Shown here: one piece after another, positions 1 to 64,000 of the stretch
Numbering within the stretch: the first letter of the stretch is position 1
How the letters are laid out: every line of letters starts with the position of its first letter
Assembly: GCA_963843575.1 (NCBI GenBank)
Contig: CAWJKZ010000009.1
Span: 32,001 to 96,000 of the forward strand
Length of the DNA stretch: 64,000 bases
Source of the DNA: an uncultured Acidobacteriota bacterium
GTDB taxonomy: Bacteria; Acidobacteriota; UBA6911
Direction of reading: 5' to 3'
Notes under the pieces: model-generated
Told to the model about the DNA's origin: nothing
Seen by the model: the letters and a program-made list of their open reading frames with translations, nothing else
The model's database searches: none
Made by a program: the position numbers and the translations under genes

Positions 1-3000
1 GACAAGATCTATGCCGTCGTGCGCGGCACTGCCATCAACCAGGATGGGAGGACGGTGGGCCTGACCCTTCCGAGCGCCGAAGCCCAGGAAGCCCTCATCA
101 GCGAGGCCCTGCGCGACGGCGGCGTGCAACCCCATGCCGTACAGTATGTCGAAGCGCACGGCACCGGGACGCGCGTGGGCGATCCGATTGAGGCCGCGGC
201 CATCGGTCACGTGCTCTCAACCGGCCGCAGCGCGTCGAAGCCCTGCGTGATCGGGTCGGTCAAGACCAACATCGGCCACCTGGAGGCGGCCGCGGGCATC
301 GCCGGCCTCATCAAGGCGTCGCTCGCGCTCACGAACCGGATGATCCCGCCCAGTATTCACTTCCGCTCCGCCAATCCCGCCATCCCGTTTGACGACCTGC
401 GGCTGCGGGTGGCGACCGAGCTGCAGCCCTGGCCGTGCAACGGCGGCCGGGCACTGGCGAGTGTCAACTCCTTCGGCTTCGGGGGCGCAAACGCCCACGT
501 CGTGCTCGAAGAAGGCCCCCGGCCAGACGATGCCGTGAGTATCCGGGATCACGAGCCCCTCTGCATCCTACCCATCTCGGCCCGGCATCCGGGTTCCCTC
601 CGGGAACTCGCCCGCCGTTACCGCGACCTCCTCGCCGGGGCCGACGCCCCGCCGCTCGCGGACCTGTGTTACAGCGCCGCGGTGCGACGCAGCCATCACC
701 CGCACCGCGCCGCCTTCGTCGGGCCCGGCCGCGCGGAGATGATCGAGCAGTTGGATTCCTTCCTGTCCCGTGACGACCCCCCTGCGCCGGGACGCGGCGC
801 CCGCGCCAGGGAACCGAAACTGGCGTTTGTCTTCACCGGCATGGGACCGCAGTGGTGGGGCATGGGACGCCAGCTCTTCGACACCGAACCGCTCTTCCGG
901 GAGGCCGTCGAGGAGTGCGACCGGCTGTTTCGGGGCGTCGGCACCTGGTCGCTGATGCAGGCCCTCGGGGCCGACGAGCCGCACTCCCGGGTTCACGAGG
1001 CGGACGTCGCGCCCGCCGCGAATCTCGCCATCCAGGTGGGGCTCACACGGCTGTGGCGCTCCTGGGGGATCGTCCCCGACGCCATCGTCGGGCACAGCGC
1101 CGGGGAAATCGGCGCCGCGTGGGCGGCCGGCGCCCTCAGCCTCGAGGATGCCCTCAAGGTGGCATACCATCGCGGCCGTTTGCAGTCCCGCGCGGCTGGC
1201 TCCGGGACCATGCTCGCGGCCGGTGTCTCCGAGGATGACGCCGTCCGGCTCCTCGAGGGGCTGAGCGATCGAGTCTCGATCGCAGCCATCAACAGCCCAA
1301 CTTCCGTCACGTTTTCCGGCGAGCGCGAGGCGCTGGAGCGGATCGCGACGGAGCTCGCGCGCCGGCAACGCTTCAACCGCTTCCTGCCGGTGGAGGTGCC
1401 CTATCACGCGCCCTGTTTCGATGCCTTCCGGAAGGAGTTCGTCGAGCTGCTCGCGCCGCTCGAGCCCCGTCCGCCGGCGGTGCCACTCATGTCCACCGTG
1501 TCGGGCGCATGGCTCGACGGGGCGCCCGTCGACGAGAACTACTGGTACGAGAACCTCCGGCGTTCCGTGCGCTTCGCCGAAGCCGTCGATCGGCTCGTCC
1601 AGGATGAGTACGAGCTCTTTGTCGAGATCGGTCCTCACCCTGTCCTCGCGGCGTCGATCTCGGAGTGTCTCGCCGCCCGCGCCAAACCCGGTATGACCCT
1701 CCCTTCGCTCCGCCGTAAGGAGGAGGAGCGGCGGGTCCTGCTGCGTTCGGTTGCGGACATTTACAGTCGCGGCCGGCGCGTCGAGTGGTCCGGCGTCTGC
1801 GGAACCCGCAGGTTCGTTCCGTTGCCGCGCTATCCCTGGCAGCGGGAACGGTACTGGTTCAACGGGGAGGAGGGTTCCGCCCACGGGCCTTCGGGCACCG
1901 ACAGCGGGCACCCGCTGCTCGGATACCGCCTGCGGTCGGCGCGCCCCACCTGGGAGGTCGAGCTGGGCCGGCCGCAGCTCGATTACCTCGACGATCACAT
2001 CGTCCAGGGGAACCCCGTGTTCCCGGCTGCCGCCTACGCGGAGCTGGCACTGGCGGCCGCCCGCGAGATAGCGCCCGGTACCGTCCCGGTCCTGGAGGAA
2101 CTCGCGTTCCGGAAGGTGCTCTTCCTGACCGAGCGCAAGGAGGGGCTCCTCCAGTTTGTGCTCGACCCGCAGCGTTCCTCGTTCGAGATCCACGGCGCCT
2201 CCGGGAACGGCGGGGCCGCATGGACCCTGCACGCCGACGGCAAGCTGAGGACCCGACCGGCTGAGTCCGGGCCGCAGGCGGCCGACATCGCCGGGATCCG
2301 CGGGCGCTGCCCGGACGAGGTGCCTGCGGCCTCGGCCTATCAGGCCCTGGAAGCCAGGGGGCTCTGCTACCGGGGCGCCTTCCGCGGCATCGAGGCGCTC
2401 TGGCGCGGCGGCGGCGAGGCGCTGGCCCGCATCGGGTCGTTAACGGCAACCCAGCCGGATGCCGGCCCATACCGCATCGATCCGGCGCTGCTCGACTCCG
2501 CGTTCCAGGCCATGCTGGCGGCCGCCGAGTCGGCGGGTGCGGGCCGCATCAACGCGAGAGGCCTCCACCTGCCCGTGTCGATCCGGCGGCTGACGCTCTG
2601 GCGCGAGCCCGGACCAGGGTTCTGGAGCCATGCGAAGGTCACCCGGTTCGACACCGAGGTTCTCGAAGGCGACATCACGATCGCGGACGAGAAGGGGGAG
2701 GTCGCGATGGCGATCGAGGGCCTCCGGTGCAAAACCCTCGACAACAGCGCGAGGTCGGCGCGGACCGGACTGGACGATCTGCTTTACCAGCTCAGCTGGG
2801 AACGGGAGCCGCTCAAGAGACGGGCCGCCCGCGAGGCGATGGCGGTTCGGGGCGCGGCGGAGCTGGGGGCACGGATGCAGCCCGTGGCCGACCGCCTGGC
2901 GGCAGCAGAAGGGCGATGGTCGGAGCGGCTCGAGCACGAGCCTGAAGTCACTGCAATCGTCGCCCACTTCGCGCGGGCCGCCTTTATCGCCCTCGGGTGG

Positions 3001-6000
3001 AATCCCGGCACATCCCTGCCCAACGATGCCGAGGCCCTGTCCGCGCGCCTCGGCATCGCCGGCCGCCACCGCCGATTCTTCGGGCGGCTGCTCGAAATCG
3101 TGCGGGAAGCCGGCGGTCTGGGCGGGTCGGCCGACACGGCCGACTCGCAACGCCTCGCCGCCGAAGGACTGTGCACGCGCCTGCTGGAGGAGTTTCCCGA
3201 GTGCCGGGCGGTGGTCGATTTGCTGCGGCGCTGCGGCGCGCGTCTGGACGCCGTCCTGAAAGGCGAGCTGGATCCGCGCGAAGTGCTGTTCGCGCCGGAG
3301 GCGGTGTCGTCTTGGGCCCATTTCTTCATCGAAGACCCATTGTACGAATTCTATAACACGCTCGTCGCGGAGACTGTTGCCGCCGCAGTAAAGGAGGTCC
3401 CGCCCGACGCCCGGCTGCGGATCCTCGAGATCGGGGCCGGCACGGGCGGAACGACGGTGCCCGTGCTCAGTCGACTCGCGAACCGACACGTCGAATACCA
3501 CTTTACCGACGTGTCGACGTTCTTCCTGGCCGAAGCGCGCGACCGCTTCAGAGCTCAGTCGAACGTCCGCTTCAGCGCTCTCGACATCGAATCGGACCCG
3601 GTAGCTCAAATCGGGGCCGAGCCGTTCGACATCGTTCTCGCGGCCAATGTCCTGCACGCGACGGCCGACCTGCGCAGGTCGCTGAAACACATCCGCCAGG
3701 TGCTTGCGCCGGGAGGGCTGGTCATGCTGCTCGAGGCGACGCGCAAGATCGCCTGGGCGGATCTGATCTTTGGCATGACGGAAGGATGGTGGCGCTTCGC
3801 CGACCTCGATCTGCGTCCCGACTACCCCCTGCTCGAACCTCATCAATGGAAGCGGGTTCTCGGCGAGGCAGGCTTCGAGGAGGCAGCAGGGATCTCGGAT
3901 CCGAACAGCGACAACGGCTCCATGCAGACTGTGCTGCTGGCGACACTCCCGAAAAAGGCCGGACGGGCTGCCGACACTCGGGTGGCGAAGGGCTGGGTCG
4001 CCGTTGTCGACTCCTCGGGTTTCGGGGCGCGGGTCGCCGCGGCACTGCGAAGTCAGGGCGACCGCTGCGTCTGCGTCGCCGGCGGAGGAGACTACTCGCG
4101 CGATGGCGACACGGTGCGGATGGCGCTCGACCGCCCCGATCATGTGGCGCACCTCGTCGAAGAACTGGCGGCGGAGGGTTTCGAGATCCACGGCTTGATC
4201 CACGCGTTGAGCCTCGACATCCCCGGTCCGGCCGGGTTGAGCGCCTCCGAGGTGGTAAGCGCACCTCAGGCGTCGTGCGACAGCCTGATCGGCCTGGTCA
4301 AAGGCTTCGATCAGGCCGGACGGGCCTTGCCGCCCATATGGCTCCTCACCTCGGACGCCGAAGCGATCGAGCCCGGGCAAGCGGCGGCGAACCTGACCCA
4401 AGCCCCGCTCCGGGGTTTCGGCCGGGTGCTGGCAAGCGAGTTCTCAGGCATCCGCTGCCGGCTCGTGGACCTTGGTCCGCGGCCCGAAGAAGGCGAGGTT
4501 CAGGCTTTGCTCGACGAACTCGAAGCCGACGACGTCGAGGAAGAGGTGGCGCTGCGCGGGTCGGAACGGTACGTGGCCCGATTGCGCCGGAGGCGCCTTG
4601 ACGATCTCCATCCGGCCGATCGCGTCCGTGCGCTGTCGCCGGACGCGCACGGCTTCAGGTTGGACATCGACACGCCCGGTGCGCTCGAGAGCCTGATGTT
4701 GCGCGAGACGCCCGATCGGCGGCCCGGGCGGGGGAAGTCCTCATCCGCGTGTTTGCGGCCGGCCTCAACTTCCGCGACGTGATGCTGTCGCTCGGCATGC
4801 TGCCCCCGATGACGATCCCGGGGGCGGCCGGCAAGACGATCCTGGGCTTCGAGTGCGCGGGGGTGGTCGTCGAGTGCGGCGCGGGAGTGGAAGACGTCCG
4901 CCCGGGCGACGAGGTGATGGCCGTGGCGATCGGGGCTTTTGCCTCGCAGGTCGTCACCCGTGCCGAGCTCGTGGCGCGCAAGCCCGGACACCTGACCTTC
5001 GAGGAAGCCGCCACGATCCCGCTGGTGTTCATCACGGCCCACTACGGGTTGACCCATCTCGCGCGGCTTGCCGCGGGCGAGCGGGTGCTCATCCACGCCG
5101 CGACCGGCGGGGTGGGGCTGGCGGCGATCCAGCTTGCCCGGCGGGCCGGCGCCCGGATCTTCGCCACCGCCGGAAACCCCGAGAAGCGCGCCTACTTGAA
5201 GTCGATCGGGATCGACCACGTAATGGACTCCCGGTCGCTGGCGTTCGCCGACGAGGTGTTGGCGGACACCCACGGCGAGGGGGTCGACGTCGTGCTCAAT
5301 TCCCTGGCCGGGGAGGCGATTACGAAAGGGCTCTCCGTTCTCCGCCCGTGCGGCCGTTTCCTGGAGCTGGGCAAACGCGACATCCACGCGAACGCGCCCA
5401 TCGGCCTGCTCCCCTTCGACAAGAACCTCTCCTTCTCCTCGATCGCGCTGGACCGGATGTGCCTCGATCAGCCTGCCCTGGTCGGCTCCCTCCTGCGGGA
5501 GATCGCAGCGCTTTTGGAGGACGGGGGACTCCAGCCCATTCCCCACAACGCCTTCGACCTTTCCGAGGCAGAACAGGCTCTGCGCCTCCTGGCCCAGGCG
5601 AAGCACATCGGCAAGCTCGTGCTCACGGTGCGCGGGGCGGAGTACCCGGTGGGGCCGTGTCTCGACCGGCCCGCCTGCCGTCCCGACGCGACCTACGTCG
5701 TTTCCGGCGGGCTCGGCGGGTTCGGCCTGGCAGTTGCCAGCTGGATGGTCGAGAGAGGGGCGCGCCACCTGGTCCTGATGAGCCGCAGCGGCGCACCGTC
5801 GGTCGAGAACCGGCCGGCGTTCGACGCGCTTCGGGAATCGGCCGCGGACGTCGTGGTGTTCAAGGGCGACGTGGGCGACGAAGACGACGTGCGCCGCATG
5901 CTGGGCGAGATTCGAGAGAACCTGCCGCCGCTCCGAGGCGTCGTGCACGCCGCCATGGTCCTCGACGACGCGCTCCTGGCGCAGCTCAACGCCGAGCGGT

Positions 6001-7697
6001 TCCGCGCGGTGCTCTCGCCCAAGGTCGGCGGGGCGTGGAACCTGCATCGCCTGACGGCGGCCGACGAGCTCGACTTCTTCGTCATGTTTTCGTCCACCTC
6101 TTCGCTGCTCGGCATGAAGGGGCAGGCTAATTACGCTGCCGGGAACGCATTCCTCGACGCGCTCGCCCCCTATCGCCGCTCGCTCGGGTTGCCGGCGCTG
6201 ACCGTCAACTGGGGCGGTATCGCCGAGGTCGGCTATTTGTCGGTCCATCAGGACATCATGCAGCTCCTGAACCGCCACGGACTGGAGTCGATCACCCCGG
6301 CGGAGGCTACCGACGGGTTGGCGGAGGCCTTGCGGTCGGGGGTCCCCAGGTTGACGATCATGCGTGTCGATTGGGCCCGATATTCGTCGATAGATGAGGC
6401 TTCGGCGTTCGTGAAGAAGGCGCGGCGCCTGGCCCACTTCCTCTCCACAGAACAGGCCGCGGCCCCGGATGCGGCGGCCGGGCGCGGGTCGCTGTTGACT
6501 CTCCTGCTGGAGTCGGAGCCCGATCAGAGGCGAGCTCTGGTAGAGGGCCGGGTGGCGGAAAACGTGGCGCGTGTGCTCGGCACGTCTGTCAAGAAAATCG
6601 ACCCGGGTGCGCCACTCACCGACATGGGCGTCGATTCGCTGATGGCCGTCGAGCTGCAGACAATCCTCAAGCGCGACTTCGGGGTATTCCTGCCGCTCAC
6701 TTCTTTTCTCGAGAGCGTCTCGGTGGTACAGCTCGCGACCAAAGTACTCGGGCAACTCGCGGACGAGGCCACACCCGCACCGGGCGCGACGCCGGAGGCG
6801 GTCGCCCCGGCCGGGCCCGAAGAGGCAGGCGAAAGCACTCTGACGGCAAAAGCGCCGGCGAGGGCGCCGGACCTCCCGGCCGTCGAGGTGCGCAACTGTG
6901 CCCCGGTCGAGCCGTCGCCCGCAACACCCGAGTCGCTCCCTGCTGCCGCGGCAGCGAGGGTGGTCGATCCACCCAGCGATCCGATCATGCGGCGGCCGGA
7001 ACGCCCGGCAGGCCTTCCGGTCAAAACGGGCGGCTCCGAATCGATCGACGGCCGCTGGACCCCCATGGAGAAGTTCGTCAAGCGCGTGCTCTCGCTGGCG
7101 TTCGGGCTGCTGGCGCGCGTAGAGGTCACCGGTCTCGAGAATCTGCCGCGCTCGGGCCCCGTGCTGCTGGCCGTCAATCACCTCAGCATGATGGATCTCC
7201 CCCTGCTGGTCACAATCGTGCCGCGACGCGGTATTTGCCTGGCGGCCGACCGGCTGCAGGAGCAGCCGTGGGCCCGTTGGTTTCTCGATCTCGCCCACAG
7301 CATCTATGTCCGTCGCGGCGAGGCCGACCAGGATGCGCTCGACAAAGCACTGGCCGTTCTGCGGGCCGGGCGTCTGCTCGGCGTCGCGCCTGAAGGTACC
7401 CGAAGCCGCTCCGGTCTCGCACGGGGACACTCGGGACTGGCTTACCTGGCCGCCGCCGCGCCGGCCCCGATCCTGCCCGTTGCGGCCTATGGCCAGGAGC
7501 GGATTCCGGGCAACGCGAAGCGGTTGCGGCGCACGCGCGTGGAGGTGCGCATCGGGTCGCTCATTCAGGTCGAGCCAGGCGAGAAGGCCGCAGCCGAGCT
7601 CCGCCGCATTACCGATCGGGTCATGGAGGCGATTGCCGCCATGCTGCCCCCGGCCTACCGCGGCGTTTACGCCGGGGTGTCCGAACGATCTGCATAA
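1..7697 (+). CDS. Highly reducing type I PKS, 5'-truncated by window edge: (KS)-AT-DH-C-methyltransferase-ER-KR-ACP-PlsC-like acyltransferase; one frameshift at ~4730-4734
   Basis: KS motifs EAHGTGT and GSVKTNIGHLEAAAG; AT GHSAG; DH HPLLG and HIVQGNPVFP; MT LEIGAGTGG and NVLHAT; ER IHAATGGVGLAA; KR GGLGGFG, LDD and YAAGN; ACP MGVDSL; acyltransferase NHLSMMD and PEGTRS. ORFs 19-4782 and 4749-7697 join as RPGRGEVLIRVFAAGLNFRD if one G is added to the G5 run at 4730-4734. Confidence 0.93.
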
Positions 7698-8121
7698 GTG
7701 GTCCGCCTCGGCCCGTCGGCCGGCACCGCTCTGTTGTCTCGGCGCTACGACCTGCAAGCTGGTTGATGTCCTCGCCATGCAGGACAAAGGAGGCGAATCC
7801 GCTACGGATTCAGTCAATCTTCCTTTCGGGCCGGAGAGGTCCTGATTTTCCGATCGGACTCAGGAAAAATCACAGAATAATTTAAGTTAAGTTAGGTGAA
7901 TAACGAGGATCTTAGGGACGGTTCTGTGGGAGGCGCCCTGGGCGACCAGGGCGCCTCCCCGATCGGCGACGCTGCAGATGCCCCTCCCGCCGCCGCGCCC
8001 CGGAAGGCTGACGGCTCCGTGTTACCATGGCCGTAGCAGATGACAAGAGTGCCAAGAAAGGGAAGAGCAAGTATGAGTGCCTTTGAAGGACTAAAGCAGA
8101 ACCCATCCATGGTGGATAAAG

Positions 8122-8334
8122 TTGATCTTCATGACGCTAGTCATTCGGGCTACTCTCGGCGTCCTTGGACTCACAGGGTTCTACCTCTGGTTTCTCTTCC
8201 CGGTGCAGAAGATCCGCGGTCTTAAGTATCTGGAAACTCCCCACTTGATCCTCTATCACGCCATCCTTGGTCTGCTGGATGTGGCTGGGATCATCCTGTT
8301 TGCGCAGCTGCTCTATTTTCGACGCGTTAACTAA
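8122..8334 (+). CDS. Possible small membrane protein
   Basis: 70-aa ORF with two hydrophobic segments; family not recognised. Confidence 0.3.
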   Translation: MIFMTLVIRATLGVLGLTGFYLWFLFPVQKIRGLKYLETPHLILYHAILGLLDVAGIILFAQLLYFRRVN

Positions 8335-8773
8335 CGTGCATCCGTACGGATAGGTTTGCCTTCTCAGCAGAATCTGTGGATGGCGCAGGCCATCAAATCT
8401 GCGTAAAACCAACTGAGGAAAGACACCTTACTACCTTTGGGAAGCCGAAACTTCCCGGGGGTCAGAATAGAAAGGTAGAAAACTCCCTATGGCTTTGCCA
8501 CAGGCCGAAAGCAAGCTTTCCTTCAATCGTTTTTCCGCTCGATGCTAGGCACATGCCTAGTTGTCACCGTCGGTCGCCTTTGGTTATTGTGCCATTAGAA
8601 CCGATACGGGCCGCCGGTGATGTTTGTCTTGCTAACGCGCCACGATGACCCCAAGCCTGCTCTCCACGGCTAGCCGGTTTCTGACTGCTCCAACTTCGAC
8701 GGATGAGGTCAGACAGTACGCCTGAACCTTCTGGTGGAGGGCGCGGTGGCGAATCGCTTCAAGGGGGAGAGGG

Positions 8774-9367
8774 ATGTCGCGCACGCCTTGGCACCAAAGG
8801 GAATGGTTTGCCAGTACGCTCCGGAGCATCGGCGACGGCGTCATCGCCACGGACCGTGAGGGGCGGGTGACGTTCATGAACACGGTTGCGGAATCGCTGA
8901 CCGGGTGGAGCGAGGCCGAGGGGGCCGGTCGGCCTCTAGCCGAGGTTTTTTCGATCGTCCGCGCGGCCACGCGCGAGCCGGTTAGTGACCTTGCAGAGCG
9001 TGTCCTGAGGGAAAGCGCCATCGTCGTGTTCTCCAAGCCTTCGCTCCTTTTGGCGCGCGACGGAACCGAGCGGCCGGTCGACGACTCGGCAGCCCCGATA
9101 CGCGGCGAGAACGGGGAGACCATCGGCGTCGTGCTGGTCTTCCGCGACGTATCCGTAAGGGCGATCGCAGAGGCCGAGCGTGCCCAGTTCCTTGCCCGGG
9201 AGAGCGCCGCACTGCGCGAGGCCGAAACTGCCCGACTCGCCAAGGACACGTATCTCGCCACGATGGCGCACGACCTGCGCACTCCGCTCAACGCGATTCT
9301 CGGCTGGTCGAGCCTGCTACGCACCCGGAATCAACCTAGTCCTGTACGACTAGCGGATTTGGTCTGA
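8774..9367 (+). pseudogene. PAS + HisKA fragment of a sensor histidine kinase, truncated just after the H-box
   Basis: PAS pattern SIGDGVIATDREGRVTFMN...GVVLVFRDV; H-box AHDLRTPLNAILGW; no ATPase domain follows. Confidence 0.8.
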
Positions 9368-9368
9368 T

Positions 9369-9827
9369 ATGCTCTGCTCCGATGATCAACCCCGGGAAAT
9401 CGGATCCTCAGGGGTTGGCGTGAAGTGCTATCAAATCGTGCTCGCCGATGACTACCCTTTGTTTCGACAATGGGTCAGGGGGATCCTCGCCGGCACGAAG
9501 GATCTTGAGGTAGTCGCGGAAGTTGACGATGGCCAAGCCCTGCTCGACCTCCTGTTTGATGGTTCTATCACTCCTGATCTCATCATAGCGGATATCTCCA
9601 TGCCCAGGCTGGATGGACTCGGAGCCATGCAGCACATAAAAGCGCGCCACCCGCACGTCAAGACGCTGGTTTTAACCGGACACAGGGATGATGAGTATAT
9701 CGTCAAGGCCCTGAGCCTCGGTGCGGCTGGGTACCTGCTAAAAGAGGATGCAGACGCGGAATTGATGCCGGCGATCGGCAAGATTCGCCAAGGCGCGACA
9801 TATTTGTCGTCGCGTTTGACGGCTTGA
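9369..9827 (+). CDS. NarL-type response regulator, receiver domain only
   Basis: VLADD, DISMP phospho-acceptor, LTG, GYLLKE; ends before any LuxR HTH. True start may be GTG 9420. Confidence 0.85.
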   Translation: MLCSDDQPREIGSSGVGVKCYQIVLADDYPLFRQWVRGILAGTKDLEVVAEVDDGQALLDLLFDGSITPDLIIADISMPRLDGLGAMQHIKARHPHVKTLVLTGHRDDEYIVKALSLGAAGYLLKEDADAELMPAIGKIRQGATYLSSRLTA

Positions 9828-9935
9828 TCGCCTCCCGCTGCAACTCTATGTTGCGGGATGCGGCTAAGCGCGGGCAGACAGTACTATCTTCGATAACGTC
9901 GGGTCCCTAATTTCCCGGTCGTCCGCCAGATACTT

Positions 9936-11012
9936 GTGCCGTATCATGTACCCGACATCTTCGTAGCGGGAGGTGACAGTCAAGTCATGGCCAAAATCGC
10001 GGCGGCCGAGCAAAACCAGGAATCCCATCTGGCGCGAGCGAGATTCCTACAAAGGCCCACATTGCTCTTTGTCATTACAGGTGCGGGGATCTTCGCGGTC
10101 GAAGCCGGGCTCATGCTGGTTCTCGCAATTTTCCATGAACAATTGACGGTGTGGCAACAGGCCCTGATTGACGCACTGCTGCTGATCCTGGTTCTGTTTC
10201 CTCTTCTGTATCTCTTTTACCTGTTGACGTTTCGTCCACTGCGCCTGCATAACGCGGAACTACTCCAGTTCGGAAGGCAGCTGGAAGAACAGATTGCTGA
10301 ACGCCGCGAATCTGAAGCAGCGTTGCTGCAATCTGAAAAGCAGCTGCACTTGCTATCGGCGCAGCTTCTGACCGTGCAGGAAAAGGAGAGGCGACACGTC
10401 TCGCGCGAACTGCATGAGGATTTAGGTCAGTCTCTGATTGCGCTGAAACTGCGGCTGAGACTGCTGCAAGGCGCCATCAGCCAAGATCAGTCCGCCTCCC
10501 ACCATGAGTTACGGGTCGCGTCGGCGCAACTCGACGACATGGTTCGGCATGTCCGACGTCTTTCGCGCGATCTTAGCCCCGCGATTCTGGAAGATTTGGG
10601 ATTCACTACTGCTGCACGCCGAGTTGTTTCGGACTATGCCGGGGACTTCGGTCTGGACACAGCTGTGACAGTAGACGACGGCGTCGACTCTTTTTTTAAA
10701 GGGGCTGCGGGCATTCACACATACCGAATCCTCGAGGAGGCTCTGGAAAACGTCCAGAAGCATGCGGAAGCAACCCATGTATCCGTTTCCGTTAAGGACA
10801 GCAAGCGCGAACTCTCGCTTGTCGTGGAGGACAATGGCAAGGGCTTCGATTTCAACCGGGAGGAGGCCCGTGGGTTGGGGTTGGCAACGATGTACGAGCG
10901 AGCGCGGCTGCTGAACAGCTCGCTGGACTTGTGGAGTGAGTCCGGCAGAGGAACAAAGATAACGCTGAAGATTCCAAGACAATGCGATTCATGCAGCATG
11001 TCGACGGCATGA
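9936..11012 (+). CDS. Membrane sensor histidine kinase (HisKA_3, NarX/UhpB type)
   Basis: Two TM helices; ERRHVSRELHEDLGQSL H-box; EALENVQKHA, DNGKGF, GLGL and GTKI ATPase boxes. Confidence 0.9.
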   Translation: MPYHVPDIFVAGGDSQVMAKIAAAEQNQESHLARARFLQRPTLLFVITGAGIFAVEAGLMLVLAIFHEQLTVWQQALIDALLLILVLFPLLYLFYLLTFRPLRLHNAELLQFGRQLEEQIAERRESEAALLQSEKQLHLLSAQLLTVQEKERRHVSRELHEDLGQSLIALKLRLRLLQGAISQDQSASHHELRVASAQLDDMVRHVRRLSRDLSPAILEDLGFTTAARRVVSDYAGDFGLDTAVTVDDGVDSFFKGAAGIHTYRILEEALENVQKHAEATHVSVSVKDSKRELSLVVEDNGKGFDFNREEARGLGLATMYERARLLNSSLDLWSESGRGTKITLKIPRQCDSCSMSTA

Positions 11013-11105
11013 TCGCCTGCTCCACCCCGCAGTCGGAAAAAAGAATGCCTTTGGCTCGGGCAACGGGGGCGCAGTGGCGCCCCCAGCCAAACACGAAATC
11101 GGTCC

Positions 11106-12512
11106 TTACAAGCAACGCAGAAAGGCCACCAGATCCTTTTTCTCCTGTGGGGTCAAGTGGAGTTGCTGGAGAAGATTGAAGTATTCCACTGTGTCTTCAA
11201 GGGTGAAACAGCGACCGTCGTGCAGGTAAGGCGGGGAGTCCTTGATGCCCCTCAACGGGAAAGTCTTGATGCTGCCGTCGTGGGCCATCATCATCCCGTT
11301 CACCATCTCCTTCTTGTAGAAACGCTCCGCCTTGAGATCGTGCATGCTGTTGTCCGTATAGTAGGGGGCGGCGTGGCAGACGCCGCACCGGGCTTTTCCG
11401 CTAAAGATGGCCTCTCCGCGCAATTCGCTTTCGTTGACTTTGGCCCTGTCGAGCTCACCATAGATATTGAGTTTGGGTGCGGGAGGGAAATCCAGGATTG
11501 CCAGGAATTCAGCCATGAAATGAACTTGCGTGCTCCTCTCCAGGATGTTGACCCCCTTCTTGGCAGCCATGGCAATGTCGCCGTCGAAGTAAGCCGCGCG
11601 CTGCTCGAACTCGGTGAAATCCTCAACGGTCTTTAAAGCACGCTGGGAGCCGAACAGCCGCTGGATGTTCATGCCACGCAGGGACGGCGTGTTGATGCGG
11701 TGCCTGAATTCCTGGGGCCGGATGTCTCCCACGAGGTGGGTGGCCTTGTTTGTATGCCCGTTGGCGTGGCAGTCGAAGCAGGTAACACCGAGCATGCCGT
11801 CGGCCCGGTCGGTCCGGCGGTCTTCGGTCGCATTGAACTGCTGCTGGGGGAATTGGGTCAGCAGGAGACGCATCCCTTCGATTTGCTTGGGATTCAGGAT
11901 CCCGTTGAAGATTTCATAGTAATTGTTGATGGTAATGAGCCGTCCTTTGGCCACGTCCCCCAGGTCGGGCCGGGTTGTCAGGTAGATGGCCGGATTGGGG
12001 TCCGGGAGGAAGTGCTCAGGAAGATCGAAGTCCAGGTCAAATCGAACCAAGCGGGGCAGGGGCTTGGTGATCATTTCCGGGAACAGCATTCCGCCTTCGG
12101 CATGATCCGGGAAGGGCAGAGGCTTGTAAGGGAATAAACCCTTCTCTTTGATTTGTTCAGGCGTCATCTTATCGAGTTGGTCCCAGGTTGCCCCCTGCAG
12201 TTTGGCCGTTGGGCCCACAGGGATGGGTTTCCCGGCCGACATGGTGACCTCCATGGTCGTTTTCTTCGAAAGGTCATACCTGCTATTCAGCAGATTCATG
12301 TGCTCCTTGGCTAGGCCCGCCTTTAAAGCTGTGCGTGCCGCTTTGATTTGTTCGAAGGTCATATCCTGGTTTGTCGGACCGTAGCTCGACACGACTTTCC
12401 CCTGCTGAGCATAGACGATCACCCCAACGCACACCGCGACCACCAGGATGAAAACTCCGTTCAACAGAACATTGCGTTTAACTCGCTTGCTCATCTTGAT
12501 GCCCTCCGTCAT
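11106..12512 (-). CDS. Di-heme cytochrome c, cytochrome c peroxidase/MauG-like superfamily
   Basis: N-terminal hydrophobic export segment; two CxxCH motifs (CFDCH, CGVCH); TPSLRG and PPYLHDG motifs. Confidence 0.85.
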   Translation of the reverse strand: MTEGIKMSKRVKRNVLLNGVFILVVAVCVGVIVYAQQGKVVSSYGPTNQDMTFEQIKAARTALKAGLAKEHMNLLNSRYDLSKKTTMEVTMSAGKPIPVGPTAKLQGATWDQLDKMTPEQIKEKGLFPYKPLPFPDHAEGGMLFPEMITKPLPRLVRFDLDFDLPEHFLPDPNPAIYLTTRPDLGDVAKGRLITINNYYEIFNGILNPKQIEGMRLLLTQFPQQQFNATEDRRTDRADGMLGVTCFDCHANGHTNKATHLVGDIRPQEFRHRINTPSLRGMNIQRLFGSQRALKTVEDFTEFEQRAAYFDGDIAMAAKKGVNILERSTQVHFMAEFLAILDFPPAPKLNIYGELDRAKVNESELRGEAIFSGKARCGVCHAAPYYTDNSMHDLKAERFYKKEMVNGMMMAHDGSIKTFPLRGIKDSPPYLHDGRCFTLEDTVEYFNLLQQLHLTPQEKKDLVAFLRCL

Positions 12513-13299
12513 CCGTTATGTCGAACACAATCACCACTTCGCATCATCAGGCGGGTTTGTCTTGCAGGAAGGTACGCATCATCCAGGCTGTCTTCCCGTG
12601 CTTTTCGATCGATCCCTTCAGAAAGTTGTTGGTACGCATGCCTCCATATTTACGGGCCCAGGCACCCAGGTTTAAACCTGGCAATGCCGCCTGCGTGGGG
12701 CATGTGGATGGCGCCCCGGTTGTTCCACAAGAGGCGCGGCCTGTGAATATGCTCCTCGGCTTCTCTACCAACGTCAAAATCGCCATGCCCACGCGGAGTT
12801 CCTCAGGGATGGAACATTACTTCGCCTCTAACGCGTATTCGAGCGCCTTCCTGGTCCGTCGTGCTCTCCTCTATAATCGACTGACAATGACCGGGCAGAG
12901 TCCATCCGCCGGCACCATTGCGAAGATATACTCAGATGGAATCATTTGCGCGTCTGTTCCATGTTGCTCAGGCGGCTGGTCAAAACTGCTCATTTGTGAC
13001 TTGCCTGCAGCAGCGCGTCATCGACAGTAACCATGATGCATTCCGTCCATAGCGGAATGCGAGGATTCATCCCGCGAAGTCCGAGAGGTGTATCGGGGGC
13101 GCACCAAGAGCAAAAAGCTGGAGCGGCGCGCGCCGTAGCGTGGTACGCTCCCGATACGACTTGAAGGGAGCCGCGGAGCGGTGGTATGGATCGTGCAACG
13201 CTGTTTCTCGGGACCTTGAATCCCATCAGCGTGTCCGGATAGCCGCAACCTCCCACATCGCGGACAACTCAGGATCAGCTTCTCACTCAAGGCAGGATT

Positions 13300-13762
13300 G
13301 TGACCACGCCATCCCCGCACGAAGTCACTCATCTGGTCCAGGCCTGGTGCGGCGGCGACCAGGCTGCCCTGGATAAGCTCGTCCCTCTGGTTTATGACGC
13401 ACTGCACAGGCTGGCGCATATCTACATGGTGCGCGAGCGGCCGGGCCACACGCTGCAGACCAGTGCCCTGGTCAATGAGGCCTATCTCCGGCTCATCGAT
13501 GCCAACCAGGTTCAGTGGCAGGACCGCACCCACTTTTTTGCCATTTCGGCCAACGTGATGCGCCGCATCCTGGTGCAATTTGCGCGCTCGCGCGGCTCCC
13601 GGAAGCGGGGCGGCGGCGCCGGGCGGGTCGACCTCGACGAAGCGCTCATTCCGTCGCCGGAACGCGATGCCGACCTGATAGCGCTGGACGACGCGCTGAC
13701 TGCGCTGGCCGCGATCGATCCGCGGGAGGCGAGGGTGGTGGAGCTGCGTTTTTTCGGCGGAA
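13300..13762 (+). pseudogene. ECF sigma factor (TIGR02999 type), truncated before region 4.2
   Basis: EVTHLVQAW..GDQAALDKLVPLVY, HTLQTSALVNEAYLRL, VVELRFFGG, then unrelated sequence in place of the HTH. Confidence 0.85.
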
Positions 13763-13790
13763 CAGTTCACTTCACTCGCGGGTCGTCAAC

Positions 13791-13907
13791 TCACGATATG
13801 TTATTGGACATCTTGACGATCACGACGACCAGCAGGACCACCAGCAGTACGCCGATCACCGTATAAATCCCCATCCCTCTGCCCATCCATCCGTATGTTT
13901 GGTTCAT
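13791..13907 (-). CDS. 38-aa single-TM small protein
   Basis: MNQTYGWMGRGMGIYTVIGVLLVVLLVVVIVKMSNNIS with AGGGGG RBS upstream. Confidence 0.55.
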   Translation of the reverse strand: MNQTYGWMGRGMGIYTVIGVLLVVLLVVVIVKMSNNIS

Positions 13908-14514
13908 CAAAAAGCCCCCTTTCGTTGCGCACGCGACTTGCCACGCCACTGGGCAATGCCGACCGTCAGCGGAGGCAGCAGTGTCATGTGAAACAGCCAC
14001 CACGGGACACCGCGTGAACTGCTCGTCGCGGGCGTCGTGGCGCAATCATTTCAGTTCTTTCGTCGTGTTACGCAGCCAGAGGATTCTCGCAGACATCTTC
14101 CTAATCTGAGCGCCGTAGCGCTCACTCTGTTTGGACTTCTGTTTGATATTCGACACAGGTGCTTCGAATCCAACAGGCCGCAGGTCAGCCAGGATCGCAG
14201 CCTCCGCAGGGATCCCGGACCCCTGCGCCGAGATATAAACTCGGCCGCGCCTCTCCACGAAAAAGAAGCTCAGCGCCCCAGTAAGTGCTCTATCGTAGGG
14301 CATTTGGCTTCGCCGCTCACCCGGGGGAACTCATCAGTTCCTATGTTATGATTTTGGTGAGTTGCACGCTTTATCCTTGTCCTATATAGCATTCGCGGTT
14401 CTTTGGGCCCCTCGATTGCACTTCTGAACAGCCTGTACGGATTTGGACGGGGTACGATCCTGGACGATCGAACCGACGACTTTTTTCGCTTTTCTTTAGG
14501 CTGGAGCTGGCGCC

Positions 14515-15877
14515 ATGCATCCTCCCGGAGTGCTGAGATTTGCGTTCTTGTTATCCTTAACCCTGGTTCTGTACCCTCGTCCCTCAGGGGCCATCCTCGC
14601 TGTGCCGCAGGAATCGAATCCTTCCAGGCCGGCAGATCAGCCGAAAGAGGAGTCAGTACGGCTCGACTCGTTGGTAGAAGAACTGCTCAAGTCGAATCCC
14701 GAATTGCAGGCGGCCCGGAAACGCTATGAGGCAGCCCTGACCCGTCCTGCGCAGGAAAGCGCATTGCCCGATCCTCGCATTACCGCGGGCTGGATCAGCA
14801 ACGGGTGGCCGTATCCCGGAGCGGGCCTGGGTGCGGAAGCCACGAGCAATATCGGCATTCAGGTCGCGCAGGAAATCCCTTTCCCCGGGAAACGGGCTTT
14901 AAAGGGCGGCATCGCACAAAAGGAAGCGGACAGCGAAGCGCAGGCGGTTCGCGCCACGGAACTGAGGCTCGTCGCTCAACTCAAGGAAAGATATTACGAG
15001 CTGCTCTATATTTATGAGGCCGTGGATCTGATTCACCGGAACCAGGAATTGCTGCAGCAAATGGCAAAGGTGGCCGAAGCCCGCTACTCCGCGGGGAAGG
15101 CGATGCAACAGGACATTATCAAAGCCGGCATAGAAGTCGCAATCCTCGAGAATCGGCTGATTGCCCTCGAGCAGAAAAAGCTCAGCATCAATGCCGAGAT
15201 CAATGCCCTCATTAACCGTCCGCCGGATGCAGGCCTGGGCCGTCCGGAAACGGTTTCGACCTTGCCTTCTCTCGAGCCTTTTGAATCCTTGCGCGCTCGC
15301 GCCCTGGAGGCGTCGCCATTGCTTCAGGGACAGCGAGCCGTCATCGACGGCCGGCAGCTGAACGTGCAATCCGCCCAGAAAGCCTACTACCCGGATTTCG
15401 ATGTCATGACGGGGTATTACAACCAGGGCGCCATGAAGCCGATGTGGGAATTCAAAGTGCAACTCAATATCCCGCTCTATTTCGGGAAAAAACAGCGCTA
15501 TGGGTTGGAGGAAGCCGGAGCCAATTTGGCTGAAGCGCAACGGACGTATCGCAACGAGCAGCAAGTGGCTGCTCTTCCGTTTGCGCGACCGTTATGTGGC
15601 TGCGGAAGCCGCTCTGAAGCTCATGGATCTCTATTCCCGGCAGGTGGTGCCGCAATCGGAACTTGCGCTCCAATCTTCGCTGGCCAGCTACGAGGGCGGC
15701 AGCGTCGACTTCCTGACGGTGCTCTCCAATTTCACCACCATCCGGGAATATCAAATGAATTACTTCGAACAGCGGGCGGAATACCTGAAGGCCCTGTCCG
15801 GACTGGAAGAATTGACGGGCATTCCAGGCGGCCCGGCCCCGAATCAGGGATTTCCCCAAAATGAGGTGCGGCGATGA
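14515..15877 (+). CDS. cusC: TolC-family outer membrane factor of heavy-metal RND system (frameshift ~15565)
   Basis: Signal peptide; NPELQAA, LPDP, QEIPFPGK, YYPDF; C-terminal LASYEGGSVDFLTVL lies in ORF 15500-15877; first gene of the cus-like operon. Confidence 0.8.
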
Positions 15878-17296
15878 GAAATTTCTTTATTGGATTTATC
15901 CTGGCCAGCGTTCTGGTCGAGCGGCGGTTACTGGATTATTTCAAGGCAGAACGCCGCTCAGGGGCCGACAACGTCCCAAAAGGTGCAGAAATACCATTGC
16001 CCCATGCATCCCGAATATGTTTCCGACAAGCCGGGCGATTGCCCCATTTGCGGCATGAAGCTGGTCCCGATGGAGAGCAAGGGATCTCCTGAAACGGCAG
16101 CCAAAGGAGAGCATGCCGGCCAGGAGACCGCCGGTGCGCCCGCCAAGAAGGAGCGAAAGATCCTCTATTGGACCGACGCCATGAATCCCGGCAACCGCTA
16201 TGACAAGCCGGGCAAGGCTCCCGACGGAATGGACCTGGTTCCCGTCTATGAGGAAGAATCCCCGGGCGCCGCCGGCCCGGGTGTGCCCGGGTACGCGCCC
16301 GTAAAGATCACACAGGAGCGGCTGCAGATGATGGGGGTCACAACGGAAAAAGCCCGGGTGATGAGCCTGGACCAGAGCATCCGGACCGTGGGGATGATCA
16401 CGGCGGATGAAACTCGCATCAGTCACATTCATACCAAGTTTGAGGGGTACATTGAGCAGATCTTCGTCAATTACGTCGGCCAGCAGGTGAGGGTAGGCCA
16501 GCCGCTCTTTTCGGTCTATGCCCCGGAACTGGTGGCGACACAAAAGGAGTACATCCTGGCCTTGCAGGCGCGCGATCAATGGGAAAAATCAGGGACCGAG
16601 GTGCGGCTGCCGGGAGTCGATCTGGTGGAAGCCGCCCGGCAGCGGCTGGCGCTCTGGGACATCAGTCCGGACCAGATCGCACGCATCGAGAAAACCCGCG
16701 AGCCGATCCGGGCTTTGATGGTCTACTCGCCGGTCAACGGGATCGTCAGCGCCAAAACCGCCGTCCAGGGCAACAGGGTGATGCCTTCGGACACGCTCTA
16801 TGACATTACGGATTTGTCCAGCGTGTGGGTTCTGGCGGACCTCTATGAAATCAATGTGCCGTTTGTGAAAATCGGGGACCCCGCCACGATCTCGCTGAGC
16901 TACGATCCGGGCCGCGTCTTCAAGGGACGAGTCAGCTTTATCAACCCCAATGTGGATGAGAAGAGCCGGACGGTAAAGGTTCGCATCGTGCTCGAAAATC
17001 CTTCCGGATCGTTGAAGCCGGACATGTATGCGGAGGTTGTTCTTGGCGGGCAATTGGGCCATGGAGTCGCCGTTCCCGACAGCGCGGTGATGGGAACCGG
17101 GGAGCGGGAGATGGTGTTCATCGCCAAAGGCGACGGCCTGTTCGAGCCGCGCGAAGTGAAGACCGGGGTCAAGGTGCGCGGTTTTTACGAGATCAAGAAG
17201 GGTGTGAAGGCGGGAGAAGATGTCGTGACCGGGGCCAACTTCCTGCTCGATTCCGAGTCCAAACTGAAGGCCGCGATTTCAGGCGCGGGGAAGTAA
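15874..17296 (+). CDS. cusB: RND periplasmic adaptor with heavy-metal-binding domains (frameshift ~15918)
   Basis: YHCPMHP..DKPGDCPICGMKLVP; YWTDAMNP..GMDLVP; MFP motifs SRTVKVRI, LKPDMY, NFLLDSES. N-terminal TM begins at ATG 15874 in another frame. Confidence 0.88.
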
Positions 17297-17335
17297 GTCA
17301 TTCGCATCCTGCCGATACGTTCATGAAGGAACCGT

Positions 17336-20300
17336 ATGATTGAGAAGCTCATTGAGTTTTCCGCGCGTGAGAAGTACATCGTTCTTCTCTTTACCGCCGC
17401 CGTCGTGGCCTTCGGCATCTGGACGATGTACAACCAGCCCGTGGATGCCATCCCCGATCTTTCGGATACGCAGGTCATCGTGTACTCCAAGTGGGATCGC
17501 TCACCCGACATCATCGAGGATCAGGTCACGTATCCTATTACCACGGCGCTGCTCGGCGCGCCCAAGGTTAAAGCGATTCGCGGTTTTTCTGACTTCGGCT
17601 TTTCCTACGTGTACATCATTTTCGAGGACGGGACCGACATCTATTGGGCCAGGAGCCGCGTGCTCGAATACCTGAGCAAGGTGCTTCCTTCTCTCCCCGC
17701 CGGAGTCAAGACGGAGATCGGCCCGGACGCCACCGGCGTGGGATGGGTTTTTCAATACGCCCTGGTGGACGAGAGCGGCACGCATACGCTGGCCGATCTG
17801 CGATCCTTCCAGGATTGGAACCTGCGCTATGCGCTGCAGGCGGTCCCGGGCGTGGCCGAGATCGCCACGATCGGCGGTTTCCAGAACCAGTACCAGATCA
17901 CCGTGGATCGGGAAAAGCTGGCCGCCTACAACATCCCCCTCATGATGGTGTCGGAAGCGGTGCGCAATTCCAACGTCGAGGTGGGCGCAAGGCTGATCGA
18001 GTTCTCCGGCGCGGAGTACATGGTCCGCGGCCACGGATACATCAAGAACGCGCAGGACATCGAGCAGATCGTCGTCAAGACCAACGATCGCGGCACACCG
18101 GTCCTCCTGCGCGACATCGCCAGGGTCGAGCGCGGGCCCGAGATGAGGCGCGGCGTCGCCGACCTGGACGGAAAAGGCGACACGGTGGGCGGCATCGTGG
18201 TGATGCGGCACAGCGAGAATGCCGACAAAGTCATCCGCCGGGTCAAGGAGCGGCTCCAGGAACTCCAGCCTTCCCTGCCCAAGGGCGTGAAAGTCGTCAC
18301 CACCTATGACCGCTCGGAACTGATCGAGGGCTCCATCAACAATCTCAAAGAAGAGTTGATCCTCGAGATGATCATCGTCAGCTTTGTGATCCTGATCTTC
18401 CTCTGGCACATCCCGTCGGCCATCATCCCGATTGTCACGATTCCGGTGTCGGTGCTGCTGTCCTTCATCCCCATGCACTTGATGGGGCTGAACTCGAACA
18501 TCATGTCCCTCGCCGGCATCGCCATCTCCATCGGCGTGCTCGTGGACGGCGCCATCGTCGAAGTCGAGAATGCCTACAAGAAGCTGGAACTCTGGATCGA
18601 GGGAGGACGCCAGGGAGACTTTCATGCGATCCGGCTCGAGGCGCTCAAGGAGGTCGGACCGTCCGTGTTCTTTTCGCTGCTGGTGATCGCGGTCGCCTTT
18701 CTGCCCGTCTTCACGCTGGTGGATCAGGAGGGACGCCTTTTCCGGCCGCTGGCTTTCACCAAGAACTTCGTCATGGCCATTGCCGCCATTCTCGCGGTCA
18801 CCCTGGATCCGGCGATGCGAATGATTTTTGCCCGGATGGACTATTTCAAATTCCGGCCGCGCTTCGTGTCCTGGATAGTCAATCAGGTGGCGGTGGGAAA
18901 GTATTACAAAGAGGAGAAGCACCCGATCAGCCGCTTGCTGTTCCGGATTTACGAGCCTCCCGCGCGCCTGGTGCTGAAGCACCCGAAGACGACCATCGCC
19001 ATCGCCTTGATTCTGGTCGCGACCACCGTGCCGGTGTACCTCCGGCTCGGCAGCGAGTTCATGCCGCCGTTGAACGAAGGCACCATCCTTTACATGCCCA
19101 CCACGTTGCCCGGCATATCCGTCTCGGAAGCTCAGACGATCCTGCAACATCAGGACCAGATGATCCGGGCATTTCCCGAGGTGGAAAGGGTCTTCGGCAA
19201 AGCGGGACGGGCGGAGACTTCCACCGATCCGGCGCCGTTTTCCATGATGGAAACCACCGTCATGCTCAAGCCTCCGTCCGAATGGCGCTTCAAAAAGCAG
19301 TGGTATTCCAATTGGGCGCCCGATTGGTTGAAGAAACACGTCTTGAGCCGGATCGCACCGGAGCATATTTCCTGGGATGAACTGATCGCCGAACTCGATC
19401 AGAAGGTGCGCATCCCCGGCGTGACCAACGCATGGACCATGCCGATCAAGGCGCGCATCGACATGCTGTCCACCGGCGTGCGAACTCCGATCGGCATCAA
19501 GGTTCTCGGTCCGGACCTCGGCGAAATCGAAAAGATCGGCGCCCGCCTCGAAACGCTGCTGCGGAATGTGCCGGGAACGCGGTCCGTTTTTGCCGAACGG
19601 GTGGCCGGGGGCTACTTCCTCGATTTCGACCTGAGACGGGATCAGTTGGCCCGGTATGGTCTGACGGTAGCGGACGCGCAGAACATCGTCATGTCGGCGA
19701 TCGGAGGAGAGAACGTCACCACCACGGTCGAGGGGCGCGCGCGTTACCCCGTCAACATCCGTTATCCGCGCGAATTGCGCGACAACGTCGAACGGCTGCG
19801 CGAGGTGCTGGTGCCGACCCCCTCGGGAGCGCAGATCCCGATCGCGCAGATCGCGGACATCAAAAAAGTCACCGGCCCGTCGATGCTCCGCGATGAAAAC
19901 GGCATGCTCGCCGGTTACGTTTTCGTGGACCTTTCCTCCAGCGATATCGGCGGATATGTGGAAAAGGCCAAGGAGATCGTCAGTCAGGGGCTGCAGGTTC
20001 CCGACGGGGTATTCCCTCGTCTGGAGCGGCCAGTACGAAAACATGCTGCGCGTGCGCGAGCGGTTGAAGATCGTCATTCCCGTCACGCTGGTGCTGATTT
20101 TCGCGCTCCTGTACATGAACACCAAGTCGGCCATGAAAGCCTCCATTGTGATGCTCGCGGTGCCGTTCTCGCTGATCGGGGCGGTGTGGCTTATGTACGC
20201 GCTGGGATACAATATTTCCATCGCCGCCTGGGTGGGAATGATCGCCTTGATGGGGCTGGATGCGGAAACCGGCGTTTTCATGCTGTTGTTCCTGGATCTG

Positions 20301-20621
20301 TCGTATGAAGACGCCAGGCGCAAGGGACAACTGCGGAACAAAGGCGAATTGATCGAAGCCATCATTCACGGAGCGGTGAAGCGGGTCCGGCCGAAGGCGA
20401 TGACGGTGATGGCCGCATTTATGGGATTGATGCCGATCATGTGGTCGGCCGCCGTCGGGGCGGACATGATGAAGCGCGTGGCCGCGCCCATGGTCGGCGG
20501 ACTCGCAACTTCGTTCGCGCTGGAACTGCTGGTCTACCCCAGCATCTATTACCTGTGGAAATGGCGTGCCGAAGTCAAACATCAGACCTTCGGACCGCCG
20601 CGCGCGATCCTGGGACACTGA
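17336..20621 (+). CDS. cusA: CusA/SilA-type heavy-metal efflux RND permease (frameshift ~20000)
   Basis: DAIPDLSDTQVIV, GPDATGVGW, GSEFMPPLNEG, RIDMLSTG; C-terminus WSGQYENM, AETGVFM, GAVKRVRPKAMT in ORF 19893-20621. Confidence 0.93.
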
Positions 20622-20661
20622 TGTGGGCAAGGGATCTCACGGGATCATGAAGGAGGCCAAA

Positions 20662-21191
20662 ATGGCGGAGGATACCTCATCGCGGCATTCGAAGATCGGA
20701 ACGTTCGTCGGATTGGCTGTGATCTGCGCTGGCCGGCCTGCTCGGTTACTTTGTCTGGGCGGGCAGGATTGCCGGCGGGAAACCGACTTGTGAGGTGTGC
20801 AAACGGGTCATCCATACCGAGACTTCATTCAGGATCGCGCGGCCGGATGGCGTCGATGAAGGCCGTTTGTTGCCCGCGTTGCGGGCTGGCCGCGGTGATC
20901 CAAAACGGCGGGCGGGCTCTCGATGCGGTTGATTTCACCTCCAAAAAACGGATCGGGGCCGCCGAGGCGATCTATCTCGAAGGGTCGGACATCATGGAGT
21001 GCTGTTCCACCACCGGCTTCCGGTCCGATGAAGGCGCCTATCAGGAAATGGAGTACGACCGGTGCATGCCGAGCCTGCTTGCCTTCGCCCGGCGCGAAGA
21101 TGCTGAAATGGTGCGGCAAAAGCATGGCGGCCAGATTATCAGCTTTGAGGAAGCCAGGCAGAGCGTCGTGCGCCAACTGAAGAATCAATAA
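20662..21191 (+). CDS. Membrane-anchored Cys-rich NosL/YcnK-like putative copper-binding protein (two frameshifts)
   Basis: AGGAGG RBS and ATG 20662; stitched reading gives TM, CEVC, CCPRC, ECC, then CMPSLLAFARREDAEMVRQKHGGQIISFEEA, a NosL-like tail. Confidence 0.6.
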
Positions 21192-21316
21192 GAGGTCAGG
21201 CGAGAAGATGGATTCGAAAATCAGTTCCGGATCAAATGAAGAATTCCCAAAGCAAAGAGGCCCCTATTTCATCCGGCTTTTCTCATGAGTCCTGAATAGT
21301 TCCCCAGAGGTGTTTT

Positions 21317-22027
21317 ATGAAAAGAGTTGGTTTGAGTTTGTGGTTGGGAGGATTGCTGCTCGTTTGCTCCACACTCCAGGCGCAAGAAGTGCGGTTTCCC
21401 GTCCGGCACGATCGTCTGCTCCGGGACCGCACAGGAGAATTGATCTTCGGCGAAACCGGGATTGAGTATCGGACCAAGGACAAGGGGGACGCCCGCACCT
21501 GGAAATATGAGGACATCCAGCAACTCGGCCTGCTCAGCCCCAAGGAACTTACTATCCTCACCTATGAGGATAGCAAATGGAAACTCGGCAAAGACCTGTT
21601 CTATCGCTTCGAAATCACCTCAGGCGAAATAACTCCAGCGCTCTGGACCCAACTTCAGGCAAAGCTCAAACGGCCGGTGGTTTCAGCGCTCATCCCGCCG
21701 GACATCGCCCCGAAATTCACGATCCCGGTCAAACACCTGCGGGGATTCGGCGGCACGCAGGGGACGCTGGAGATTGGCGACCAGTACGTCATCTACAAAA
21801 CGGACGCGCCGAAGGACTCGCGCATCTGGCGTTACCAGGACATCTCCTCGGTCGGGACTACCGGGCCGTATCAACTGCGGCTCACTTCCATGGATCGCGC
21901 CGAAAATGAATCCGGCGGCGAGCGGAACTTCGTTTTTTCCCTGAAAGAGCGGCTCGCGCCCGAAGCCTACGATTTCATCTGGTGGAAGATCAACGGATCA
22001 CAAATATCTTCTTTCTCAAAGAAATAG
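21317..22027 (+). CDS. Secreted hypothetical protein with internal duplication (PH-like)
   Basis: Signal peptide and GAGG RBS; repeats GELIFGETGIEYRTKDKGDARTWKYEDI and GTLEIGDQYVIYKTDAPKDSRIWRYQDI. Confidence 0.75.
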   Translation: MKRVGLSLWLGGLLLVCSTLQAQEVRFPVRHDRLLRDRTGELIFGETGIEYRTKDKGDARTWKYEDIQQLGLLSPKELTILTYEDSKWKLGKDLFYRFEITSGEITPALWTQLQAKLKRPVVSALIPPDIAPKFTIPVKHLRGFGGTQGTLEIGDQYVIYKTDAPKDSRIWRYQDISSVGTTGPYQLRLTSMDRAENESGGERNFVFSLKERLAPEAYDFIWWKINGSQISSFSKK

Positions 22028-22290
22028 TCTTTTCTTGCCTTCTGGAGAGACAAACGGGCGTATTCCTGTCGGCGCTTCATGAAACCTATCGAAGGAGCAT
22101 CGCCATCCCGGGCAACATCCACAGCGGATAGGGAATACAAATTGCCTATGCCCACTTTATTAGTCATCGATGATGATCCGAGCCTTCGGCGCAGGCTACT
22201 TGACGACGACGGGGGAACGGAGCTGCGCCGGTGCCCGTTTCCGGCATAAGCTCCTGCCAGATCAGCCGATAGGCGGAATAGAGGCCCCTT

Positions 22291-22486
22291 TGCAATAAGC
22301 AGGGGTGTGCCCCAAAGCCATATCCGGGACCACAGATCAGGCGTAAAATGCGGCTGCTGCAACCGAGGCGCAGATATCACAGTCGAAAGAACGTCACTTT
22401 GAGCAGCTGCGGGAGGGCACGCACGGAGGGCGACTGCGGACGGATAAGAAGCCTGACGGGGAAGAGGCAGTTCATCCTTCTTATCC
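22291..22486 (+). repeat. Dispersed ~197-bp element, copy 1, with oriIS-like 3' end
   Basis: Colinear blocks shared with 59257-59453, e.g. GTGTGCCCCAAAGCC, AGGCGCAGA, GGGAGGGCA, AGAAGCCTGACGGG, GAAGAGGCAGYTCATCCTTCYTATCC. Confidence 0.8.
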
Positions 22487-22489
22487 TCT

Positions 22490-22696
22490 GCTGAGACAAC
22501 CGGGGTCTCAGTGGCACAGAAACTGGTAATCCAAACTTTCGTGTTTGGTGACAGGGCTATTGTGAATGGCCTGGCGACCGACAAGAGCATCACGGCGGGC
22601 AAGGATACTAGTGGTCAGTATCGTTGGACCGACGTGTTCGTCAAGCGCGAAGGCCGGTGGCAGTGCGTAACGGGATACGCAAGCAAGGCGGAGTAG
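22490..22696 (+). pseudogene. C-terminal fragment of NTF2-like/DUF4440 protein
   Basis: VFGDRAIVNG...YRWTDVFVKREGRWQCV; the 5' part is missing and the fragment starts right after the repeat. Confidence 0.7.
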
Positions 22697-22957
22697 CTCT
22701 GCATAGAGCCTGGGCGAGAGCCTGTTCGTGAAAGGGTGTTTCCAAACACCCTGCGTTGGTGCTTGAACTGGTAAGTCGGCGTCTCTTAGCCGACATCGCA
22801 TGGCCAAAGAACCGCAGGGGCAACCCTATCCACTACATCATCGACGGCAAGGTCGACAAGGACACGATGACCGGGAGTTGGAGCCACGACAACCGCAAGG
22901 GTGATCGATCCATTGACATTGAAAAGCCGTATGCTCACGGTGCTGGAGGGCAACATC

Positions 22958-23056
22958 TTTGAGGGACTGACGGCGAGCCCGGACGGGAAGACCATACTCT
23001 ACATGCGATCGAAGGAATCGGGTACTGACCTGATGCTGGTGGAGAACTTCCGCTGA
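22958..23056 (+). pseudogene. C-terminal fragment of TolB/PD40 beta-propeller protein
   Basis: Reads FEGLTASPDGKTILYMRSKESGTDLMLVENFR*, the typical ending of acidobacterial PD40-repeat proteins. Confidence 0.65.
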
Positions 23057-23516
23057 CCGGTCGATTAGGAGGGTGGTTCCACGTGACTTCGCCCCGCGAC
23101 AATATCGGGTCCTACCTGCATCTCAGCCTCCACCCCAGAAGTTCGAGAGAGGTCTTGGTTATCACGCTGTCCCGAAGGCCCTTCGCGGACATAAATGCTC
23201 AGCGACCGATCCGCTGTTCGCTGAGCATCTTTGTGAAATCGGAGACCGGTGTCCAGGGACAGTCCCACGGCAAGTGAGGTTGTAACACATTAGAGAAGGC
23301 TAAAGTTACCAAGGTGTCCTGACGATTAGAGACCCAGCGTGTTTCCTGTCCGTTAATCCATCGGGGGAGCAATCGTCAAGAAACACGCTCCTCGGCACAC
23401 ACCGCACGTACTTCGGGATCCGCTGCAATTGAGGGGCCTGTATCTAACGTGAGGTGTGCGCCGGGCGAAACACTCGCCGATGTACTACCCTCCAGAACGT
23501 GTTCCGCTGAGCCCTC

Positions 23517-24227
23517 CTAAGGACGGATCCTCTCCTGCAACCAGTGCCGTTCCAAGGCACTCACAATGCATTGGAGTGCCGGAGGGGGCAGAAGTCTTTT
23601 TCCGTCAACCACATCCTGGAAGAAGACCCCGTAGGCGCTGCCCACTTGGCGTCTCACCTCTGCGGTGAGTGACGCGATGAACGAGTGCAGGATGAGCGTA
23701 ATGTGGATCAGAGTGCCGATCGGGAATACCGGCGCTGTGGCTCCGAAGTCGATCAACATACCTGTAACGCTCATGTCCAGTGCCTTGACGTCCCAGGCGC
23801 GTCCGTCGTCGTGGTAAACCCGAATGGTCATCGGACAATCCGGAGCGACCTTCACCCGATAAGCCATTCGAGCCTCTGCACTTACGATGCTTGAACCGAG
23901 TTTCAGGACCAGCTCCGGAGCGGGCGATTGTTCCGGGCGATACTCTAGGATCGTGGAAAAGAGGGCGCCCGAATCCCCCCGGTAGGTGAAGGATACCCAG
24001 CACGATGACCCTATCGTCGGAACTATCGTCAACAAGTGCTTTAGCTGGAGCGTGACCGTGCCCTCGGACAGGGCGGCCATCTGAGCGTGGAAGCAGGTTT
24101 GGACATTCTCCAGGGAGAGTATGAGCGCAGGGGCCCTGTTTTCGCAGCATTCCTTGAGAATGTCGGATTGATTCTGCCCGGTCGCCTGCCGCCAGACACG
24201 GTCCGGGTCAAAGAGAGGGGATGACAT
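23517..24227 (-). CDS. PilZ-domain (YcgR-like) c-di-GMP-binding protein
   Basis: RMAYR (RxxxR) and DMSVTG (DxSxxG); GGAGG RBS before ATG 24227. Confidence 0.8.
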   Translation of the reverse strand: MSSPLFDPDRVWRQATGQNQSDILKECCENRAPALILSLENVQTCFHAQMAALSEGTVTLQLKHLLTIVPTIGSSCWVSFTYRGDSGALFSTILEYRPEQSPAPELVLKLGSSIVSAEARMAYRVKVAPDCPMTIRVYHDDGRAWDVKALDMSVTGMLIDFGATAPVFPIGTLIHITLILHSFIASLTAEVRRQVGSAYGVFFQDVVDGKRLLPPPALQCIVSALERHWLQERIRP

Positions 24228-24903
24228 CAGAGGGACCTCCTGCCACACCTGTGTACTCTTCGGAGTTCTCAGCGGATCTCGCCCGGACTGGTGCCGCTCC
24301 TCGTCGGTCTCGGCCCTGGACGATGGCCGCTGGCCAAAAAACAGCCGTCACCCTTACAAGAACGCAAACTGACCGCCGGCGTCTCCTATAAAATAAGCAA
24401 ATACTAATAGTTTGCTAGCTGATGGTCCTCATATCGGAGGTCAACCCTGTTCGTACGATCGAGCATTCTTGTGGCACAGCTCGCACAGCGCGACGAGATT
24501 GTCGAGCGTATCAGGCCCCCCAACAATCCTCTGACGTACCTCCCAGAGGCCGGGGACAAGCAGTTCGGTGCAGGTGGCCACACCTCTCCATCTCGCATTC
24601 GCATCGGCCGTCGGCCCTGCCGTAAAGGACGTTCTTTATTAAAGGGGAAGACATTAGTTCTCCTCGGGATGCGGCGACACCACCCAAGCCATGCCCCTAC
24701 CATACAAGAACGCAATCCGGCCGGCGGCGTACACCATCAAATGGCAAAAATCTTCCTTTGAGGCATCTGCCGGCAGGCCGGGATTGATGCGAACCGCCCG
24801 ACAGATTGTCTGGAGATCGATTCTCGTCGCGCACCCTCGGACAGCCGGCGGCGATGCTCGCGACCTGGCGCAGGGTCGTTTGTGGCGGAACAGTGCGGAA
24901 CAA

Positions 24904-25671
24904 CTACGGGCGGTTCAGGTCGTAAATGATTCTTAAGCCGTCGAGGGTGAGCCAGGGGGCGACGATTCGGAAGATCGTGGTCTCGCGGGCGATGATCTCC
25001 GCCAAGCTACCCGTGGCGACAACCTTCATCGTCGGCCCAAGCTCAGCGCGGAAGCGGGCGACCATACCCTCAACAAGGCCTACATAACCGAAGAGGAGAC
25101 CCGACTGCAGCGAGTGGACGGTGTTCCTCCCGATCACCGACGGAGGCCGCTGCAGGTCGACTCGAGGCAGCTTCGCAGCCCTCTGGAACAGTGCATCCGC
25201 CGCGATCCCGATCCCAGGCGCGATAGCGCCACCGAGGTAATCCCCTTCCGCGGAGATCGCATCGAATGCAGTAGCCGTGCCGAAGTCCACGACGCACGCG
25301 GGTACGCCATAGAGGGCACGGACGGCTGCCGCATCGGCCACGCGGTCGGCGCCAACCTGCCTGGGATCTTCGTACTTGAGCCGCACTCCGGTTTTGACGC
25401 CGGCATCCAGTATGAGCGGATCACGCCCGAAGTAGTCGTGGCAGACCCGTTCGAATGTTCCGGTCAATGGCGGCACGACGGACGCTATCACCGCACCCTC
25501 CACGTCCGCTGGGATTCGCCCCTGGTGCCGGAAGAGTTGGGTGATCGTGATTCCGTATTCGTCGGGCATGCGCTCATGGTCTGTCGCCAGCCTCCAGCGC
25601 GGACCCAACGTGTCACCGTCGTACAGTCCCAGGGTAATGTTCGTGTTCCCGATATCGATTGCGAGCAGCAT
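24904..25671 (-). CDS. coaX: Type III pantothenate kinase
   Basis: MLLAIDIGNTN, SVVP, GADR, VVDFGTAT, GGAIAPG, LTLDGL; GGAGG RBS. Confidence 0.95.
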   Translation of the reverse strand: MLLAIDIGNTNITLGLYDGDTLGPRWRLATDHERMPDEYGITITQLFRHQGRIPADVEGAVIASVVPPLTGTFERVCHDYFGRDPLILDAGVKTGVRLKYEDPRQVGADRVADAAAVRALYGVPACVVDFGTATAFDAISAEGDYLGGAIAPGIGIAADALFQRAAKLPRVDLQRPPSVIGRNTVHSLQSGLLFGYVGLVEGMVARFRAELGPTMKVVATGSLAEIIARETTIFRIVAPWLTLDGLRIIYDLNRP

Positions 25672-25724
25672 ACGCCTCCGAGCGCCGAAAACGGCTCGCG
25701 ACAGCCATGGGCCGCCGCGGGAAT

Positions 25725-26057
25725 TCACAGCAATAGGTTGTCTATTAGCCTCGTCCTCCCCATCGTCACCGCAAGAGACAGCAGGACACGATCCTGAACC
25801 TGGCTGAGTTCGACCAGAGCCTCCGGATCCGCTGCCGAGACATAGTCCTCGTGAACGAGCGGTTCAGCGGCGATCAGTGCGCGCATAGCAGTGCGGAGCA
25901 CCTCCGCATCGCGCTCGCCTGCCTCGTATCTTGCGCGCGCTGCGCTCAAGGCACGGTACAGGACAGTCGCAGCCCGCCGTTCCGCAGTCGTGAGATACGT
26001 GTTGCGGCTGCTCATCGCAAGCCCATCGGGCTCCCGGACCGTCGTACATATCCCTAT
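25725..26057 (-). pseudogene. panC: C-terminal fragment of pantoate-beta-alanine ligase
   Basis: VREPDGLAMSSRNTYL and TRLIDN; N-terminal HIGH-motif domain absent. Confidence 0.88.
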
Positions 26058-26444
26058 GAGTCGGTCCAGGAGGTTTGTCGGGAGGGGGCCCACATTCGGG
26101 CGTTCCATGATGCCGTCGAACTATGGCCTGAGGTTGATGTAGTGCCAGGAATCATAAGAGTCGTTCAGGAAGTCACCTCGAAAATCATCCATCCAGACCG
26201 CAATTGTGATCGGATCGTAAATATTCTCGCACCGGGAAGTGTAGTAGGTTGCGCAGAGGTGGATAAGCGGCATGCGCCCCGGTGCAGGAATGAGGAGTCT
26301 GTCGACTTCCGCCCGGACGGCCGGTGACAGCCGCAAATAGGCTATCTGTGCCGAGACCATGTGGCCGGTGTCGTGCCAGGCCGCAGCAGGTGCAGCTGCC
26401 AGGAGCACCAAGACGAAAACGAGCGTGAGTCGCACGGCTTTCAA
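26058..26444 (-). pseudogene. N-terminal fragment of S1/P1 nuclease with in-frame TAG, joined in frame to the panC fragment
   Basis: Signal peptide, then WHDTGHMVSAQIAY, WMDDFR, SWHYIN; TAG at 26121-26123. Confidence 0.8.
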
Positions 26445-26677
26445 TCGCTACCTCCAAACGTTTCGACTGCTGCGCCGGTAGGACAATCCTCAGAACCGGC
26501 ACGACAGTGTCACAAATCCCTATTGTATATGAGAGGTGCTCTCAGAAACCCTCGAGTTGAGCGTTCGCGCTCCTGAATTTCCGCTTGCGCCCCCGTGCAC
26601 CCTTCCCGATGCTCAGCTCCCGCAGCATCCGCAGAGTTGTCTCCCTATATACTGGGTTGGCTGGCCCGTTTCTGCCC

Positions 26678-29098
26678 CTATTCCGATCGCAGTAGTTCCA
26701 TAGGATCGACGCGGGCAGCCCGCCGGGCGGGGATAAAAGCGGAAAGCAACGCGACGGAGGCCAGCAGCGCGACTACTCCCACGAAAATGAAGGGGTCGGT
26801 GGGGCTTACACCGGATAGCTGACTTGAGAGCAGGCGCGTCAGCGCTAATGCTCCAGCGCCGCCGAGAGCTGTCCCTGCTGCGGTCAGAACCAGGCTGTTG
26901 CGCAGCACCATCACGAGAACTGTGCGGGGTCGTGCGCCCAGGGCAAGCCGGATGCCGAACTCGTGTCTTCGCTGGGCTACGGCATAAGTAACCACGCCAT
27001 AGATGCCGATCGCAGCGAGCGTGAGCGCTATGACGGCAAACACTCCCATGAGCAGCATGACGACACGCTGAGATGCGAGGTTGAGCGAAAGCACGTCTTC
27101 CAATGAGCGTATGTCAGCCACCGCTCCAGTGTCGTCCAGGGACTGAGCCTCCCGCCGAATGGTCGGCACCAGATTGAGAGGGTTCATGGCCGTGCGAACG
27201 ACGAGGTGCTTATCGCCGAGCGGCGTCTGGAGAAGTGAAAAGTAGTACTGCGGTTTTGGTGGGAACAGCAGTCCGTCCTGCCGGATGTCGCCCACTATAC
27301 CGACGATCGTTCGCGCTTTCCCGTCCGGATTAATGCGCTCGCCGAGTGGATCCTTGTCTCCCCAATACTTGCGCGCCATCGCCTCGTTGATAACAGCAAC
27401 GGGCAGGCTCTGATCCGCATCCTGATTGTTGAATGCCCTGCCACGCTTCACCGGGATGCCAAGCGTGCCGAAGTACTGCGGTGTTACAAACTGCACAACC
27501 TCGTTCGGTTCCCGACCCGGCGCTGGAGCAGGCCGCCCCTCGATCGTGAACGCCCAAACCCAACCCCCGTCGGAAGGGAGATTACTGGCGAGCGCTGCCG
27601 AATACACGCCGGGCAATGCGGTGACCCGGTCCACCAGTTGACGTATTGCCGCAGTCCTCTTCGGCCATTCCGGAAAGCGCGCGTTCGAAATAGGAACCGT
27701 CATTGTCAGAATTCCGTCCCTCCCAAAACCCGGGTCCAACCGCCAGACACGAATGAAGCTCTTGATCAGGAGCCCGGCTCCAACCAGGAGAACCAGCGAA
27801 ATGGCGATTTCTGAAATGACCATCAAGCTCTTCAGCCGATTATGACGCAATCCTCCCGACGTGCTGCGCCCGCCTTCTCTTAGTACCCGGCTGGTATCGG
27901 TTCCTGCGGCCTCCAGTGCCGGGAACAGGCCGAAAATGACTCCAGTCAAAAGGGAAATCGCTAAGGCAAACAGCAGCACGGTTCCGTCAACACCGGCCGA
28001 CGGCACATCAAGTCCGTTATTGGCGAGAAAGCCGTTGATCACCTTTGATCCGCCCACTGCGCTGACGATGCCGACAAGTCCGCCGAGCAAACCGAGCAGT
28101 AAGCTCTCAGTCAGTAGCTGACCGATGACCCTGAGGCGTGTCGCTCCAAGCGCGGACCGGAGCGCCAGCTCTCTCGAGCGGGCTCCGGAGCGAGCCAGCA
28201 GCAGATTGGCAACGTTGGCGCATGCTATGAGAAGTATGAATCCGACTGCTCCAAGCAAAGGCAGCAGAGTGGGACGCAAGTGCCCTGACAGGGAATCGTG
28301 AAGCGGCACGACAAGGGTGCGGAACCCCACGCAGTCGGGATACTGTCTTTCCAGGCTGCTCATTACGACGCTCACGTCCGCCTGGGCTTGTTCCGGCGTG
28401 ATCCCGGGCCTGAGCCTCGCGACAGCCATGAATATGTGATTGCCGCGGTGCGCCTGTTTGGACAGTTCAGGCGGAAAAGGGATCCAGATTTCGGGCGCCT
28501 TGTTGACGCGGGTGAATTTGAATGGAAGGCTGAAGTTCGGCGGCATTACTCCGACAACCAGGTACGATGCTCCGTCGATCCTGACTGCCTGGCCAACGAC
28601 ATCCACCCGGCCGCCAAGCGAGCGCAGCCAGTAGCCGTGGCTCACAACCGCGACCTGGAAACCCGTCGGGGAGGAATCCGCTGTTGTAAGTACTCGCCCC
28701 ATGAGAGGCTGAACTCCCAGGGTGGGGAAAAAGCCGTCGGTAACGCACGCGATCGTAACCTGCTCCGTTGCTCCGTTCGCCCGAACGCCGGCACTCCTGC
28801 CCGTGTAAGCAGTCATGTGCTCAAAAACCCGCGTCGAAGTGCGGAAATCGTTGAAATTCGGAATCGCGAGCGGGAGCTTTTCGTTCCCCAATGCATGCGG
28901 GTACTGATCCCAAAGTGCAATGAGGCGGCTCGGATCGCGGTAAGGCAATCGGCGGAGAAATGCAGCATTCACCGTACTGAAGATAACCGTATTGGCCCCG
29001 ATTCCGAGCGCAAGAGTGGCGACTACCACGAGGGAAAAAGCAGGATTTCGCAGCAAGAGACGGACCGCGTGGCGCAAGTTTTGATAAAGGATATCCAT
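26678..29098 (-). CDS. ADOP (duplicated MacB/FtsX-type) ABC permease
   Basis: TLALGIGANTVIFS, LLIACANVANLLLAR, QLLTESLLL, GIYGVV.Y.V.QRRHEFGIRLALGA, PARRAARVDP; no ATPase gene adjacent. Confidence 0.93.
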   Translation of the reverse strand: MDILYQNLRHAVRLLLRNPAFSLVVVATLALGIGANTVIFSTVNAAFLRRLPYRDPSRLIALWDQYPHALGNEKLPLAIPNFNDFRTSTRVFEHMTAYTGRSAGVRANGATEQVTIACVTDGFFPTLGVQPLMGRVLTTADSSPTGFQVAVVSHGYWLRSLGGRVDVVGQAVRIDGASYLVVGVMPPNFSLPFKFTRVNKAPEIWIPFPPELSKQAHRGNHIFMAVARLRPGITPEQAQADVSVVMSSLERQYPDCVGFRTLVVPLHDSLSGHLRPTLLPLLGAVGFILLIACANVANLLLARSGARSRELALRSALGATRLRVIGQLLTESLLLGLLGGLVGIVSAVGGSKVINGFLANNGLDVPSAGVDGTVLLFALAISLLTGVIFGLFPALEAAGTDTSRVLREGGRSTSGGLRHNRLKSLMVISEIAISLVLLVGAGLLIKSFIRVWRLDPGFGRDGILTMTVPISNARFPEWPKRTAAIRQLVDRVTALPGVYSAALASNLPSDGGWVWAFTIEGRPAPAPGREPNEVVQFVTPQYFGTLGIPVKRGRAFNNQDADQSLPVAVINEAMARKYWGDKDPLGERINPDGKARTIVGIVGDIRQDGLLFPPKPQYYFSLLQTPLGDKHLVVRTAMNPLNLVPTIRREAQSLDDTGAVADIRSLEDVLSLNLASQRVVMLLMGVFAVIALTLAAIGIYGVVTYAVAQRRHEFGIRLALGARPRTVLVMVLRNSLVLTAAGTALGGAGALALTRLLSSQLSGVSPTDPFIFVGVVALLASVALLSAFIPARRAARVDPMELLRSE

Positions 29099-29245
29099 GA
29101 CTTACTCCGCACTAATTACTATTACGTACGATTTTGGATATCTGTATGTTCCGACTGTTCGCGACGGAATGGAAATCGTTCGAAATCAGGTTAACGTGTG
29201 GGACGTCCCCGATTTCAATTGCTTCGGCTCGCTATGTTGGCTTCT

Positions 29246-29280
29246 GCCCTGGGCTACCCTGTGCCGCGCTTTCAGACCCC
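29246..29280. repeat. Possible REP-like half element
   Basis: GCCCTGGGCTACCCTGTGCCGCGCTTTCAGACCCC resembles GCCCTGGGCT...CCTTTCAGGGC-type extragenic repeats; single copy here. Confidence 0.3.
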
Positions 29281-29678
29281 GACTCGCCCGTTTCAGAGGT
29301 GCCGCCAAGAGACGTGGAGAGGTACCGGAGTACGGTGTAGCTCTGATCGTGGTAGCTCCGGTTCAGGTTTCTGGCCCTCTCCATGGCAACGTCGAATTCC
29401 TTGCGGCTCAGTGCTGCCTCTCCGCGCCGTAGTTAGGACGATTGAGGGAACTATGGCGTCCAGTGAACCTTTAGGATAGTTGGCACGTGGATCTGTGGCA
29501 ATGGTTTGGGTTCCCAGATGCCCCCGCTGCAGCTCAGCGAGCCGCCGGCCGGAATCACAGACCCTGATTTATCGCATAGGAGTCCGTCTCGATGTCCGCG
29601 CTAGCTGCCTGCAGTGCTACTTCACGGAGTATTGGCGACACACAACGGCCAGGTACCTCAAGTTCACCGAGGCAGCCG

Positions 29679-30836
29679 CTAATCTGCGATCAGGTAGGTC
29701 GCGTTCCCGGAAGGTGGGATGTCGAGCAAGCCTTTGTGTGCAAGCCAATTGGTCACCGCCGAATAGAAGAAGTGATACCACCACATGAAAAACTCGTTGA
29801 AGGTCGTCTCTTCCCTGTAGGGCGAGCGCCTGTGCACGTCCGCCAATCCGGCTCGATTACGTTCCAGCAAGCCCAGCAAAGCAGGGGTGATTATTGCGGC
29901 TACGCCGCCCAGTTCCATGGTTTCGGCACGACTGAATACGGTCACACGCAGTACGCCATTTTCGAACAATCCCAGTTCTTCCAGCCCTGCCTTCTGCCTT
30001 GCGATCAGGTGATCTTCCCCCGTCCGCGCGAACGAAATCATACACTCGAGCAGGGAGGCGACTTCGGCTTTGAGATCTGCTTGCGGCGGGAAGTCGAACA
30101 GCCGTATGAACTGTTCTCTTCGCAGGGAATACAGCGTGCTTCCGTCATACCTCTGGTTCCCGTAAACACACAACTGAATCCCGCGGAGAGTCAATCCCCC
30201 GTTTCCGTAGATGCCGAACGCTTCCTTCCGCTGACCGGCTGGTTTCTCAAAAACTGCGTAGTAATACCTGCGGCCGTTGCGCAACGGTCTTTCCGCCTTC
30301 AGGAACTCCCCTTCCACATTCCCGATCTGCCAGTTATCGAGAAGAACGTCGCTCAAAATGAGGAAGGCATTTAGGGAGAATCCGGCCCGGCGGATTGCCG
30401 GGACCGACTCCGCCCGAACCCGGATATCCGGAAGCCTGTCCGCGATGAGGCGGCCGGTTGCTTCAACTATGCCTGCCGCCGGGGCCATCCATTTGGCATC
30501 CTCGAGCGTGACGACCATGCATGTCGGAAGGAACTGGCCGGAGAGCGATTCCCTGACCAATCCCTCGGCAACCAGAGAATCGATCCGGCCTCGAAGTTCT
30601 TCGGGTGAGACCCCGAGATCGCGCCCGATCAGCGCCAGGTCCTTCCGGCGGTGCAAAGCCACGCAAATCTCGATCAGCCGGTTTGCCCTGATGTTGAGAG
30701 AAGGGTAGTTGTCGCCGGCTGAGATCAGCTTGGTTTCGAAAGTGGTCTCCCGCTGACAGAACCCGCTGCGGGCGAGCAACACACCCGCCCCGATGCCGGC
30801 TGCAAAGGGCGTGAGAAAGTTCCGGCGTGTCCACAT
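29679..30836 (-). CDS. Tat-exported hypothetical protein with an HTH-like segment
   Basis: MWTRRNFL twin-arginine signal; IGRDLGVSPEELRGRIDSLVAEGLV resembles a winged helix. Confidence 0.7.
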   Translation of the reverse strand: MWTRRNFLTPFAAGIGAGVLLARSGFCQRETTFETKLISAGDNYPSLNIRANRLIEICVALHRRKDLALIGRDLGVSPEELRGRIDSLVAEGLVRESLSGQFLPTCMVVTLEDAKWMAPAAGIVEATGRLIADRLPDIRVRAESVPAIRRAGFSLNAFLILSDVLLDNWQIGNVEGEFLKAERPLRNGRRYYYAVFEKPAGQRKEAFGIYGNGGLTLRGIQLCVYGNQRYDGSTLYSLRREQFIRLFDFPPQADLKAEVASLLECMISFARTGEDHLIARQKAGLEELGLFENGVLRVTVFSRAETMELGGVAAIITPALLGLLERNRAGLADVHRRSPYREETTFNEFFMWWYHFFYSAVTNWLAHKGLLDIPPSGNATYLIAD

Positions 30837-31112
30837 GCCTGTTCATACGCAAGAGCCGCGCTCCCGGTTCCCTTCTTCCATACATTAATTACTTTGGCCT
30901 GATTCTCCGGGTCGGGATTCAGCCAAGCGAGTGAGGGCTGGTAGTCGAACGACAACTGACGCGTGAGTTTCCGCTGGAATCTCGCCCCCATAGGCACGCA
31001 GGACCCCCGTCCTCGTATGACGGGCAGTGATGGCGGCAGTCCGTTGTATTCCTATTGCCGCATAATCTGGCCTCCACTCGGCCGTGTCTTGTCTCCGTAG
31101 TATCATGCCTCT

Positions 31113-31886
31113 ATGGAAACGATGCGGATCCTCGTATGTGCCGTGCTGGCGGCCTCGGCCGTCGCGGCCGCCCCTCCGGACAAGCTGAAGCCATTGGGAG
31201 GAGATTTTCAGATCCGCCGCGAACGTCCGCGGCTTTACCTGAATGCAGGCGACCGCGACCGGGTTCGGAGCCGGATCGGAACGAGTCACAGGGAGGAATG
31301 GCAGAGTGTCGTACGCGCCAGACAGAGCCGGGATCTCACTCAGCGTATGCTCGCCAACGCCTTTTCGTACCAGGTCACCCAGGACCCGGCTCACGCGCGT
31401 GCCGCGATCGATGCGGCATTGCAGCTGTCGGGCACGGACTTGGACCGGGTCGATGACGACCTGGGGCTCGCCTACCGCGTCTGGCCCGAATCGGTGGCGT
31501 ACGATTGGTGCTACGATCACTTCAAGCCGGAGGAGCGTCATGTGCTGCTGACTAACGTGCGCGCGCAGCTGGCCATAGCCGGCGGAAAAATTCTTGAAAC
31601 AGAGCCGCCCCACGCCGGTCACCTCGTCAACCATCTGGCCGACGCACACATTCCGGCAGGCATCGCCTTCTACGACGAGGACCCGTCCATCTTCGAACGG
31701 GCCCTCAAAGTCACGCGTTCCCAGATCGCAGCAAAGAACCTGTTCTACCGATATGGGGCTTCGAGCCAGGGCAACTCCTATGGCGTCACTCATGTCAACG
31801 GCGACTACCGCATCCTGATAATGCTGTGGAAGGCGACCGGGGTCGACCTCTTCGCCCGATTCCCTTTCTACCGGGACGCTATGTGA
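31113..31886 (+). pseudogene. N-terminal part of heparinase II/III-like polysaccharide lyase
   Basis: Signal peptide, ERPRLYL, AYDWCYD, QGNSYG; stops at 257 aa, much shorter than this family. Confidence 0.55.
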
Positions 31887-31905
31887 GATAAGCTCTTCAA
31901 GTGGA

Positions 31906-31990
31906 TACATTTACATCCGCCAGCCACTATTACATCTCCACATCCCAAGTCCACGTCCAAACCCACGTCCACGCCGAGGTCCAGGTCCGG
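31906..31990 (+). repeat. Degenerate hexamer tandem repeat (GTCCAC/CACATC-like)
   Basis: tacatt tacatc ... cacatc caagtc cacgtc caaacc cacgtc cacgcc gaggtc caggtc. Confidence 0.55.
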
Positions 31991-32210
31991 GACGGACAGC
32001 TATGGAGTTTCGCGACAGAACCCAGTCTAAGTCTAAAGAAGGGCGAGCGGGCAGTTGGTGGAGCAGCTACCGGCCGGATCGGTAACGCCTTGGAGGGATC
32101 TAGGTCTTGCCTGCAACCTTTTCCCTGATTGGACCACTCACCTTGCGAAAGGTTTGACTTCTTGCGGATACTGATGCGTCGATGGAACGCGGGGGGCAAC
32201 TCACAACCAA

Positions 32211-34685
32211 TTGAATCAGGGGGGAATAATGACATCACTCCCGAACGACCTCTGCCTCACCTTCCGACTATTGCGTCGGCGTCCTGCTTTTGCCGCGGTA
32301 GTTCTGCTCACCCTCGCGGTGAGCATCGGGGCCAATTCCACCATGTTCAGCGTTGTCAATGCCGTGCTTTTGCAGGCTTTGCCCTATCCGGACTCAACTA
32401 ACCTGGTGCAGCTCTTTTTTGCACTTCCCAAGGACGATGTGCTGGTCAAATTCCTGGGAACCGAAAGGGTGGATTTCCCCTGGGCGGATTTCGAGGACAT
32501 TCGCTCTCAACAGCAGGTTTGCGATGGTCTGGCTGCCTATCGCCCGATGGATACGAACTTCAGGTCGGACCAAGGACCCGAGCGACTCGTGGGGGCAGAT
32601 GTAAGCAGCGGGTTCTTTTCCCTTCTCGGAATTAACCCTCTGTTGGGCCGAGGCTTCCAGCAGACAGATTCGATTTCGTCCAATAGCCGGACGGTTGTTC
32701 TCAGCCACAGTCTCTGGCAGAGGCATTTCGCAGGAACACCCGAAGTTATTGGAAAGAGTGTCCTGCTGGATGGATCCCCATACACGGTGGCGGGTGTCAT
32801 GCCGGCCAGCTTCTCTTCCATTCCGACCAAGGATTGGAGTGTCCGTTCCGGGCTCATCCGGTCTCATCTCGAACCGGAACTTTGGATCCGACATGTGCCG
32901 TCACCCGATGATCAGGACCGGAGTTCCATGCAATTCAACGTAATAGCTCGTCTTAAATCCGGAATCACTGCGGAGCGTGCCCAGGCTGATCTCAATGTGA
33001 TCGCCCGCCGACTGGGTCAGCAATATCCGCACTGCACCAAGGACTGGGGGATTGCGGTCGAGCCGCTGCACAAAGCGCTGCGAGGAAGGTATCGCACGCT
33101 GCTTTCGATTTTGCAGGGTGCCGCAGGCCTGGTCCTGCTGATTGCCTCCATCAATCTGGCCAATCTCCTGTTGAGCAGGTCGGCGGGGCGGAAGGCGGAA
33201 CTGGCCATTCGCACGTCTTTGGGCGCCAATCGCGTCCGCATCCTGCGCCAACTCCTTACTGAGAGTCTTGTACTTTCCATGCTGGGAGGGGGAACGGGCC
33301 TTCTACTTACGTATGAGGGCATACAACTGCTCAACAATTTCCTGCCTGCAATCTTCGTCGGAATTCCTCTGATCCGCGTCGATACTCAGGTGTTTGGGTT
33401 TACCCTGCTTATATCTTTGCTTGCAGGAGCCGGATTCGGCTTGGCGCCGGCTATTCAATCTTCGCGGGTCGACCTGAATTCGGAGCTTCGCCAATCGCAG
33501 ATGCGGGCCACGCGTTCCGGCCGAAACAGGCTAAGTCGACTTCTGATCGTGGCCCAGGTCAGTCTGACCCTGTCATTGCTCATCGCCGCCGGATTGCTGG
33601 TCAAGGCCTTTTACCATCTTTGGCACATCAACCCGGGCTGCCGGATAGACAACGTATTGACAATGCGGCTCAATTACACTGTTGAAGGTACTCCGGGTGA
33701 GCAGACATTGCGCAATTACTTTCGACGCGTGCTCGACAGAATGAACGCAATGCCTGGAGTTGAATCCGCCGGCTTGGTGGGGGTGGTACCGACCGCCGGG
33801 AGTCCATATAACTCTTATATCTCGTTGATGGGCCGCCCCGATCTGCAGAACAACCGTGTGCTCGTCAGCTACCAGCCTGCCAGCTCGCAATATTTCCGGA
33901 CAATGGGAATTCCCTTGCGGCAGGGACGGTACTTTACGGACCTGGATGATGAAAACGCGCCCTTGGTTGCTCTTATCGGAGAAACCATGGCTGAGAGATT
34001 TTGGCCGGGCCAGAATCCTGTGGGCAAGCAAGTTCATTTGGATGGCAAGCCCCGGACCGTATTGGGTGTGGTTGGGGATGTGCGTCAGGAAGATCTGTCC
34101 AGGGCTTACCGCTGCAGCATGTATCTACCTTACCCGCAATACCTCACTTCCAGCATGACCGTGGTAGTGAGGACGGCCAATCCTCAGGCTTTGATCGACT
34201 CGGTGAGGAAGTCGATTTATGCCATCGATGCCGGCCACCCGGTTTCTCATGTACGCACCATGGAAACAGTCGTTGCTGACGGCCTGATATCCCTGCGTCT
34301 TATCATGTTCCTGTTGCTGATGATGGCTGGCCTCGCCCTCATTCTGGCTCTGCTTGGGATTTATGGTGTCCTCTCCAACCTGGTGACACAACGAAGACGG
34401 GAGATTGGAGTGCGAATGGCCCTGGGTGCCCGTCGATGGGATGTATTAAAGATGGTACTGCAACAGGGATTATCGCCGGTTTTGCTCGGAATCGGAGCAG
34501 GAATCATGCTTTCGTTAGGTATCACCCGCATTCTTTCCAACCAACTCTATGGTGTAACGCCAACTGATCCTGCAACCTTCGCCCTGGTGAGTATGCTGAT
34601 GATCGCCGCCGCTTCGTTGGCCTGCGTGATTCCTGCGGGCAAAGCTGCTCATGTGGACCCCTTGGTTACTCTGAAGTGTGATTGA
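32211..34685 (+). CDS. ADOP ABC permease
   Basis: TLAVSIGANSTMFSVVNAVLL, LLIASINLANLLL, QLLTESLVL, QRRREIGVRMALGA, AAHVDP. Confidence 0.93.
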   Translation: MNQGGIMTSLPNDLCLTFRLLRRRPAFAAVVLLTLAVSIGANSTMFSVVNAVLLQALPYPDSTNLVQLFFALPKDDVLVKFLGTERVDFPWADFEDIRSQQQVCDGLAAYRPMDTNFRSDQGPERLVGADVSSGFFSLLGINPLLGRGFQQTDSISSNSRTVVLSHSLWQRHFAGTPEVIGKSVLLDGSPYTVAGVMPASFSSIPTKDWSVRSGLIRSHLEPELWIRHVPSPDDQDRSSMQFNVIARLKSGITAERAQADLNVIARRLGQQYPHCTKDWGIAVEPLHKALRGRYRTLLSILQGAAGLVLLIASINLANLLLSRSAGRKAELAIRTSLGANRVRILRQLLTESLVLSMLGGGTGLLLTYEGIQLLNNFLPAIFVGIPLIRVDTQVFGFTLLISLLAGAGFGLAPAIQSSRVDLNSELRQSQMRATRSGRNRLSRLLIVAQVSLTLSLLIAAGLLVKAFYHLWHINPGCRIDNVLTMRLNYTVEGTPGEQTLRNYFRRVLDRMNAMPGVESAGLVGVVPTAGSPYNSYISLMGRPDLQNNRVLVSYQPASSQYFRTMGIPLRQGRYFTDLDDENAPLVALIGETMAERFWPGQNPVGKQVHLDGKPRTVLGVVGDVRQEDLSRAYRCSMYLPYPQYLTSSMTVVVRTANPQALIDSVRKSIYAIDAGHPVSHVRTMETVVADGLISLRLIMFLLLMMAGLALILALLGIYGVLSNLVTQRRREIGVRMALGARRWDVLKMVLQQGLSPVLLGIGAGIMLSLGITRILSNQLYGVTPTDPATFALVSMLMIAAASLACVIPAGKAAHVDPLVTLKCD

Positions 34686-34839
34686 ACCTGAATTGTGCGC
34701 CGTATGAGGGATTGGACGGAACCGTGACATGGAAAAACTACCCGGGAGACCAGCCGCCGGCCAAGAGCGGATCCGGGCGATGCAACAACAAGCTCGCCCT
34801 AAACGCCGGGTGCCGTCATCCTGCCACTGGGTGCACTGG

Positions 34840-34950
34840 AGGTATCGGCCAGGGCGTAGGCCTTGCGCTGCGCCGGTGTCATGTGGGCCAGCTCGATGCA
34901 GGGTTCCGTTTCCATGCCCTGCTTCCTGGCTGCGAGCAGCCTGCCCTCGA
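34840..34950 (-). pseudogene. Fragment of ParB/Srx-like domain typical of phage-associated DNA methylases
   Basis: GRLLAARKQGMETEPCIELAHMTPAQRKAYALAD. Confidence 0.6.
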
Positions 34951-35330
34951 GCGGTCCGGCGCCTCGGCGGCAGATCGCCATCTATCTGCCAATCCGCCGC
35001 GCGCCGAACCCTATCCGCTGGTCGTTGTATTCCACAAACACGCCTATCTTGGCGAAGCGGGAAAGTTGGGTTTGATTCCCACGCCCACGATCCTCGACAA
35101 CCTGATCTCGGAAGTGCTAATTCGGTGTCGCTGCTCCACTTCATGGTGAACTCCTTTCTCCCTAAACAGGGTGAAGGAGTTCATACTATGTCGATGTCGC
35201 ATCGACCGTTGCCCCGGAAAGCCGGCCCGGGCTTACCGTTCAAGACATAGTCGGGAAGGGTAGATCGAACCCAAGGTGCAAAGCACCGGAGTCACAGGAT
35301 TCGCCGACTCCCGGCAGTGCGAGGAGCACT

Positions 35331-37775
35331 ATGCAGCGTAAGGCGCTTCTGGGTTTCCTGCTGCTGGCCGTCAACTCCGGCGTTCTTGCGGCCGCGGCCG
35401 ACCACTACCTGCCCCAAATCGTGAACGGGCGGTCGGGAGGCGTTCTCATGCGGACGACCTTCCTGCTCGTCAACAAGCGCACACTCCCCGTACCCTTGAC
35501 CCTTTCGCTCACGGCCGACGATGGCTTACCACTTGCGCTGACCATGGTGGGCGCGGGAAGCTCCAGCACCTTCCGGCTCACGCTGGGGCCCGCCCAGACG
35601 CGCATTCTGCGGACGGACGGCTCCGGCGGCCTGCGCACGGGCGCGGCCGTCTTGTCGGCGGGCGACGGCGTCGATGTGTCCGTTGTGTTCTCGGTGATCC
35701 CGGAGGGACGCTCAGGATCCGAGACCGGCGTCGGAGCTGCGCCGCCGTTGTCGGCCTTCTATGTGCCGGTCGATGCGGCCGGCAGCTCCTCCGTCGGGGT
35801 GGCTCTGCTGAATCCCGGCGGCCAGGCCTCGGAAGTCAGATTCCGTCTGATCGATCGACAAGGGTCCGAGGCCGGCGTGCAGGAACGGCGGCTGGAAGCC
35901 GGGCATCACATGGCCATCTTTGTGACGGGCGCAGGTCAGCTCTTTCCTGGGTTCTCGGACTTTCAGGGAATCCTGTCAGTGATGAGCACGCAACCGCTCT
36001 CCGCCATCACGCTGAAGCAGTATGCGGACCCGATTTCGTATACATCGTTCCCGGTAATTTCGGCCTCGGCCGCCGCAAATGAGTTCACCTTCGCGCACCT
36101 CGCGATCGGGCGATCCCTGACCGAGCGCTACCGGACCTCATTTCTCGTTTTCAATGCAGGATCCTCCGCCGCCCACGTTTCGCTCGACCTGACCCGCGAC
36201 GATGGGAGCCCGCTCACAGCCAGCCTGCCCGGCGCCGTTGGAGCGGGTGGCCGATTTTGGTTGCCGGAGATTCCCGCTCTTGGCTCCGTCCTTCTCGAAA
36301 CGGGCGATGACGGCCCGGTTCAATCCGGGGCGGCCCGGCTGATATCGGATGCTCCCGTGGGCGCCGCGGCCGTGGTCCGCCTGTCGGATGGTTTCGGCAA
36401 CCGGGCGGCGGAGTCAGGCATTCCCAGCTGTCCGGCACTGAGCCAACTCACCATCCCAGTGGACTCCGGCCCGAACCTCGGGACCGGCGTGGCGTTCTTC
36501 AACGCCGGTCCCGAGGCGGCTCTATTGAGGGTGAGGTTGTTCAACGAACTTGGGCTCGAGCAGACGGCCGTTTCAGCCCTCACCCTGCCGGCCGGTTCAC
36601 ACGTGGCCCGCTATGTCACGGAGCTCTTTCCCGGAGCCATCGGCAGCCGGGGTTCGCTCGCCATCGAGTCGTCCTTCCCCATCGCAGCTGCGGCGTTGCG
36701 CCTGGGTTTGTCGCCGGCGGTCCTCACGACCCTGCCGATCGCTGCCGGCGCCGCCGTGAAGTGGCCCGGCTACTGGCCGACCAACGGATGGCGGACGTCG
36801 CTCCCGGAGGAACAGGGGATCGACTCCCAGATCCTGGTGGCCGGTGGCGAGTATGTGCGCACTCAGTTCCCTATGTGCTACAGCGTCAGCGTGGTCCGGC
36901 ACGGCCGGCTGGTATTCGAGCGCTACTACAACGGGGTTCAACCCGGCGACGCCACTAACATCATGTCCGTCACGAAGAGTGTCCTCTCAGCCCTGACCGG
37001 CATTGCCCTCGAACAGAAGATCCTTCAAGGCGTCGATCAGCCCATCGCCGACTACTACCCGGAATACTTCACTCCTGCGCTCGATCCAGGGAAGCGGGAA
37101 ATTCGCATCAGGCACCTCCTGACCATGACGGCCGGCCTCGAGTGGCAGGAGTGGGGGTCGGTCTTCTACCAGTGGCTCCAATCGAGAGACTTCCTCAGGT
37201 TCGCCATCGAACTCCCTCTGGTCAGCGCCCCAGGCGGGCAGTTCAACTACAACACGGCGCTGACCCACCTCCAGTCGGGGATACTGACCAGGGCGTCGGG
37301 GCTGACCACCCTCGAGTTCGGGAGAAGGAATCTCTTCGACCCTTTGGGCTTCACACGATTCCAATGGATGACAGACCCACAGGGCTACAACATCGGTGGC
37401 GCTGAGCTCTACCTTACGCCGCGGGACATGGCGAAGTTCGGGTATCTGTTCCTTGAGCAGGGCTACTGGGAAGACCGGCAGTTGGTGCCCGCGGCCTGGG
37501 TTCGGGAGTCCACCAGCATCAAAGTTGCCGACCCGAACCAAACCGGGTTTACGGATTACGGTTACCTGTGGTGGCTGGGTTGGATTCAAGGCCAATGGTA
37601 CTTCAGGGCCGCCGGCCACGGGGGCCAATCGATCTTCATCTTCCCGGACCTCGACATGGTTGTGGTCCTCACTGCACGATCCGATGTGACTACGGAGCAG
37701 AATTCCGTCAACTACTCGCGCACATTCACTTACCTGAGGGAGTACGTGCTCAAGGCCGTCGATCCCGAATGGTGA
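35331..37775 (+). CDS. Secreted serine hydrolase (class C beta-lactamase-like) with four N-terminal repeat modules
   Basis: Signal peptide and GAGGAG RBS; SVTK nucleophile motif, HLLTMTAG, FNYNT, LTPRDMAKFG, YGYLWW, AAGHGGQ. Confidence 0.88.
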   Translation: MQRKALLGFLLLAVNSGVLAAAADHYLPQIVNGRSGGVLMRTTFLLVNKRTLPVPLTLSLTADDGLPLALTMVGAGSSSTFRLTLGPAQTRILRTDGSGGLRTGAAVLSAGDGVDVSVVFSVIPEGRSGSETGVGAAPPLSAFYVPVDAAGSSSVGVALLNPGGQASEVRFRLIDRQGSEAGVQERRLEAGHHMAIFVTGAGQLFPGFSDFQGILSVMSTQPLSAITLKQYADPISYTSFPVISASAAANEFTFAHLAIGRSLTERYRTSFLVFNAGSSAAHVSLDLTRDDGSPLTASLPGAVGAGGRFWLPEIPALGSVLLETGDDGPVQSGAARLISDAPVGAAAVVRLSDGFGNRAAESGIPSCPALSQLTIPVDSGPNLGTGVAFFNAGPEAALLRVRLFNELGLEQTAVSALTLPAGSHVARYVTELFPGAIGSRGSLAIESSFPIAAAALRLGLSPAVLTTLPIAAGAAVKWPGYWPTNGWRTSLPEEQGIDSQILVAGGEYVRTQFPMCYSVSVVRHGRLVFERYYNGVQPGDATNIMSVTKSVLSALTGIALEQKILQGVDQPIADYYPEYFTPALDPGKREIRIRHLLTMTAGLEWQEWGSVFYQWLQSRDFLRFAIELPLVSAPGGQFNYNTALTHLQSGILTRASGLTTLEFGRRNLFDPLGFTRFQWMTDPQGYNIGGAELYLTPRDMAKFGYLFLEQGYWEDRQLVPAAWVRESTSIKVADPNQTGFTDYGYLWWLGWIQGQWYFRAAGHGGQSIFIFPDLDMVVVLTARSDVTTEQNSVNYSRTFTYLREYVLKAVDPEW

Positions 37776-37995
37776 AAAAGTCGGACGTCCCCAAACTGCT
37801 CCCCGATCAAGCGTCGCGCGCAGCGTTGCCAGCATCCGGGGCATGCCGTTACAACCGTTTACGGCCCGCTGAGAGCTGCCGTTGCCTCATCCAATCCGGA
37901 GGTAGAACTGGATGACTTTTGTAACCCGCATGGATTGGCTAAGATTCATTGAAAGCAGAACGGAATGGCTCCGTGCTGAAATCTTTGTGGTACAA

Positions 37996-38370
37996 ATGAT
38001 GCCTACACAATTCAGATCCCTCGTTCCCCTGATACAAGTTCGAAGCGTGTCGCAGTCGATCGCCTTTTATCAGAAACTCGGTTTCGAGATAGGCAACTCA
38101 TTTTCCCCGGAAGGACAGGAGGAACCCGGTTGGGCCTGGCTGGATGGAGGCCAGGTTCATCTGATGCTCGGGCAGGCCGAAGAACCTGCGGTCCCGTCAC
38201 AACAGGGAGTGCTTTTCTGCCTTTACTGTTCTGACGTGGCGGCCATGCGAACGGTCCTGGTCCAAAAAGGGGTATCCGCCGGTGAAATTACTTTCCCTTT
38301 TTACGCGCCCCATGGTGAGTTTCGCATCGAGGATCCGGACGGTTATGTCTTGATGGTAACCCACACGTAG
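37996..38370 (+). CDS. VOC/glyoxalase family protein
   Basis: SIAFYQKLGF, EFRIEDPDGYVL. Confidence 0.88.
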   Translation: MMPTQFRSLVPLIQVRSVSQSIAFYQKLGFEIGNSFSPEGQEEPGWAWLDGGQVHLMLGQAEEPAVPSQQGVLFCLYCSDVAAMRTVLVQKGVSAGEITFPFYAPHGEFRIEDPDGYVLMVTHT

Positions 38371-38556
38371 CCGGCGGGTTCGCTGAGGTTCGGCGCGAAG
38401 CAAGGGAAGAGATGGAGCGTGCGCACCGATTGATGAAACGGGTCGTGGCCAGCGTACACGGATAACTTGTGCTCGTTTCCCGCCGGGGTCCAGGAGGCGG
38501 GGGGCTCCCGTGATTGTCTAATGCGACACAGAAACGATAGGATCAGGCACGAAATC

Positions 38557-38874
38557 ATGGCTAAAGGGAAACGGAAGCTCACCGCTACAGAGAAAGCCGC
38601 GAAAAAGCTCCGACGCAGGGAGTCTATGACGATCTTCATCCGCGGAAAGCAAAAGCGCGTCAGGCGGCCTCCCACAATCGACGGCCTGGACGTCGATGAA
38701 TTCATTCGAAGGAACGCTGATCCTATATGGCTGCACCAGAGCGAGATGTGGGAATACATGGATTTGCCGGAACAACCAGACGGTGATGATATGGACTCAG
38801 AGCTGGTCTCGCAGAACTCAGTAGACGAAGCGCTCCCCCTCGAAGACGCTGGAGACGATGATATACCGTTCTGA
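38557..38874 (+). CDS. Hypothetical protein with basic N-terminus and acidic tail
   Basis: MTIFIRGKQKRVRRPPTIDGLDVDEFIRRNADPIWLHQ..MWE looks like a conserved small hypothetical family. Confidence 0.65.
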   Translation: MAKGKRKLTATEKAAKKLRRRESMTIFIRGKQKRVRRPPTIDGLDVDEFIRRNADPIWLHQSEMWEYMDLPEQPDGDDMDSELVSQNSVDEALPLEDAGDDDIPF

Positions 38875-39004
38875 TAAAGGGACATCCCATCCGGTTTCCC
38901 TTCTCCCTGGCTAGACCCACCCTGGAAGATCGCCCTCGTCCCTTCCACGACCAGAATAAGCGATGCCGTGGTAAATTACACGACTCTACAGGAGCCGGGG
39001 CTGA

Positions 39005-40716
39005 ATGGAGGATTTCACGAACATCGAGTTTCACCGCTCTGGGTATGGGATGCTCCCCGACATGCAGGACAAAGATCCCGGCATGCCGATCTGCTTTCCA
39101 AGGAATGCCGGCGGAGAAATACTCACCGGCAAATGCGACTGCCGCCAAAGCAGGAAAGGGCAGGATTGTGCGCATTTTGAGCGGCTGGTTCGGGCTGCGC
39201 GCCAGATAAGGAAACAAAATGGGGGCCGTTCCTGGGGAGACGCCTTCAATGCAAGCTTGTGGTACCGACTCGCAGCCATTTTGAGCGAAGGAGATGCTGT
39301 CCTGTGCCCTGACATTCGTGCCGCCCGCAATCCGCAGGAGCGGACTTGGAGCTTCCTGTCTCCGCGGGAGGCCCTGTTAGCGAAGTCACTGGATGACTCC
39401 GAAGCTTCATTGAGGCTGCTCGAACGGGCCGGAAAGACACCGCGGTCAAATCGCTTCCGGGACCGCGCCGCACTCATACGGCACCTCGCCATCATACTGC
39501 GCGGCGAGGATGAGAAGAGGATGAACGAAGCAGGGGTCCTCACCTATCGCCAGACCACGGAACAGAGCTTCTGGGGAATGCTCGCCTATCACTGCTTCCG
39601 GGAATACGGCGCCGCCTGTACCTTCCACCCTGCAATCGAGCAGGCGACCGGCGATTTTGTTCTCAAGTGCCGCTCCCGCAGCGAGGAACTCTTGCTGGAA
39701 CTTGTTCTGCCGCGCCGGCGGGTACGCAAGGCCCTTGGACTGCTGGCTGCCGAATTTCCTGGACAGGCCGACCTGGCGCTCCATCCTGTCCCGCTCAAAT
39801 CGATATTCCTCGTCTCGCAGAAAACGAAATTGGATCTCGAGGTGCGCCCCATGATCCAGACACTGCAGTCTTCAGGTGAGGCGCGGTTTATCGCCAGCGA
39901 GGACTGTGCAAGATTTCGATATGGCGATCTCGTGTATCTGCGCGAAATGAATATCCTGGCGGAGTTGGAAACGCCAGGCACAGCAAGAAGATTCGTCGCC
40001 CCGACCAGCATGAAACTCAAACGAAGCCAGCTCCCGGCGTAGCTTGACGAACACCGGCGCGACCTGGAAGACGGCCTGCTGGTGCTCGACGAACCGTTGC
40101 GCGAGCTTTCAATTCTGCGGGAACCGACGGCATCGAGATTGTCTCGGAGACGCTCGAACGCAGTTGGTATTGGCTTTCGATCCGCTACGGATTCGGAGAC
40201 GAATCCGTTTCCCTCGCAGACATCCTGCAGGCGAAGCGCGCGGGCCAGGGGTACATCCAGCTCCGTCGCGGTTGGGTGGATGTCAATTCGCAGGCATTCA
40301 GAGCCCTTGACCAGATAGAGAAACACGAGGCACTCGCGATCGAGGGGAGGAAGGTACGCTTCTCGCCCGTCGATCTGCTGCGCCTGATGTCGTCCAATTG
40401 CCAACCTCTCCGAATCAAGGAAGAAGACCAGCGCGCCGAAATCGTGAAGCGGCTGCTCGCACTGAAACCAGCGCTTCCCGGAGGCCGTCTCAGGGGAATG
40501 GTCACTCCGTTGCGCCCGTACCAGATGAAGGGAGTCGACTGGCTTCGCTTTCTGTTCGAAAACAATCTCGGCGGTTTGCTTTGCGACGACATGGGACTCG
40601 GCAAAACCCACCAGACGATGGCGCTGATGATCTCTCTTCGCGAACGCAACCGGATCAAGGATCCGTTCCTGATTGTCTGTCCTACCACCGTCATAAGCCA
40701 CTGGATGAACAAGATT
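39005..40716 (+). pseudogene. SWIM zinc finger-SNF2 helicase with in-frame TAG (40040), frameshift (~40122) and truncation by an IS
   Basis: CDC...CAH SWIM; LRPYQ..GVDWL; LCDDMGLGKT Walker A; LIVCPTTVISHW, then the IS inverted repeat. Confidence 0.88.
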
Positions 40717-40849
40717 CCAGACCTCCTGACATAGTGTCGCGGACCCGCGTGTTTAGTGGGTATGCGTCAGGGGTAGGGGGGGACCCAAACCTGTCCGCTT
40801 TTTGTGACGCCGGTTTTTCGACTCCGGGGGGATCTGGCATGCTCCTGCC

Positions 40850-43129
40850 ATGGCAGGAGCAGAACAGCAACGACGGCTTTTTCCGGATCCTCCTTGCGAC
40901 GACGCGACGATCCTCATAAATGATCGCTGCGTCATTCGGACGGAGCATGACTCTCGGCTTGTGGTCGTGTCGGGTATTCCGCTCGCGCAATACGCTGTAG
41001 GGGATAGAATGGCCGAGGCGCACGCGAAGGTCACCCTCGTAGAAGCAGGATGGGCGGACCAGAACGATGTTGCCCACGCGTTCGGTTGCTCGGCGCGCAC
41101 TGTCCGCCGGCATCAGCGTCGGTTCGGAGCGGGTGGACTCCCGGCGCTCGCCCGCGAGGATGGATATCCAACTGGATGGCGACGAATTGCACGGTCGCGA
41201 GAGCAACTCGTGCTTCGGCTGAAGGCACAGGGCCAGTCGAACCACGAGATTGCACGCCGCCTCGGCGTGACTCCAAAAGCAGTACGGAAGCTGCTGAAAC
41301 GACTTGGCTGGTGTGGGACCGAGCCGGGGCAACCTTCTCTCCCCATCGCGGCAGGGGGGGACCCAAACCTGTCCGCTTTTTCCCCTCGCGGTCGCGATGG
41401 CGCAACTGCGGCGCGTCCACTCAGGGCCCCAATGGTCTCCACTGCCCCAGAGGACGACGAACCGATTCCAGTGTCGTTTGATACCGACCCCTCCGACCGC
41501 CGCATAGACCGAGTCCTGGCGTACTTGGGCCTGCTCGATGACGCAGCTCCGCTCTTCCGTTCCGGTACTCACGTACCGCGCGCCGGCGTATTGCTCGCAG
41601 TGCCCGCTCTGGTCGACAGCGACGCGTTCACGATCGCCCGCAAGATCTACGGCAGTATCGGCCCCGCCTTCTACGGCCTGCGCACCACGTTGCTGGCCTT
41701 GCTGCTCATAGCGCTCCTGCGTATCAAACGGCCCGAAGCGCTTAAGGAACACGTGCCGCAGGATCTCGGACGGGTTCTCGGCCTCGATCGCGCACCCGAA
41801 GTGAAGACCCTGCGGCGCAAGCTCAGCCGTCTCGCTGCCTATGGCCGTGCCGCAGAGTTTGGACGTGCCCTGGCGCAACAGCGCGTGGCAGAGCGCGGGG
41901 CCGCGCTCGGGTTCCTGTACGTCGACGGACACGTCCGCGTCTATCACGGCAAGCGCACCCTGCCGAAGACCCACGTTGCACGTATGCGCCTGTCGATGCC
42001 CGCAACGACGGACTACTGGGTCAACGACACCGTCGGAGACCCACTCTTCGTCGTCACGGCTGAGGCGAACGCCGGCATGGTGAAGATGCTGCCCAAGGTG
42101 CTCGCCGAGGTCCGAGTCCTTGTCGGCGACCGACGCGTGACCGTGGTGTTCGGCCGGGGTGGCTTCAGCCCGAAACTCTTCCTCAAGCTGATCGCCGACG
42201 GCTTCGACATCCTCACGTACCGGAAGGGCCGCTTCCGGCGAGTCGGCCGATCGTGTTTTCGGGTGCACGACTCGGTCATCGACGGACGGAAGGTCTCGTA
42301 CAACCTGGCGGATCAAGAGGTGCGTCTCCTCAAAAGGAAACTCCGGCTGCGGCAGGTTACGCGACTCGCTGAGGACGGCCACCAGACTCCGATCTTGACC
42401 TCCCGGCGCGATCTGTCGACTCTCGAGGTCGCCCACAGGATGTTTGAGAGATGGCGCCAGGAGAACTTTTTCAAGTACTTGCGAGAGGAATATGCGCTCG
42501 ACGCCCTAGCCGACTACCGAGCCGTTCCGGATGACCCTGCGCGGGACGTCCCCAACCCCTATCGGCTGGAGATGACGGCCAAGATCAAAGAGGCTCGCGC
42601 CGTGCTCGAGCGGCTCACTGGCGAATACGGAGCCGAGGCTTTTCTCAATCCCGAGCAATCCCGGCCAACGATGCGCGGCTTCAAGATCGCGCAGAGCAAA
42701 CTCGCTGACCAGATCCGAGAGACGCTCGAACGTACCGCAAGACTCGAGGAATTGCGCGCCGCCATGCCTACCCGGGTCCCCGTCGGCGACCTCGTCAGGG
42801 ACGGCCTCGTCAAGCTCGATCCCGAGCGCAAGTTCCTGACCAACCTCATCAAATTGGTCGCCTATCAAGCGGAGAGCGACCTGGTGCGTCTTGTTGCTCC
42901 GCACTACAAGCGCACGGACCAGGAAGGGAGAACGTTGATCCAGTCGGCCCTCGCCGCGCCGGCGGATCTCGAAGTCACAGCGGAGGATCTCCGAGTCAGG
43001 ATCGTGCCGCTCAGTTCGCCGCACCGGAGTCGCGCCATCGCGTCCCTCTGCGACGAACTCAATCGGCGGTCCACCCGGTTTCCGGGTTCCCGGCTCCGCC
43101 TCAACTATGCTGTGCGCGAGGCACCGTGA
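40850..43129 (+). CDS. DDE transposase (IS4/IS1380-like superfamily) with N-terminal HTH domains
   Basis: HTHs QNDVAHAFGCSARTVRR and SNHEIARRLGVTPKAVRK; YVDGH, VFGRGG (Asp expected), RWRQENFFK. Confidence 0.85.
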   Translation: MAGAEQQRRLFPDPPCDDATILINDRCVIRTEHDSRLVVVSGIPLAQYAVGDRMAEAHAKVTLVEAGWADQNDVAHAFGCSARTVRRHQRRFGAGGLPALAREDGYPTGWRRIARSREQLVLRLKAQGQSNHEIARRLGVTPKAVRKLLKRLGWCGTEPGQPSLPIAAGGDPNLSAFSPRGRDGATAARPLRAPMVSTAPEDDEPIPVSFDTDPSDRRIDRVLAYLGLLDDAAPLFRSGTHVPRAGVLLAVPALVDSDAFTIARKIYGSIGPAFYGLRTTLLALLLIALLRIKRPEALKEHVPQDLGRVLGLDRAPEVKTLRRKLSRLAAYGRAAEFGRALAQQRVAERGAALGFLYVDGHVRVYHGKRTLPKTHVARMRLSMPATTDYWVNDTVGDPLFVVTAEANAGMVKMLPKVLAEVRVLVGDRRVTVVFGRGGFSPKLFLKLIADGFDILTYRKGRFRRVGRSCFRVHDSVIDGRKVSYNLADQEVRLLKRKLRLRQVTRLAEDGHQTPILTSRRDLSTLEVAHRMFERWRQENFFKYLREEYALDALADYRAVPDDPARDVPNPYRLEMTAKIKEARAVLERLTGEYGAEAFLNPEQSRPTMRGFKIAQSKLADQIRETLERTARLEELRAAMPTRVPVGDLVRDGLVKLDPERKFLTNLIKLVAYQAESDLVRLVAPHYKRTDQEGRTLIQSALAAPADLEVTAEDLRVRIVPLSSPHRSRAIASLCDELNRRSTRFPGSRLRLNYAVREAP
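41353..41381 (+). repeat. 29-bp perfect copy of the IS left subterminal sequence 40775-40803
   Basis: AGGGGGGGACCCAAACCTGTCCGCTTTTT at both positions; core inverted as AAAAGCGGACA at 43132-43142. Confidence 0.9.
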
Positions 43130-43173
43130 CGAAAAGCGGACAATTTCGGAGGCGTCTATGTCAGGAGGTCTGG

Positions 43174-45166
43174 GTGCGCCATGAAGGTGCACCGTTCTAG
43201 CGGGTGGAAGTCCCGCCCGAGGAGTTTGGTCGATACGCCTCGGTAGCTGTCAGGCGCGGAAAAACCCGAAAAAGGGAAGGCGGGCGACCGCCACCGCGAA
43301 GCCCTGAGACAAAGGCCCCGAAAGGAGGTCGAGCAAGCACGCAGGCCGCAACGCGAGTGAAGCCTGAGCAGGCCCCGATAGCTGTGTCGTGGACGCTGAC
43401 CCATCCCAGATACGGGGAAAGCCGTCGAGGAGGTGGGCGAGGGAATCGACCAATGCCCGCCACCTGTCCACCGGGGTATTGGGCGCAGCATGCGTGCACA
43501 GAACGATGCGCAACATGGGAGACCTGGCGGCGCGTGGGATTAAGACCGAACACGCACGGAAGGCAAGGGGCGTGGCGCGCTCCAGGAGTCGGAGGGGCCC
43601 ATTGTACCGAGGAAGCGGGGTAATGCCCGTGGAGGGAAGGGGCCCTGGTTCAGAGTGCTTCGCGAGGAGCGGACGAGCAGGAGATTGGCGATGAGCCTAA
43701 CACCCGAAACAACCAAGCTCGAAGAGCTTCGAGGGAAGCTGTATTCGAAGGCCAAGACCGAGCCGACGTTCCGGTTCTATGCGCTGTACGACAAGGTCTA
43801 TCGGTGGGACGTCCTGACGGAGGCGCTGCGACTCTCGCGAGAGAAGAACGGTGCCCCGGGAGTGGACGGCCAGACGTTCGATCAGATCAGGGAGTACGGC
43901 GAGGAGCGGTGGCTCCAGGAGCTGCAGCAGGAGCTGCAGGAGAAGACCTATCGGCCCCAGCCTGTCCGGAGGGTGCTGATTCCAAAGCCAGGGGGAGGAG
44001 AGCGGCCGCTGGGAATTCCCACCATCAAGGATCGGGTGGCCCAGACGGCGGCGAAGCTCATTCTGGAGCCGATCTTCGAGGCCGACCTGAGCGATACGGC
44101 GTACGGGTACCGTCCCGGGCGCGGTGCCGTTCGGGCGGTGCAGCAGGTCCATCAGGAACTTCGCCGACGCCGCACCAAGGTCGTCGATGCGGATCTCTCG
44201 AAGTACTTCGACACGATTCCCCACGCGGAGCTGATGACCTGCCTCGCGCGGAGGATCGCAGATGCGGCGATGCTCCATCTCATCAAGATGTGGCTAAAGG
44301 TGCCGGTCGAGGAGAGAGACGAGCAAGGACGGCGGCGGTTCAGCGGCGGCAAGCGCTCCAAGTGCGGGACGCCGCAGGGAGGTGTGGTTTCGCCGCTGTT
44401 GGCGAACATCTACATCAACCGGATGCTCAAAGCGTTCGCCAAGAGCGACCTGATGAGACGGTGCGGGGCCAGGATCGTCAACTACGCCGACGACTTCGTG
44501 GTGCTGTGCGAACACAGCGCGGCGGCAGGTCCTGGCGGAGGTGAGGCGTTGGATCGTTGGGATGAAGCTGAAACTCAACGAAGCCAAGACGTGTCTACGC
44601 GACGCATGGAAGGAAAGCTTCCGCTTCTTGGGATACGAGTTCGGACCGTTGGGGTATCGGCCGACGCGAACGCGCTACCTGGGAGCCCGACCGTCGAAGA
44701 AGGCAATGGAGAAGGTCCGACAGCGGGTGAGCGAAATCCTCTGGCGCGGTCGTACGGAGCGCTGGAAGGACATTTGTCAAGAGCTCAACCAGTACCTCAC
44801 GGGCTGGGCGGCTTACTTCGCCTACGACACCGCCTACCCATCGTTCCGCATCGTGGACATTCACGTCGCGGCACGTGCGAGGAACTTCCTGAGAAGGAGG
44901 CACAAGCTGTCCAGCGGGACAGCGCGGTTCGGCTACGTCGAGGTGCATCGTGACCTTGGTGTTGTCGAGATCCGGAGCCTCCTGCGGTCGCATGCCCCGA
45001 ATGAAATCTGTCCGAGAGCTGGATGCGGGAAATCCGCACGTCCAGTTCGATGAGCGGCGTGGAGGAGACGGGCCCACGGAAGGCCTCGGTGAGCGTGTGG
45101 GCGAAAGCTCACCCGCGTAGTCGGCTCCGACCTTCCTTCAGGTACCGCGCCTCCCGCCGACTCTCC
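43174..45166 (+). mobile_element. Group II intron (ribozyme plus RT ORF)
   Basis: 5' GTGCG; J2/3 GGA 43591-43593 followed by DIII; DV GAGCTGGATGCGGGAAATCCGCACGTCCAGTTC (45016-45048) with AGC triad; DVI stem with bulged A 45160. Confidence 0.92.
43691..45053 (+). CDS. ltrA: Group II intron reverse transcriptase/maturase without endonuclease domain (frameshift ~44525)
   Basis: APGVDG, RPLGIPTIKDRVAQ, DADLSKYFDTIPH, GTPQGGVVSPLLANIY, YADD; domain X (FRFLGYEF, LNQYLTGWAAYF) in ORF 44541-45053. Confidence 0.93.
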
Positions 45167-45225
45167 ATTCAGAACGGCGGCTTCCTGCCGATCGAGAAGA
45201 TCCGGGAGAAGTTCAAGGCGGCGCA

Positions 45226-45692
45226 CGCTTCGACGGGGAAAACGCTGGTGCGGACCAGGCTGTAGCCCATGAACTCGAGAATGGCGGGATCACGGGACCG
45301 CGACACGATCGCCTCGTACAGGCTCCGCGCCTCCGCGCGCGCAAGAATACGCGCCGAAGGCTCGGGGCCGGGACCCTGGAATGTGAACCCGCGCACGACG
45401 GATCCGCCGGGAATCGGGACGATGAGTTCGGCCTCGGTCCGTACCGGTCGGGGTGAAACAGCGAAATGTCCATGGTGGTCGAGGCAGCCCGGTCCCTGAT
45501 CCGGACATCCAGGGCAACCGCCGTGACCTCGGCGGCAGCAGTCCCCCGCACGATCCAGGCGCTGCGTTGAGGCACGATCACCACGGACGCCAAGGCAGGT
45601 TCCCGTGTCTGCGCACGCACGGCTTCGTTGAGCACACCCGACGCGCAGAGCATCAGGAGGGCGATGAGGACCATTCGGCGTAATGTATTCAT
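45226..45692 (-). pseudogene. N-terminal fragment of a secreted VIT-domain protein (frameshifted, truncated)
   Basis: Signal peptide; DVRIRDRAASTTMDI, EAELIVPIP..SVVRGF, EARSLYEAIVSRSRDPAILEF, VFPVEA, then a break. Confidence 0.78.
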
Positions 45693-45721
45693 GCGAGACT
45701 CCTTTCTGCATCCTCTGCCGG

Positions 45722-45767
45722 AATATACGGCTGAGCGGGGGCGTTCCCGTGTAACGCTTGTGTAACG
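45722..45767 (-). promoter_or_regulatory. Putative response-regulator-controlled promoter of the VIT gene
   Basis: Direct repeat GTGTAACG at 45749-45756 and 45760-45767 (11-bp period); TATATT -10-like box on the minus strand at 45727-45722. Confidence 0.5.
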
Positions 45768-45905
45768 AGCGCGGACATCGGTTGAAGCCGCGGAATTGGC
45801 CTTGTGGAGCAGCGTTGCTGTGATTAGGCTGCGAGCAATGGAGGTGCGCGAGGTGCCGGAGCCATCCCCGGGGCCGGGACAGATCCTGCTGCGCGTGCGG
45901 CGCTC

Positions 45906-46962
45906 ATCAACGACTCACCGGCGCATGGCTGGAAATTCGCCCTCCCGGATGTTGCCGCGCTTTTGCGCGCGGCCCTGGATGCCAGAAGACTTTCCGGCGA
46001 GATCGCTGCGTTCGCATCGGCCCCCGCCCCAGCTCGCCATCCTCTATTCCAGAACCTCGATGCTTCAGATCCCGCCGGAGATGCTCACGTGGCGCACAAC
46101 ACCTTGTCTGCGTGAGCTGGCGAACACCTACGAGGCAAGCCGGTTCCTGGACACGCGTACGACCTTCGTTACCGAGCGGCAGATCCTCCGCGGCGATCCC
46201 GCCCGGTAGAAAGTGCTGCTCGTTCCCGCCGCGTCGCACATCAGGGCCGAGGTGGTGCAGTCGGTCAACGACTTCGTGGAAAACGGCGGCACCGCCCTCC
46301 TGCTTCCTTCCTCGTTCGTCAGCGACGAGTACAACCGTCACGCGCATTTCCTCGAACGCATGGGAGTGCAGGTGCGCCGGATCGAACAGATCAGCGCCGA
46401 CCGGACCGGCGAGATCGAGCACGGGTACGATCAGACATTCCACGAGAGAGTCGTCTACCGCCCGAAGGCCCGGCAGACGCTCAAGGTGCGGGCCGCGGGT
46501 CCTTTCTCGCCGGTCCCGCCGGAACTCGAAGGGGAAGGAACACGCCAGGAGATCTCGATTCCCCCTTCCTTCGAAGTGCTCGCCGAATTTTCCAGCGGAC
46601 AGCCGGCACTGGTTACGGTCCCCCGCGGCCGGGGAAGGCTGTTCTATTCGGCCACCGGTTTCCCGCAACAGAGCCTCGGCCTGTTGGGGGACCGCCTGCT
46701 GGATGCGTCCGGCGTCGCGCGGCCGGTCCGGGTGCGGCGCCAGGATGGCAGACCTCCGGCCAACATCGAGGCTCGTACGGTCAAAACGGCGGGCGCAACG
46801 CTGGTGTGCCTCGTGAATTTCGACTGGCAGCCTGCCGACGTCAGGATTGAGCTGGACGGAAAGATCCGTACGAGATTCTACGATCTGAGAAAGCAGACAC
46901 CTCTGAACGAAGGCACGATCCGTTTGAACGCCGGCGAGACGGCGATACTTCGCCTCGACTGA
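45906..46962 (+). pseudogene. C-terminal part of GH42-like beta-galactosidase (trimerisation domain) with in-frame TAG at 46207
   Basis: LAILYSRTS, FVTERQI, R*KVLLVP, FVENGGT, GRGRLFY; preceded by an unrelated Zn-ADH-like scrap MEVREVPEPSPGPGQILLRV (45838-45905). Confidence 0.6.
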
Positions 46963-47004
46963 CATCCGTTGCAGCATTCCGTCGAATTTGCTAGAGTCGG
47001 CGCG

Positions 47005-48561
47005 ATGGTTAGACTGTTGTCGCTCCTCTTCTGGCTGGTGCTGCCGGCCTTTGGCGCTTCCGGCGCACTGCCTCCCGACCGGTGGATTCCGGCCAGGTGG
47101 GAGGGCGGACCGCTGGAAGTGGCGCGCCGCGCTGCCCTGAAAACCACCACTCCGACTGAAGACGCCGCAAGTCGCGAAGCCCTCGCCGGCTGGTATTCCC
47201 CCTCGACGCTCGAATTGCTCGAAGGCACTCCGATCAACTGTCTGCTCGTGACGTTCAGCGCCGGCGGTGATCCTGAGATCGAGCAGCGGCAGCAATCTCT
47301 TCTGCGCGAGTATGCTTCGGCGGCAAAGACCCGCGGCATTGCCATCGTGGGAATCGTTCATCCCGGGAGGGATGCCTCCTCGATCGCTTCGGCAGCCGCC
47401 CGGGTTCAGGTGGACGGACTCGTTCTGGAGGCGGGCTTCCCGGATGCTTCTTCGTTCGTCCGCCAGCTCAGGGAGGCGTTGCAGGCAGGCGGCAAGCCGG
47501 TTCCCGTCGTCTCGATCGAAAAAGAGCCTTTCGAGGCACGCAGGACAACGGCTGCGGTCGCGGCCGTTACGGGCGTCCGGCCGAGTGCACGCGACCTGGC
47601 CGACATGGGGGTCCGGTCCGGGCCGTCGGCGGAGCCATGGATCGAGTCCAACATCTGGCTGGTGCGCTCGCTGCGCGCCGTCGATCCTTCGAAGCCCGTG
47701 TGGATCCATCAGGAGCCGGACGCGGACTCGCCCGGCGATTACCTGCGTTGCGTCGCGGATGCCGCGATGGCCGGGGGGCGCTGGATTGTTTCGCTCGACG
47801 ACAAGTTACGCGCCGGTCTGTACCGGAAGTCGCCGGAGGCGGTTGCGGCATGGCGCAGCATGAGCGGCTACTTGACCTTTGCCGGGGCTCACCGCGACTG
47901 GGAGGGATTTGCGCCCTACGGCCTGATCGCCGTGATAGTCGATGCGTCCGGGGCGAATCCCGAGTTTGCGGACGAATATCTCAATCTTGTCGCCCGCCGC
48001 CACATCCCCTATCGCATTCTCTTCCGCAGCGCCGTGACGGAAACGGCTCTTTCCGGATTCAAGGTAGTACTCGCCGCCGATGTGTCCCGTCCCACGGATG
48101 CCGAGCGGACCGTGCTTCGGAATTTCGCCGAGCAGGGTGGTGTGCTCATCACCGGCCCATCGTGGGGCGGTGCGCCGAAAGATGAGGAATATGCGGGCGT
48201 CCCCGCAGGCAAAGGCCGCGTCATCGTCTACCGGGATGATCCCCCCGATCCCGAGACCGTGGCCCGGGACATGGTCGATCTGCTGGAACCGGAATCGATG
48301 GGCCTTTCGCTCTTCAACGTTCCTTCGGTGCTGGCGTACGTCAGCAGCTGCGCCGAGGGGCGGCTGGTCCAGCTGCTCAATTATGCGACGATGCCTTTTC
48401 CCGGCAAGATTACGGTCCGCATCAAGGGGATGTTCAAGCGTGCCCGGCTGTTCACGCCGGAAGGCCAGCCCTTCGAGCTCCCCGTGCGGGTGAGGGCGAA
48501 TGACTGGACGGAGTTTGTTGTGCCCGGTCTTGCGGTCTGGGGTGCGGTGCTGCTGGACTAG
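47005..48561 (+). CDS. Secreted hypothetical protein with possible GATase-like C-terminal domain
   Basis: Signal peptide; uninterrupted ORF; LRNFAEQGGVLI, GKGRVI, LVQLLNY. Confidence 0.7.
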   Translation: MVRLLSLLFWLVLPAFGASGALPPDRWIPARWEGGPLEVARRAALKTTTPTEDAASREALAGWYSPSTLELLEGTPINCLLVTFSAGGDPEIEQRQQSLLREYASAAKTRGIAIVGIVHPGRDASSIASAAARVQVDGLVLEAGFPDASSFVRQLREALQAGGKPVPVVSIEKEPFEARRTTAAVAAVTGVRPSARDLADMGVRSGPSAEPWIESNIWLVRSLRAVDPSKPVWIHQEPDADSPGDYLRCVADAAMAGGRWIVSLDDKLRAGLYRKSPEAVAAWRSMSGYLTFAGAHRDWEGFAPYGLIAVIVDASGANPEFADEYLNLVARRHIPYRILFRSAVTETALSGFKVVLAADVSRPTDAERTVLRNFAEQGGVLITGPSWGGAPKDEEYAGVPAGKGRVIVYRDDPPDPETVARDMVDLLEPESMGLSLFNVPSVLAYVSSCAEGRLVQLLNYATMPFPGKITVRIKGMFKRARLFTPEGQPFELPVRVRANDWTEFVVPGLAVWGAVLLD

Positions 48562-48586
48562 GCAGAAACTTGCAAGGAGGTTGTTC

Positions 48587-49840
48587 ATGAGATCAGTACG
48601 AGGCGGTATCTCGAGACGTGAGTTCCTGGCGTATTCCAGTGCAGCGGCGGGTATGCTCGCCTCGGGGGGCGCCATTGCATCGCCGAGGATCGTCGCTGCG
48701 CCAACCGCGCCGGTCGCGGTGTCCAGGGTATCCGGTTACGACCAGGACCTCGTCGCCGAGTTCGATCGCATGTTCGACCTGCTGGGCGGAATTGGCCATC
48801 TCGTGCGTGGGAAGACGGTCGGCATAAAACTGAACCTTACGGGGGCTTCTGGCAAAGGAAGACGTACGAACATGAGCGCCGGGCAGTCGACCTGGGTTCA
48901 CCCCAACGTCGTCGGGGCCCTTACAGCGTCGATCGGCAAGCAGGGAGCCAAGAGGATCCGCCTGCTCGAGAGCGTGTCCCGGAAGGGGTTCGGCGCGCTC
49001 GAGGATGCCATGCTGCAGGACGGCTGGGACGTCGAGGCGATCCGCAACGCGGCGCCGAAGGTCGAAATGGAGGACACGAACGGTATCGGGGAAGGCCAGA
49101 AGTATTCCATCCTGCCGGTCAAGTCGAAGCCTTACATCTATCCGGGGTTTGCGTTCAACCACTCCTACGAAGACTGCGATTTCTTCGTCAGCCTGGCCAA
49201 GATGAAGAACCACGAAGAACTGGGTATCACGCTCTCGATGAAGAACTTGTTTGGGATAACTCCCGAGCAGGGGTACGGGATGCTGGATCCGGTTCCAGCG
49301 GGGACCTCCCGATGGACCCGCGAGCGGGTTTTTCATTACGGGCAGGTGCAGCCTCCCGCCGGGGTGCCGCAGGAGATCGACTTCAAATCGAACCGGTACG
49401 AAGGCTGGCGCATGCCCCGTCTCCTGACCGACATTTGCGGCGCCCGTCCGATCGACCTTGCGGTCATCGACGGGATCGAGACGATTGTCGGCGGCGAGAG
49501 CACGGGCATCCCCGGCACCAGGCCGGCGAAACCGAGGCTCCTTGTCGTCGGGTTGAACTGCGTGTGCACCGACACGGTCGCGATGGCCACCATGGGATAC
49601 AACCCGCGGGCGGGGCGTCACGAGGCCCCCTTCGTGCTCATAAAGGCCGGGCACCCTCATCCGGCCGAGCAGGTCATTGCGCCGGGCGAGACGGAACCGT
49701 GGGCCGACAACATCCTGTTAGTGGGCGAGGCGGCCGGGCTTGGCACGGCGGACCTCGGCAAAATCGACGTCCGTGGCGTTCCCATCAAGGATGCCGTGTT
49801 TGATTTCGAAGCCCACAAGAGAGGGCAGGCGCCGGCCTGA
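48587..49840 (+). CDS. Tat-exported DUF362 family protein
   Basis: AGGAGG RBS; SRREFL Tat motif; IKLNL, VHPNVV, AKMKNH..GITLSMKNLFG, DLAVIDGI. Confidence 0.85.
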   Translation: MRSVRGGISRREFLAYSSAAAGMLASGGAIASPRIVAAPTAPVAVSRVSGYDQDLVAEFDRMFDLLGGIGHLVRGKTVGIKLNLTGASGKGRRTNMSAGQSTWVHPNVVGALTASIGKQGAKRIRLLESVSRKGFGALEDAMLQDGWDVEAIRNAAPKVEMEDTNGIGEGQKYSILPVKSKPYIYPGFAFNHSYEDCDFFVSLAKMKNHEELGITLSMKNLFGITPEQGYGMLDPVPAGTSRWTRERVFHYGQVQPPAGVPQEIDFKSNRYEGWRMPRLLTDICGARPIDLAVIDGIETIVGGESTGIPGTRPAKPRLLVVGLNCVCTDTVAMATMGYNPRAGRHEAPFVLIKAGHPHPAEQVIAPGETEPWADNILLVGEAAGLGTADLGKIDVRGVPIKDAVFDFEAHKRGQAPA

Positions 49841-49848
49841 GGACCGGG

Positions 49849-50805
49849 ATGCGTCACGTGATCGCTCCTGTGATTGCTGTCCTGCTGGGCGTGTGCCTGC
49901 AGGCGGTGCAGGGGGCGGAACCGCGGCGGTACAGCGCGGACGCCATGGGCGGGGCGTTCTCGATCGTTCTCTATGGCCCCAACCCCGCAAGGGCGGACCT
50001 GGCCGCCGCAGCTGCGTTCGCCGAACTGACCCGCATCGAAAGTTTCCTGTCGAACTACCGTCCCGACAGCGAATGGAGCCGCACCAACCGCGAGGCAGCG
50101 TTTCGTCCCGTCAAGGTCTCCGCAGAACTCTTCGAGCTGCTTGTCGTGTGCGGCGATTACACCCGGCGGAGCGAGGGGGCCTTCGACATCTCCGTCGGCC
50201 CTTTGATGCGTGCCTGGGGGTTTCGCGGCGGCGGGATGCAGACTCCTGGACGGGAGCTCTCTCTCGTAGGCTTCGATAAAGTGAAGCTCGACGCTGCGGC
50301 GCAAACGGTACGGTTCCTGCGGCCCGGAATGGAACTGGATCCGGGAGGCATCGGCAAGGGCTATGCGGTCGACCGGATGGTGGCGGCACTCAGAAACTGC
50401 GGTATCGACTGTGCCCTGGTATCTGCCGCAGGAAGCACCATATTCGGGATGGGCTCTCCGCCGGGGAGGGGAGGATGGAATGTTGTGATCGAAAGTCCAA
50501 AGTCGCGCCTGAGGACCGCCGGGGAAGTGCAGCTGAAGGATTCCGCCCTTTCCACTTCAGGGATGCGCGAAAAGTCCGTCCGGGCAGACGGCAAGGTGTA
50601 TGGGCACATTATGGATCCGCGCACCGGACGACCGGCCGCCGGCGCGGTGATGGCCGCAGTTACCGGAAAGACGGCCCTCGAGACGGAGGCGTGGACGAAG
50701 GCCGTCTTCATAAACGGAAGTCGCTGGGCGGCAGCCCGGCTCCCGCAGGGCTGCCGGGCGTTCTTTTGCGACGAATCCGCCGCGTGCGGATGGCTGCCGC
50801 GGTAG
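49849..50805 (+). CDS. apbE: FAD:protein FMN transferase
   Basis: AMGG, GAFDISVGPLM.AWG, LDPGGIGKGYAVD, STSG, HIMDPRTG. Confidence 0.92.
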   Translation: MRHVIAPVIAVLLGVCLQAVQGAEPRRYSADAMGGAFSIVLYGPNPARADLAAAAAFAELTRIESFLSNYRPDSEWSRTNREAAFRPVKVSAELFELLVVCGDYTRRSEGAFDISVGPLMRAWGFRGGGMQTPGRELSLVGFDKVKLDAAAQTVRFLRPGMELDPGGIGKGYAVDRMVAALRNCGIDCALVSAAGSTIFGMGSPPGRGGWNVVIESPKSRLRTAGEVQLKDSALSTSGMREKSVRADGKVYGHIMDPRTGRPAAGAVMAAVTGKTALETEAWTKAVFINGSRWAAARLPQGCRAFFCDESAACGWLPR

Positions 50806-50811
50806 GCGCCG

Positions 50812-51625
50812 CTAGGCGTGAGCTTTCCCGTTCTTGCGCGCGGCGCTCAGGATTTCGCGCAGCCGCTTCGCCACGATCATGTCCTCGCCGGGCTGAAGCG
50901 TCATCGAGATGATCTGCAGCTTGTTCTTGTCTTCGGCGGGCGCTTTCGGACCTGGTTTCCCTTCATGCACGACCGGGACGAGACTCGGGTTGCTGGATGT
51001 CAGGACTTCGATCCGCGGCTCGCCGTCGCGCAGCCTCTTGTCGCAGTCGGCGACGGTGAGCCCGAACGCTGCTCGTCCCAGTTGACTGTCAGGGTGGGAT
51101 AACGATTCCCATCTTCGGGGATTGTGATTCCAGTTGTTACGCCGGGCACCGATTCGGGCACCTTCGCGATTCGCTCCACCCGCCGCTTCCATTCGCGGTT
51201 GAGCTCTGCGAGGTCGAGCTTCAGCCAGGCTTCGACGGCGGCCAGGCAGCCGATAATTTCTTCCTTCCCGACCTTCATCGGCCGGCAGACCGTGCTTTCG
51301 TACGGACTGCAGTTGGCGAGGGCCGCTTCGATCAGGTTCTTGCGGCCGAGGAGCAGTCCGGAACATTGCGGTCCCATGAGGCCTTTTCCGCCGCTGAACA
51401 TGTACAGGTCGCACCCCATCTTTGCGTACAGCTTCAGGTTTTCGATCGGGGGAATGCCGGCGGCGTCGTCGAACAGCAAAGGTACCTTCGACGCTTTTGC
51501 GATCGCAACCTGCTTCGCAAGCTTGTCGCCGAGGTCGGTGGTGTAGATCATCGCGGTCTTGTCGCCGAGAGCGTTCTGCAGCTCCTGCTCGCTGTAGAGT
51601 GGATAGGCGAAATAAGCTGCCGGTT
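50812..51625 (-). pseudogene. C-terminal part of SelA-like/DgaE-family PLP enzyme (5'-truncated, frameshift ~51065)
   Basis: PLLFDDAA, FSGGKGLMGPQCSGLLLGR with PLP lysine, RPMKVGKEEIIG, LRDGEPRIEV. Confidence 0.75.
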
Positions 51626-51789
51626 GAGTGATCACACCATCGAGGGAGCCCGCTCTCCGCGTCACCGCCCTGCTTCCGATATGGCCGCAGTACGTCAACC
51701 TCCCGGACCAGCCGCCCCCGATATCTCGTCTGGGTGTGCGACTTTCTCCCGCAACAGCGGAAGGGGATACTGAATTGTGCACAGGTCCT

Positions 51790-52495
51790 AATGCCGGCGC
51801 GCTCGGCAAGCACCTGGTAGTCTATCGAACCGGATGGCGGCAGACTTTCGAGGTGATCGGTGTTACCTCCACCGTCCGCGTCCGGCGGCTCCGCGACGAG
51901 AACATACCCCTCTTCATCCTTTCCCTAAGGCCCGTACCCGAGTCAGATGTCGCTCGTAATGAAAACACGCGAAACGGTGGAGCTCATGGTGCCGCGGATT
52001 CAGTCTGCACTGGAAGCGGCCCACACCGGCCGTGCGGCCTTCGACATACGTCCCATGAGCAGCTATGTCTCGGATTCCATCGGTGACACCCGATTCATCC
52101 TCCTGGTGCTGGCCGCCTTTGCCGCAGCCTCCATACTTCTCGCGGCAGTGGGGCTCTACGGGACCCTCGCCTATCTCACCACCCAGCGCACTCGCGAGTT
52201 CAGCATCCGCCTGGCCCTGGGCTGTCGCGTCAACGCCATCGTGGCGATCGTCATCCGGGAAAGTGTCGCGCTCGCCGCCACCGGTGCGGCCATAGGGTTG
52301 ATCGGAGTAGCCGCCATCACCGGAGTCATCCGCCAACTGCTCTACGGAGTTCGCCCCCTCGACGTCCCCACGCTGCTTGCCGTCGTGGCCCTGGTCGCCG
52401 TCGTCGCCTTGTCCGCCGCCTGCCTGCCGGCTTGGCGCGCCACTCGCATCGATCCTCAGACGTCATTGCGGAGCAGTAAACTCTCCACGCCCACT
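51790..52495 (+). pseudogene. C-terminal fragment of ADOP ABC permease
   Basis: LAAVGLYGTLAY.TTQRTREFSIRLALG, PAWRATRIDP; 5' end missing. Confidence 0.8.
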
Positions 52496-52913
52496 CAGAG
52501 CAAGGCGAACTTGTACGTATTCAAGATGTCCATGAACAGCCATTCATTGTTCGGGTCTGTGAATGAACCCATCGAAGACACGTGGAAGGTGCTTGCCGGG
52601 CGCTCGTAGATGGCATACGCAATCCGTACGAAACTCAAGCAGATGGGCCCGCAGTGTGGAACGAATCAGCCCGGGTTCGTTGATGTCTCCATGCCATCGT
52701 GACCAGGAGGCAGAAGGACGCGGCGGGCCGTGATGCCTTGTCCCGTGAGTCCCATAATGAAGATGCCGCCGCCCTTCGCCGTGATAAAAGGTGGAAAGGT
52801 CAATGATAAGCGGCACAGCTCCAACCGCGCCGGCTGCCATGCCCGTCGTGGCTCACATTGAATCTTGGACAGTCGCCATGCAGCAAAGATGGCGACTGTC
52901 CAAGATTTATTGC

Positions 52914-55900
52914 TCACGGGGTTTTCTGGCATATATTGTCGAAACGGACGCGCGTCGTGCTGCCCGTGGCATATAGTCCCAGCTTGTCGATGCTTGGAGC
53001 AACGAGCACGGGCTGGCCGAATGCCACTGCCGGGAGGGTCTGGCGCGCCGTGCCATTGATCAAGAGCACAACACCCGTGCTGGTCCATTCCACCCCAAGG
53101 CTGCTGACGGATCCGTAGTTTGTCGCGTTGAGGATGACGAACGTGGTGCGGTCCACGTCGTAGCCTAGGAATCCCGCCTGCCCGGCCGAGGTCACGGCCA
53201 CCCCCAGGCCGTCTATTTTGATGGTCCCGGTTGCCGTGATCAGGTTGAAGGGTTGTATGTCCGAGTAGGCTTCGAAACCGTAGAACGTACCGTTGAAGTT
53301 GTCGGTCTCGACGTCCATCGTCAGCTTGAAGAAATTCGGCACAGGGAGCGGATGGGTCGCCTCCGCGGTCCGGTTCCCCTGGATGGCGCTCACCTGCAGT
53401 TTCCCGCCCGTGACCTGCCAGGTCGAGGTATCGCTCGACACGGTCCAGCCCAGGGCGGTGCCGCCGTCGAAGTCCTCGCCGTAAAGATTACAGGTCGTTG
53501 TGGGAGGAGACACCGTGCCCGTGAACTCCCGGCCGAGCGGAGGGACAGCAGACAGAGCGCTGAGAGTCGTGGTGCCGAAGACCGCAAACGAGGTGATGGT
53601 CTGATCGGCCGTAAGGGTGAAGTAGCCGCCCACCTGTCCGCCGGAGAGCGGCACGAGCTCCGGTAGAAGCTTTGATAGCCGTCCGCCGGCTGGGAGCGAG
53701 AAACGGGAGGTGCCGGTGAGGGTGCCGTCGGCCTTGTAGATCTTCAGGTCGACGCCGGCCGATGTGGCATTGGGATTGAAGGCGGCGAAGCCCGTGAAAT
53801 AGCCTGCACCGTTCGCCACCTGAGCGAAGGCCGCGAAGTTCGACGGATTCGAGTCCAGCGGCAGTGACGTCCGGAATTCGGCGGTGCCGGTTGGATCACC
53901 GAAACTCACGTCGCCTACGACACCGGCGATCGTGCTGTCGACAATGATGGAGCCCACGACGAGCGAGGCGGAACCGAGTCCGAACATCTGTCCCGCATCG
54001 CGCAGATATTGCTGGCCCGGCCCCAAGGTGATGCTCACTGGGGAAGCAAGAGAACCGCCGCCTTCATTGACCGCGCGAACCGTCAGATTGGTCGTCAGCG
54101 TCGTCGGGTTGACGATGTTGAACCTCGTGTAATACGCGTTGCCTCCGTGCGCGAGCTGCGCGGAATAGAGCTTCGTGGCCGTCGCCGACCCCTCAACCAG
54201 AGTCTGCGCGTTGAGCATGGCGATGGAAGTGCCGGACGTTAGGATCTCCGAAGCGACGACGGGGTGGTCCGCCTTGACGATCAGGTAGCCGAGGAATGGG
54301 CTGGCGAGCGGGCTGAAGAGATCCTGAATGCGGCGGCTGAGTTTCTCCCGGGGCTGCAGGACGACTTCGGTGGATCCGACGGCAGCCGGCGAATTGGTGC
54401 GTAGCTCGAGCGTCATCACGACCGGGAAGTTAGTGGGATTGGCAATTTGGACTTCGGTTGTGGTGGTGGAATCATACTCAATATCCGTGAGGACGACGGA
54501 TGAAGCGTGAGTCCCGGAGACATCGGCGCCGTCCAAGACGGTGTCGCTGCCGAGGAGTTCGAAGCCCACGACGCTGTTCTTGTCCGAGCGCACCTGAACC
54601 CAGCCGGTGTTGGAGCTTTGCACGAAGTTGAAGAACTGCTGGGCGAGCTTGGGAACCTGCTGTCCTGGGGCCAGGGTGGCGGTGGCAGGGTTGGTGACGC
54701 CAGTGCCGGTCTTGGTGGAACCGTCGTCGGAATAGGCGGTGAGGGAAAAAGAGGCAGTTTCCTTGCCGAGATTGAGAAGGCCAATCCCGTTATAGAGCGA
54801 ACCGGTGCTGCGCAGGATCGGAAAGTCGAGACTTTGCCGGCTGAACGGTCCGAGGACGCCGGCGGAAATGTAAGGCCCGAGGCCGTCCACGCGCGCGGTG
54901 GCGGTCTTGTTTGCAGTGTCTACGACGGTGTCGTAACTGGTCAGTTTGCCGGTGGTCGTGTCGTAAGAAACGACCTTCAGTGCGGATTCCCTAAAGTTAG
55001 GATCGTCGGGGAGGTCGTCGGCCGTGTAACTGAGCGTGACATCAAAGGTGGAGGGCTGACTGCCGAACGGGGTGGAACTGGTTCCAGGAACGGGCGGATC
55101 GATTTGCCAGAACGCGTTGATGGCGAGGAAGTCCTTGAACGGATCTGCCAGCGCCCGAACCTCCCCGAACGTGCCGGCCGCTTCGGGCACGGCACCGGGG
55201 GCAGCGCTGCCGGATTTCAGAAGACCGCTGGAAGCGATATCGCCCGCTGTGCGGATGAATTTCACGACTTTGTTAGCGGCGTTCTGAACCGTCTTCACGT
55301 CGAGGCCAAGCGCGCCGGCGACCTGCCCCGCCGTTGAGGAAACGGTTGTGTCAGGCGACTGCAATTTATTGTAGACCACATACTTGCTTTGCACCTCGTG
55401 AAAAAAATCAGTGAAAACCACGGCGATCAGGACCGCATTGTCGGGGATTGTGTACTCAAACGTCCAGGTGAAGACGCCGCGCAACTCCATACTGCCATCA
55501 ACGGAATCCACATCGGCCGACGTGTACAGGCCCGGCTTGAAGAATCCCGAACTTCCGATGGGACTAACCTCCGCGTGCAGCTGGACGCCGGGGCCCATCT
55601 GGTTGTATTCGAGCTCAAAGGAAAAATCCACGGTCTCGCCTTTGATCAGCTTTGCGGTCAACAAGGGCGAATATCCTTTGGGTACAATGTGTAAGCGTTG
55701 GACAGGCAAAGGCTTGCTTTCTGCTTTCACCGGCTCGCTTCCATCCGAAGGGTCCAGAACAGCCGCAAACGACCAGGAGTCGGCGTCCGTGTAGACCATC
55801 TGATCACCCGACAGCCAGATATACTCCTTTTGTTCCGTGCCGCTGCCGACGTCGTGGATAGCCAGCGATGCGACTCGCAGATCCTCTCGCTCGCCGGATT

Positions 55901-57530
55901 TGGCATAGCGCCATTCGTTTAACATAAGTTCAATCTTCCCACTCTTTCCGGCGTGGTCGAAAATGATCTCGATCGCGAGGTCGGGCGGACGTTCGTTGGG
56001 GCTGCTGGTGCGTAGTTTTGATCCCCCGTGTAAGTGAGAAGTGGTCCCATGAAACTCATCGAAGAACGTATCCACACGGCCGGTTTTTTGCTCTCCCCAA
56101 AATACCTTTACGCTTTGGATCCTGGCGCTGGCGTCGCTACGGACAGAGTAGGTAACCACATAGCTTGTCGCCAATATGGTGGTTTCGGCATAGATCATCA
56201 CGGCCTTGAGTTGGAGCTTTGTGGTCCCCTTGACAATCTTGAACGCCGGCACGGTCATTTCCAATTCCCCTGTCCCGTTCGAGCGGCTTACGTTTGCGAA
56301 TGCCGAGGCACCCTGCAGGACATCCTTCTCGTTGAACACGCGCAGGGAGAGCAGGGCACTCGACCTCGAACCCAGCGCGTATTTCACCTTGGCGCTGAAC
56401 CCCTGGGTCGTCTCCTCCTTGAGGACCGTACCTTCCTTCGGCACCTCGTTTGAGAGTATCAGGGAATCGGCGGTGCCGCCTGTTGTGGCCGCCCTGACGG
56501 ATATTTCCTGCGGACTGTTGGAGGCATCCGGCGAGGAGATTGTGATCTTGCCGATGTTGTTTCCGGACGATAAACCCGCCGGATCGACCGTCACGGTCAG
56601 CGTGGCGGAGGCGCCTTGAGCCAGGGAGCCGCTGGCGGGATTCACGATAAGCCAGCCCGAAGCGAGGTCCGCACGACTTGGCGCTGCCGCCCCGCCCGTC
56701 GAAAGCTCGGCCTTCCAGTTAAGAGTTCCTATGCCGCTGTTAGACAGGCGGACAGTCTTTTGTTCCGCCACGTCCCCGACGACGCCGAAGTCGAGCGAGG
56801 TCGGATCCAGCGTGATCACCGGGCCTGTCACAGGCTTGTAAAAGGTCTTGATCTCGATATCGGGGCCTGTGGATTTTCGAAAAGTTACGGGAGCATAGGC
56901 ATCGAGAGCGCTGAACTCGCTCTTGGCGCTGCCATCAATCTCGGCTTCGTTGAATTTAGATAACGAAACCGCCGTCATCTGGCAGCTAGACTCCTTGAAG
57001 TTGGGAATCGAATAATCACCGGGGGCCGCTATTTTTTGGCTGTCCGAATAGCCATAGCATCCGACGAAACCTCCCGCATTCCACATAGAAACCTGGGGAG
57101 CAGGGGAGGATGGGGAGGCCGGGGTATAACTCCACGTCCAGGTGCCCTTGAGTGCCGCCGAAGGAGTGATCGGCGAGTCCAGCACAAGACCTCCAGGGCC
57201 TGCCCTCCCAGTGACAGTATTCGGGAAGTTGAGCACCAGGCTCAGGTTCTTGAGCATTATGTTGGGCGAGCAGGAGAACTGCGTACCGTCCACGGATGTC
57301 GAGCCAGAGGCGGTTTTGATCGTTTGAGTGATGGGCGACTTGATGCCGCAGCCGTCGTAGGACGTGCCGAAATTCCCGATGGTCAGTTCGTGGCGGTCAA
57401 ACTGAAAGACTGCCTGACCATGCGTCGGGATTGCCGATAGAGCAAACCACAGAACCGCCAGGATTCCTGTCGGAGAAAAATTGCGAGTGAGTGGCGATAG
57501 TAGGGTAGTGTTCATGGTTTCCCTCGACAC
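52914..57530 (-). CDS. Large secreted multi-domain protein (BACON/Ig-like, four repeat modules, C-terminal lectin-like segment)
   Basis: 1538-aa ORF with signal peptide, Ser/Thr/Gly rich; BACON-like LSNSG.GTLNW..WL.V.PASG; repeats similar to those in 35331-37775. Confidence 0.8.
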   Translation of the reverse strand: MSRETMNTTLLSPLTRNFSPTGILAVLWFALSAIPTHGQAVFQFDRHELTIGNFGTSYDGCGIKSPITQTIKTASGSTSVDGTQFSCSPNIMLKNLSLVLNFPNTVTGRAGPGGLVLDSPITPSAALKGTWTWSYTPASPSSPAPQVSMWNAGGFVGCYGYSDSQKIAAPGDYSIPNFKESSCQMTAVSLSKFNEAEIDGSAKSEFSALDAYAPVTFRKSTGPDIEIKTFYKPVTGPVITLDPTSLDFGVVGDVAEQKTVRLSNSGIGTLNWKAELSTGGAAAPSRADLASGWLIVNPASGSLAQGASATLTVTVDPAGLSSGNNIGKITISSPDASNSPQEISVRAATTGGTADSLILSNEVPKEGTVLKEETTQGFSAKVKYALGSRSSALLSLRVFNEKDVLQGASAFANVSRSNGTGELEMTVPAFKIVKGTTKLQLKAVMIYAETTILATSYVVTYSVRSDASARIQSVKVFWGEQKTGRVDTFFDEFHGTTSHLHGGSKLRTSSPNERPPDLAIEIIFDHAGKSGKIELMLNEWRYAKSGEREDLRVASLAIHDVGSGTEQKEYIWLSGDQMVYTDADSWSFAAVLDPSDGSEPVKAESKPLPVQRLHIVPKGYSPLLTAKLIKGETVDFSFELEYNQMGPGVQLHAEVSPIGSSGFFKPGLYTSADVDSVDGSMELRGVFTWTFEYTIPDNAVLIAVVFTDFFHEVQSKYVVYNKLQSPDTTVSSTAGQVAGALGLDVKTVQNAANKVVKFIRTAGDIASSGLLKSGSAAPGAVPEAAGTFGEVRALADPFKDFLAINAFWQIDPPVPGTSSTPFGSQPSTFDVTLSYTADDLPDDPNFRESALKVVSYDTTTGKLTSYDTVVDTANKTATARVDGLGPYISAGVLGPFSRQSLDFPILRSTGSLYNGIGLLNLGKETASFSLTAYSDDGSTKTGTGVTNPATATLAPGQQVPKLAQQFFNFVQSSNTGWVQVRSDKNSVVGFELLGSDTVLDGADVSGTHASSVVLTDIEYDSTTTTEVQIANPTNFPVVMTLELRTNSPAAVGSTEVVLQPREKLSRRIQDLFSPLASPFLGYLIVKADHPVVASEILTSGTSIAMLNAQTLVEGSATATKLYSAQLAHGGNAYYTRFNIVNPTTLTTNLTVRAVNEGGGSLASPVSITLGPGQQYLRDAGQMFGLGSASLVVGSIIVDSTIAGVVGDVSFGDPTGTAEFRTSLPLDSNPSNFAAFAQVANGAGYFTGFAAFNPNATSAGVDLKIYKADGTLTGTSRFSLPAGGRLSKLLPELVPLSGGQVGGYFTLTADQTITSFAVFGTTTLSALSAVPPLGREFTGTVSPPTTTCNLYGEDFDGGTALGWTVSSDTSTWQVTGGKLQVSAIQGNRTAEATHPLPVPNFFKLTMDVETDNFNGTFYGFEAYSDIQPFNLITATGTIKIDGLGVAVTSAGQAGFLGYDVDRTTFVILNATNYGSVSSLGVEWTSTGVVLLINGTARQTLPAVAFGQPVLVAPSIDKLGLYATGSTTRVRFDNICQKTP

Positions 57531-57649
57531 TCCCGATTAGATGCGGGAAATCCGTTGAATTGCGGTCAAAATGAGGTTGTCCGATAAGCGTTCTTAGCAT
57601 TCGTCGAGGCTCTTCATTTGCTTGGTTTCGATCCGGATCCGATTTCCGG

Positions 57650-57820
57650 CCACACGCCGGCGCAGGCGCCAACCATTTCCAGGTCGGCCACAAACGCACG
57701 GGCAGTACTTTGACGGCAACCTGGCGTTTCAGATTGGTGTCTTCGGCGAAACACCTCGCCCATCCCGCCTGCGCCGAGCTTTTCGATGATTCGGTAACGC
57801 GGGATGGTGTTGCCGATCAT
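57650..57820 (-). pseudogene. N-terminal scrap of Hanks-type Ser/Thr kinase
   Basis: YRIIEKLGAGGMGEVF, then in a shifted frame AEDTNLKRQVAVKVLP. Confidence 0.8.
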
Positions 57821-58248
57821 GGAGAGTGTCTCCAACGGCTGCTTGCGCACTGCAATCTGAAGCAATTGAAGGTGGCCCCATTATAAGCGGGTGATGTGGC
57901 CGCGGGTAGCGGAATTGGCAGCACTTGGTCCGGAGCTTGGCCACACACCGGTCAATTGGACAAATTGGGGGCTAATGGGAAAGGTGAAATCTCCCCTGGC
58001 TCCCAAGCAGTCCCTGTTCTGGGAAACCGACAAATAGAGACGGTGACGAAGCGAGGTTCGTGGCGGAACATATACATGACCGTCGGGACGAATACGGTGG
58101 GACGGAGCCCGGCCGTAGCCGAGCACGGAATCTTCTCGGTAGCGAGCGGCGGCGCGTTACTGGACCATATCGTCTTCAGCGGTGATCCACTTCGCATCGG
58201 GCGACAGCTTCCAGTTAACGTTCACAGGCCGGATCGTAGGGCAGCAGA

Positions 58249-58590
58249 ATGAGGGAGCCGTGCGTCACCCCGCAGAGACCATGCTCTTACCCTGGGGGCA
58301 GATGCGAGCGGCACCGCGTACAGGAGCGGACCGAGTACGGGCGTAGGCGCGGATCGGCGGCCGACAGGGGATACGACGGTAGGTGGAGGCGGCTCAGGCA
58401 GCGGGTCCTGAACGAGGAGCCGCTGTCCCGGATCTGCTAGAGGAAGAAGCTAAGGATCAAGGCCGAGGATGTGGACCACATCGTGCCGAATGCGCGGGGC
58501 GGGAGGGACGATCGGGATAACCTGCGGGCTCTCTGCCACTTGTGCCAAAGCAGGAAGACCGCAGAGGAGGATGGGCGATGGGGACGATAG
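58249..58590 (+). pseudogene. Phage packaging-type HNH endonuclease with in-frame TAG at 58438
   Basis: RGYDGRWRRLR..L.EEPL..IC*...VDHIVP..RGG.DDRDNLRALCHLCQSRKT, continuous in one frame. Confidence 0.82.
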
Positions 58591-58929
58591 TGTTCCTACT
58601 GCCCGAGGCGGTCGCCATCCTGACATCGAGATAACCCGCATAGCGCGGGCCCGCCAGGTGCTAGGAGCCCACATTGCGGACCCCAGCCCTGCATCCCTGC
58701 AAGCGGAGGAGGAAGGAATGCAGTGACTGTGCGCATTATATGCAAGACCGCACCAAAACAAACTGCGAACTAGTTCTGACCGCAATCGCTGCCTCTCACC
58801 GTGGCAGGTTTTTATCTATACGACGGTCTTCGGGTGGGTCTACCGGAGAGGCTACGTCGTTCCGGCGAGCGGCCGCGACCTCTCCGGAATGCGAAGGTTC
58901 CGGACGGCGTACCTAGATGGGGCAGAAGA

Positions 58930-59135
58930 ACGGGCCTCGTTGGTCTGCCATCCGACGGAGAAGCGGAAGTTCTCGATTGCCGAGCTCCGGCGCATTTGCG
59001 GCTTCCCGGACGACTTCGCTCTGACCGGCACCTTCGAACAGCAACGGCTCTCGGCGAACGACGTCTGCAGGCTCGAGAACATGAACCCGATCCAGGGCGG
59101 CGACCAGTACGAGAACCCCGACATCACGAGCAATG
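58930..59135 (+). pseudogene. Fused scraps of a C5 DNA methyltransferase C-terminus and an HK97-type portal C-terminus
   Basis: HPTEKRKFSIAELRRICGFPDDFALTGTFEQQ followed in frame by LSANDVCRLENMNPIQGGDQY. Confidence 0.6.
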
Positions 59136-59256
59136 CCGCAGAGTCGGGTCGAGATCGCACGCTATAGCATCGAAATAAATCAGACTACACGACAACTCTA
59201 CATCAGGGCAACTGAAATGACTTGGGTGAGTCCAACTGCCGGTCTCAACCCAACTC

Positions 59257-59453
59257 TGCAATGAGGGGAGTGTGTGCCCCAAAGCCGCATTCGGGGAGGC
59301 AGTTCCGGTGTAAAACAGGGCTGCATTTCAGGCGCAGACGTCGAAGTCGACATATGACCCCTTATCGGAATCTCAGGGAGGGCATGTACCGGGGAGGGAA
59401 GGCTGCCGGATCAGAAGCCTGACGGGCGAAGAGGCAGCTCATCCTTCCTATCC
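59257..59453 (+). repeat. Dispersed ~197-bp element, copy 2, with oriIS-like 3' end
   Basis: Colinear with 22291-22486; ends GCAGCTCATCCTTCCTATCC. Confidence 0.8.
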
Positions 59454-59750
59454 CTACACGCGCTTGGGGCGGGCGCCCGGTCCGGTTGGAGACCCTTCAG
59501 CTGGGGGTCGGCGCCAACGGACGGCGCCATTCCACAGAGAACGGAGCCCTTGCCGCAATCTGTATGGCTGCGGCGAAGTAAATGGATCTCTGCACCGCAG
59601 GAGCGTGGAACATCATTATCGGCTTCACCGCTGGTGCTGTTGCGAAGGTCCTGATGCTGGTCGATCTGGCGCGCGGAATCGGCGAGATTCCGGATGAAGA
59701 AGAGAGTTACACCCGATTACAGATACTGATGTTATTCTACCAAATCTCGA

Positions 59751-61013
59751 ATGTGGAAGTTTCCCGGAATGCCTACAGCACTGCTCATCCTGTCCGCCCT
59801 CCTGCTCTTGACGCCGTCCGCCGGCGCCACGGATCTCCATCAGGTTGCCTTGAAAGCAGGGGTTTCTCGCATCGACATCACGCCCGAGGTTCTGGTGGCG
59901 CTCGACGGGTACCAGGATCCTGAAAACAGGATTTCCGAGGGGATTCACGATCGTTTGTACGCACGGATCTTTGCGTTCCAGGGCGGGCCCAGAAAGATCG
60001 TTCTGGTCTCATGCGATATTACCTCCTTCATGTTCGCGCAGTACTTTCAGGACATCCTGCAGAATAAGTTCAGTCTGCGGCCGGATGAGCTTTTCCTTTG
60101 CGCCACCCACACCCACAGCGCGCCTCATCTCTCGCTCAACAGGACTTATCCCCATCCGAACAACTTCGCATACACCGCCATTCTGCGCGCCAGGCTCGTC
60201 GAAGGCGTCGCCGTAGCCTTGAAGGCGCTCGCGCCTGCGCGCATTGCATTAGGCCGCGGCCGGTCCTCCGTCGGCGTCAACAGGCGCAAGACGATGCCTG
60301 ACGGCGAAATCCACATGGCGCCGAATCCCGAGGGACCCTCGGATCCGGAGGTCCTGGCACTGGCGATAACAAACCGGGATGGCCGCCCAGTGGGGGCGCT
60401 GTTCAACTACGCGTGCCATTCCAGGTCACTCCGGGGATCCAACAGGCTGATAACCGGCGACGTTTTCGGTTTATCCCAACAGTACGTCGAGAGGGCATTC
60501 CGCGGAAACTTCGTCGCCGGAGCCTTTGCAGGCGCGTCTGGGGATATCGATCCTGAATATGTCGTGGACGGCTTCGGTGGCGGACCCGAAAATTCGCAGG
60601 AGCAACCGGTACGGCTCGGCAACCTGCTGGGGGAAACGGTACTCCGCGCGATCGGACAGGCCACAGCCTTGAATGAAAGCCGCGGGATTCGGTCGGCCAG
60701 CGAGCGTGTGATGCTGCCGGGAAAAACCGCAGGAAACGCGAGACCTGTGCAGGTGATCGCCGCAAGACTCGGCGACGTGGCTTTTCTTGGTCTCGATTGC
60801 GAAGCACTGGTTGAGGTGGGTCTGGCGATCAAAGCTTCATCTCCGTTCCGAAACACGTTTATATTGACGGTTTGCAACGGGTGGTCGGGTTATCTGCCCC
60901 CAGGACAGCGCTACGTGGAGGGTGGCTACGAAGTCAATCGTTCCGGATTCGGCCCGGGTGCGGCGGACGAGCTGGTACAACGCTGCGTCCGGCTTCTCGA
61001 GAGCCTGCGCTGA
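59751..61013 (+). CDS. Neutral/alkaline ceramidase-like protein
   Basis: Signal peptide; KAGVSRIDITP, GIHDRLYAR, ATHTHSAP, VNRR, NYACH, GASGDIDP, GYLP..EGGYE. Confidence 0.85.
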   Translation: MWKFPGMPTALLILSALLLLTPSAGATDLHQVALKAGVSRIDITPEVLVALDGYQDPENRISEGIHDRLYARIFAFQGGPRKIVLVSCDITSFMFAQYFQDILQNKFSLRPDELFLCATHTHSAPHLSLNRTYPHPNNFAYTAILRARLVEGVAVALKALAPARIALGRGRSSVGVNRRKTMPDGEIHMAPNPEGPSDPEVLALAITNRDGRPVGALFNYACHSRSLRGSNRLITGDVFGLSQQYVERAFRGNFVAGAFAGASGDIDPEYVVDGFGGGPENSQEQPVRLGNLLGETVLRAIGQATALNESRGIRSASERVMLPGKTAGNARPVQVIAARLGDVAFLGLDCEALVEVGLAIKASSPFRNTFILTVCNGWSGYLPPGQRYVEGGYEVNRSGFGPGAADELVQRCVRLLESLR

Positions 61014-61053
61014 ATTTTCCGGCCACAACACGTCAGCGGGGATTCCGCGGCCG

Positions 61054-61464
61054 CTAGGGCTTGATCAGCTGCTCTGTACGTTCGTCGTCACGCAATTTCA
61101 GCGATGTCTTCGCCCGATCAGCCTGCAGGATCGTATGTGTCGTGTCCGTTTCGCCGAGCAGCATGAGCCCTGAAGCATGATCGGATGTCGTCAATTTGAC
61201 GCGTGGCTTGCCGTCGGCAGTAATCAGCCCGAAGATGACCGTCTCCGGGTAACCGGTTGTCCCATCTGGCATTTTGTATGTCGCATTCGCCGGCTCAACC
61301 TTAAGCTGCGCACGCAGCCGGCCGTTGCCGTCTACGATTTCGATGCCTTGCCCCCGGAGGATTTTGTCGTCTGCTGCATTCACCGGGCTCAACCGGGTGA
61401 GCTGGAATACGAGTAACCCCAAATTTAAAAGTGTGAGAATCAGCAGCAGACGCTGGATCTTCAT
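61054..61464 (-). CDS. Secreted or membrane-anchored hypothetical protein
   Basis: N-terminal hydrophobic helix, GGAG RBS, LRGQGIEIVDGNGRLRA motif. Confidence 0.7.
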   Translation of the reverse strand: MKIQRLLLILTLLNLGLLVFQLTRLSPVNAADDKILRGQGIEIVDGNGRLRAQLKVEPANATYKMPDGTTGYPETVIFGLITADGKPRVKLTTSDHASGLMLLGETDTTHTILQADRAKTSLKLRDDERTEQLIKP

Positions 61465-61859
61465 AGCGTTTTCTCCCGGGTTGACATCGAGCGGCGAGCC
61501 AATGCCTTTCCGCTAATGATAGACACATCTGTTGGCCTGCCACAATGCCGAACCGGGAAGCCGAATGGATGCAGAATTCCCTTTCGTGGCGTCCCTTCGG
61601 CGCAGGCTGCCGGTTGCCATCTGATTTTCACGGCTGTTGCCGTGGGGATCGATTGCGATCGCCGCCGGGATTCGGGTGAGTCCTTGCCCCGCGGTTCGCA
61701 ATTCAGTGCGGCCTCGAATCCATAGCGTACCTCTCCTCGTCCTGCTCGAAATCGGGTTTCCCCAACCTCATCGCCGGAACTTCGGGGGTGTTCCCAAGAG
61801 ACAGGCAAAGATTCCCGCCTGAACGCGATGAGGTTGACGGAAAGACCGGGTGTAGTTTG

Positions 61860-62030
61860 GTTTTCGCAGCTTCTTCACAGCATATGCCGCCTCGGTATTG
61901 GCGGGATCGAGCAGGAAAGCGCTTTCGTAAGACATGGTAGCCGGCACCGTGTCGCCCGTGCCAGCGTATGCCTTTCCCTGCTCCGTATGCACATCAGGCG
62001 AAGTCGGATAGGCTTCGGCATTCAGTTTGT
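61860..62030 (-). pseudogene. Degenerate TPR C-terminal fragment
   Basis: LNAEAYPTSPDVHTEQGKAY...SYESAFLLDPANTEA. Confidence 0.4.
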
Positions 62031-62106
62031 GGTCTCCGACTGCGTCGGCTGCCCGAGCAGTTCCTTCCTGTAGAAAGCTCATGAACGCATGCTGGAGTCC
62101 GATTCG

Positions 62107-63618
62107 TCACTTCACGGCCGTGCCGCGCACGGCGATTGTGCCCATCTGGTACCAGCCATCCGGCCGACGCCCTTCAATCGCCAACCGGACGTGGGGCCTT
62201 CGGGTACGCGGCTCGACGATCGCGATTTCCAGATCGTATTGTCCTTCGGGCATGTCGACTGGAAGGGAGACTGCGCTGTCGTAGATCACATCCCCAGGCA
62301 ACCACCCGCGAATATCGGCATCGGTAACAAGGAGCTCGGTGCGCTGCGCGTTTTTCAGCCGGATGGCGAGCGGCCACTCGTGGTATGCCGGCGCAACTCC
62401 CTTATTCTCCCACCAGGAGCGGAAGACCAGTTTGCCATGAGGCCGGATTTCGGCCGGGCAGGTGAATTTGCGCAGCACGAAACGGTATCCCATTTTCTTG
62501 AGCCATTCGTCGACAAGCGGGCGCCACTCTTCAGGGACGGCGCTGCTCTTGGCATTGAAGGTACTGACGTGCCATTTTAGCGACTGGTCGAAGATGTACT
62601 TGACGATTTCGGAGGTATAACCCTGCTTCTGTTTCCAGCTTCCGAATGTGCCGCAGATCTCGTGGGCGATCGGAGCCTTTTTCCAGGCCTCCGACATCCC
62701 GGAGCGGACGATTTCCTGCGGATAGAGATCGTACATGTGACTCCAGTCGCCCATCTGGGCGCGCCAGAACCCCATGTCGCCGATGCAGTCGCCGCGCCAG
62801 CCGAGGTGACGCATCGACGGGCCCTCGCCGTTGTTCGTCCCGTCGGGCCAGAAAGCGGCAATAGGCGTACCGCGTACCAGCAGGCCCGGCTCGGGCGCGT
62901 CTCCGTTCAGCGGCTGGAAGATCAAGTGGGTTCTCTTGAAATTGTCGAGATACGCGTTGAGCAGGGCGATTCGCGTTCCATCGCTCAATCTGTGGCTGCC
63001 GTCCCCTTCCCCCCAGAAGCCGAGGATGGAGATATCGACCCACTCCAGGTCCGGGTGTCCGTCGTAGCGCTGGCCGAGCGCACGAATCATCCCGCCAAAG
63101 TACTTCACATAATTCGGATTTTCAGGATCGGTGCGCCACTTGTCGCTGGCGAGCTTCGGCTCCGGCCCCATCCGCTTGCGGTACCAGTCCGGGACATCCT
63201 CGTTATCGCCCCCGCCGTAGGGAGCGATCCTCAGGCAAAGCGTCTGACCGCGTTCAGCCGCGGTCTTGAGAGCCTTGTCGAGCATCGCCCAGTTGTATTC
63301 CTCCAGCTGTGGCTCGACATATCGCCAATAGACGCGGAAGTATGCGGTCGTCGTCGCAGGGTGATCGGGATTGGTCAGGTCACCGTCGAACTTCTGATAT
63401 TCGATCGGATGCCCCTCCGTCCATTCGATACCGGGATTCAGATCATCACCGTTGAAGCGCTGGAATGTGTGAAAGCCGATTCCAGGGTTGTTGAGAACAT
63501 CATGGATCTCTTTCGGGCGAACGACCAGGTAGTCGGCGGGGGGCTTGGGGATGCCCTGGCCGATCGCGGGTAAAACGCTCGTGGTTAGCAGAAAAAGCAG
63601 CGACATCAGCTTGCACAT
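62107..63618 (-). CDS. Secreted DUF4832/GH-A-like putative glycoside hydrolase
   Basis: Signal peptide and GGAG RBS; LNNPGIG, YFRVYW..VEP, RYDGHP, GFWGEG, MGYRFVL, WENKGVAP. Confidence 0.8.
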   Translation of the reverse strand: MCKLMSLLFLLTTSVLPAIGQGIPKPPADYLVVRPKEIHDVLNNPGIGFHTFQRFNGDDLNPGIEWTEGHPIEYQKFDGDLTNPDHPATTTAYFRVYWRYVEPQLEEYNWAMLDKALKTAAERGQTLCLRIAPYGGGDNEDVPDWYRKRMGPEPKLASDKWRTDPENPNYVKYFGGMIRALGQRYDGHPDLEWVDISILGFWGEGDGSHRLSDGTRIALLNAYLDNFKRTHLIFQPLNGDAPEPGLLVRGTPIAAFWPDGTNNGEGPSMRHLGWRGDCIGDMGFWRAQMGDWSHMYDLYPQEIVRSGMSEAWKKAPIAHEICGTFGSWKQKQGYTSEIVKYIFDQSLKWHVSTFNAKSSAVPEEWRPLVDEWLKKMGYRFVLRKFTCPAEIRPHGKLVFRSWWENKGVAPAYHEWPLAIRLKNAQRTELLVTDADIRGWLPGDVIYDSAVSLPVDMPEGQYDLEIAIVEPRTRRPHVRLAIEGRRPDGWYQMGTIAVRGTAVK

Positions 63619-63678
63619 GCGGGATTCTCCTGATGATGACAGGACCAGCGTAATTCTCCGGGTAGCGGAGGTCAAGAT

Positions 63679-63897
63679 ATGTCGATGATCGTCCTTCGCA
63701 AGGGAGCGGTTGCCCCTGGGGACACAATCAGGCAGGCGCAGGCGAACGACGAAGGCCTGACAGTGCTGGATATCGTGAACCTGTACACGTCGTACGCCCC
63801 GTGCCAGGAACTCCTGCGCCGAGCTGCCGCCCTGCCAGCGCTTCGGGACGCCAGGAAACGAAACCTCGGAAAACAGCTACTTCGCACCGGTGGATGA
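63679..63897 (+). CDS. Possible small hypothetical protein
   Basis: 72-aa ORF with GGAGG upstream; no recognised motif. Confidence 0.3.
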   Translation: MSMIVLRKGAVAPGDTIRQAQANDEGLTVLDIVNLYTSYAPCQELLRRAAALPALRDARKRNLGKQLLRTGG

Positions 63898-64000
63898 ACC
63901 GTCGAAGAACGCCATTTCCCCCAGCCCGAACTTTACACCTTCCACATCGCGGCATGGCTGCGGCGGTCGATTGGCGCTCCATCAGGGCAAGCCCCTTCTA

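What the first reader, a model, noticed from the sequence alone, without database searches (positions are those of the whole stretch)
1..7697. Methylating, fully reducing PKS fused to a PlsC-like lipid acyltransferase
Seen: the domain order KS-AT-DH-cMT-ER-KR-ACP has apparently intact motifs. After the ACP (DSL ~6633) and a long Pro/Ala linker comes an HxxxxD (NHLSMMD, 7176-7196) plus PEGTRS domain rather than a thioesterase. Known: this order matches iterative highly reducing PKSs, and PlsC/LPLAT enzymes move acyl groups from acyl-ACP onto lysophospholipids. Inference: one polypeptide makes a methyl-branched saturated acyl chain and offloads it directly onto a glycerolipid. That would be a FAS II-independent route to branched membrane lipids, of interest because Acidobacteria make unusual methyl-branched lipids. 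I do not know of a characterised enzyme with this architecture.
Basis: partly seen in the sequence, partly recalled or inferred. Interest (0 to 1): 0.82.

Follow-up and report, generated by a model that had tools for sequence, protein, structure and literature searches.

The report
Methylating PKS ending in lipid acyltransferase
A soil Acidobacterium carries a giant enzyme that should build a methyl-branched fatty chain and attach it straight to a membrane lipid, and it is always partnered with a signal-controlled phospholipase, which suggests an unstudied way of swapping lipid tails on command.

Summary
Window 1-7697 is the 3' nine-tenths of one gene of about 2828 codons that starts 788 nt upstream of the window. 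Its domain order is KS-AT-DH-cMT-ER-KR-ACP, a 97-aa Ala/Pro linker, then a PlsC-type acyltransferase. All catalytic motifs are present.

The break near 4722-4735 is one missing base in a C/G run. This assembly also shreds rpoB into 7 pieces, so the break is most likely an assembly error.

The fusion is real. 41 uninterrupted homologues of 2650-3100 aa share the architecture and motifs.

The main new finding is the partner gene. A cNMP-binding, NTE-type patatin phospholipase lies directly upstream in 6 of 7 assessable loci, with ATGA start/stop overlap in 3. The seventh has an FHA-LCAT-type lipase instead. A simpler version, acyl-AMP ligase / patatin / ACP-PlsC, occurs in two other Acidobacteriota.

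Best reading: signal-gated deacylation of a phospholipid, then reacylation with a PKS-made methyl-branched chain.

The system is rare: 0 of 400 other sampled Acidobacteriota genomes have the PKS form. It therefore cannot explain the phylum's typical branched lipids.

Precedents exist (myxobacterial Pfa3 AGPAT, ElbD, Aas). I found no paper on this architecture. I rate it a new variant of a known kind.

The parts
1..363 (+). C-terminal half of the KS domain. The gene starts upstream at G000:C9:31212 (window -788), where the KS N-terminal half with DTACSSS lies.
   Evidence: Pfam Ketoacyl-synt_C residues 4-121; ketoacyl-synt N-terminal domain in L003:16792-19998; EAHGTGT 151-171 and NIGHLE 268-285
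373..771 (+). KS-AT linker
   Evidence: KAsynt_C_assoc, CurL-like_PKS_C and RhiE-like_linker
826..1734 (+). Acyltransferase (AT) domain that loads the extender unit
   Evidence: PF00698 E 3.2e-68; GHSAGE 1090-1107 and VPYHAP 1396-1413
1909..2757 (+). Dehydratase (DH)
   Evidence: PKS_DH_N and PS-DH; HIVQGNPVFP 1996-2025 and DSAFQ 2494-2508
3370..3879 (+). C-methyltransferase (cMT)
   Evidence: PF08242 E 1.1e-20; best solved relative is the CurJ C-MT 5thy, E 1.8e-73; EIGAGTGG 3427-3450, NVLHAT 3646-3663, TEGWW 3778-3792
4722..4735 (+). Site of the single-base deletion that shifts frame 1 to frame 3; probably an assembly error
   Evidence: assembly-wide frame breaks
4755..5624 (+). Enoylreductase (ER)
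   Evidence: ADH_N, ADH_zinc_N, ADH_zinc_N_2; HAATGGVG 5094-5117
5688..6224 (+). Ketoreductase (KR), B-type by its LDD motif
   Evidence: PF08659 E 5.2e-69; GGLGGFG 5706-5726, VLDD 5958-5969, NYAAGN 6129-6146
6549..6740 (+). Acyl carrier protein (ACP) domain
   Evidence: PF00550 E 3.8e-12; GVDSLM 6627-6644
6762..7052 (+). Ala/Pro-rich flexible linker, 97 aa
7053..7694 (+). PlsC/LPLAT-type acyltransferase domain, the proposed chain-release domain
   Evidence: PF01553; TmPlsC 5kym by sequence E 3.5e-15 and by fold E 6.8e-10; four motifs
7822..7842 (+). Terminator-like hairpin about 125 nt after the stop codon (weak consensus match only)

Best explanation
The gene encodes a stand-alone, single-module type I polyketide synthase (KS-AT-DH-cMT-ER-KR-ACP). 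It builds or extends a saturated acyl chain on its own ACP, most likely by repeated cycles, and adds methyl branches from S-adenosylmethionine. There is no thioesterase. Instead, a PlsC-type domain on a flexible Ala/Pro tether takes the acyl chain from the ACP in cis and esterifies it to a free hydroxyl of a lysophospholipid at the membrane surface. The acceptor is supplied by the translationally coupled upstream gene, a neuropathy-target-esterase-type patatin phospholipase with two cyclic-nucleotide-binding domains. The pair therefore works as a cNMP-gated deacylation/reacylation module that replaces ordinary acyl chains with a polyketide chain. The frame break in the window is an assembly error, not gene decay. 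Shown here: domain content, motifs, fold of the end domain, conservation of the fusion, and conservation of the lipase partnership. Inferred: iterative action, product, cis transfer, acceptor identity and cNMP control.
For: Architecture and motifs. All 19 checked catalytic or cofactor motifs are kept in recognisable form across 41 full-length homologues. For example, the HX4D block reads NH[LV]xxxD in the listed variants and PEGxR[SNVG] is retained. The end domain matches T. maritima PlsC by sequence (E 3.5e-15) and is the top fold match (5kym, E 6.8e-10, TM 0.58-0.60; model pLDDT 75). It also hits the acyl-ACP-phospholipid acyltransferase models NF006386 and NF005291 (E 2.7e-17 and 1.9e-15, far below their full-length cut-offs). 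The genome holds only one type I PKS KS, so the module must iterate or act on a preformed primer. Partner gene: a cNMP-NTE_Ploop-patatin gene lies directly upstream in 6 of 7 PKS-PlsC loci that have upstream sequence (window, L004, L007, L084, L091, L094). Intergenic distances are -4 (ATGA overlap; window, L084, L004), +11, +63 and +119 nt. The seventh locus (L088) has an FHA-FHA-LCAT-type lipase in that position, a swap by function. Two other Acidobacteriota loci (L008; G200/L129) carry AMP-ligase, then cNMP-NTE-patatin, then ACP-PlsC. That is the same logic with a fatty-acid activator in place of the PKS. The patatin keeps GGGxR, GxSxG and DGG, and both cNMP sites keep the Glu/Arg cassette. 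Assembly error: rpoB is in 7 pieces with 6 frame switches. EF-Tu has an in-frame TAG. About 10 of 14 AcrB-type loci are split. The PKS has only one break in 8.5 kb.
Against: No biochemical data exist for any member. The AGPAT activity of the nearest precedent with an ACP-AGPAT didomain (ElbD) could not be shown in vitro (PMC9131029, passages read). The domain scores below the curated PlsC cut-off (TIGR00530: 72.5 against 102.95 bits). It lacks a counterpart of the first 48 residues of TmPlsC, so membrane insertion and acceptor may differ. NTE-type enzymes can remove both acyl chains, which would give a glycerophosphodiester and not a lysolipid. The patatin could equally degrade the product. 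One ligase-PlsC locus (L005) has no patatin within reach. The closest relative (L084, about 75% nt identity) has a broken PKS with two deletions, so decay in this lineage cannot be excluded. No public read or contig bridges the break.
Confidence: 0.55

Rival explanations
1. The PKS-PlsC feeds the de novo pathway. It acylates 1-acyl-glycerol-3-phosphate, or glycerol-3-phosphate itself, without needing the lipase. The patatin serves turnover, recycling or removal of the unusual lipid, or is only co-regulated.
For: The best structural and sequence relative is an LPA acyltransferase. Motif II/III arginines, thought to bind the acceptor's phosphate (recalled from work on E. coli PlsB), are invariant in A1. 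This is the reading given for the Pfa3 AGPAT domain (PMC6731297, passages read). One homologue (P0008) has two PlsC domains in tandem, as if for two successive acylations.
Against: It does not explain why a regulated lipase (patatin, or an LCAT type in L088) sits directly upstream in 7 of 7 assessable loci, with start/stop overlap in 3. It also does not explain why the same patatin sits between the ligase and ACP-PlsC in L008 and G200.
Confidence: 0.2
2. The acceptor is not a glycerophospholipid. The PlsC-type domain esterifies the chain to another hydroxyl or amine, such as a lyso-ornithine lipid, a glycolipid sugar, a polyol or a small secondary-metabolite alcohol.
For: The LPLAT fold also includes PatA (a sugar acceptor) and LpxM among the fold hits. 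There is a weak hit to lyso-ornithine-lipid acyltransferase OlsA (E 2.8e-5). The same PlsC clade also ends an NRPS module (P0151) and a minimal KS-AT-ACP (P0114), so it behaves as a general release domain. The score is below the PlsC cut-off.
Against: The phospholipase partnership points to phospholipid-derived acceptors. TmPlsC is clearly the best match, ahead of PatA and LpxM (E 6.8e-10 against 6e-5 and 2.9e-4).
Confidence: 0.12
3. In this organism the gene is a true pseudogene. The one-base deletion is real and the system is decaying.
For: The closest relative, L084, has a fragmented PKS lacking window-equivalent 326-2351 and 3825-4751. The system is rare and patchy. No read evidence covers the site.
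Against: There is only one break in 8.5 kb, and every motif is intact on both sides. Essential genes of the same assembly (rpoB, EF-Tu) are broken more often. The break lies in a C/G run.
Confidence: 0.08
4. The PlsC-like domain acts as a hydrolase and releases the free methyl-branched acid, a thioesterase substitute.
For: No other release domain is present.
Against: All four acyltransferase motifs, including the acceptor-binding blocks, are conserved across 41 homologues. Sister PKSs of the same chassis that need simple release carry TE (P0079) or reductase domains (P0057, P0077) instead.
Confidence: 0.05

Closest known systems
C-terminal AGPAT domain of Pfa3 in myxobacterial PUFA synthases (Aetherobacter, Minicystis; PMC6731297, passages read)
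   Same: A PlsC/AGPAT-type domain is fused to the end of a PKS-like fatty-acid megasynthase. It is presumed to put the finished chain directly on the 2-position of 1-acylglycerol-3-phosphate.
   Different: Pfa is a three-protein PUFA synthase with FabA-type dehydratases, a chain-length factor and ACPs on another subunit. It has no cMT and makes polyunsaturated chains. No lipase partner is described. Here there is one canonical cis-AT module (KS-AT closest to CurL), with the ACP directly before the PlsC domain.
ElbD of Myxococcus xanthus ether-lipid synthesis (reductase-acyl ligase-ACP-AGPAT; PMC9131029, passages read)
   Same: A terminal ACP-AGPAT didomain receives an acyl chain made or activated on the same polypeptide.
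   Different: The acyl chain comes from an adenylating domain, not a PKS. The product is ether lipid. Acyltransferase activity was not detected in vitro. The L008/G200 ligase-patatin-ACP-PlsC operons found here are closer to ElbD than the window's gene is.
Aas, the bifunctional 2-acyl-GPE acyltransferase / acyl-ACP synthetase of E. coli and related acyl-[ACP]-phospholipid O-acyltransferases (NCBIfam NF005959, NF006386, NF005291)
   Same: A PlsC-family domain uses acyl-ACP made by a fused activating domain to reacylate lysophospholipids. The domain hits these models at E 1.5e-7 to 2.7e-17.
   Different: Scores are far below the full-length cut-offs (61.8 against 1221 bits). Aas has no PKS and no fused ACP. 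Its lysolipid comes from lipoprotein acylation (recalled), not from a dedicated regulated lipase.
Iterative methyl-branching PKSs with a separate ACP-to-hydroxyl acyltransferase: mycocerosic acid synthase with PapA5, and fungal LovF with LovD (recalled; MAS structures 5bp1/9d2z are among the hits)
   Same: The KS-AT-DH-(cMT)-ER-KR-ACP chassis makes methyl-branched saturated chains. These leave the ACP by direct O-acyl transfer and not by hydrolysis.
   Different: The transferases there are separate proteins of unrelated folds, and the acceptors are phthiocerol or monacolin J. MAS takes its methyl groups from methylmalonyl-CoA, not from SAM.
Neuropathy target esterase / PNPLA6 and the yeast Nte1-based phosphatidylcholine deacylation-reacylation route (PMC6995513 and PMC10716787, search listing and abstracts only)
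   Same: The partner protein has the NTE layout: cNMP-binding domains, NTE_Ploop and a patatin domain with a Ser-Asp dyad. The functional logic is deacylation followed by reacylation.
   Different: This is a bacterial protein with two cNMP domains. The reacylating enzyme is a PKS fusion encoded in the same operon. Substrates are untested.

Membership tests
Type I fully reducing PKS module with C-methyltransferase | KS Cys-His-His, AT GHSxG with catalytic His, DH HxxxGxxxxP with DxxxQ, cMT SAM motif with His/acid pair, ER and KR NADPH motifs, KR Tyr, ACP Ser | tested here: met
   Pfam; motif positions; conservation in 41 homologues; CurL, CurJ-cMT and MAS are the best solved relatives
Type I fully reducing PKS module with C-methyltransferase | Iterative use of the single module, and the chain length and methylation pattern of the product | not testable with these tools
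   There is only indirect support: no loading module and no second type I KS in the genome
LPLAT/AGPAT superfamily (PF01553) | Motifs I-IV (HX4D, xxxR, EGTR, proline block) and the PlsC fold | tested here: met
   PF01553 E 2.5e-27; motifs; 5kym top by sequence and by fold
Housekeeping PlsC (TIGR00530 AGP_acyltrn) | Score over the curated cut-off (102.95 bits) and an N-terminal membrane-anchoring helix pair | tested here: not met
   72.5 bits. The alignment to TmPlsC starts at its residue 49. The genome has five other PF01553 loci.
Aas-type acyl-[ACP]-phospholipid O-acyltransferase | A full-length match that includes the fused acyl-ACP synthetase | tested here: not met
   Only the acyltransferase part matches, at 30-62 bits against cut-offs of 886-1349
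Pfa-type PUFA synthase | FabA-like dehydratase/isomerase domains, a chain-length factor and tandem ACPs | tested here: not met
   None of these appears in the Pfam hits. There is a single PP-binding domain.
NTE-type patatin phospholipase (partner gene) | cNMP-binding domains, NTE_Ploop, and a patatin domain with GGGxR, GxSxG and DG[GA] | tested here: met
   Pfam; motifs read; the best solved patatin is PlpD 5fqu. Enzyme activity and nucleotide binding were not tested.
LPLAT/AGPAT superfamily (PF01553) | Acyl donor is the cis ACP; acceptor is a lysophospholipid | not testable with these tools
   Inferred from domain order, the tether and the lipase partner only

The most novel reading that the evidence does not exclude
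A distinct clade of PlsC-type domains serves as a general release domain of thiotemplate assembly lines: reducing and minimal PKS modules, an NRPS module and acyl-AMP ligases. It writes their products directly into membrane phospholipids. In the PKS and ligase forms it is paired with a second-messenger-gated phospholipase. On a cAMP/cGMP (or, in one locus, phospho-threonine/FHA) signal, the cell strips ordinary acyl chains and installs polyketide chains, possibly alpha-methyl esters that resist lipases. This would be a programmable bacterial Lands cycle making 'polyketide phospholipids'.
Probability: 0.35. Interest if true: 0.8.

Novelty: new variant of a known kind. Interest (0 to 1): 0.62.

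Why it matters
If the reading holds, assembly-line products can be released straight into membrane lipids, and bacteria can do this on a second-messenger signal. That would add a fourth common release logic for PKS/NRPS lines, lipid O-acylation, beside hydrolysis or cyclisation, reduction and condensation. It would define a bacterial counterpart of eukaryotic NTE-based deacylation/reacylation. It would also point to unknown methyl-branched phospholipids in soils and sediments that could confuse or enrich lipid-biomarker work. For annotation, these roughly 2800-aa proteins are currently named 'SDR family oxidoreductase' or '1-acyl-sn-glycerol-3-phosphate acyltransferase'. Genome-mining tools would score them as PKSs without a release domain.

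Tried and rejected
1. Settling the frameshift from public reads. The best run holds 0.11 of the sampled words. No contig of the four runs laid bridges 4722-4735. No conclusion was drawn from this.

2. P450-cNMP as a conserved partner. In G001 and G002 only the cNMP part of the query finds matches, with no P450 domain anywhere near the PKS. L084 has minus-strand genes upstream of the patatin. Rejected as a core component, though it may still act in this organism.

3. Wider synteny. Genes upstream of the patatin in L122/L123 (fumarase, NAGS-type acetyltransferase, Ser/Thr kinase, citrate synthase) are unrelated to lipid metabolism. So are the genes downstream in the window (PAS-histidine kinase, response regulator, RND efflux).

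4. Horizontal transfer from GC content. The PKS region (0.69-0.70) is in the top 4% of 5-kb windows, but the genome mean is 0.641 and it is the flanks (0.56-0.58) that are odd. Inconclusive.

5. A PlsC-domain tree to ask whether the PKS fusion arose once. The labels are confounded by truncated metagenome proteins: 24 changes for 41 'PKS' rows on a FastTree tree. Not used.

6. L084 as an intact close relative. It has two deletions and broken frames.

7. Naming the organism by exact look-up of EF-Tu. Not attempted, because the gene carries an in-frame stop. An RpoB piece was used instead.

8. Earlier scan notes near this place: none.

9. Literature. Ten searches found no paper on a type I reducing PKS ending in a PlsC/AGPAT domain or on its patatin partner. 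The library lacks most subscription journals. The supplements of PMC12820801 (Table S1, Figures S1-S3 on ligase-LPLAT contexts) could not be seen.


Full report
**What is in the sequence**

The window is G000:C9:32001-96000 of a 6.68-Mb, 27-contig assembly (88% complete). Two long + strand frames fill 1-7697: frame 1 is open from the window edge to 4782, and frame 3 runs 4749-7697.

Pfam finds these domains in order:
- the C-terminal half of a ketosynthase, a KS-AT linker, an acyltransferase, a dehydratase and a methyltransferase;
- in the second frame, an enoylreductase, a ketoreductase, a phosphopantetheine-binding domain and PF01553 'Acyltransferase' (E 2.5e-27).

The gene continues upstream of the window. 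The KS N-terminal domain lies there. The likely start is the ATG at G000:C9:31212 (L003:17212). It follows a GGAGGA and reads MNDAVTANRFAIVAIGCRFPGG, as homologues begin. There is no loading module.

No thioesterase or reductase domain follows the ACP.

**The frameshift**

Homologues read RRPGPGEVLIRV across the junction. The window has cggcggcccgggcgggggaagtc, one base short inside a C/G run at about 4722-4735. Read through, the gene would be about 2828 codons, within the homologues' range of 2650-3100.

Public reads do not settle it. The best run shares 0.11 of the sampled words, and none of the contigs laid bridges the site.

The assembly itself is informative:
- The essential rpoB gene is in 7 pieces with 6 frame switches over 4.2 kb.
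- EF-Tu carries an in-frame TAG.
- Of 14 AcrB-type loci, 4 are in one piece and about 10 are split into abutting pieces with consecutive model coordinates.

One break in 8.5 kb, with every motif intact on both sides, is therefore most likely an assembly indel. I put a true pseudogene at about 8%.

**The fusion is a real, conserved family**

I searched with the ACP-linker-PlsC part among longer proteins. This gave 91 hits at E <= 1e-3, of which 33 (P0002-P0034, best 62% identity) carry the full PKS domain set plus PF01553. One of these, at 2129 aa, lacks the KS.

An exhaustive search with the PlsC domain alone against 1.84 billion cluster representatives gave 16,645 hits at E <= 1e-3 and 192 at E <= 1e-30. 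I classified the best 150 by BLAST against the window's domains:
- 11 are full KS-AT-DH-MT-ER-KR-ACP-PlsC.
- 26 are C-terminal pieces of such proteins.
- 12 are ACP-PlsC.
- 7 carry an AMP-binding domain before the PlsC.
- 1 is KS-AT-ACP-PlsC and 1 is KS-AT-DH-KR-PlsC.
- 92 are PlsC only, mostly the weaker hits.

By Pfam, one of the 'AMP-binding' cases (P0151) is an NRPS C-A-PCP module ending in this PlsC type. P0114 is confirmed as a minimal KS-AT-ACP-PlsC. P0008 has two PF01553 stretches in tandem.

In an alignment of 41 full-length homologues, all 19 motifs I checked are kept in recognisable form. These include the cMT SAM motif, NV[LVI]H[AG]T, the ACP serine, HX4D, I[YWF][VLI]xR and PEGxR. 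So every domain, including the methyltransferase and the end domain, appears to be under selection. A misjoin in the linker is excluded.

**What the end domain is**

By sequence, its only solved relative is the LPA acyltransferase PlsC of Thermotoga maritima (5kym, E 3.5e-15). The alignment covers residues 49-234 of 247, so the first membrane helix has no counterpart.

An AlphaFold2 model from a six-sequence alignment (mean pLDDT 75, pTM 0.76) finds 5kym as the top fold match (E 6.8e-10). GPATs, PatA and LpxM follow.

NCBIfam gives domain-level hits to AGP_acyltrn (72.5 bits, cut-off 102.95) and to acyl-[ACP]-phospholipid O-acyltransferases (E 2.7e-17), all below cut-off. It is a member of the LPLAT superfamily but not the housekeeping PlsC. 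The genome has five other PF01553 loci.

**What the PKS part is**

KS-AT is closest to CurL, the cMT to the CurJ C-methyltransferase (E 1.8e-73) and the DH to mycocerosic acid synthase.

The KR has the LDD motif. The AT has GHSAGE and a family-typical VPYH block. By analogy with the HAFH/YASH rule (recalled), the aromatic residue before the His suggests malonyl-CoA, so the methyl groups would come from SAM. This is inference.

The genome has no other type I KS. The module must therefore iterate or extend a fatty-acyl primer. Chain length cannot be read from the sequence.

**The surroundings: the main new result**

Directly upstream lies a 761-aa protein with two cNMP-binding domains, an NTE_Ploop domain and a patatin domain. 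Its motifs are intact: GGGARAF, GVSAG, DGG, and Glu/Arg in both nucleotide cassettes. Its TGA stop overlaps the PKS ATG as ATGA.

I then looked at relatives of the PlsC domain in two collections: representative genomes of 185,579 species (best 80 of 554 confirmed hits kept) and JGI metagenomes (30 loci).

PKS-PlsC genes occur in L004 (Acidobacteriota MAG), L006 and L007 (Novosphingobium and Sphingobium MAGs), L011 (an alphaproteobacterial MAG) and nine metagenome loci. Seven of these loci are cut inside the PKS and say nothing about neighbours.

Of the 7 loci with upstream sequence (window, L004, L007, L084, L088, L091, L094), 6 have the cNMP-NTE-patatin gene immediately upstream. Distances are -4 (window, L084, L004), +11, +63 and +119 nt. 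The seventh, L088, has a protein with two FHA domains and an LCAT-type lipase domain in that place: another regulated lipase. Some metagenome loci come from sister samples and may not be independent.

Two further Acidobacteriota loci, L008 (a Terriglobia MAG) and G200:C59, carry three genes in a row. These are a fatty-acyl-AMP-ligase-like gene, the same type of cNMP-NTE-patatin gene, and a 361-aa ACP-PlsC didomain protein. One ligase-PlsC locus (L005) has no patatin within reach.

The P450 with two cNMP domains that precedes the patatin in the window is not conserved elsewhere. Nor are more distant neighbours.

**How it most likely works**

The conserved unit has three parts: a regulated phospholipase, an acyl supplier (PKS or ligase), and ACP-PlsC. 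The simplest mechanism has three steps:
- The lipase, when its cNMP sites are occupied, removes an acyl chain from a membrane phospholipid.
- The PKS builds a saturated, SAM-methylated chain on its ACP.
- The tethered PlsC domain transfers that chain from the ACP to the freed hydroxyl.

This is the logic of E. coli Aas and of the eukaryotic NTE-based deacylation/reacylation routes. The difference is that a PKS supplies the chain.

What is shown here: the domain content, the motifs, the fold, and the conservation of both the fusion and the lipase partnership. What is inferred: iteration, product, cis transfer, acceptor and nucleotide control.

The rivals are de novo acylation of LPA or G3P, a non-phospholipid acceptor, a pseudogene, and hydrolytic release. 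They are weighed in their own sections.

**Organism and distribution**

An RpoB piece finds RpoB proteins at 74-84% identity. All 11 hits that carry an organism name, among the 120 listed, are Acidobacteriota/Acidobacteria MAGs.

The system is rare. In 400 other genomes sampled across the phylum, 1 (G200, ligase type) has a PlsC of this clade at E <= 1e-30 and none has the PKS form. None of 6 genomes of the same family has it. It also occurs in Sphingomonadales MAGs.

It therefore cannot be the source of the iso-diabolic-acid-type lipids typical of the phylum. As far as I recall, the branches in those come from iso-branched fatty acids.

The closest relative, L084 (about 75% nt identity), has a broken PKS lacking the equivalents of window 326-2351 and 3825-4751. 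It is either decayed or misassembled.

**Comparison with what is known**

Terminal PlsC/AGPAT domains are known in three contexts:
- the Pfa3 subunit of myxobacterial PUFA synthases (PMC6731297, passages read);
- ElbD, where acyltransferase activity could not be shown (PMC9131029, passages read);
- fusions of acyl-AMP ligases with lysophospholipid acyltransferases, noted but uncharacterised (PMC8460268 and PMC12820801, passages read).

Ten full-text searches found nothing on a canonical reducing, methylating type I PKS ending in such a domain, nor on the patatin partnership. The library omits most subscription journals, and supplements were closed.

**Verdict**

This is a new variant of a known kind with a new, testable operon logic. 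Interest 0.62.

Noticed in passing
G000:C9:26607-28760 (L003:12607-14760), upstream of the window: A cytochrome P450 fused to two C-terminal cNMP-binding domains. It has the same regulatory module as the neighbouring patatin gene. It is not found beside PKS-PlsC genes in G001, G002 or L084.
   Followed up: partly
P0008 (3098 aa), P0151 (1796 aa), P0114 (1271 aa): Variants of the end-domain theme: a PKS-PlsC with two PlsC domains in tandem, an NRPS C-A-PCP module ending in this PlsC type, and a minimal KS-AT-ACP-PlsC.
   Followed up: partly
L088:657-2327: A protein with two FHA domains and an LCAT-type alpha/beta-hydrolase lipase domain takes the place of the patatin gene upstream of a PKS-PlsC gene.
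   Followed up: partly
L008:3470-12574 and L129 (G200:C59) 7708-12196: An operon of acyl-AMP ligase, cNMP-NTE-patatin and ACP-PlsC in two Acidobacteriota. L008 also has a convergent second patatin and a phospholipase C/phosphoesterase gene.
   Followed up: partly
G000:C24:252860-257103; C14:794360-795544; many AcrB loci, including window 17351-20555: There are pervasive frame breaks in the assembly. rpoB is in 7 pieces, EF-Tu has an in-frame TAG, and about 10 of 14 AcrB-type loci are split. Gene calls in this genome need frameshift-tolerant handling.
   Followed up: yes
L084:4995-10699: The closest relative of the window's PKS (about 75% nt identity) lacks two internal segments, including the AT domain, and is split into four frames. 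It is either decayed or misassembled.
   Followed up: partly
window 7698-8770 and flanks; G000:C9:40001-58000: GC drops from 0.69-0.70 in the PKS to 0.56-0.58 right after its stop (genome mean 0.641). About 1 kb after the stop holds no ORF with a Pfam hit. A terminator-like hairpin lies at 7822-7842.
   Followed up: no
G000:C14:610794-613070 and G000:C17:213508-214842: The genome also holds an Aas-like pairing of an AMP-binding domain next to a PlsC domain, and a second NTE-type patatin gene away from any PF01553 hit.
   Followed up: no

What the first reader, a model, noticed from the sequence alone, without database searches (positions are those of the whole stretch)
43156..45169. Group II intron docked on, and apparently programmed against, an IS terminal inverted repeat
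Seen: the intron GTGCG starts at 43174, the base right after the IS right IR (...TCAGGAGGTCTGG). A domain I loop, ccc-atCCCAGATac-ggg, contains CCAGAU (43406-43411), which pairs with the last 6 nt of the IR (GUCUGG) as EBS1-IBS1. CCUGA at 43303-43307 can pair with UCAGG (43161-43165) as EBS2-IBS2. Known: introns often home into IS coding regions (RmInt1 in ISRm2011-2) and class C introns target terminators or attC sites. Inference: this endonuclease-less intron uses the conserved IS end as a landing pad. Each IS copy would offer two targets without breaking the transposase ORF, giving a hyperparasitic IS-intron partnership that might also block or extend transposition.
Basis: partly seen in the sequence, partly recalled or inferred. 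Interest (0 to 1): 0.8.

Follow-up and report, generated by a model that had tools for sequence, protein, structure and literature searches.

The report
Group II intron docked on IS end
A self-splicing retroelement (group II intron) sits exactly between the tip of an insertion sequence and the short duplication that element made on landing, and its RNA guide sequences fit that junction; this is a variant of a targeting habit already published for another intron.

Summary
The core observation holds. A group II intron starts at 43174, the base after a perfect 18-bp right inverted repeat (IR) of a 2457-bp IS (40717-43173).

CCAGAU (43406-43411) is EBS1. Across 116 related introns these positions pair with each intron's own last 5'-flank bases, and they lie in a conserved hairpin loop.

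Three details are wrong or were missed:
- The proposed EBS2 (43303-43307) lies in a paired strand and does not covary.
- The intron ends at 45166, not 45169. The next three bases (ATT) are the IS target duplication, and U43479 (EBS3) pairs with its A.
- The intron protein carries a +1 frameshift, and the intron ends in CC instead of AC.

The landing-pad idea is partly supported. Contigs from two other metagenome studies carry a near-identical intron behind the same 17-18 nt, with different DNA further upstream. However, 17 of 18 ends bearing this IR in five genomes are empty. I saw no insertion at a left end and nothing pointing to an effect on transposition.

The concept is already published: RmInt2 homes into the IRs of ISRm17 (PMC4615759). 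What differs here is docking at the outermost base of the IR, so the 3' exon is the target duplication. Interest is moderate to low.

The parts
40714..40716 (.). Left copy of the 3-bp target duplication (ATT) within a GANTC-type target
   Evidence: All 17 intron-free ends are followed by A-N-T-C, and 5 of 5 complete elements have matching ANT duplications.
40717..40734 (+). Left terminal inverted repeat of the IS (CCAGACCTCCTGACATAG)
   Evidence: 18 nt, 100% complementary to 43156-43173.
40850..43129 (+). IS transposase ORF, 759 aa, uninterrupted
   Evidence: PF21804 Transposase_29, E 1.2e-81, profile positions 6-559 of 562, plus N-terminal HTH domains. No NCBIfam IS family reaches its cut-off. 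No tblastn match in the plasmid collection.
43156..43173 (+). Right terminal inverted repeat, which is also the intron's 5' exon. IBS1 is GTCTGG at 43168-43173.
   Evidence: In one search, contigs of runs X7 and X2 begin to match at 43156/43157.
43174..45166 (+). Group II intron, 1993 nt, IIB-type layout (EBS1 and EBS3 in domain I), with no endonuclease domain in its protein
   Evidence: Rfam RF02003 and RF00029. (family 3' end). (EBS3/+1 pairing fixes the 3' boundary).
43406..43412 (+). EBS1 (CCAGAU, plus A43412 which does not pair here), in a hairpin loop of domain I
   Evidence: covariation, z 8-14 for positions -1 to -6. (consensus hairpin: stem 43400-43402 with 43414-43416).
43479..43479 (+). 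EBS3 (U), which pairs with A45167
   Evidence: this alignment column pairs with the first 3'-exon base in 83 of 84 homologs (shuffled mean 47.2, z 11.5).
43691..44527 (+). Intron-encoded protein, RT part, in the first reading frame
   Evidence: RVT_1 E 2e-30; TIGR04416 positions 2-226 of 353.
44528..45053 (+). Intron-encoded protein, end of RT plus maturase (X) part, in a different frame. The window has one base more than its relatives at 44527/44528. The ORF end overlaps DV.
   Evidence: GIIM E 1.3e-10; TIGR04416 positions 234-353. table 4: one base is left out at 44527 in X1 and at 44528 in X5 and X7.
45014..45166 (+). Domains V and VI. The 3' end reads CGACUCUCC, with C where the family has A at the penultimate position.
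   Evidence: CGACTCTAC 76, CGACTCCAC 8, CGACTCTCC 2 (one is the window), CGACTCCAT 1, out of 87.
45167..45169 (.). Right copy of the target duplication (ATT). A45167 is IBS3.
   Evidence: In one search, the X7 contig of 1581 letters matches up to 45167 and then has 29 letters that do not match.

Best explanation
An endonuclease-less group II intron has retrohomed into the junction between the right tip of an IS and the 3-bp duplication that the IS made on insertion.

Shown:
- The IS (2457 bp, perfect 18-bp IRs, Transposase_29-type transposase) inserts into GANTC and duplicates ANT. Every one of its ends therefore reads ...GGTCTGG|A.
- The intron RNA fits exactly this sequence. EBS1 (43406-43411, a hairpin loop in domain I) pairs with GUCUGG, and EBS3 (U43479) pairs with the A.
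- No convincing EBS2 pairing exists.
- The order of events follows from the layout. The duplication brackets IS plus intron, so the IS landed first and the intron entered afterwards.
- Near-identical introns in two other metagenome studies have the same 17-18 nt in front and unlike DNA further upstream.

Inferred:
- The intron protein reads the more distal IR bases, out to about -18.
- The IR tip is the homing site, not an accident.
- The intron lies in sense orientation 44 nt after the transposase stop codon with no terminator-like site between them. It is probably transcribed by read-through from the transposase gene.
- Lacking an endonuclease, it would enter single-stranded DNA at a replication fork, as described for RmInt1-type introns.
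- Because it sits outside the IR, it leaves the IS intact and is not carried along when the IS moves.
- This particular copy looks disabled: a +1 frameshift in its protein and CC instead of AC at its 3' end.
For: - Intron identity and borders.
- IS: IRs, transposase, 18 ends in 5 of 137 genomes of the class with A-N-T-C flanks, and ANT duplications in 5 of 5 complete elements.
- EBS1 covariation: 112, 112, 110, 111, 108 and 90 of 116 for positions -1 to -6. Hairpin loop.
- EBS3: 83 of 84.
- Other contexts: X7 record 28 matches 43156-43378 (3 other letters) with 12 unlike letters before it. X2 record 12 matches 43157-43378 with 41 record letters before the match that do not lie on the window. 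X7 record 32 matches to 45167, then 29 letters do not match.
- Frameshift: and table 4.
- No + strand terminator-like site between 43129 and 43174.
- Clade habit: 22 of 99 homologs have an inverted copy of their own 16-nt 5' exon in the locus, against 4 and 2 of 99 for control 16-mers.
- Published precedent for IR targeting by an endonuclease-less intron: PMC4615759, passages.
Against: - Only one occupied end was seen among 18. The same-genus genome G456 (81% complete) has four empty ends and no such intron.
- The exact junction occurs only in the window's own genome among the 401 genomes of the phylum searched, and not in viral contigs.
- None of the 115 homologs with an assigned 5' end shares this flank. 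The three closest (80, 78 and 73% protein identity) sit at unrelated sites.
- The X7 and X2 contigs carry only 17-18 matching letters on the IS side, fewer than the 31 the tool asks for to call a record bridging. I could not read their upstream letters beyond a 12-letter consensus, so it is not shown that they are IS ends.
- RNA pairing specifies only 7 bases; the rest of the specificity is assumed.
- The left flank (SNF2 fragment) and right flank (VIT fragment) are not one gene. The matching ATT could therefore be chance (1 in 4 given ANT), and the IS may have been rearranged.
Confidence: 0.72

Rival explanations
1. One-off ectopic retrotransposition. The intron's real homing site lies elsewhere, and it entered here only because GUCUGG|A happens to fit its 7 guide bases.
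For: 17 of 18 ends are empty. There is no EBS2 pairing with the IR. A 7-base match is expected hundreds of times in 6.7 Mb (my arithmetic). The copy is degenerate.
Against: Contigs from two other studies have the same 17-18 nt before a near-identical intron. Landing by chance on the exact tip of an IS is very unlikely. EBS2 pairing is weak across the whole family: runs of 5 or more in 35 of 115, against about 24 expected.
Confidence: 0.12
2. A single insertion inherited as a composite. The X7 and X2 contigs would be the same IS-plus-intron unit in related strains, not independent homing events.
For: Only 12 upstream letters were seen for X7, and 9 of those 12 agree with the window's IS at that place (my comparison). 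All four runs hold IS-like pieces at about 94-96% likeness (table 8).
Against: The intron part differs by 3 letters in about 222, while the aligner dropped the adjoining IS side at a threshold of 88 in 100. The IS side is therefore far more diverged than the intron. The X7 3' flank also departs right after +1.
Confidence: 0.12
3. A functional partnership: the intron changes IS behaviour by blocking or extending transposition, or by hitch-hiking with the IS.
For: The only support is position next to the IR and in sense behind the transposase gene.
Against: Both IRs and the transposase ORF are intact. The intron lies outside the IR, so normal end recognition would leave it behind. No IS copy carrying an intron inside its ends was found.
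Confidence: 0.03

Closest known systems
RmInt2 of Sinorhizobium meliloti, which homes into the inverted repeats of ISRm17 (Molina-Sanchez and Toro, RNA Biol 2014, PMC4615759; passages read)
   Same: An endonuclease-less group II intron whose DNA target is an IS inverted repeat. The paper states that this gives two sites per IS on opposite replication strands, and that EBS2/IBS2 pairing is relaxed (four pairs suffice).
   Different: The paper places RmInt2 'within' the IRs. Here the intron sits after the last base of the IR, so the 3' exon (IBS3) is the target duplication outside the IS. The exact RmInt2 position is in a supplementary figure that I could not see. No retrohoming data exist here, and only one occupied end was seen. 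The IS family is different.
RmInt1 in ISRm2011-2, and E. coli and other introns that home into IS elements (PMC3522654, passages; PMC1802570, abstract from the search listing)
   Same: Bacterial group II introns that use IS elements as plentiful, harmless targets. RmInt1 also lacks the endonuclease domain.
   Different: The RmInt1 abstract (PMC1802570) names ISRm2011-2 as its homing site. PMC3522654 reports other introns at a specific position inside particular IS elements. In those cases the intron lies inside the IS. Here it lies at the IS-host junction.
Class C (IIC) introns that insert after terminator stem-loops or at attC sites (review PMC4424553, passage)
   Same: They target a DNA motif built on an inverted repeat, and EBS2 plays little or no role. 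In this clade, 22 of 99 members have an inverted copy of their 5' exon nearby.
   Different: In this intron the partner repeat is 2.4 kb away, not a short hairpin. The protein's best solved relatives are IIC reverse transcriptases (E 9e-55), but classes D-F have no solved structure to compare. Class was not determined.
IStrons: group I intron fused to an IS (PMC4227781; abstract from the search listing)
   Same: A ribozyme intron physically associated with an IS.
   Different: There the two form one chimeric element that moves as a DNA transposon. Here they are two separate elements, and the intron lies outside the IS ends.

Membership tests
Mobile group II intron | 5' GUGYG and a domain I fold | tested here: met
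   GTGCG at 43174. RF02003 84.4 bits, gathering score 49.
Mobile group II intron | Domain V and domain VI with a bulged A | tested here: met
   RF00029 43 bits, gathering score 40, at 45014-45166. The DV sequence matches the homologs. The bulged A (45160) is read from the Rfam alignment only.
Mobile group II intron | Intron-encoded RT-maturase in domain IV | tested here: met
   RVT_1 and GIIM; TIGR04416 in two pieces. The ORF is broken by a +1 frameshift.
Mobile group II intron | EBS1-IBS1 and EBS3-IBS3 pairing with the flanks | tested here: met
   (covariation over 116 and 84 sequences). Six pairs plus one pair in the window.
Mobile group II intron | EBS2-IBS2 pairing (IIA/IIB types) | tested here: not met
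   At most 3-4 pairs at the family's EBS2-like segment. Family-wide the signal is barely above the control.
Mobile group II intron | 3' end AY | tested here: not met
   The window ends in CC; 85 of 87 relatives end in AC or AU. This may mark a defective copy or an assembly error.
Insertion sequence | Terminal inverted repeats, target duplication, transposase gene, several copies | tested here: met
   Two 70%-identical relatives occur in the same genome. MITE-sized derivatives (about 238-252 bp) occur in G467.
IS-IR-homing intron (RmInt2 type) | Copies at the IRs of several IS copies | tested here: inconclusive
   One occupied end in assembled genomes, plus two metagenome contigs with the same 17-18-nt flank.
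IS-IR-homing intron (RmInt2 type) | Both IS ends used | tested here: not met
   No occupied left end among 18 ends. The sample is small.
IS-IR-homing intron (RmInt2 type) | Retrohoming into a cloned IR target | not testable with these tools
   Needs a bench assay.
Named bacterial intron class (C, D, E, F ...) | Placement of the protein and RNA in the published class trees | not tested
   No reference set was at hand. Best plasmid-borne relatives are 52-56% identical, from rhizobia. Any class name would be recall.

The most novel reading that the evidence does not exclude
The intron does not merely recognise the IR sequence. It exploits the IS transposition intermediate.

After strand transfer into GANTC, the IS end is joined to one target strand. 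The ANT bases next to it are single-stranded, across a 3-nt gap. A free 3'-OH of the opposite target strand lies a few bases downstream.

For an intron without an endonuclease, that structure would supply both the single-stranded target for reverse splicing at ...GGUCUGG|A and a primer for reverse transcription. Intron entry would then be coupled to IS movement.

This would explain docking at the very tip, with IBS3 inside the duplication.
Probability: 0.08. Interest if true: 0.75.

Novelty: new variant of a known kind. Interest (0 to 1): 0.35.

Why it matters
It adds a second, independent case of a group II intron that uses an IS inverted repeat as its homing site, in an uncultured wetland-type bacterium and on an IS family that none of NCBIfam's IS family models reached the cut-off for.

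The twist is that the site only exists after the IS has inserted: IR tip plus the constant A of a GANTC-derived duplication. The intron therefore parasitises IS insertions without interrupting the IS and without being carried by it.

The comparison set also shows that about a fifth of this intron clade sits beside one arm of an inverted repeat. This hints that endonuclease-less introns beyond class C favour such DNA.

None of this overturns current views. It is a useful natural example for work on targeting rules.

Tried and rejected
Rejected: it is a paired strand in the Rfam structure and shows no covariation. A second CCUGA at 43364-43368 is part of a motif conserved in nearly all homologs (GAAGCCUGAGCAGGCC), so it is structural and not target-specific.
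- Intron end at 45168 (AU) or 45169. Considered first, then rejected on the family 3' end and on EBS3.
- Single-sequence fold of 43358-43500. Uninformative (z -0.28). Replaced by the consensus fold.
- Junction pattern with up to 2 mismatches in 401 genomes. The hits are chance-level apart from the window itself. The 25 hits in G055 lie in the coding sequence of another transposase, with no intron behind them.
- Viral contigs: no junction.
- Plasmids: no relative of the transposase.
- Class assignment. Tried through solved structures, plasmid hits and papers. Not resolved.
- Parts of the IS without cover are not evidence of absence.
- Literature. Searches found no paper describing an intron at the outermost base of an IS IR. 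I read passages only, and the library lacks most subscription journals, so this is not proof that none exists.
- Rows dropped. Of 160 fetched loci, I assigned a 5' end to 115 from the printed candidates. The other 45 had no GTGYG in the expected window, ambiguous candidates or too little flank. Of the 116 sequences (115 homologs plus the window), 87 had the 3' motif and 84 had enough 3' flank. In one search, 99 of 115 had at least 150 nt of 5' flank.

Full report
**What is there**

Rfam finds group II intron domain I at 43198-43356 (RF02003, 84.4 bits) and domains V/VI at 45014-45166 (RF00029, 43 bits), both on the + strand. GTGCG starts at 43174.

Between these lies an RT-maturase gene. The RT part reads from 43691 in one frame (RVT_1 E 2e-30; TIGR04416 positions 2-226). 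The maturase part reads to 45053 in another frame (GIIM E 1.3e-10; TIGR04416 positions 234-353). No endonuclease domain was found. Intact relatives are about 437 aa.

Immediately upstream lies an IS:
- It has perfect 18-bp inverted repeats at 40717-40734 and 43156-43173.
- It encodes a 759-aa ORF (40850-43129) matching PF21804 Transposase_29 over nearly the whole profile.
- The window's genome holds two further relatives, 70% identical overall, with the same terminal 15 nt and no intron.

**The intron's borders and guide sequences**

I collected 160 loci encoding relatives of the RT part: 80 from genomes and 80 from metagenomes, at 53-80% identity. I could assign a 5' end in 115 of them.

EBS1. 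In a MAFFT alignment of the first 420 nt of these 115 plus the window, the last flank bases pair with window positions as follows:

| Flank position | Window position | Sequences paired | Shuffled mean |
|---|---|---|---|
| -1 | 43406 | 112 of 116 | 51.1 |
| -2 | 43407 | 112 of 116 | 55.2 |
| -3 | 43408 | 110 of 116 | 45.6 |
| -4 | 43409 | 111 of 116 | 48.4 |
| -5 | 43410 | 108 of 116 | 53.1 |
| -6 | 43411 | 90 of 116 | 50.4 |
| -7 | 43412 | 81 of 115 | 46.2 |

A consensus fold of 46 of these sequences puts it in the loop of a hairpin. Six of the seven stem pairs show compensatory changes. In the window, CCAGAU pairs with GUCUGG through five Watson-Crick pairs and one G-U pair.

3' end. The family's 3' end reads CGACUCUAC| in 76 of 87 relatives; the window reads CGACUCUCC|. 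With that border, one alignment column (window U43479) pairs with the first 3'-flank base in 83 of 84 relatives, against a shuffled mean of 47.2. This is EBS3. In the window it faces A45167. The intron is therefore 43174-45166, not 43174-45169.

EBS2. The family has a variable segment after a conserved CGAWA motif that pairs with positions -9 to -15 in some members. Family-wide the signal is weak: runs of 5 or more in 35 of 115, against about 24 expected. In the window it gives at most 3-4 pairs.

**The IS target and the meaning of ATT**

A search of 137 genomes of the same class found this IR (up to 1 mismatch) in 5 genomes, giving 18 distinct ends.
- Seventeen ends are followed by A-N-T-C.
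- The five elements with both ends in view have matching ANT duplications.
- The IS therefore inserts into GANTC and duplicates ANT.
- The eighteenth end is the window's right end. It is followed by the intron, and after the intron comes ATTC. The left flank ends in ATT.

The intron thus lies exactly between the IR tip and the duplication. The IS came first and the intron second. The A at +1 that EBS3 needs is supplied by every insertion of this IS.

**Is the IR tip a homing site or an accident?**

Against a homing site:
- 17 of 18 ends are empty.
- The four other IS-bearing genomes lack the intron.
- The exact junction occurs only in the window's genome among 401 genomes of the phylum.
- The closest fetched relatives sit elsewhere, each with an EBS1 that fits its own flank.

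For a homing site:
- Public runs from 15 studies hold parts of the stretch.
- I laid four of them. Two contigs from studies other than the best holder match the window from 43156 and 43157, the first bases of the IR, to 43378 with 3 other letters each. Upstream of that the records have 12 and 41 letters that do not lie on the window (tables 7 and 8).
- An X7 contig of 1581 letters matches up to 45167, which is the intron end plus the A. The remaining 29 letters do not match.

The same 17-18 nt and the same +1 A therefore flank near-identical introns in other DNA contexts. The caveat is that the IS side of these contigs is short and I could not read it in full.

**State of this copy**

Contigs in X1, X5 and X7 lack one base at 44527/44528 (table 4). 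That is where the window's reading frame breaks, so the window carries a +1 insertion.

Together with CC for AC at the 3' end, this points to a disabled copy. Sequencing error is possible, because a neighbouring gene is also frameshifted.

**How it most likely works**

- Shown: the borders, the pairings, the order of insertion, the sense orientation 44 nt after the transposase stop codon, and the absence of a + strand terminator-like site in between.
- Inferred from the RmInt1/RmInt2 literature: reverse splicing into single-stranded DNA at a replication fork, priming by nascent DNA, and protein contacts with the distal 5' exon.
- Inferred from layout: transcription by read-through from the transposase gene. 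No effect on the IS, whose IRs and ORF are whole. No co-transposition, since the intron is outside the IR.

**Comparison with what is known**

Introns that home into IS elements are well documented (PMC3522654, passages). RmInt2 is reported in the inverted repeats of ISRm17, with the authors' own remark that this gives two sites per IS and guarantees one on the lagging strand (PMC4615759, passages).

What differs here is the position at the very tip of the IR, with IBS3 in the target duplication. How far from the tip RmInt2 sits is in a supplementary figure that I could not open.

In this intron clade, 22 of 99 members have an inverted copy of their 16-nt 5' exon in the fetched locus. For control 16-mers taken 40 and 80 nt further upstream the figures are 4 and 2 of 99. 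Sitting beside a repeat arm is thus a habit of the clade.

**Verdict**

I rate it a new variant of a known kind, of moderate to low interest.

Noticed in passing
window 40714-40716 and 45167-45169; loci L225-L242: This IS family inserts into GANTC and duplicates ANT. All 17 intron-free ends are followed by A-N-T-C, and 5 of 5 complete elements have matching duplications. Genome G467 holds MITE-sized derivatives of about 238-252 bp with the same ends.
   Followed up: partly
window 40276-40716 (+) and 45169-45711 (-): The left flank is the N-terminal piece of an SNF2-type helicase (profile positions 1-71 of 290), the only SNF2-rel_dom match in the genome. The right flank is a VIT-domain gene fragment on the other strand. 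Both homologies stop at the element, which suggests an IS-associated deletion or inversion.
   Followed up: partly
window 45213-45711 (-): The VIT gene fragment is itself frameshifted: the signal-peptide-like start and the VIT domain lie in different frames. Two frameshifts within 3 kb raise the question of assembly indel errors.
   Followed up: no
L030, L034, L037, L038, L041, L044, L045, L057, L062, L065, L074, L085, L095, L122, L128, L131, L134, L145, L155, L177: Twenty of the 115 homologous introns, from several phyla, share a 17-nt 5' exon (about YTAGCCCGSWTWWTTCA), while DNA further upstream is unrelated. In 5 of the 8 in which an intron 3' end could be set (9 examined), the inverted 17-mer lies 147-581 nt after the intron. 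The intron therefore sits just inside the left repeat of a small MITE-like element.
   Followed up: partly
L058, L063, L066, L068, L072; L154, L157, L159: Other clade members sit in conserved coding motifs. One flank group (...GCAAGA|) looks like the motif I recall from IS5-type transposases; one search shows an IS5 family transposase CDS annotated directly after a related intron in Rhizobium tropici CIAT 899. Another flank group translates to ...MPPAYVKPY, which I recall as IS110-type. The motif-to-family links are recall, not tested.
   Followed up: no
L112 (178-1405), L069, L125, L077: In L112 and L069 the repeat continues beyond the intron's insertion point, so those introns lie inside a long terminal repeat, not at its tip. 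The L125 flank is the end of an IS with a DDE_Tnp_1 transposase. L077 lies next to an IS200-like Y1 transposase gene.
   Followed up: partly
G000 contig C17:1265-1747: Short, 70-83% identical matches to the intron on another contig point to a second, distant group II intron or a fragment of one in the same genome.
   Followed up: no
L109 2450-2479: The closest fetched relative (80% protein identity) follows a perfect 6-bp hairpin (GTAAGA TTTTT TCTTAC) and then six bases that match its EBS1. This layout is reminiscent of class C targets.
   Followed up: no
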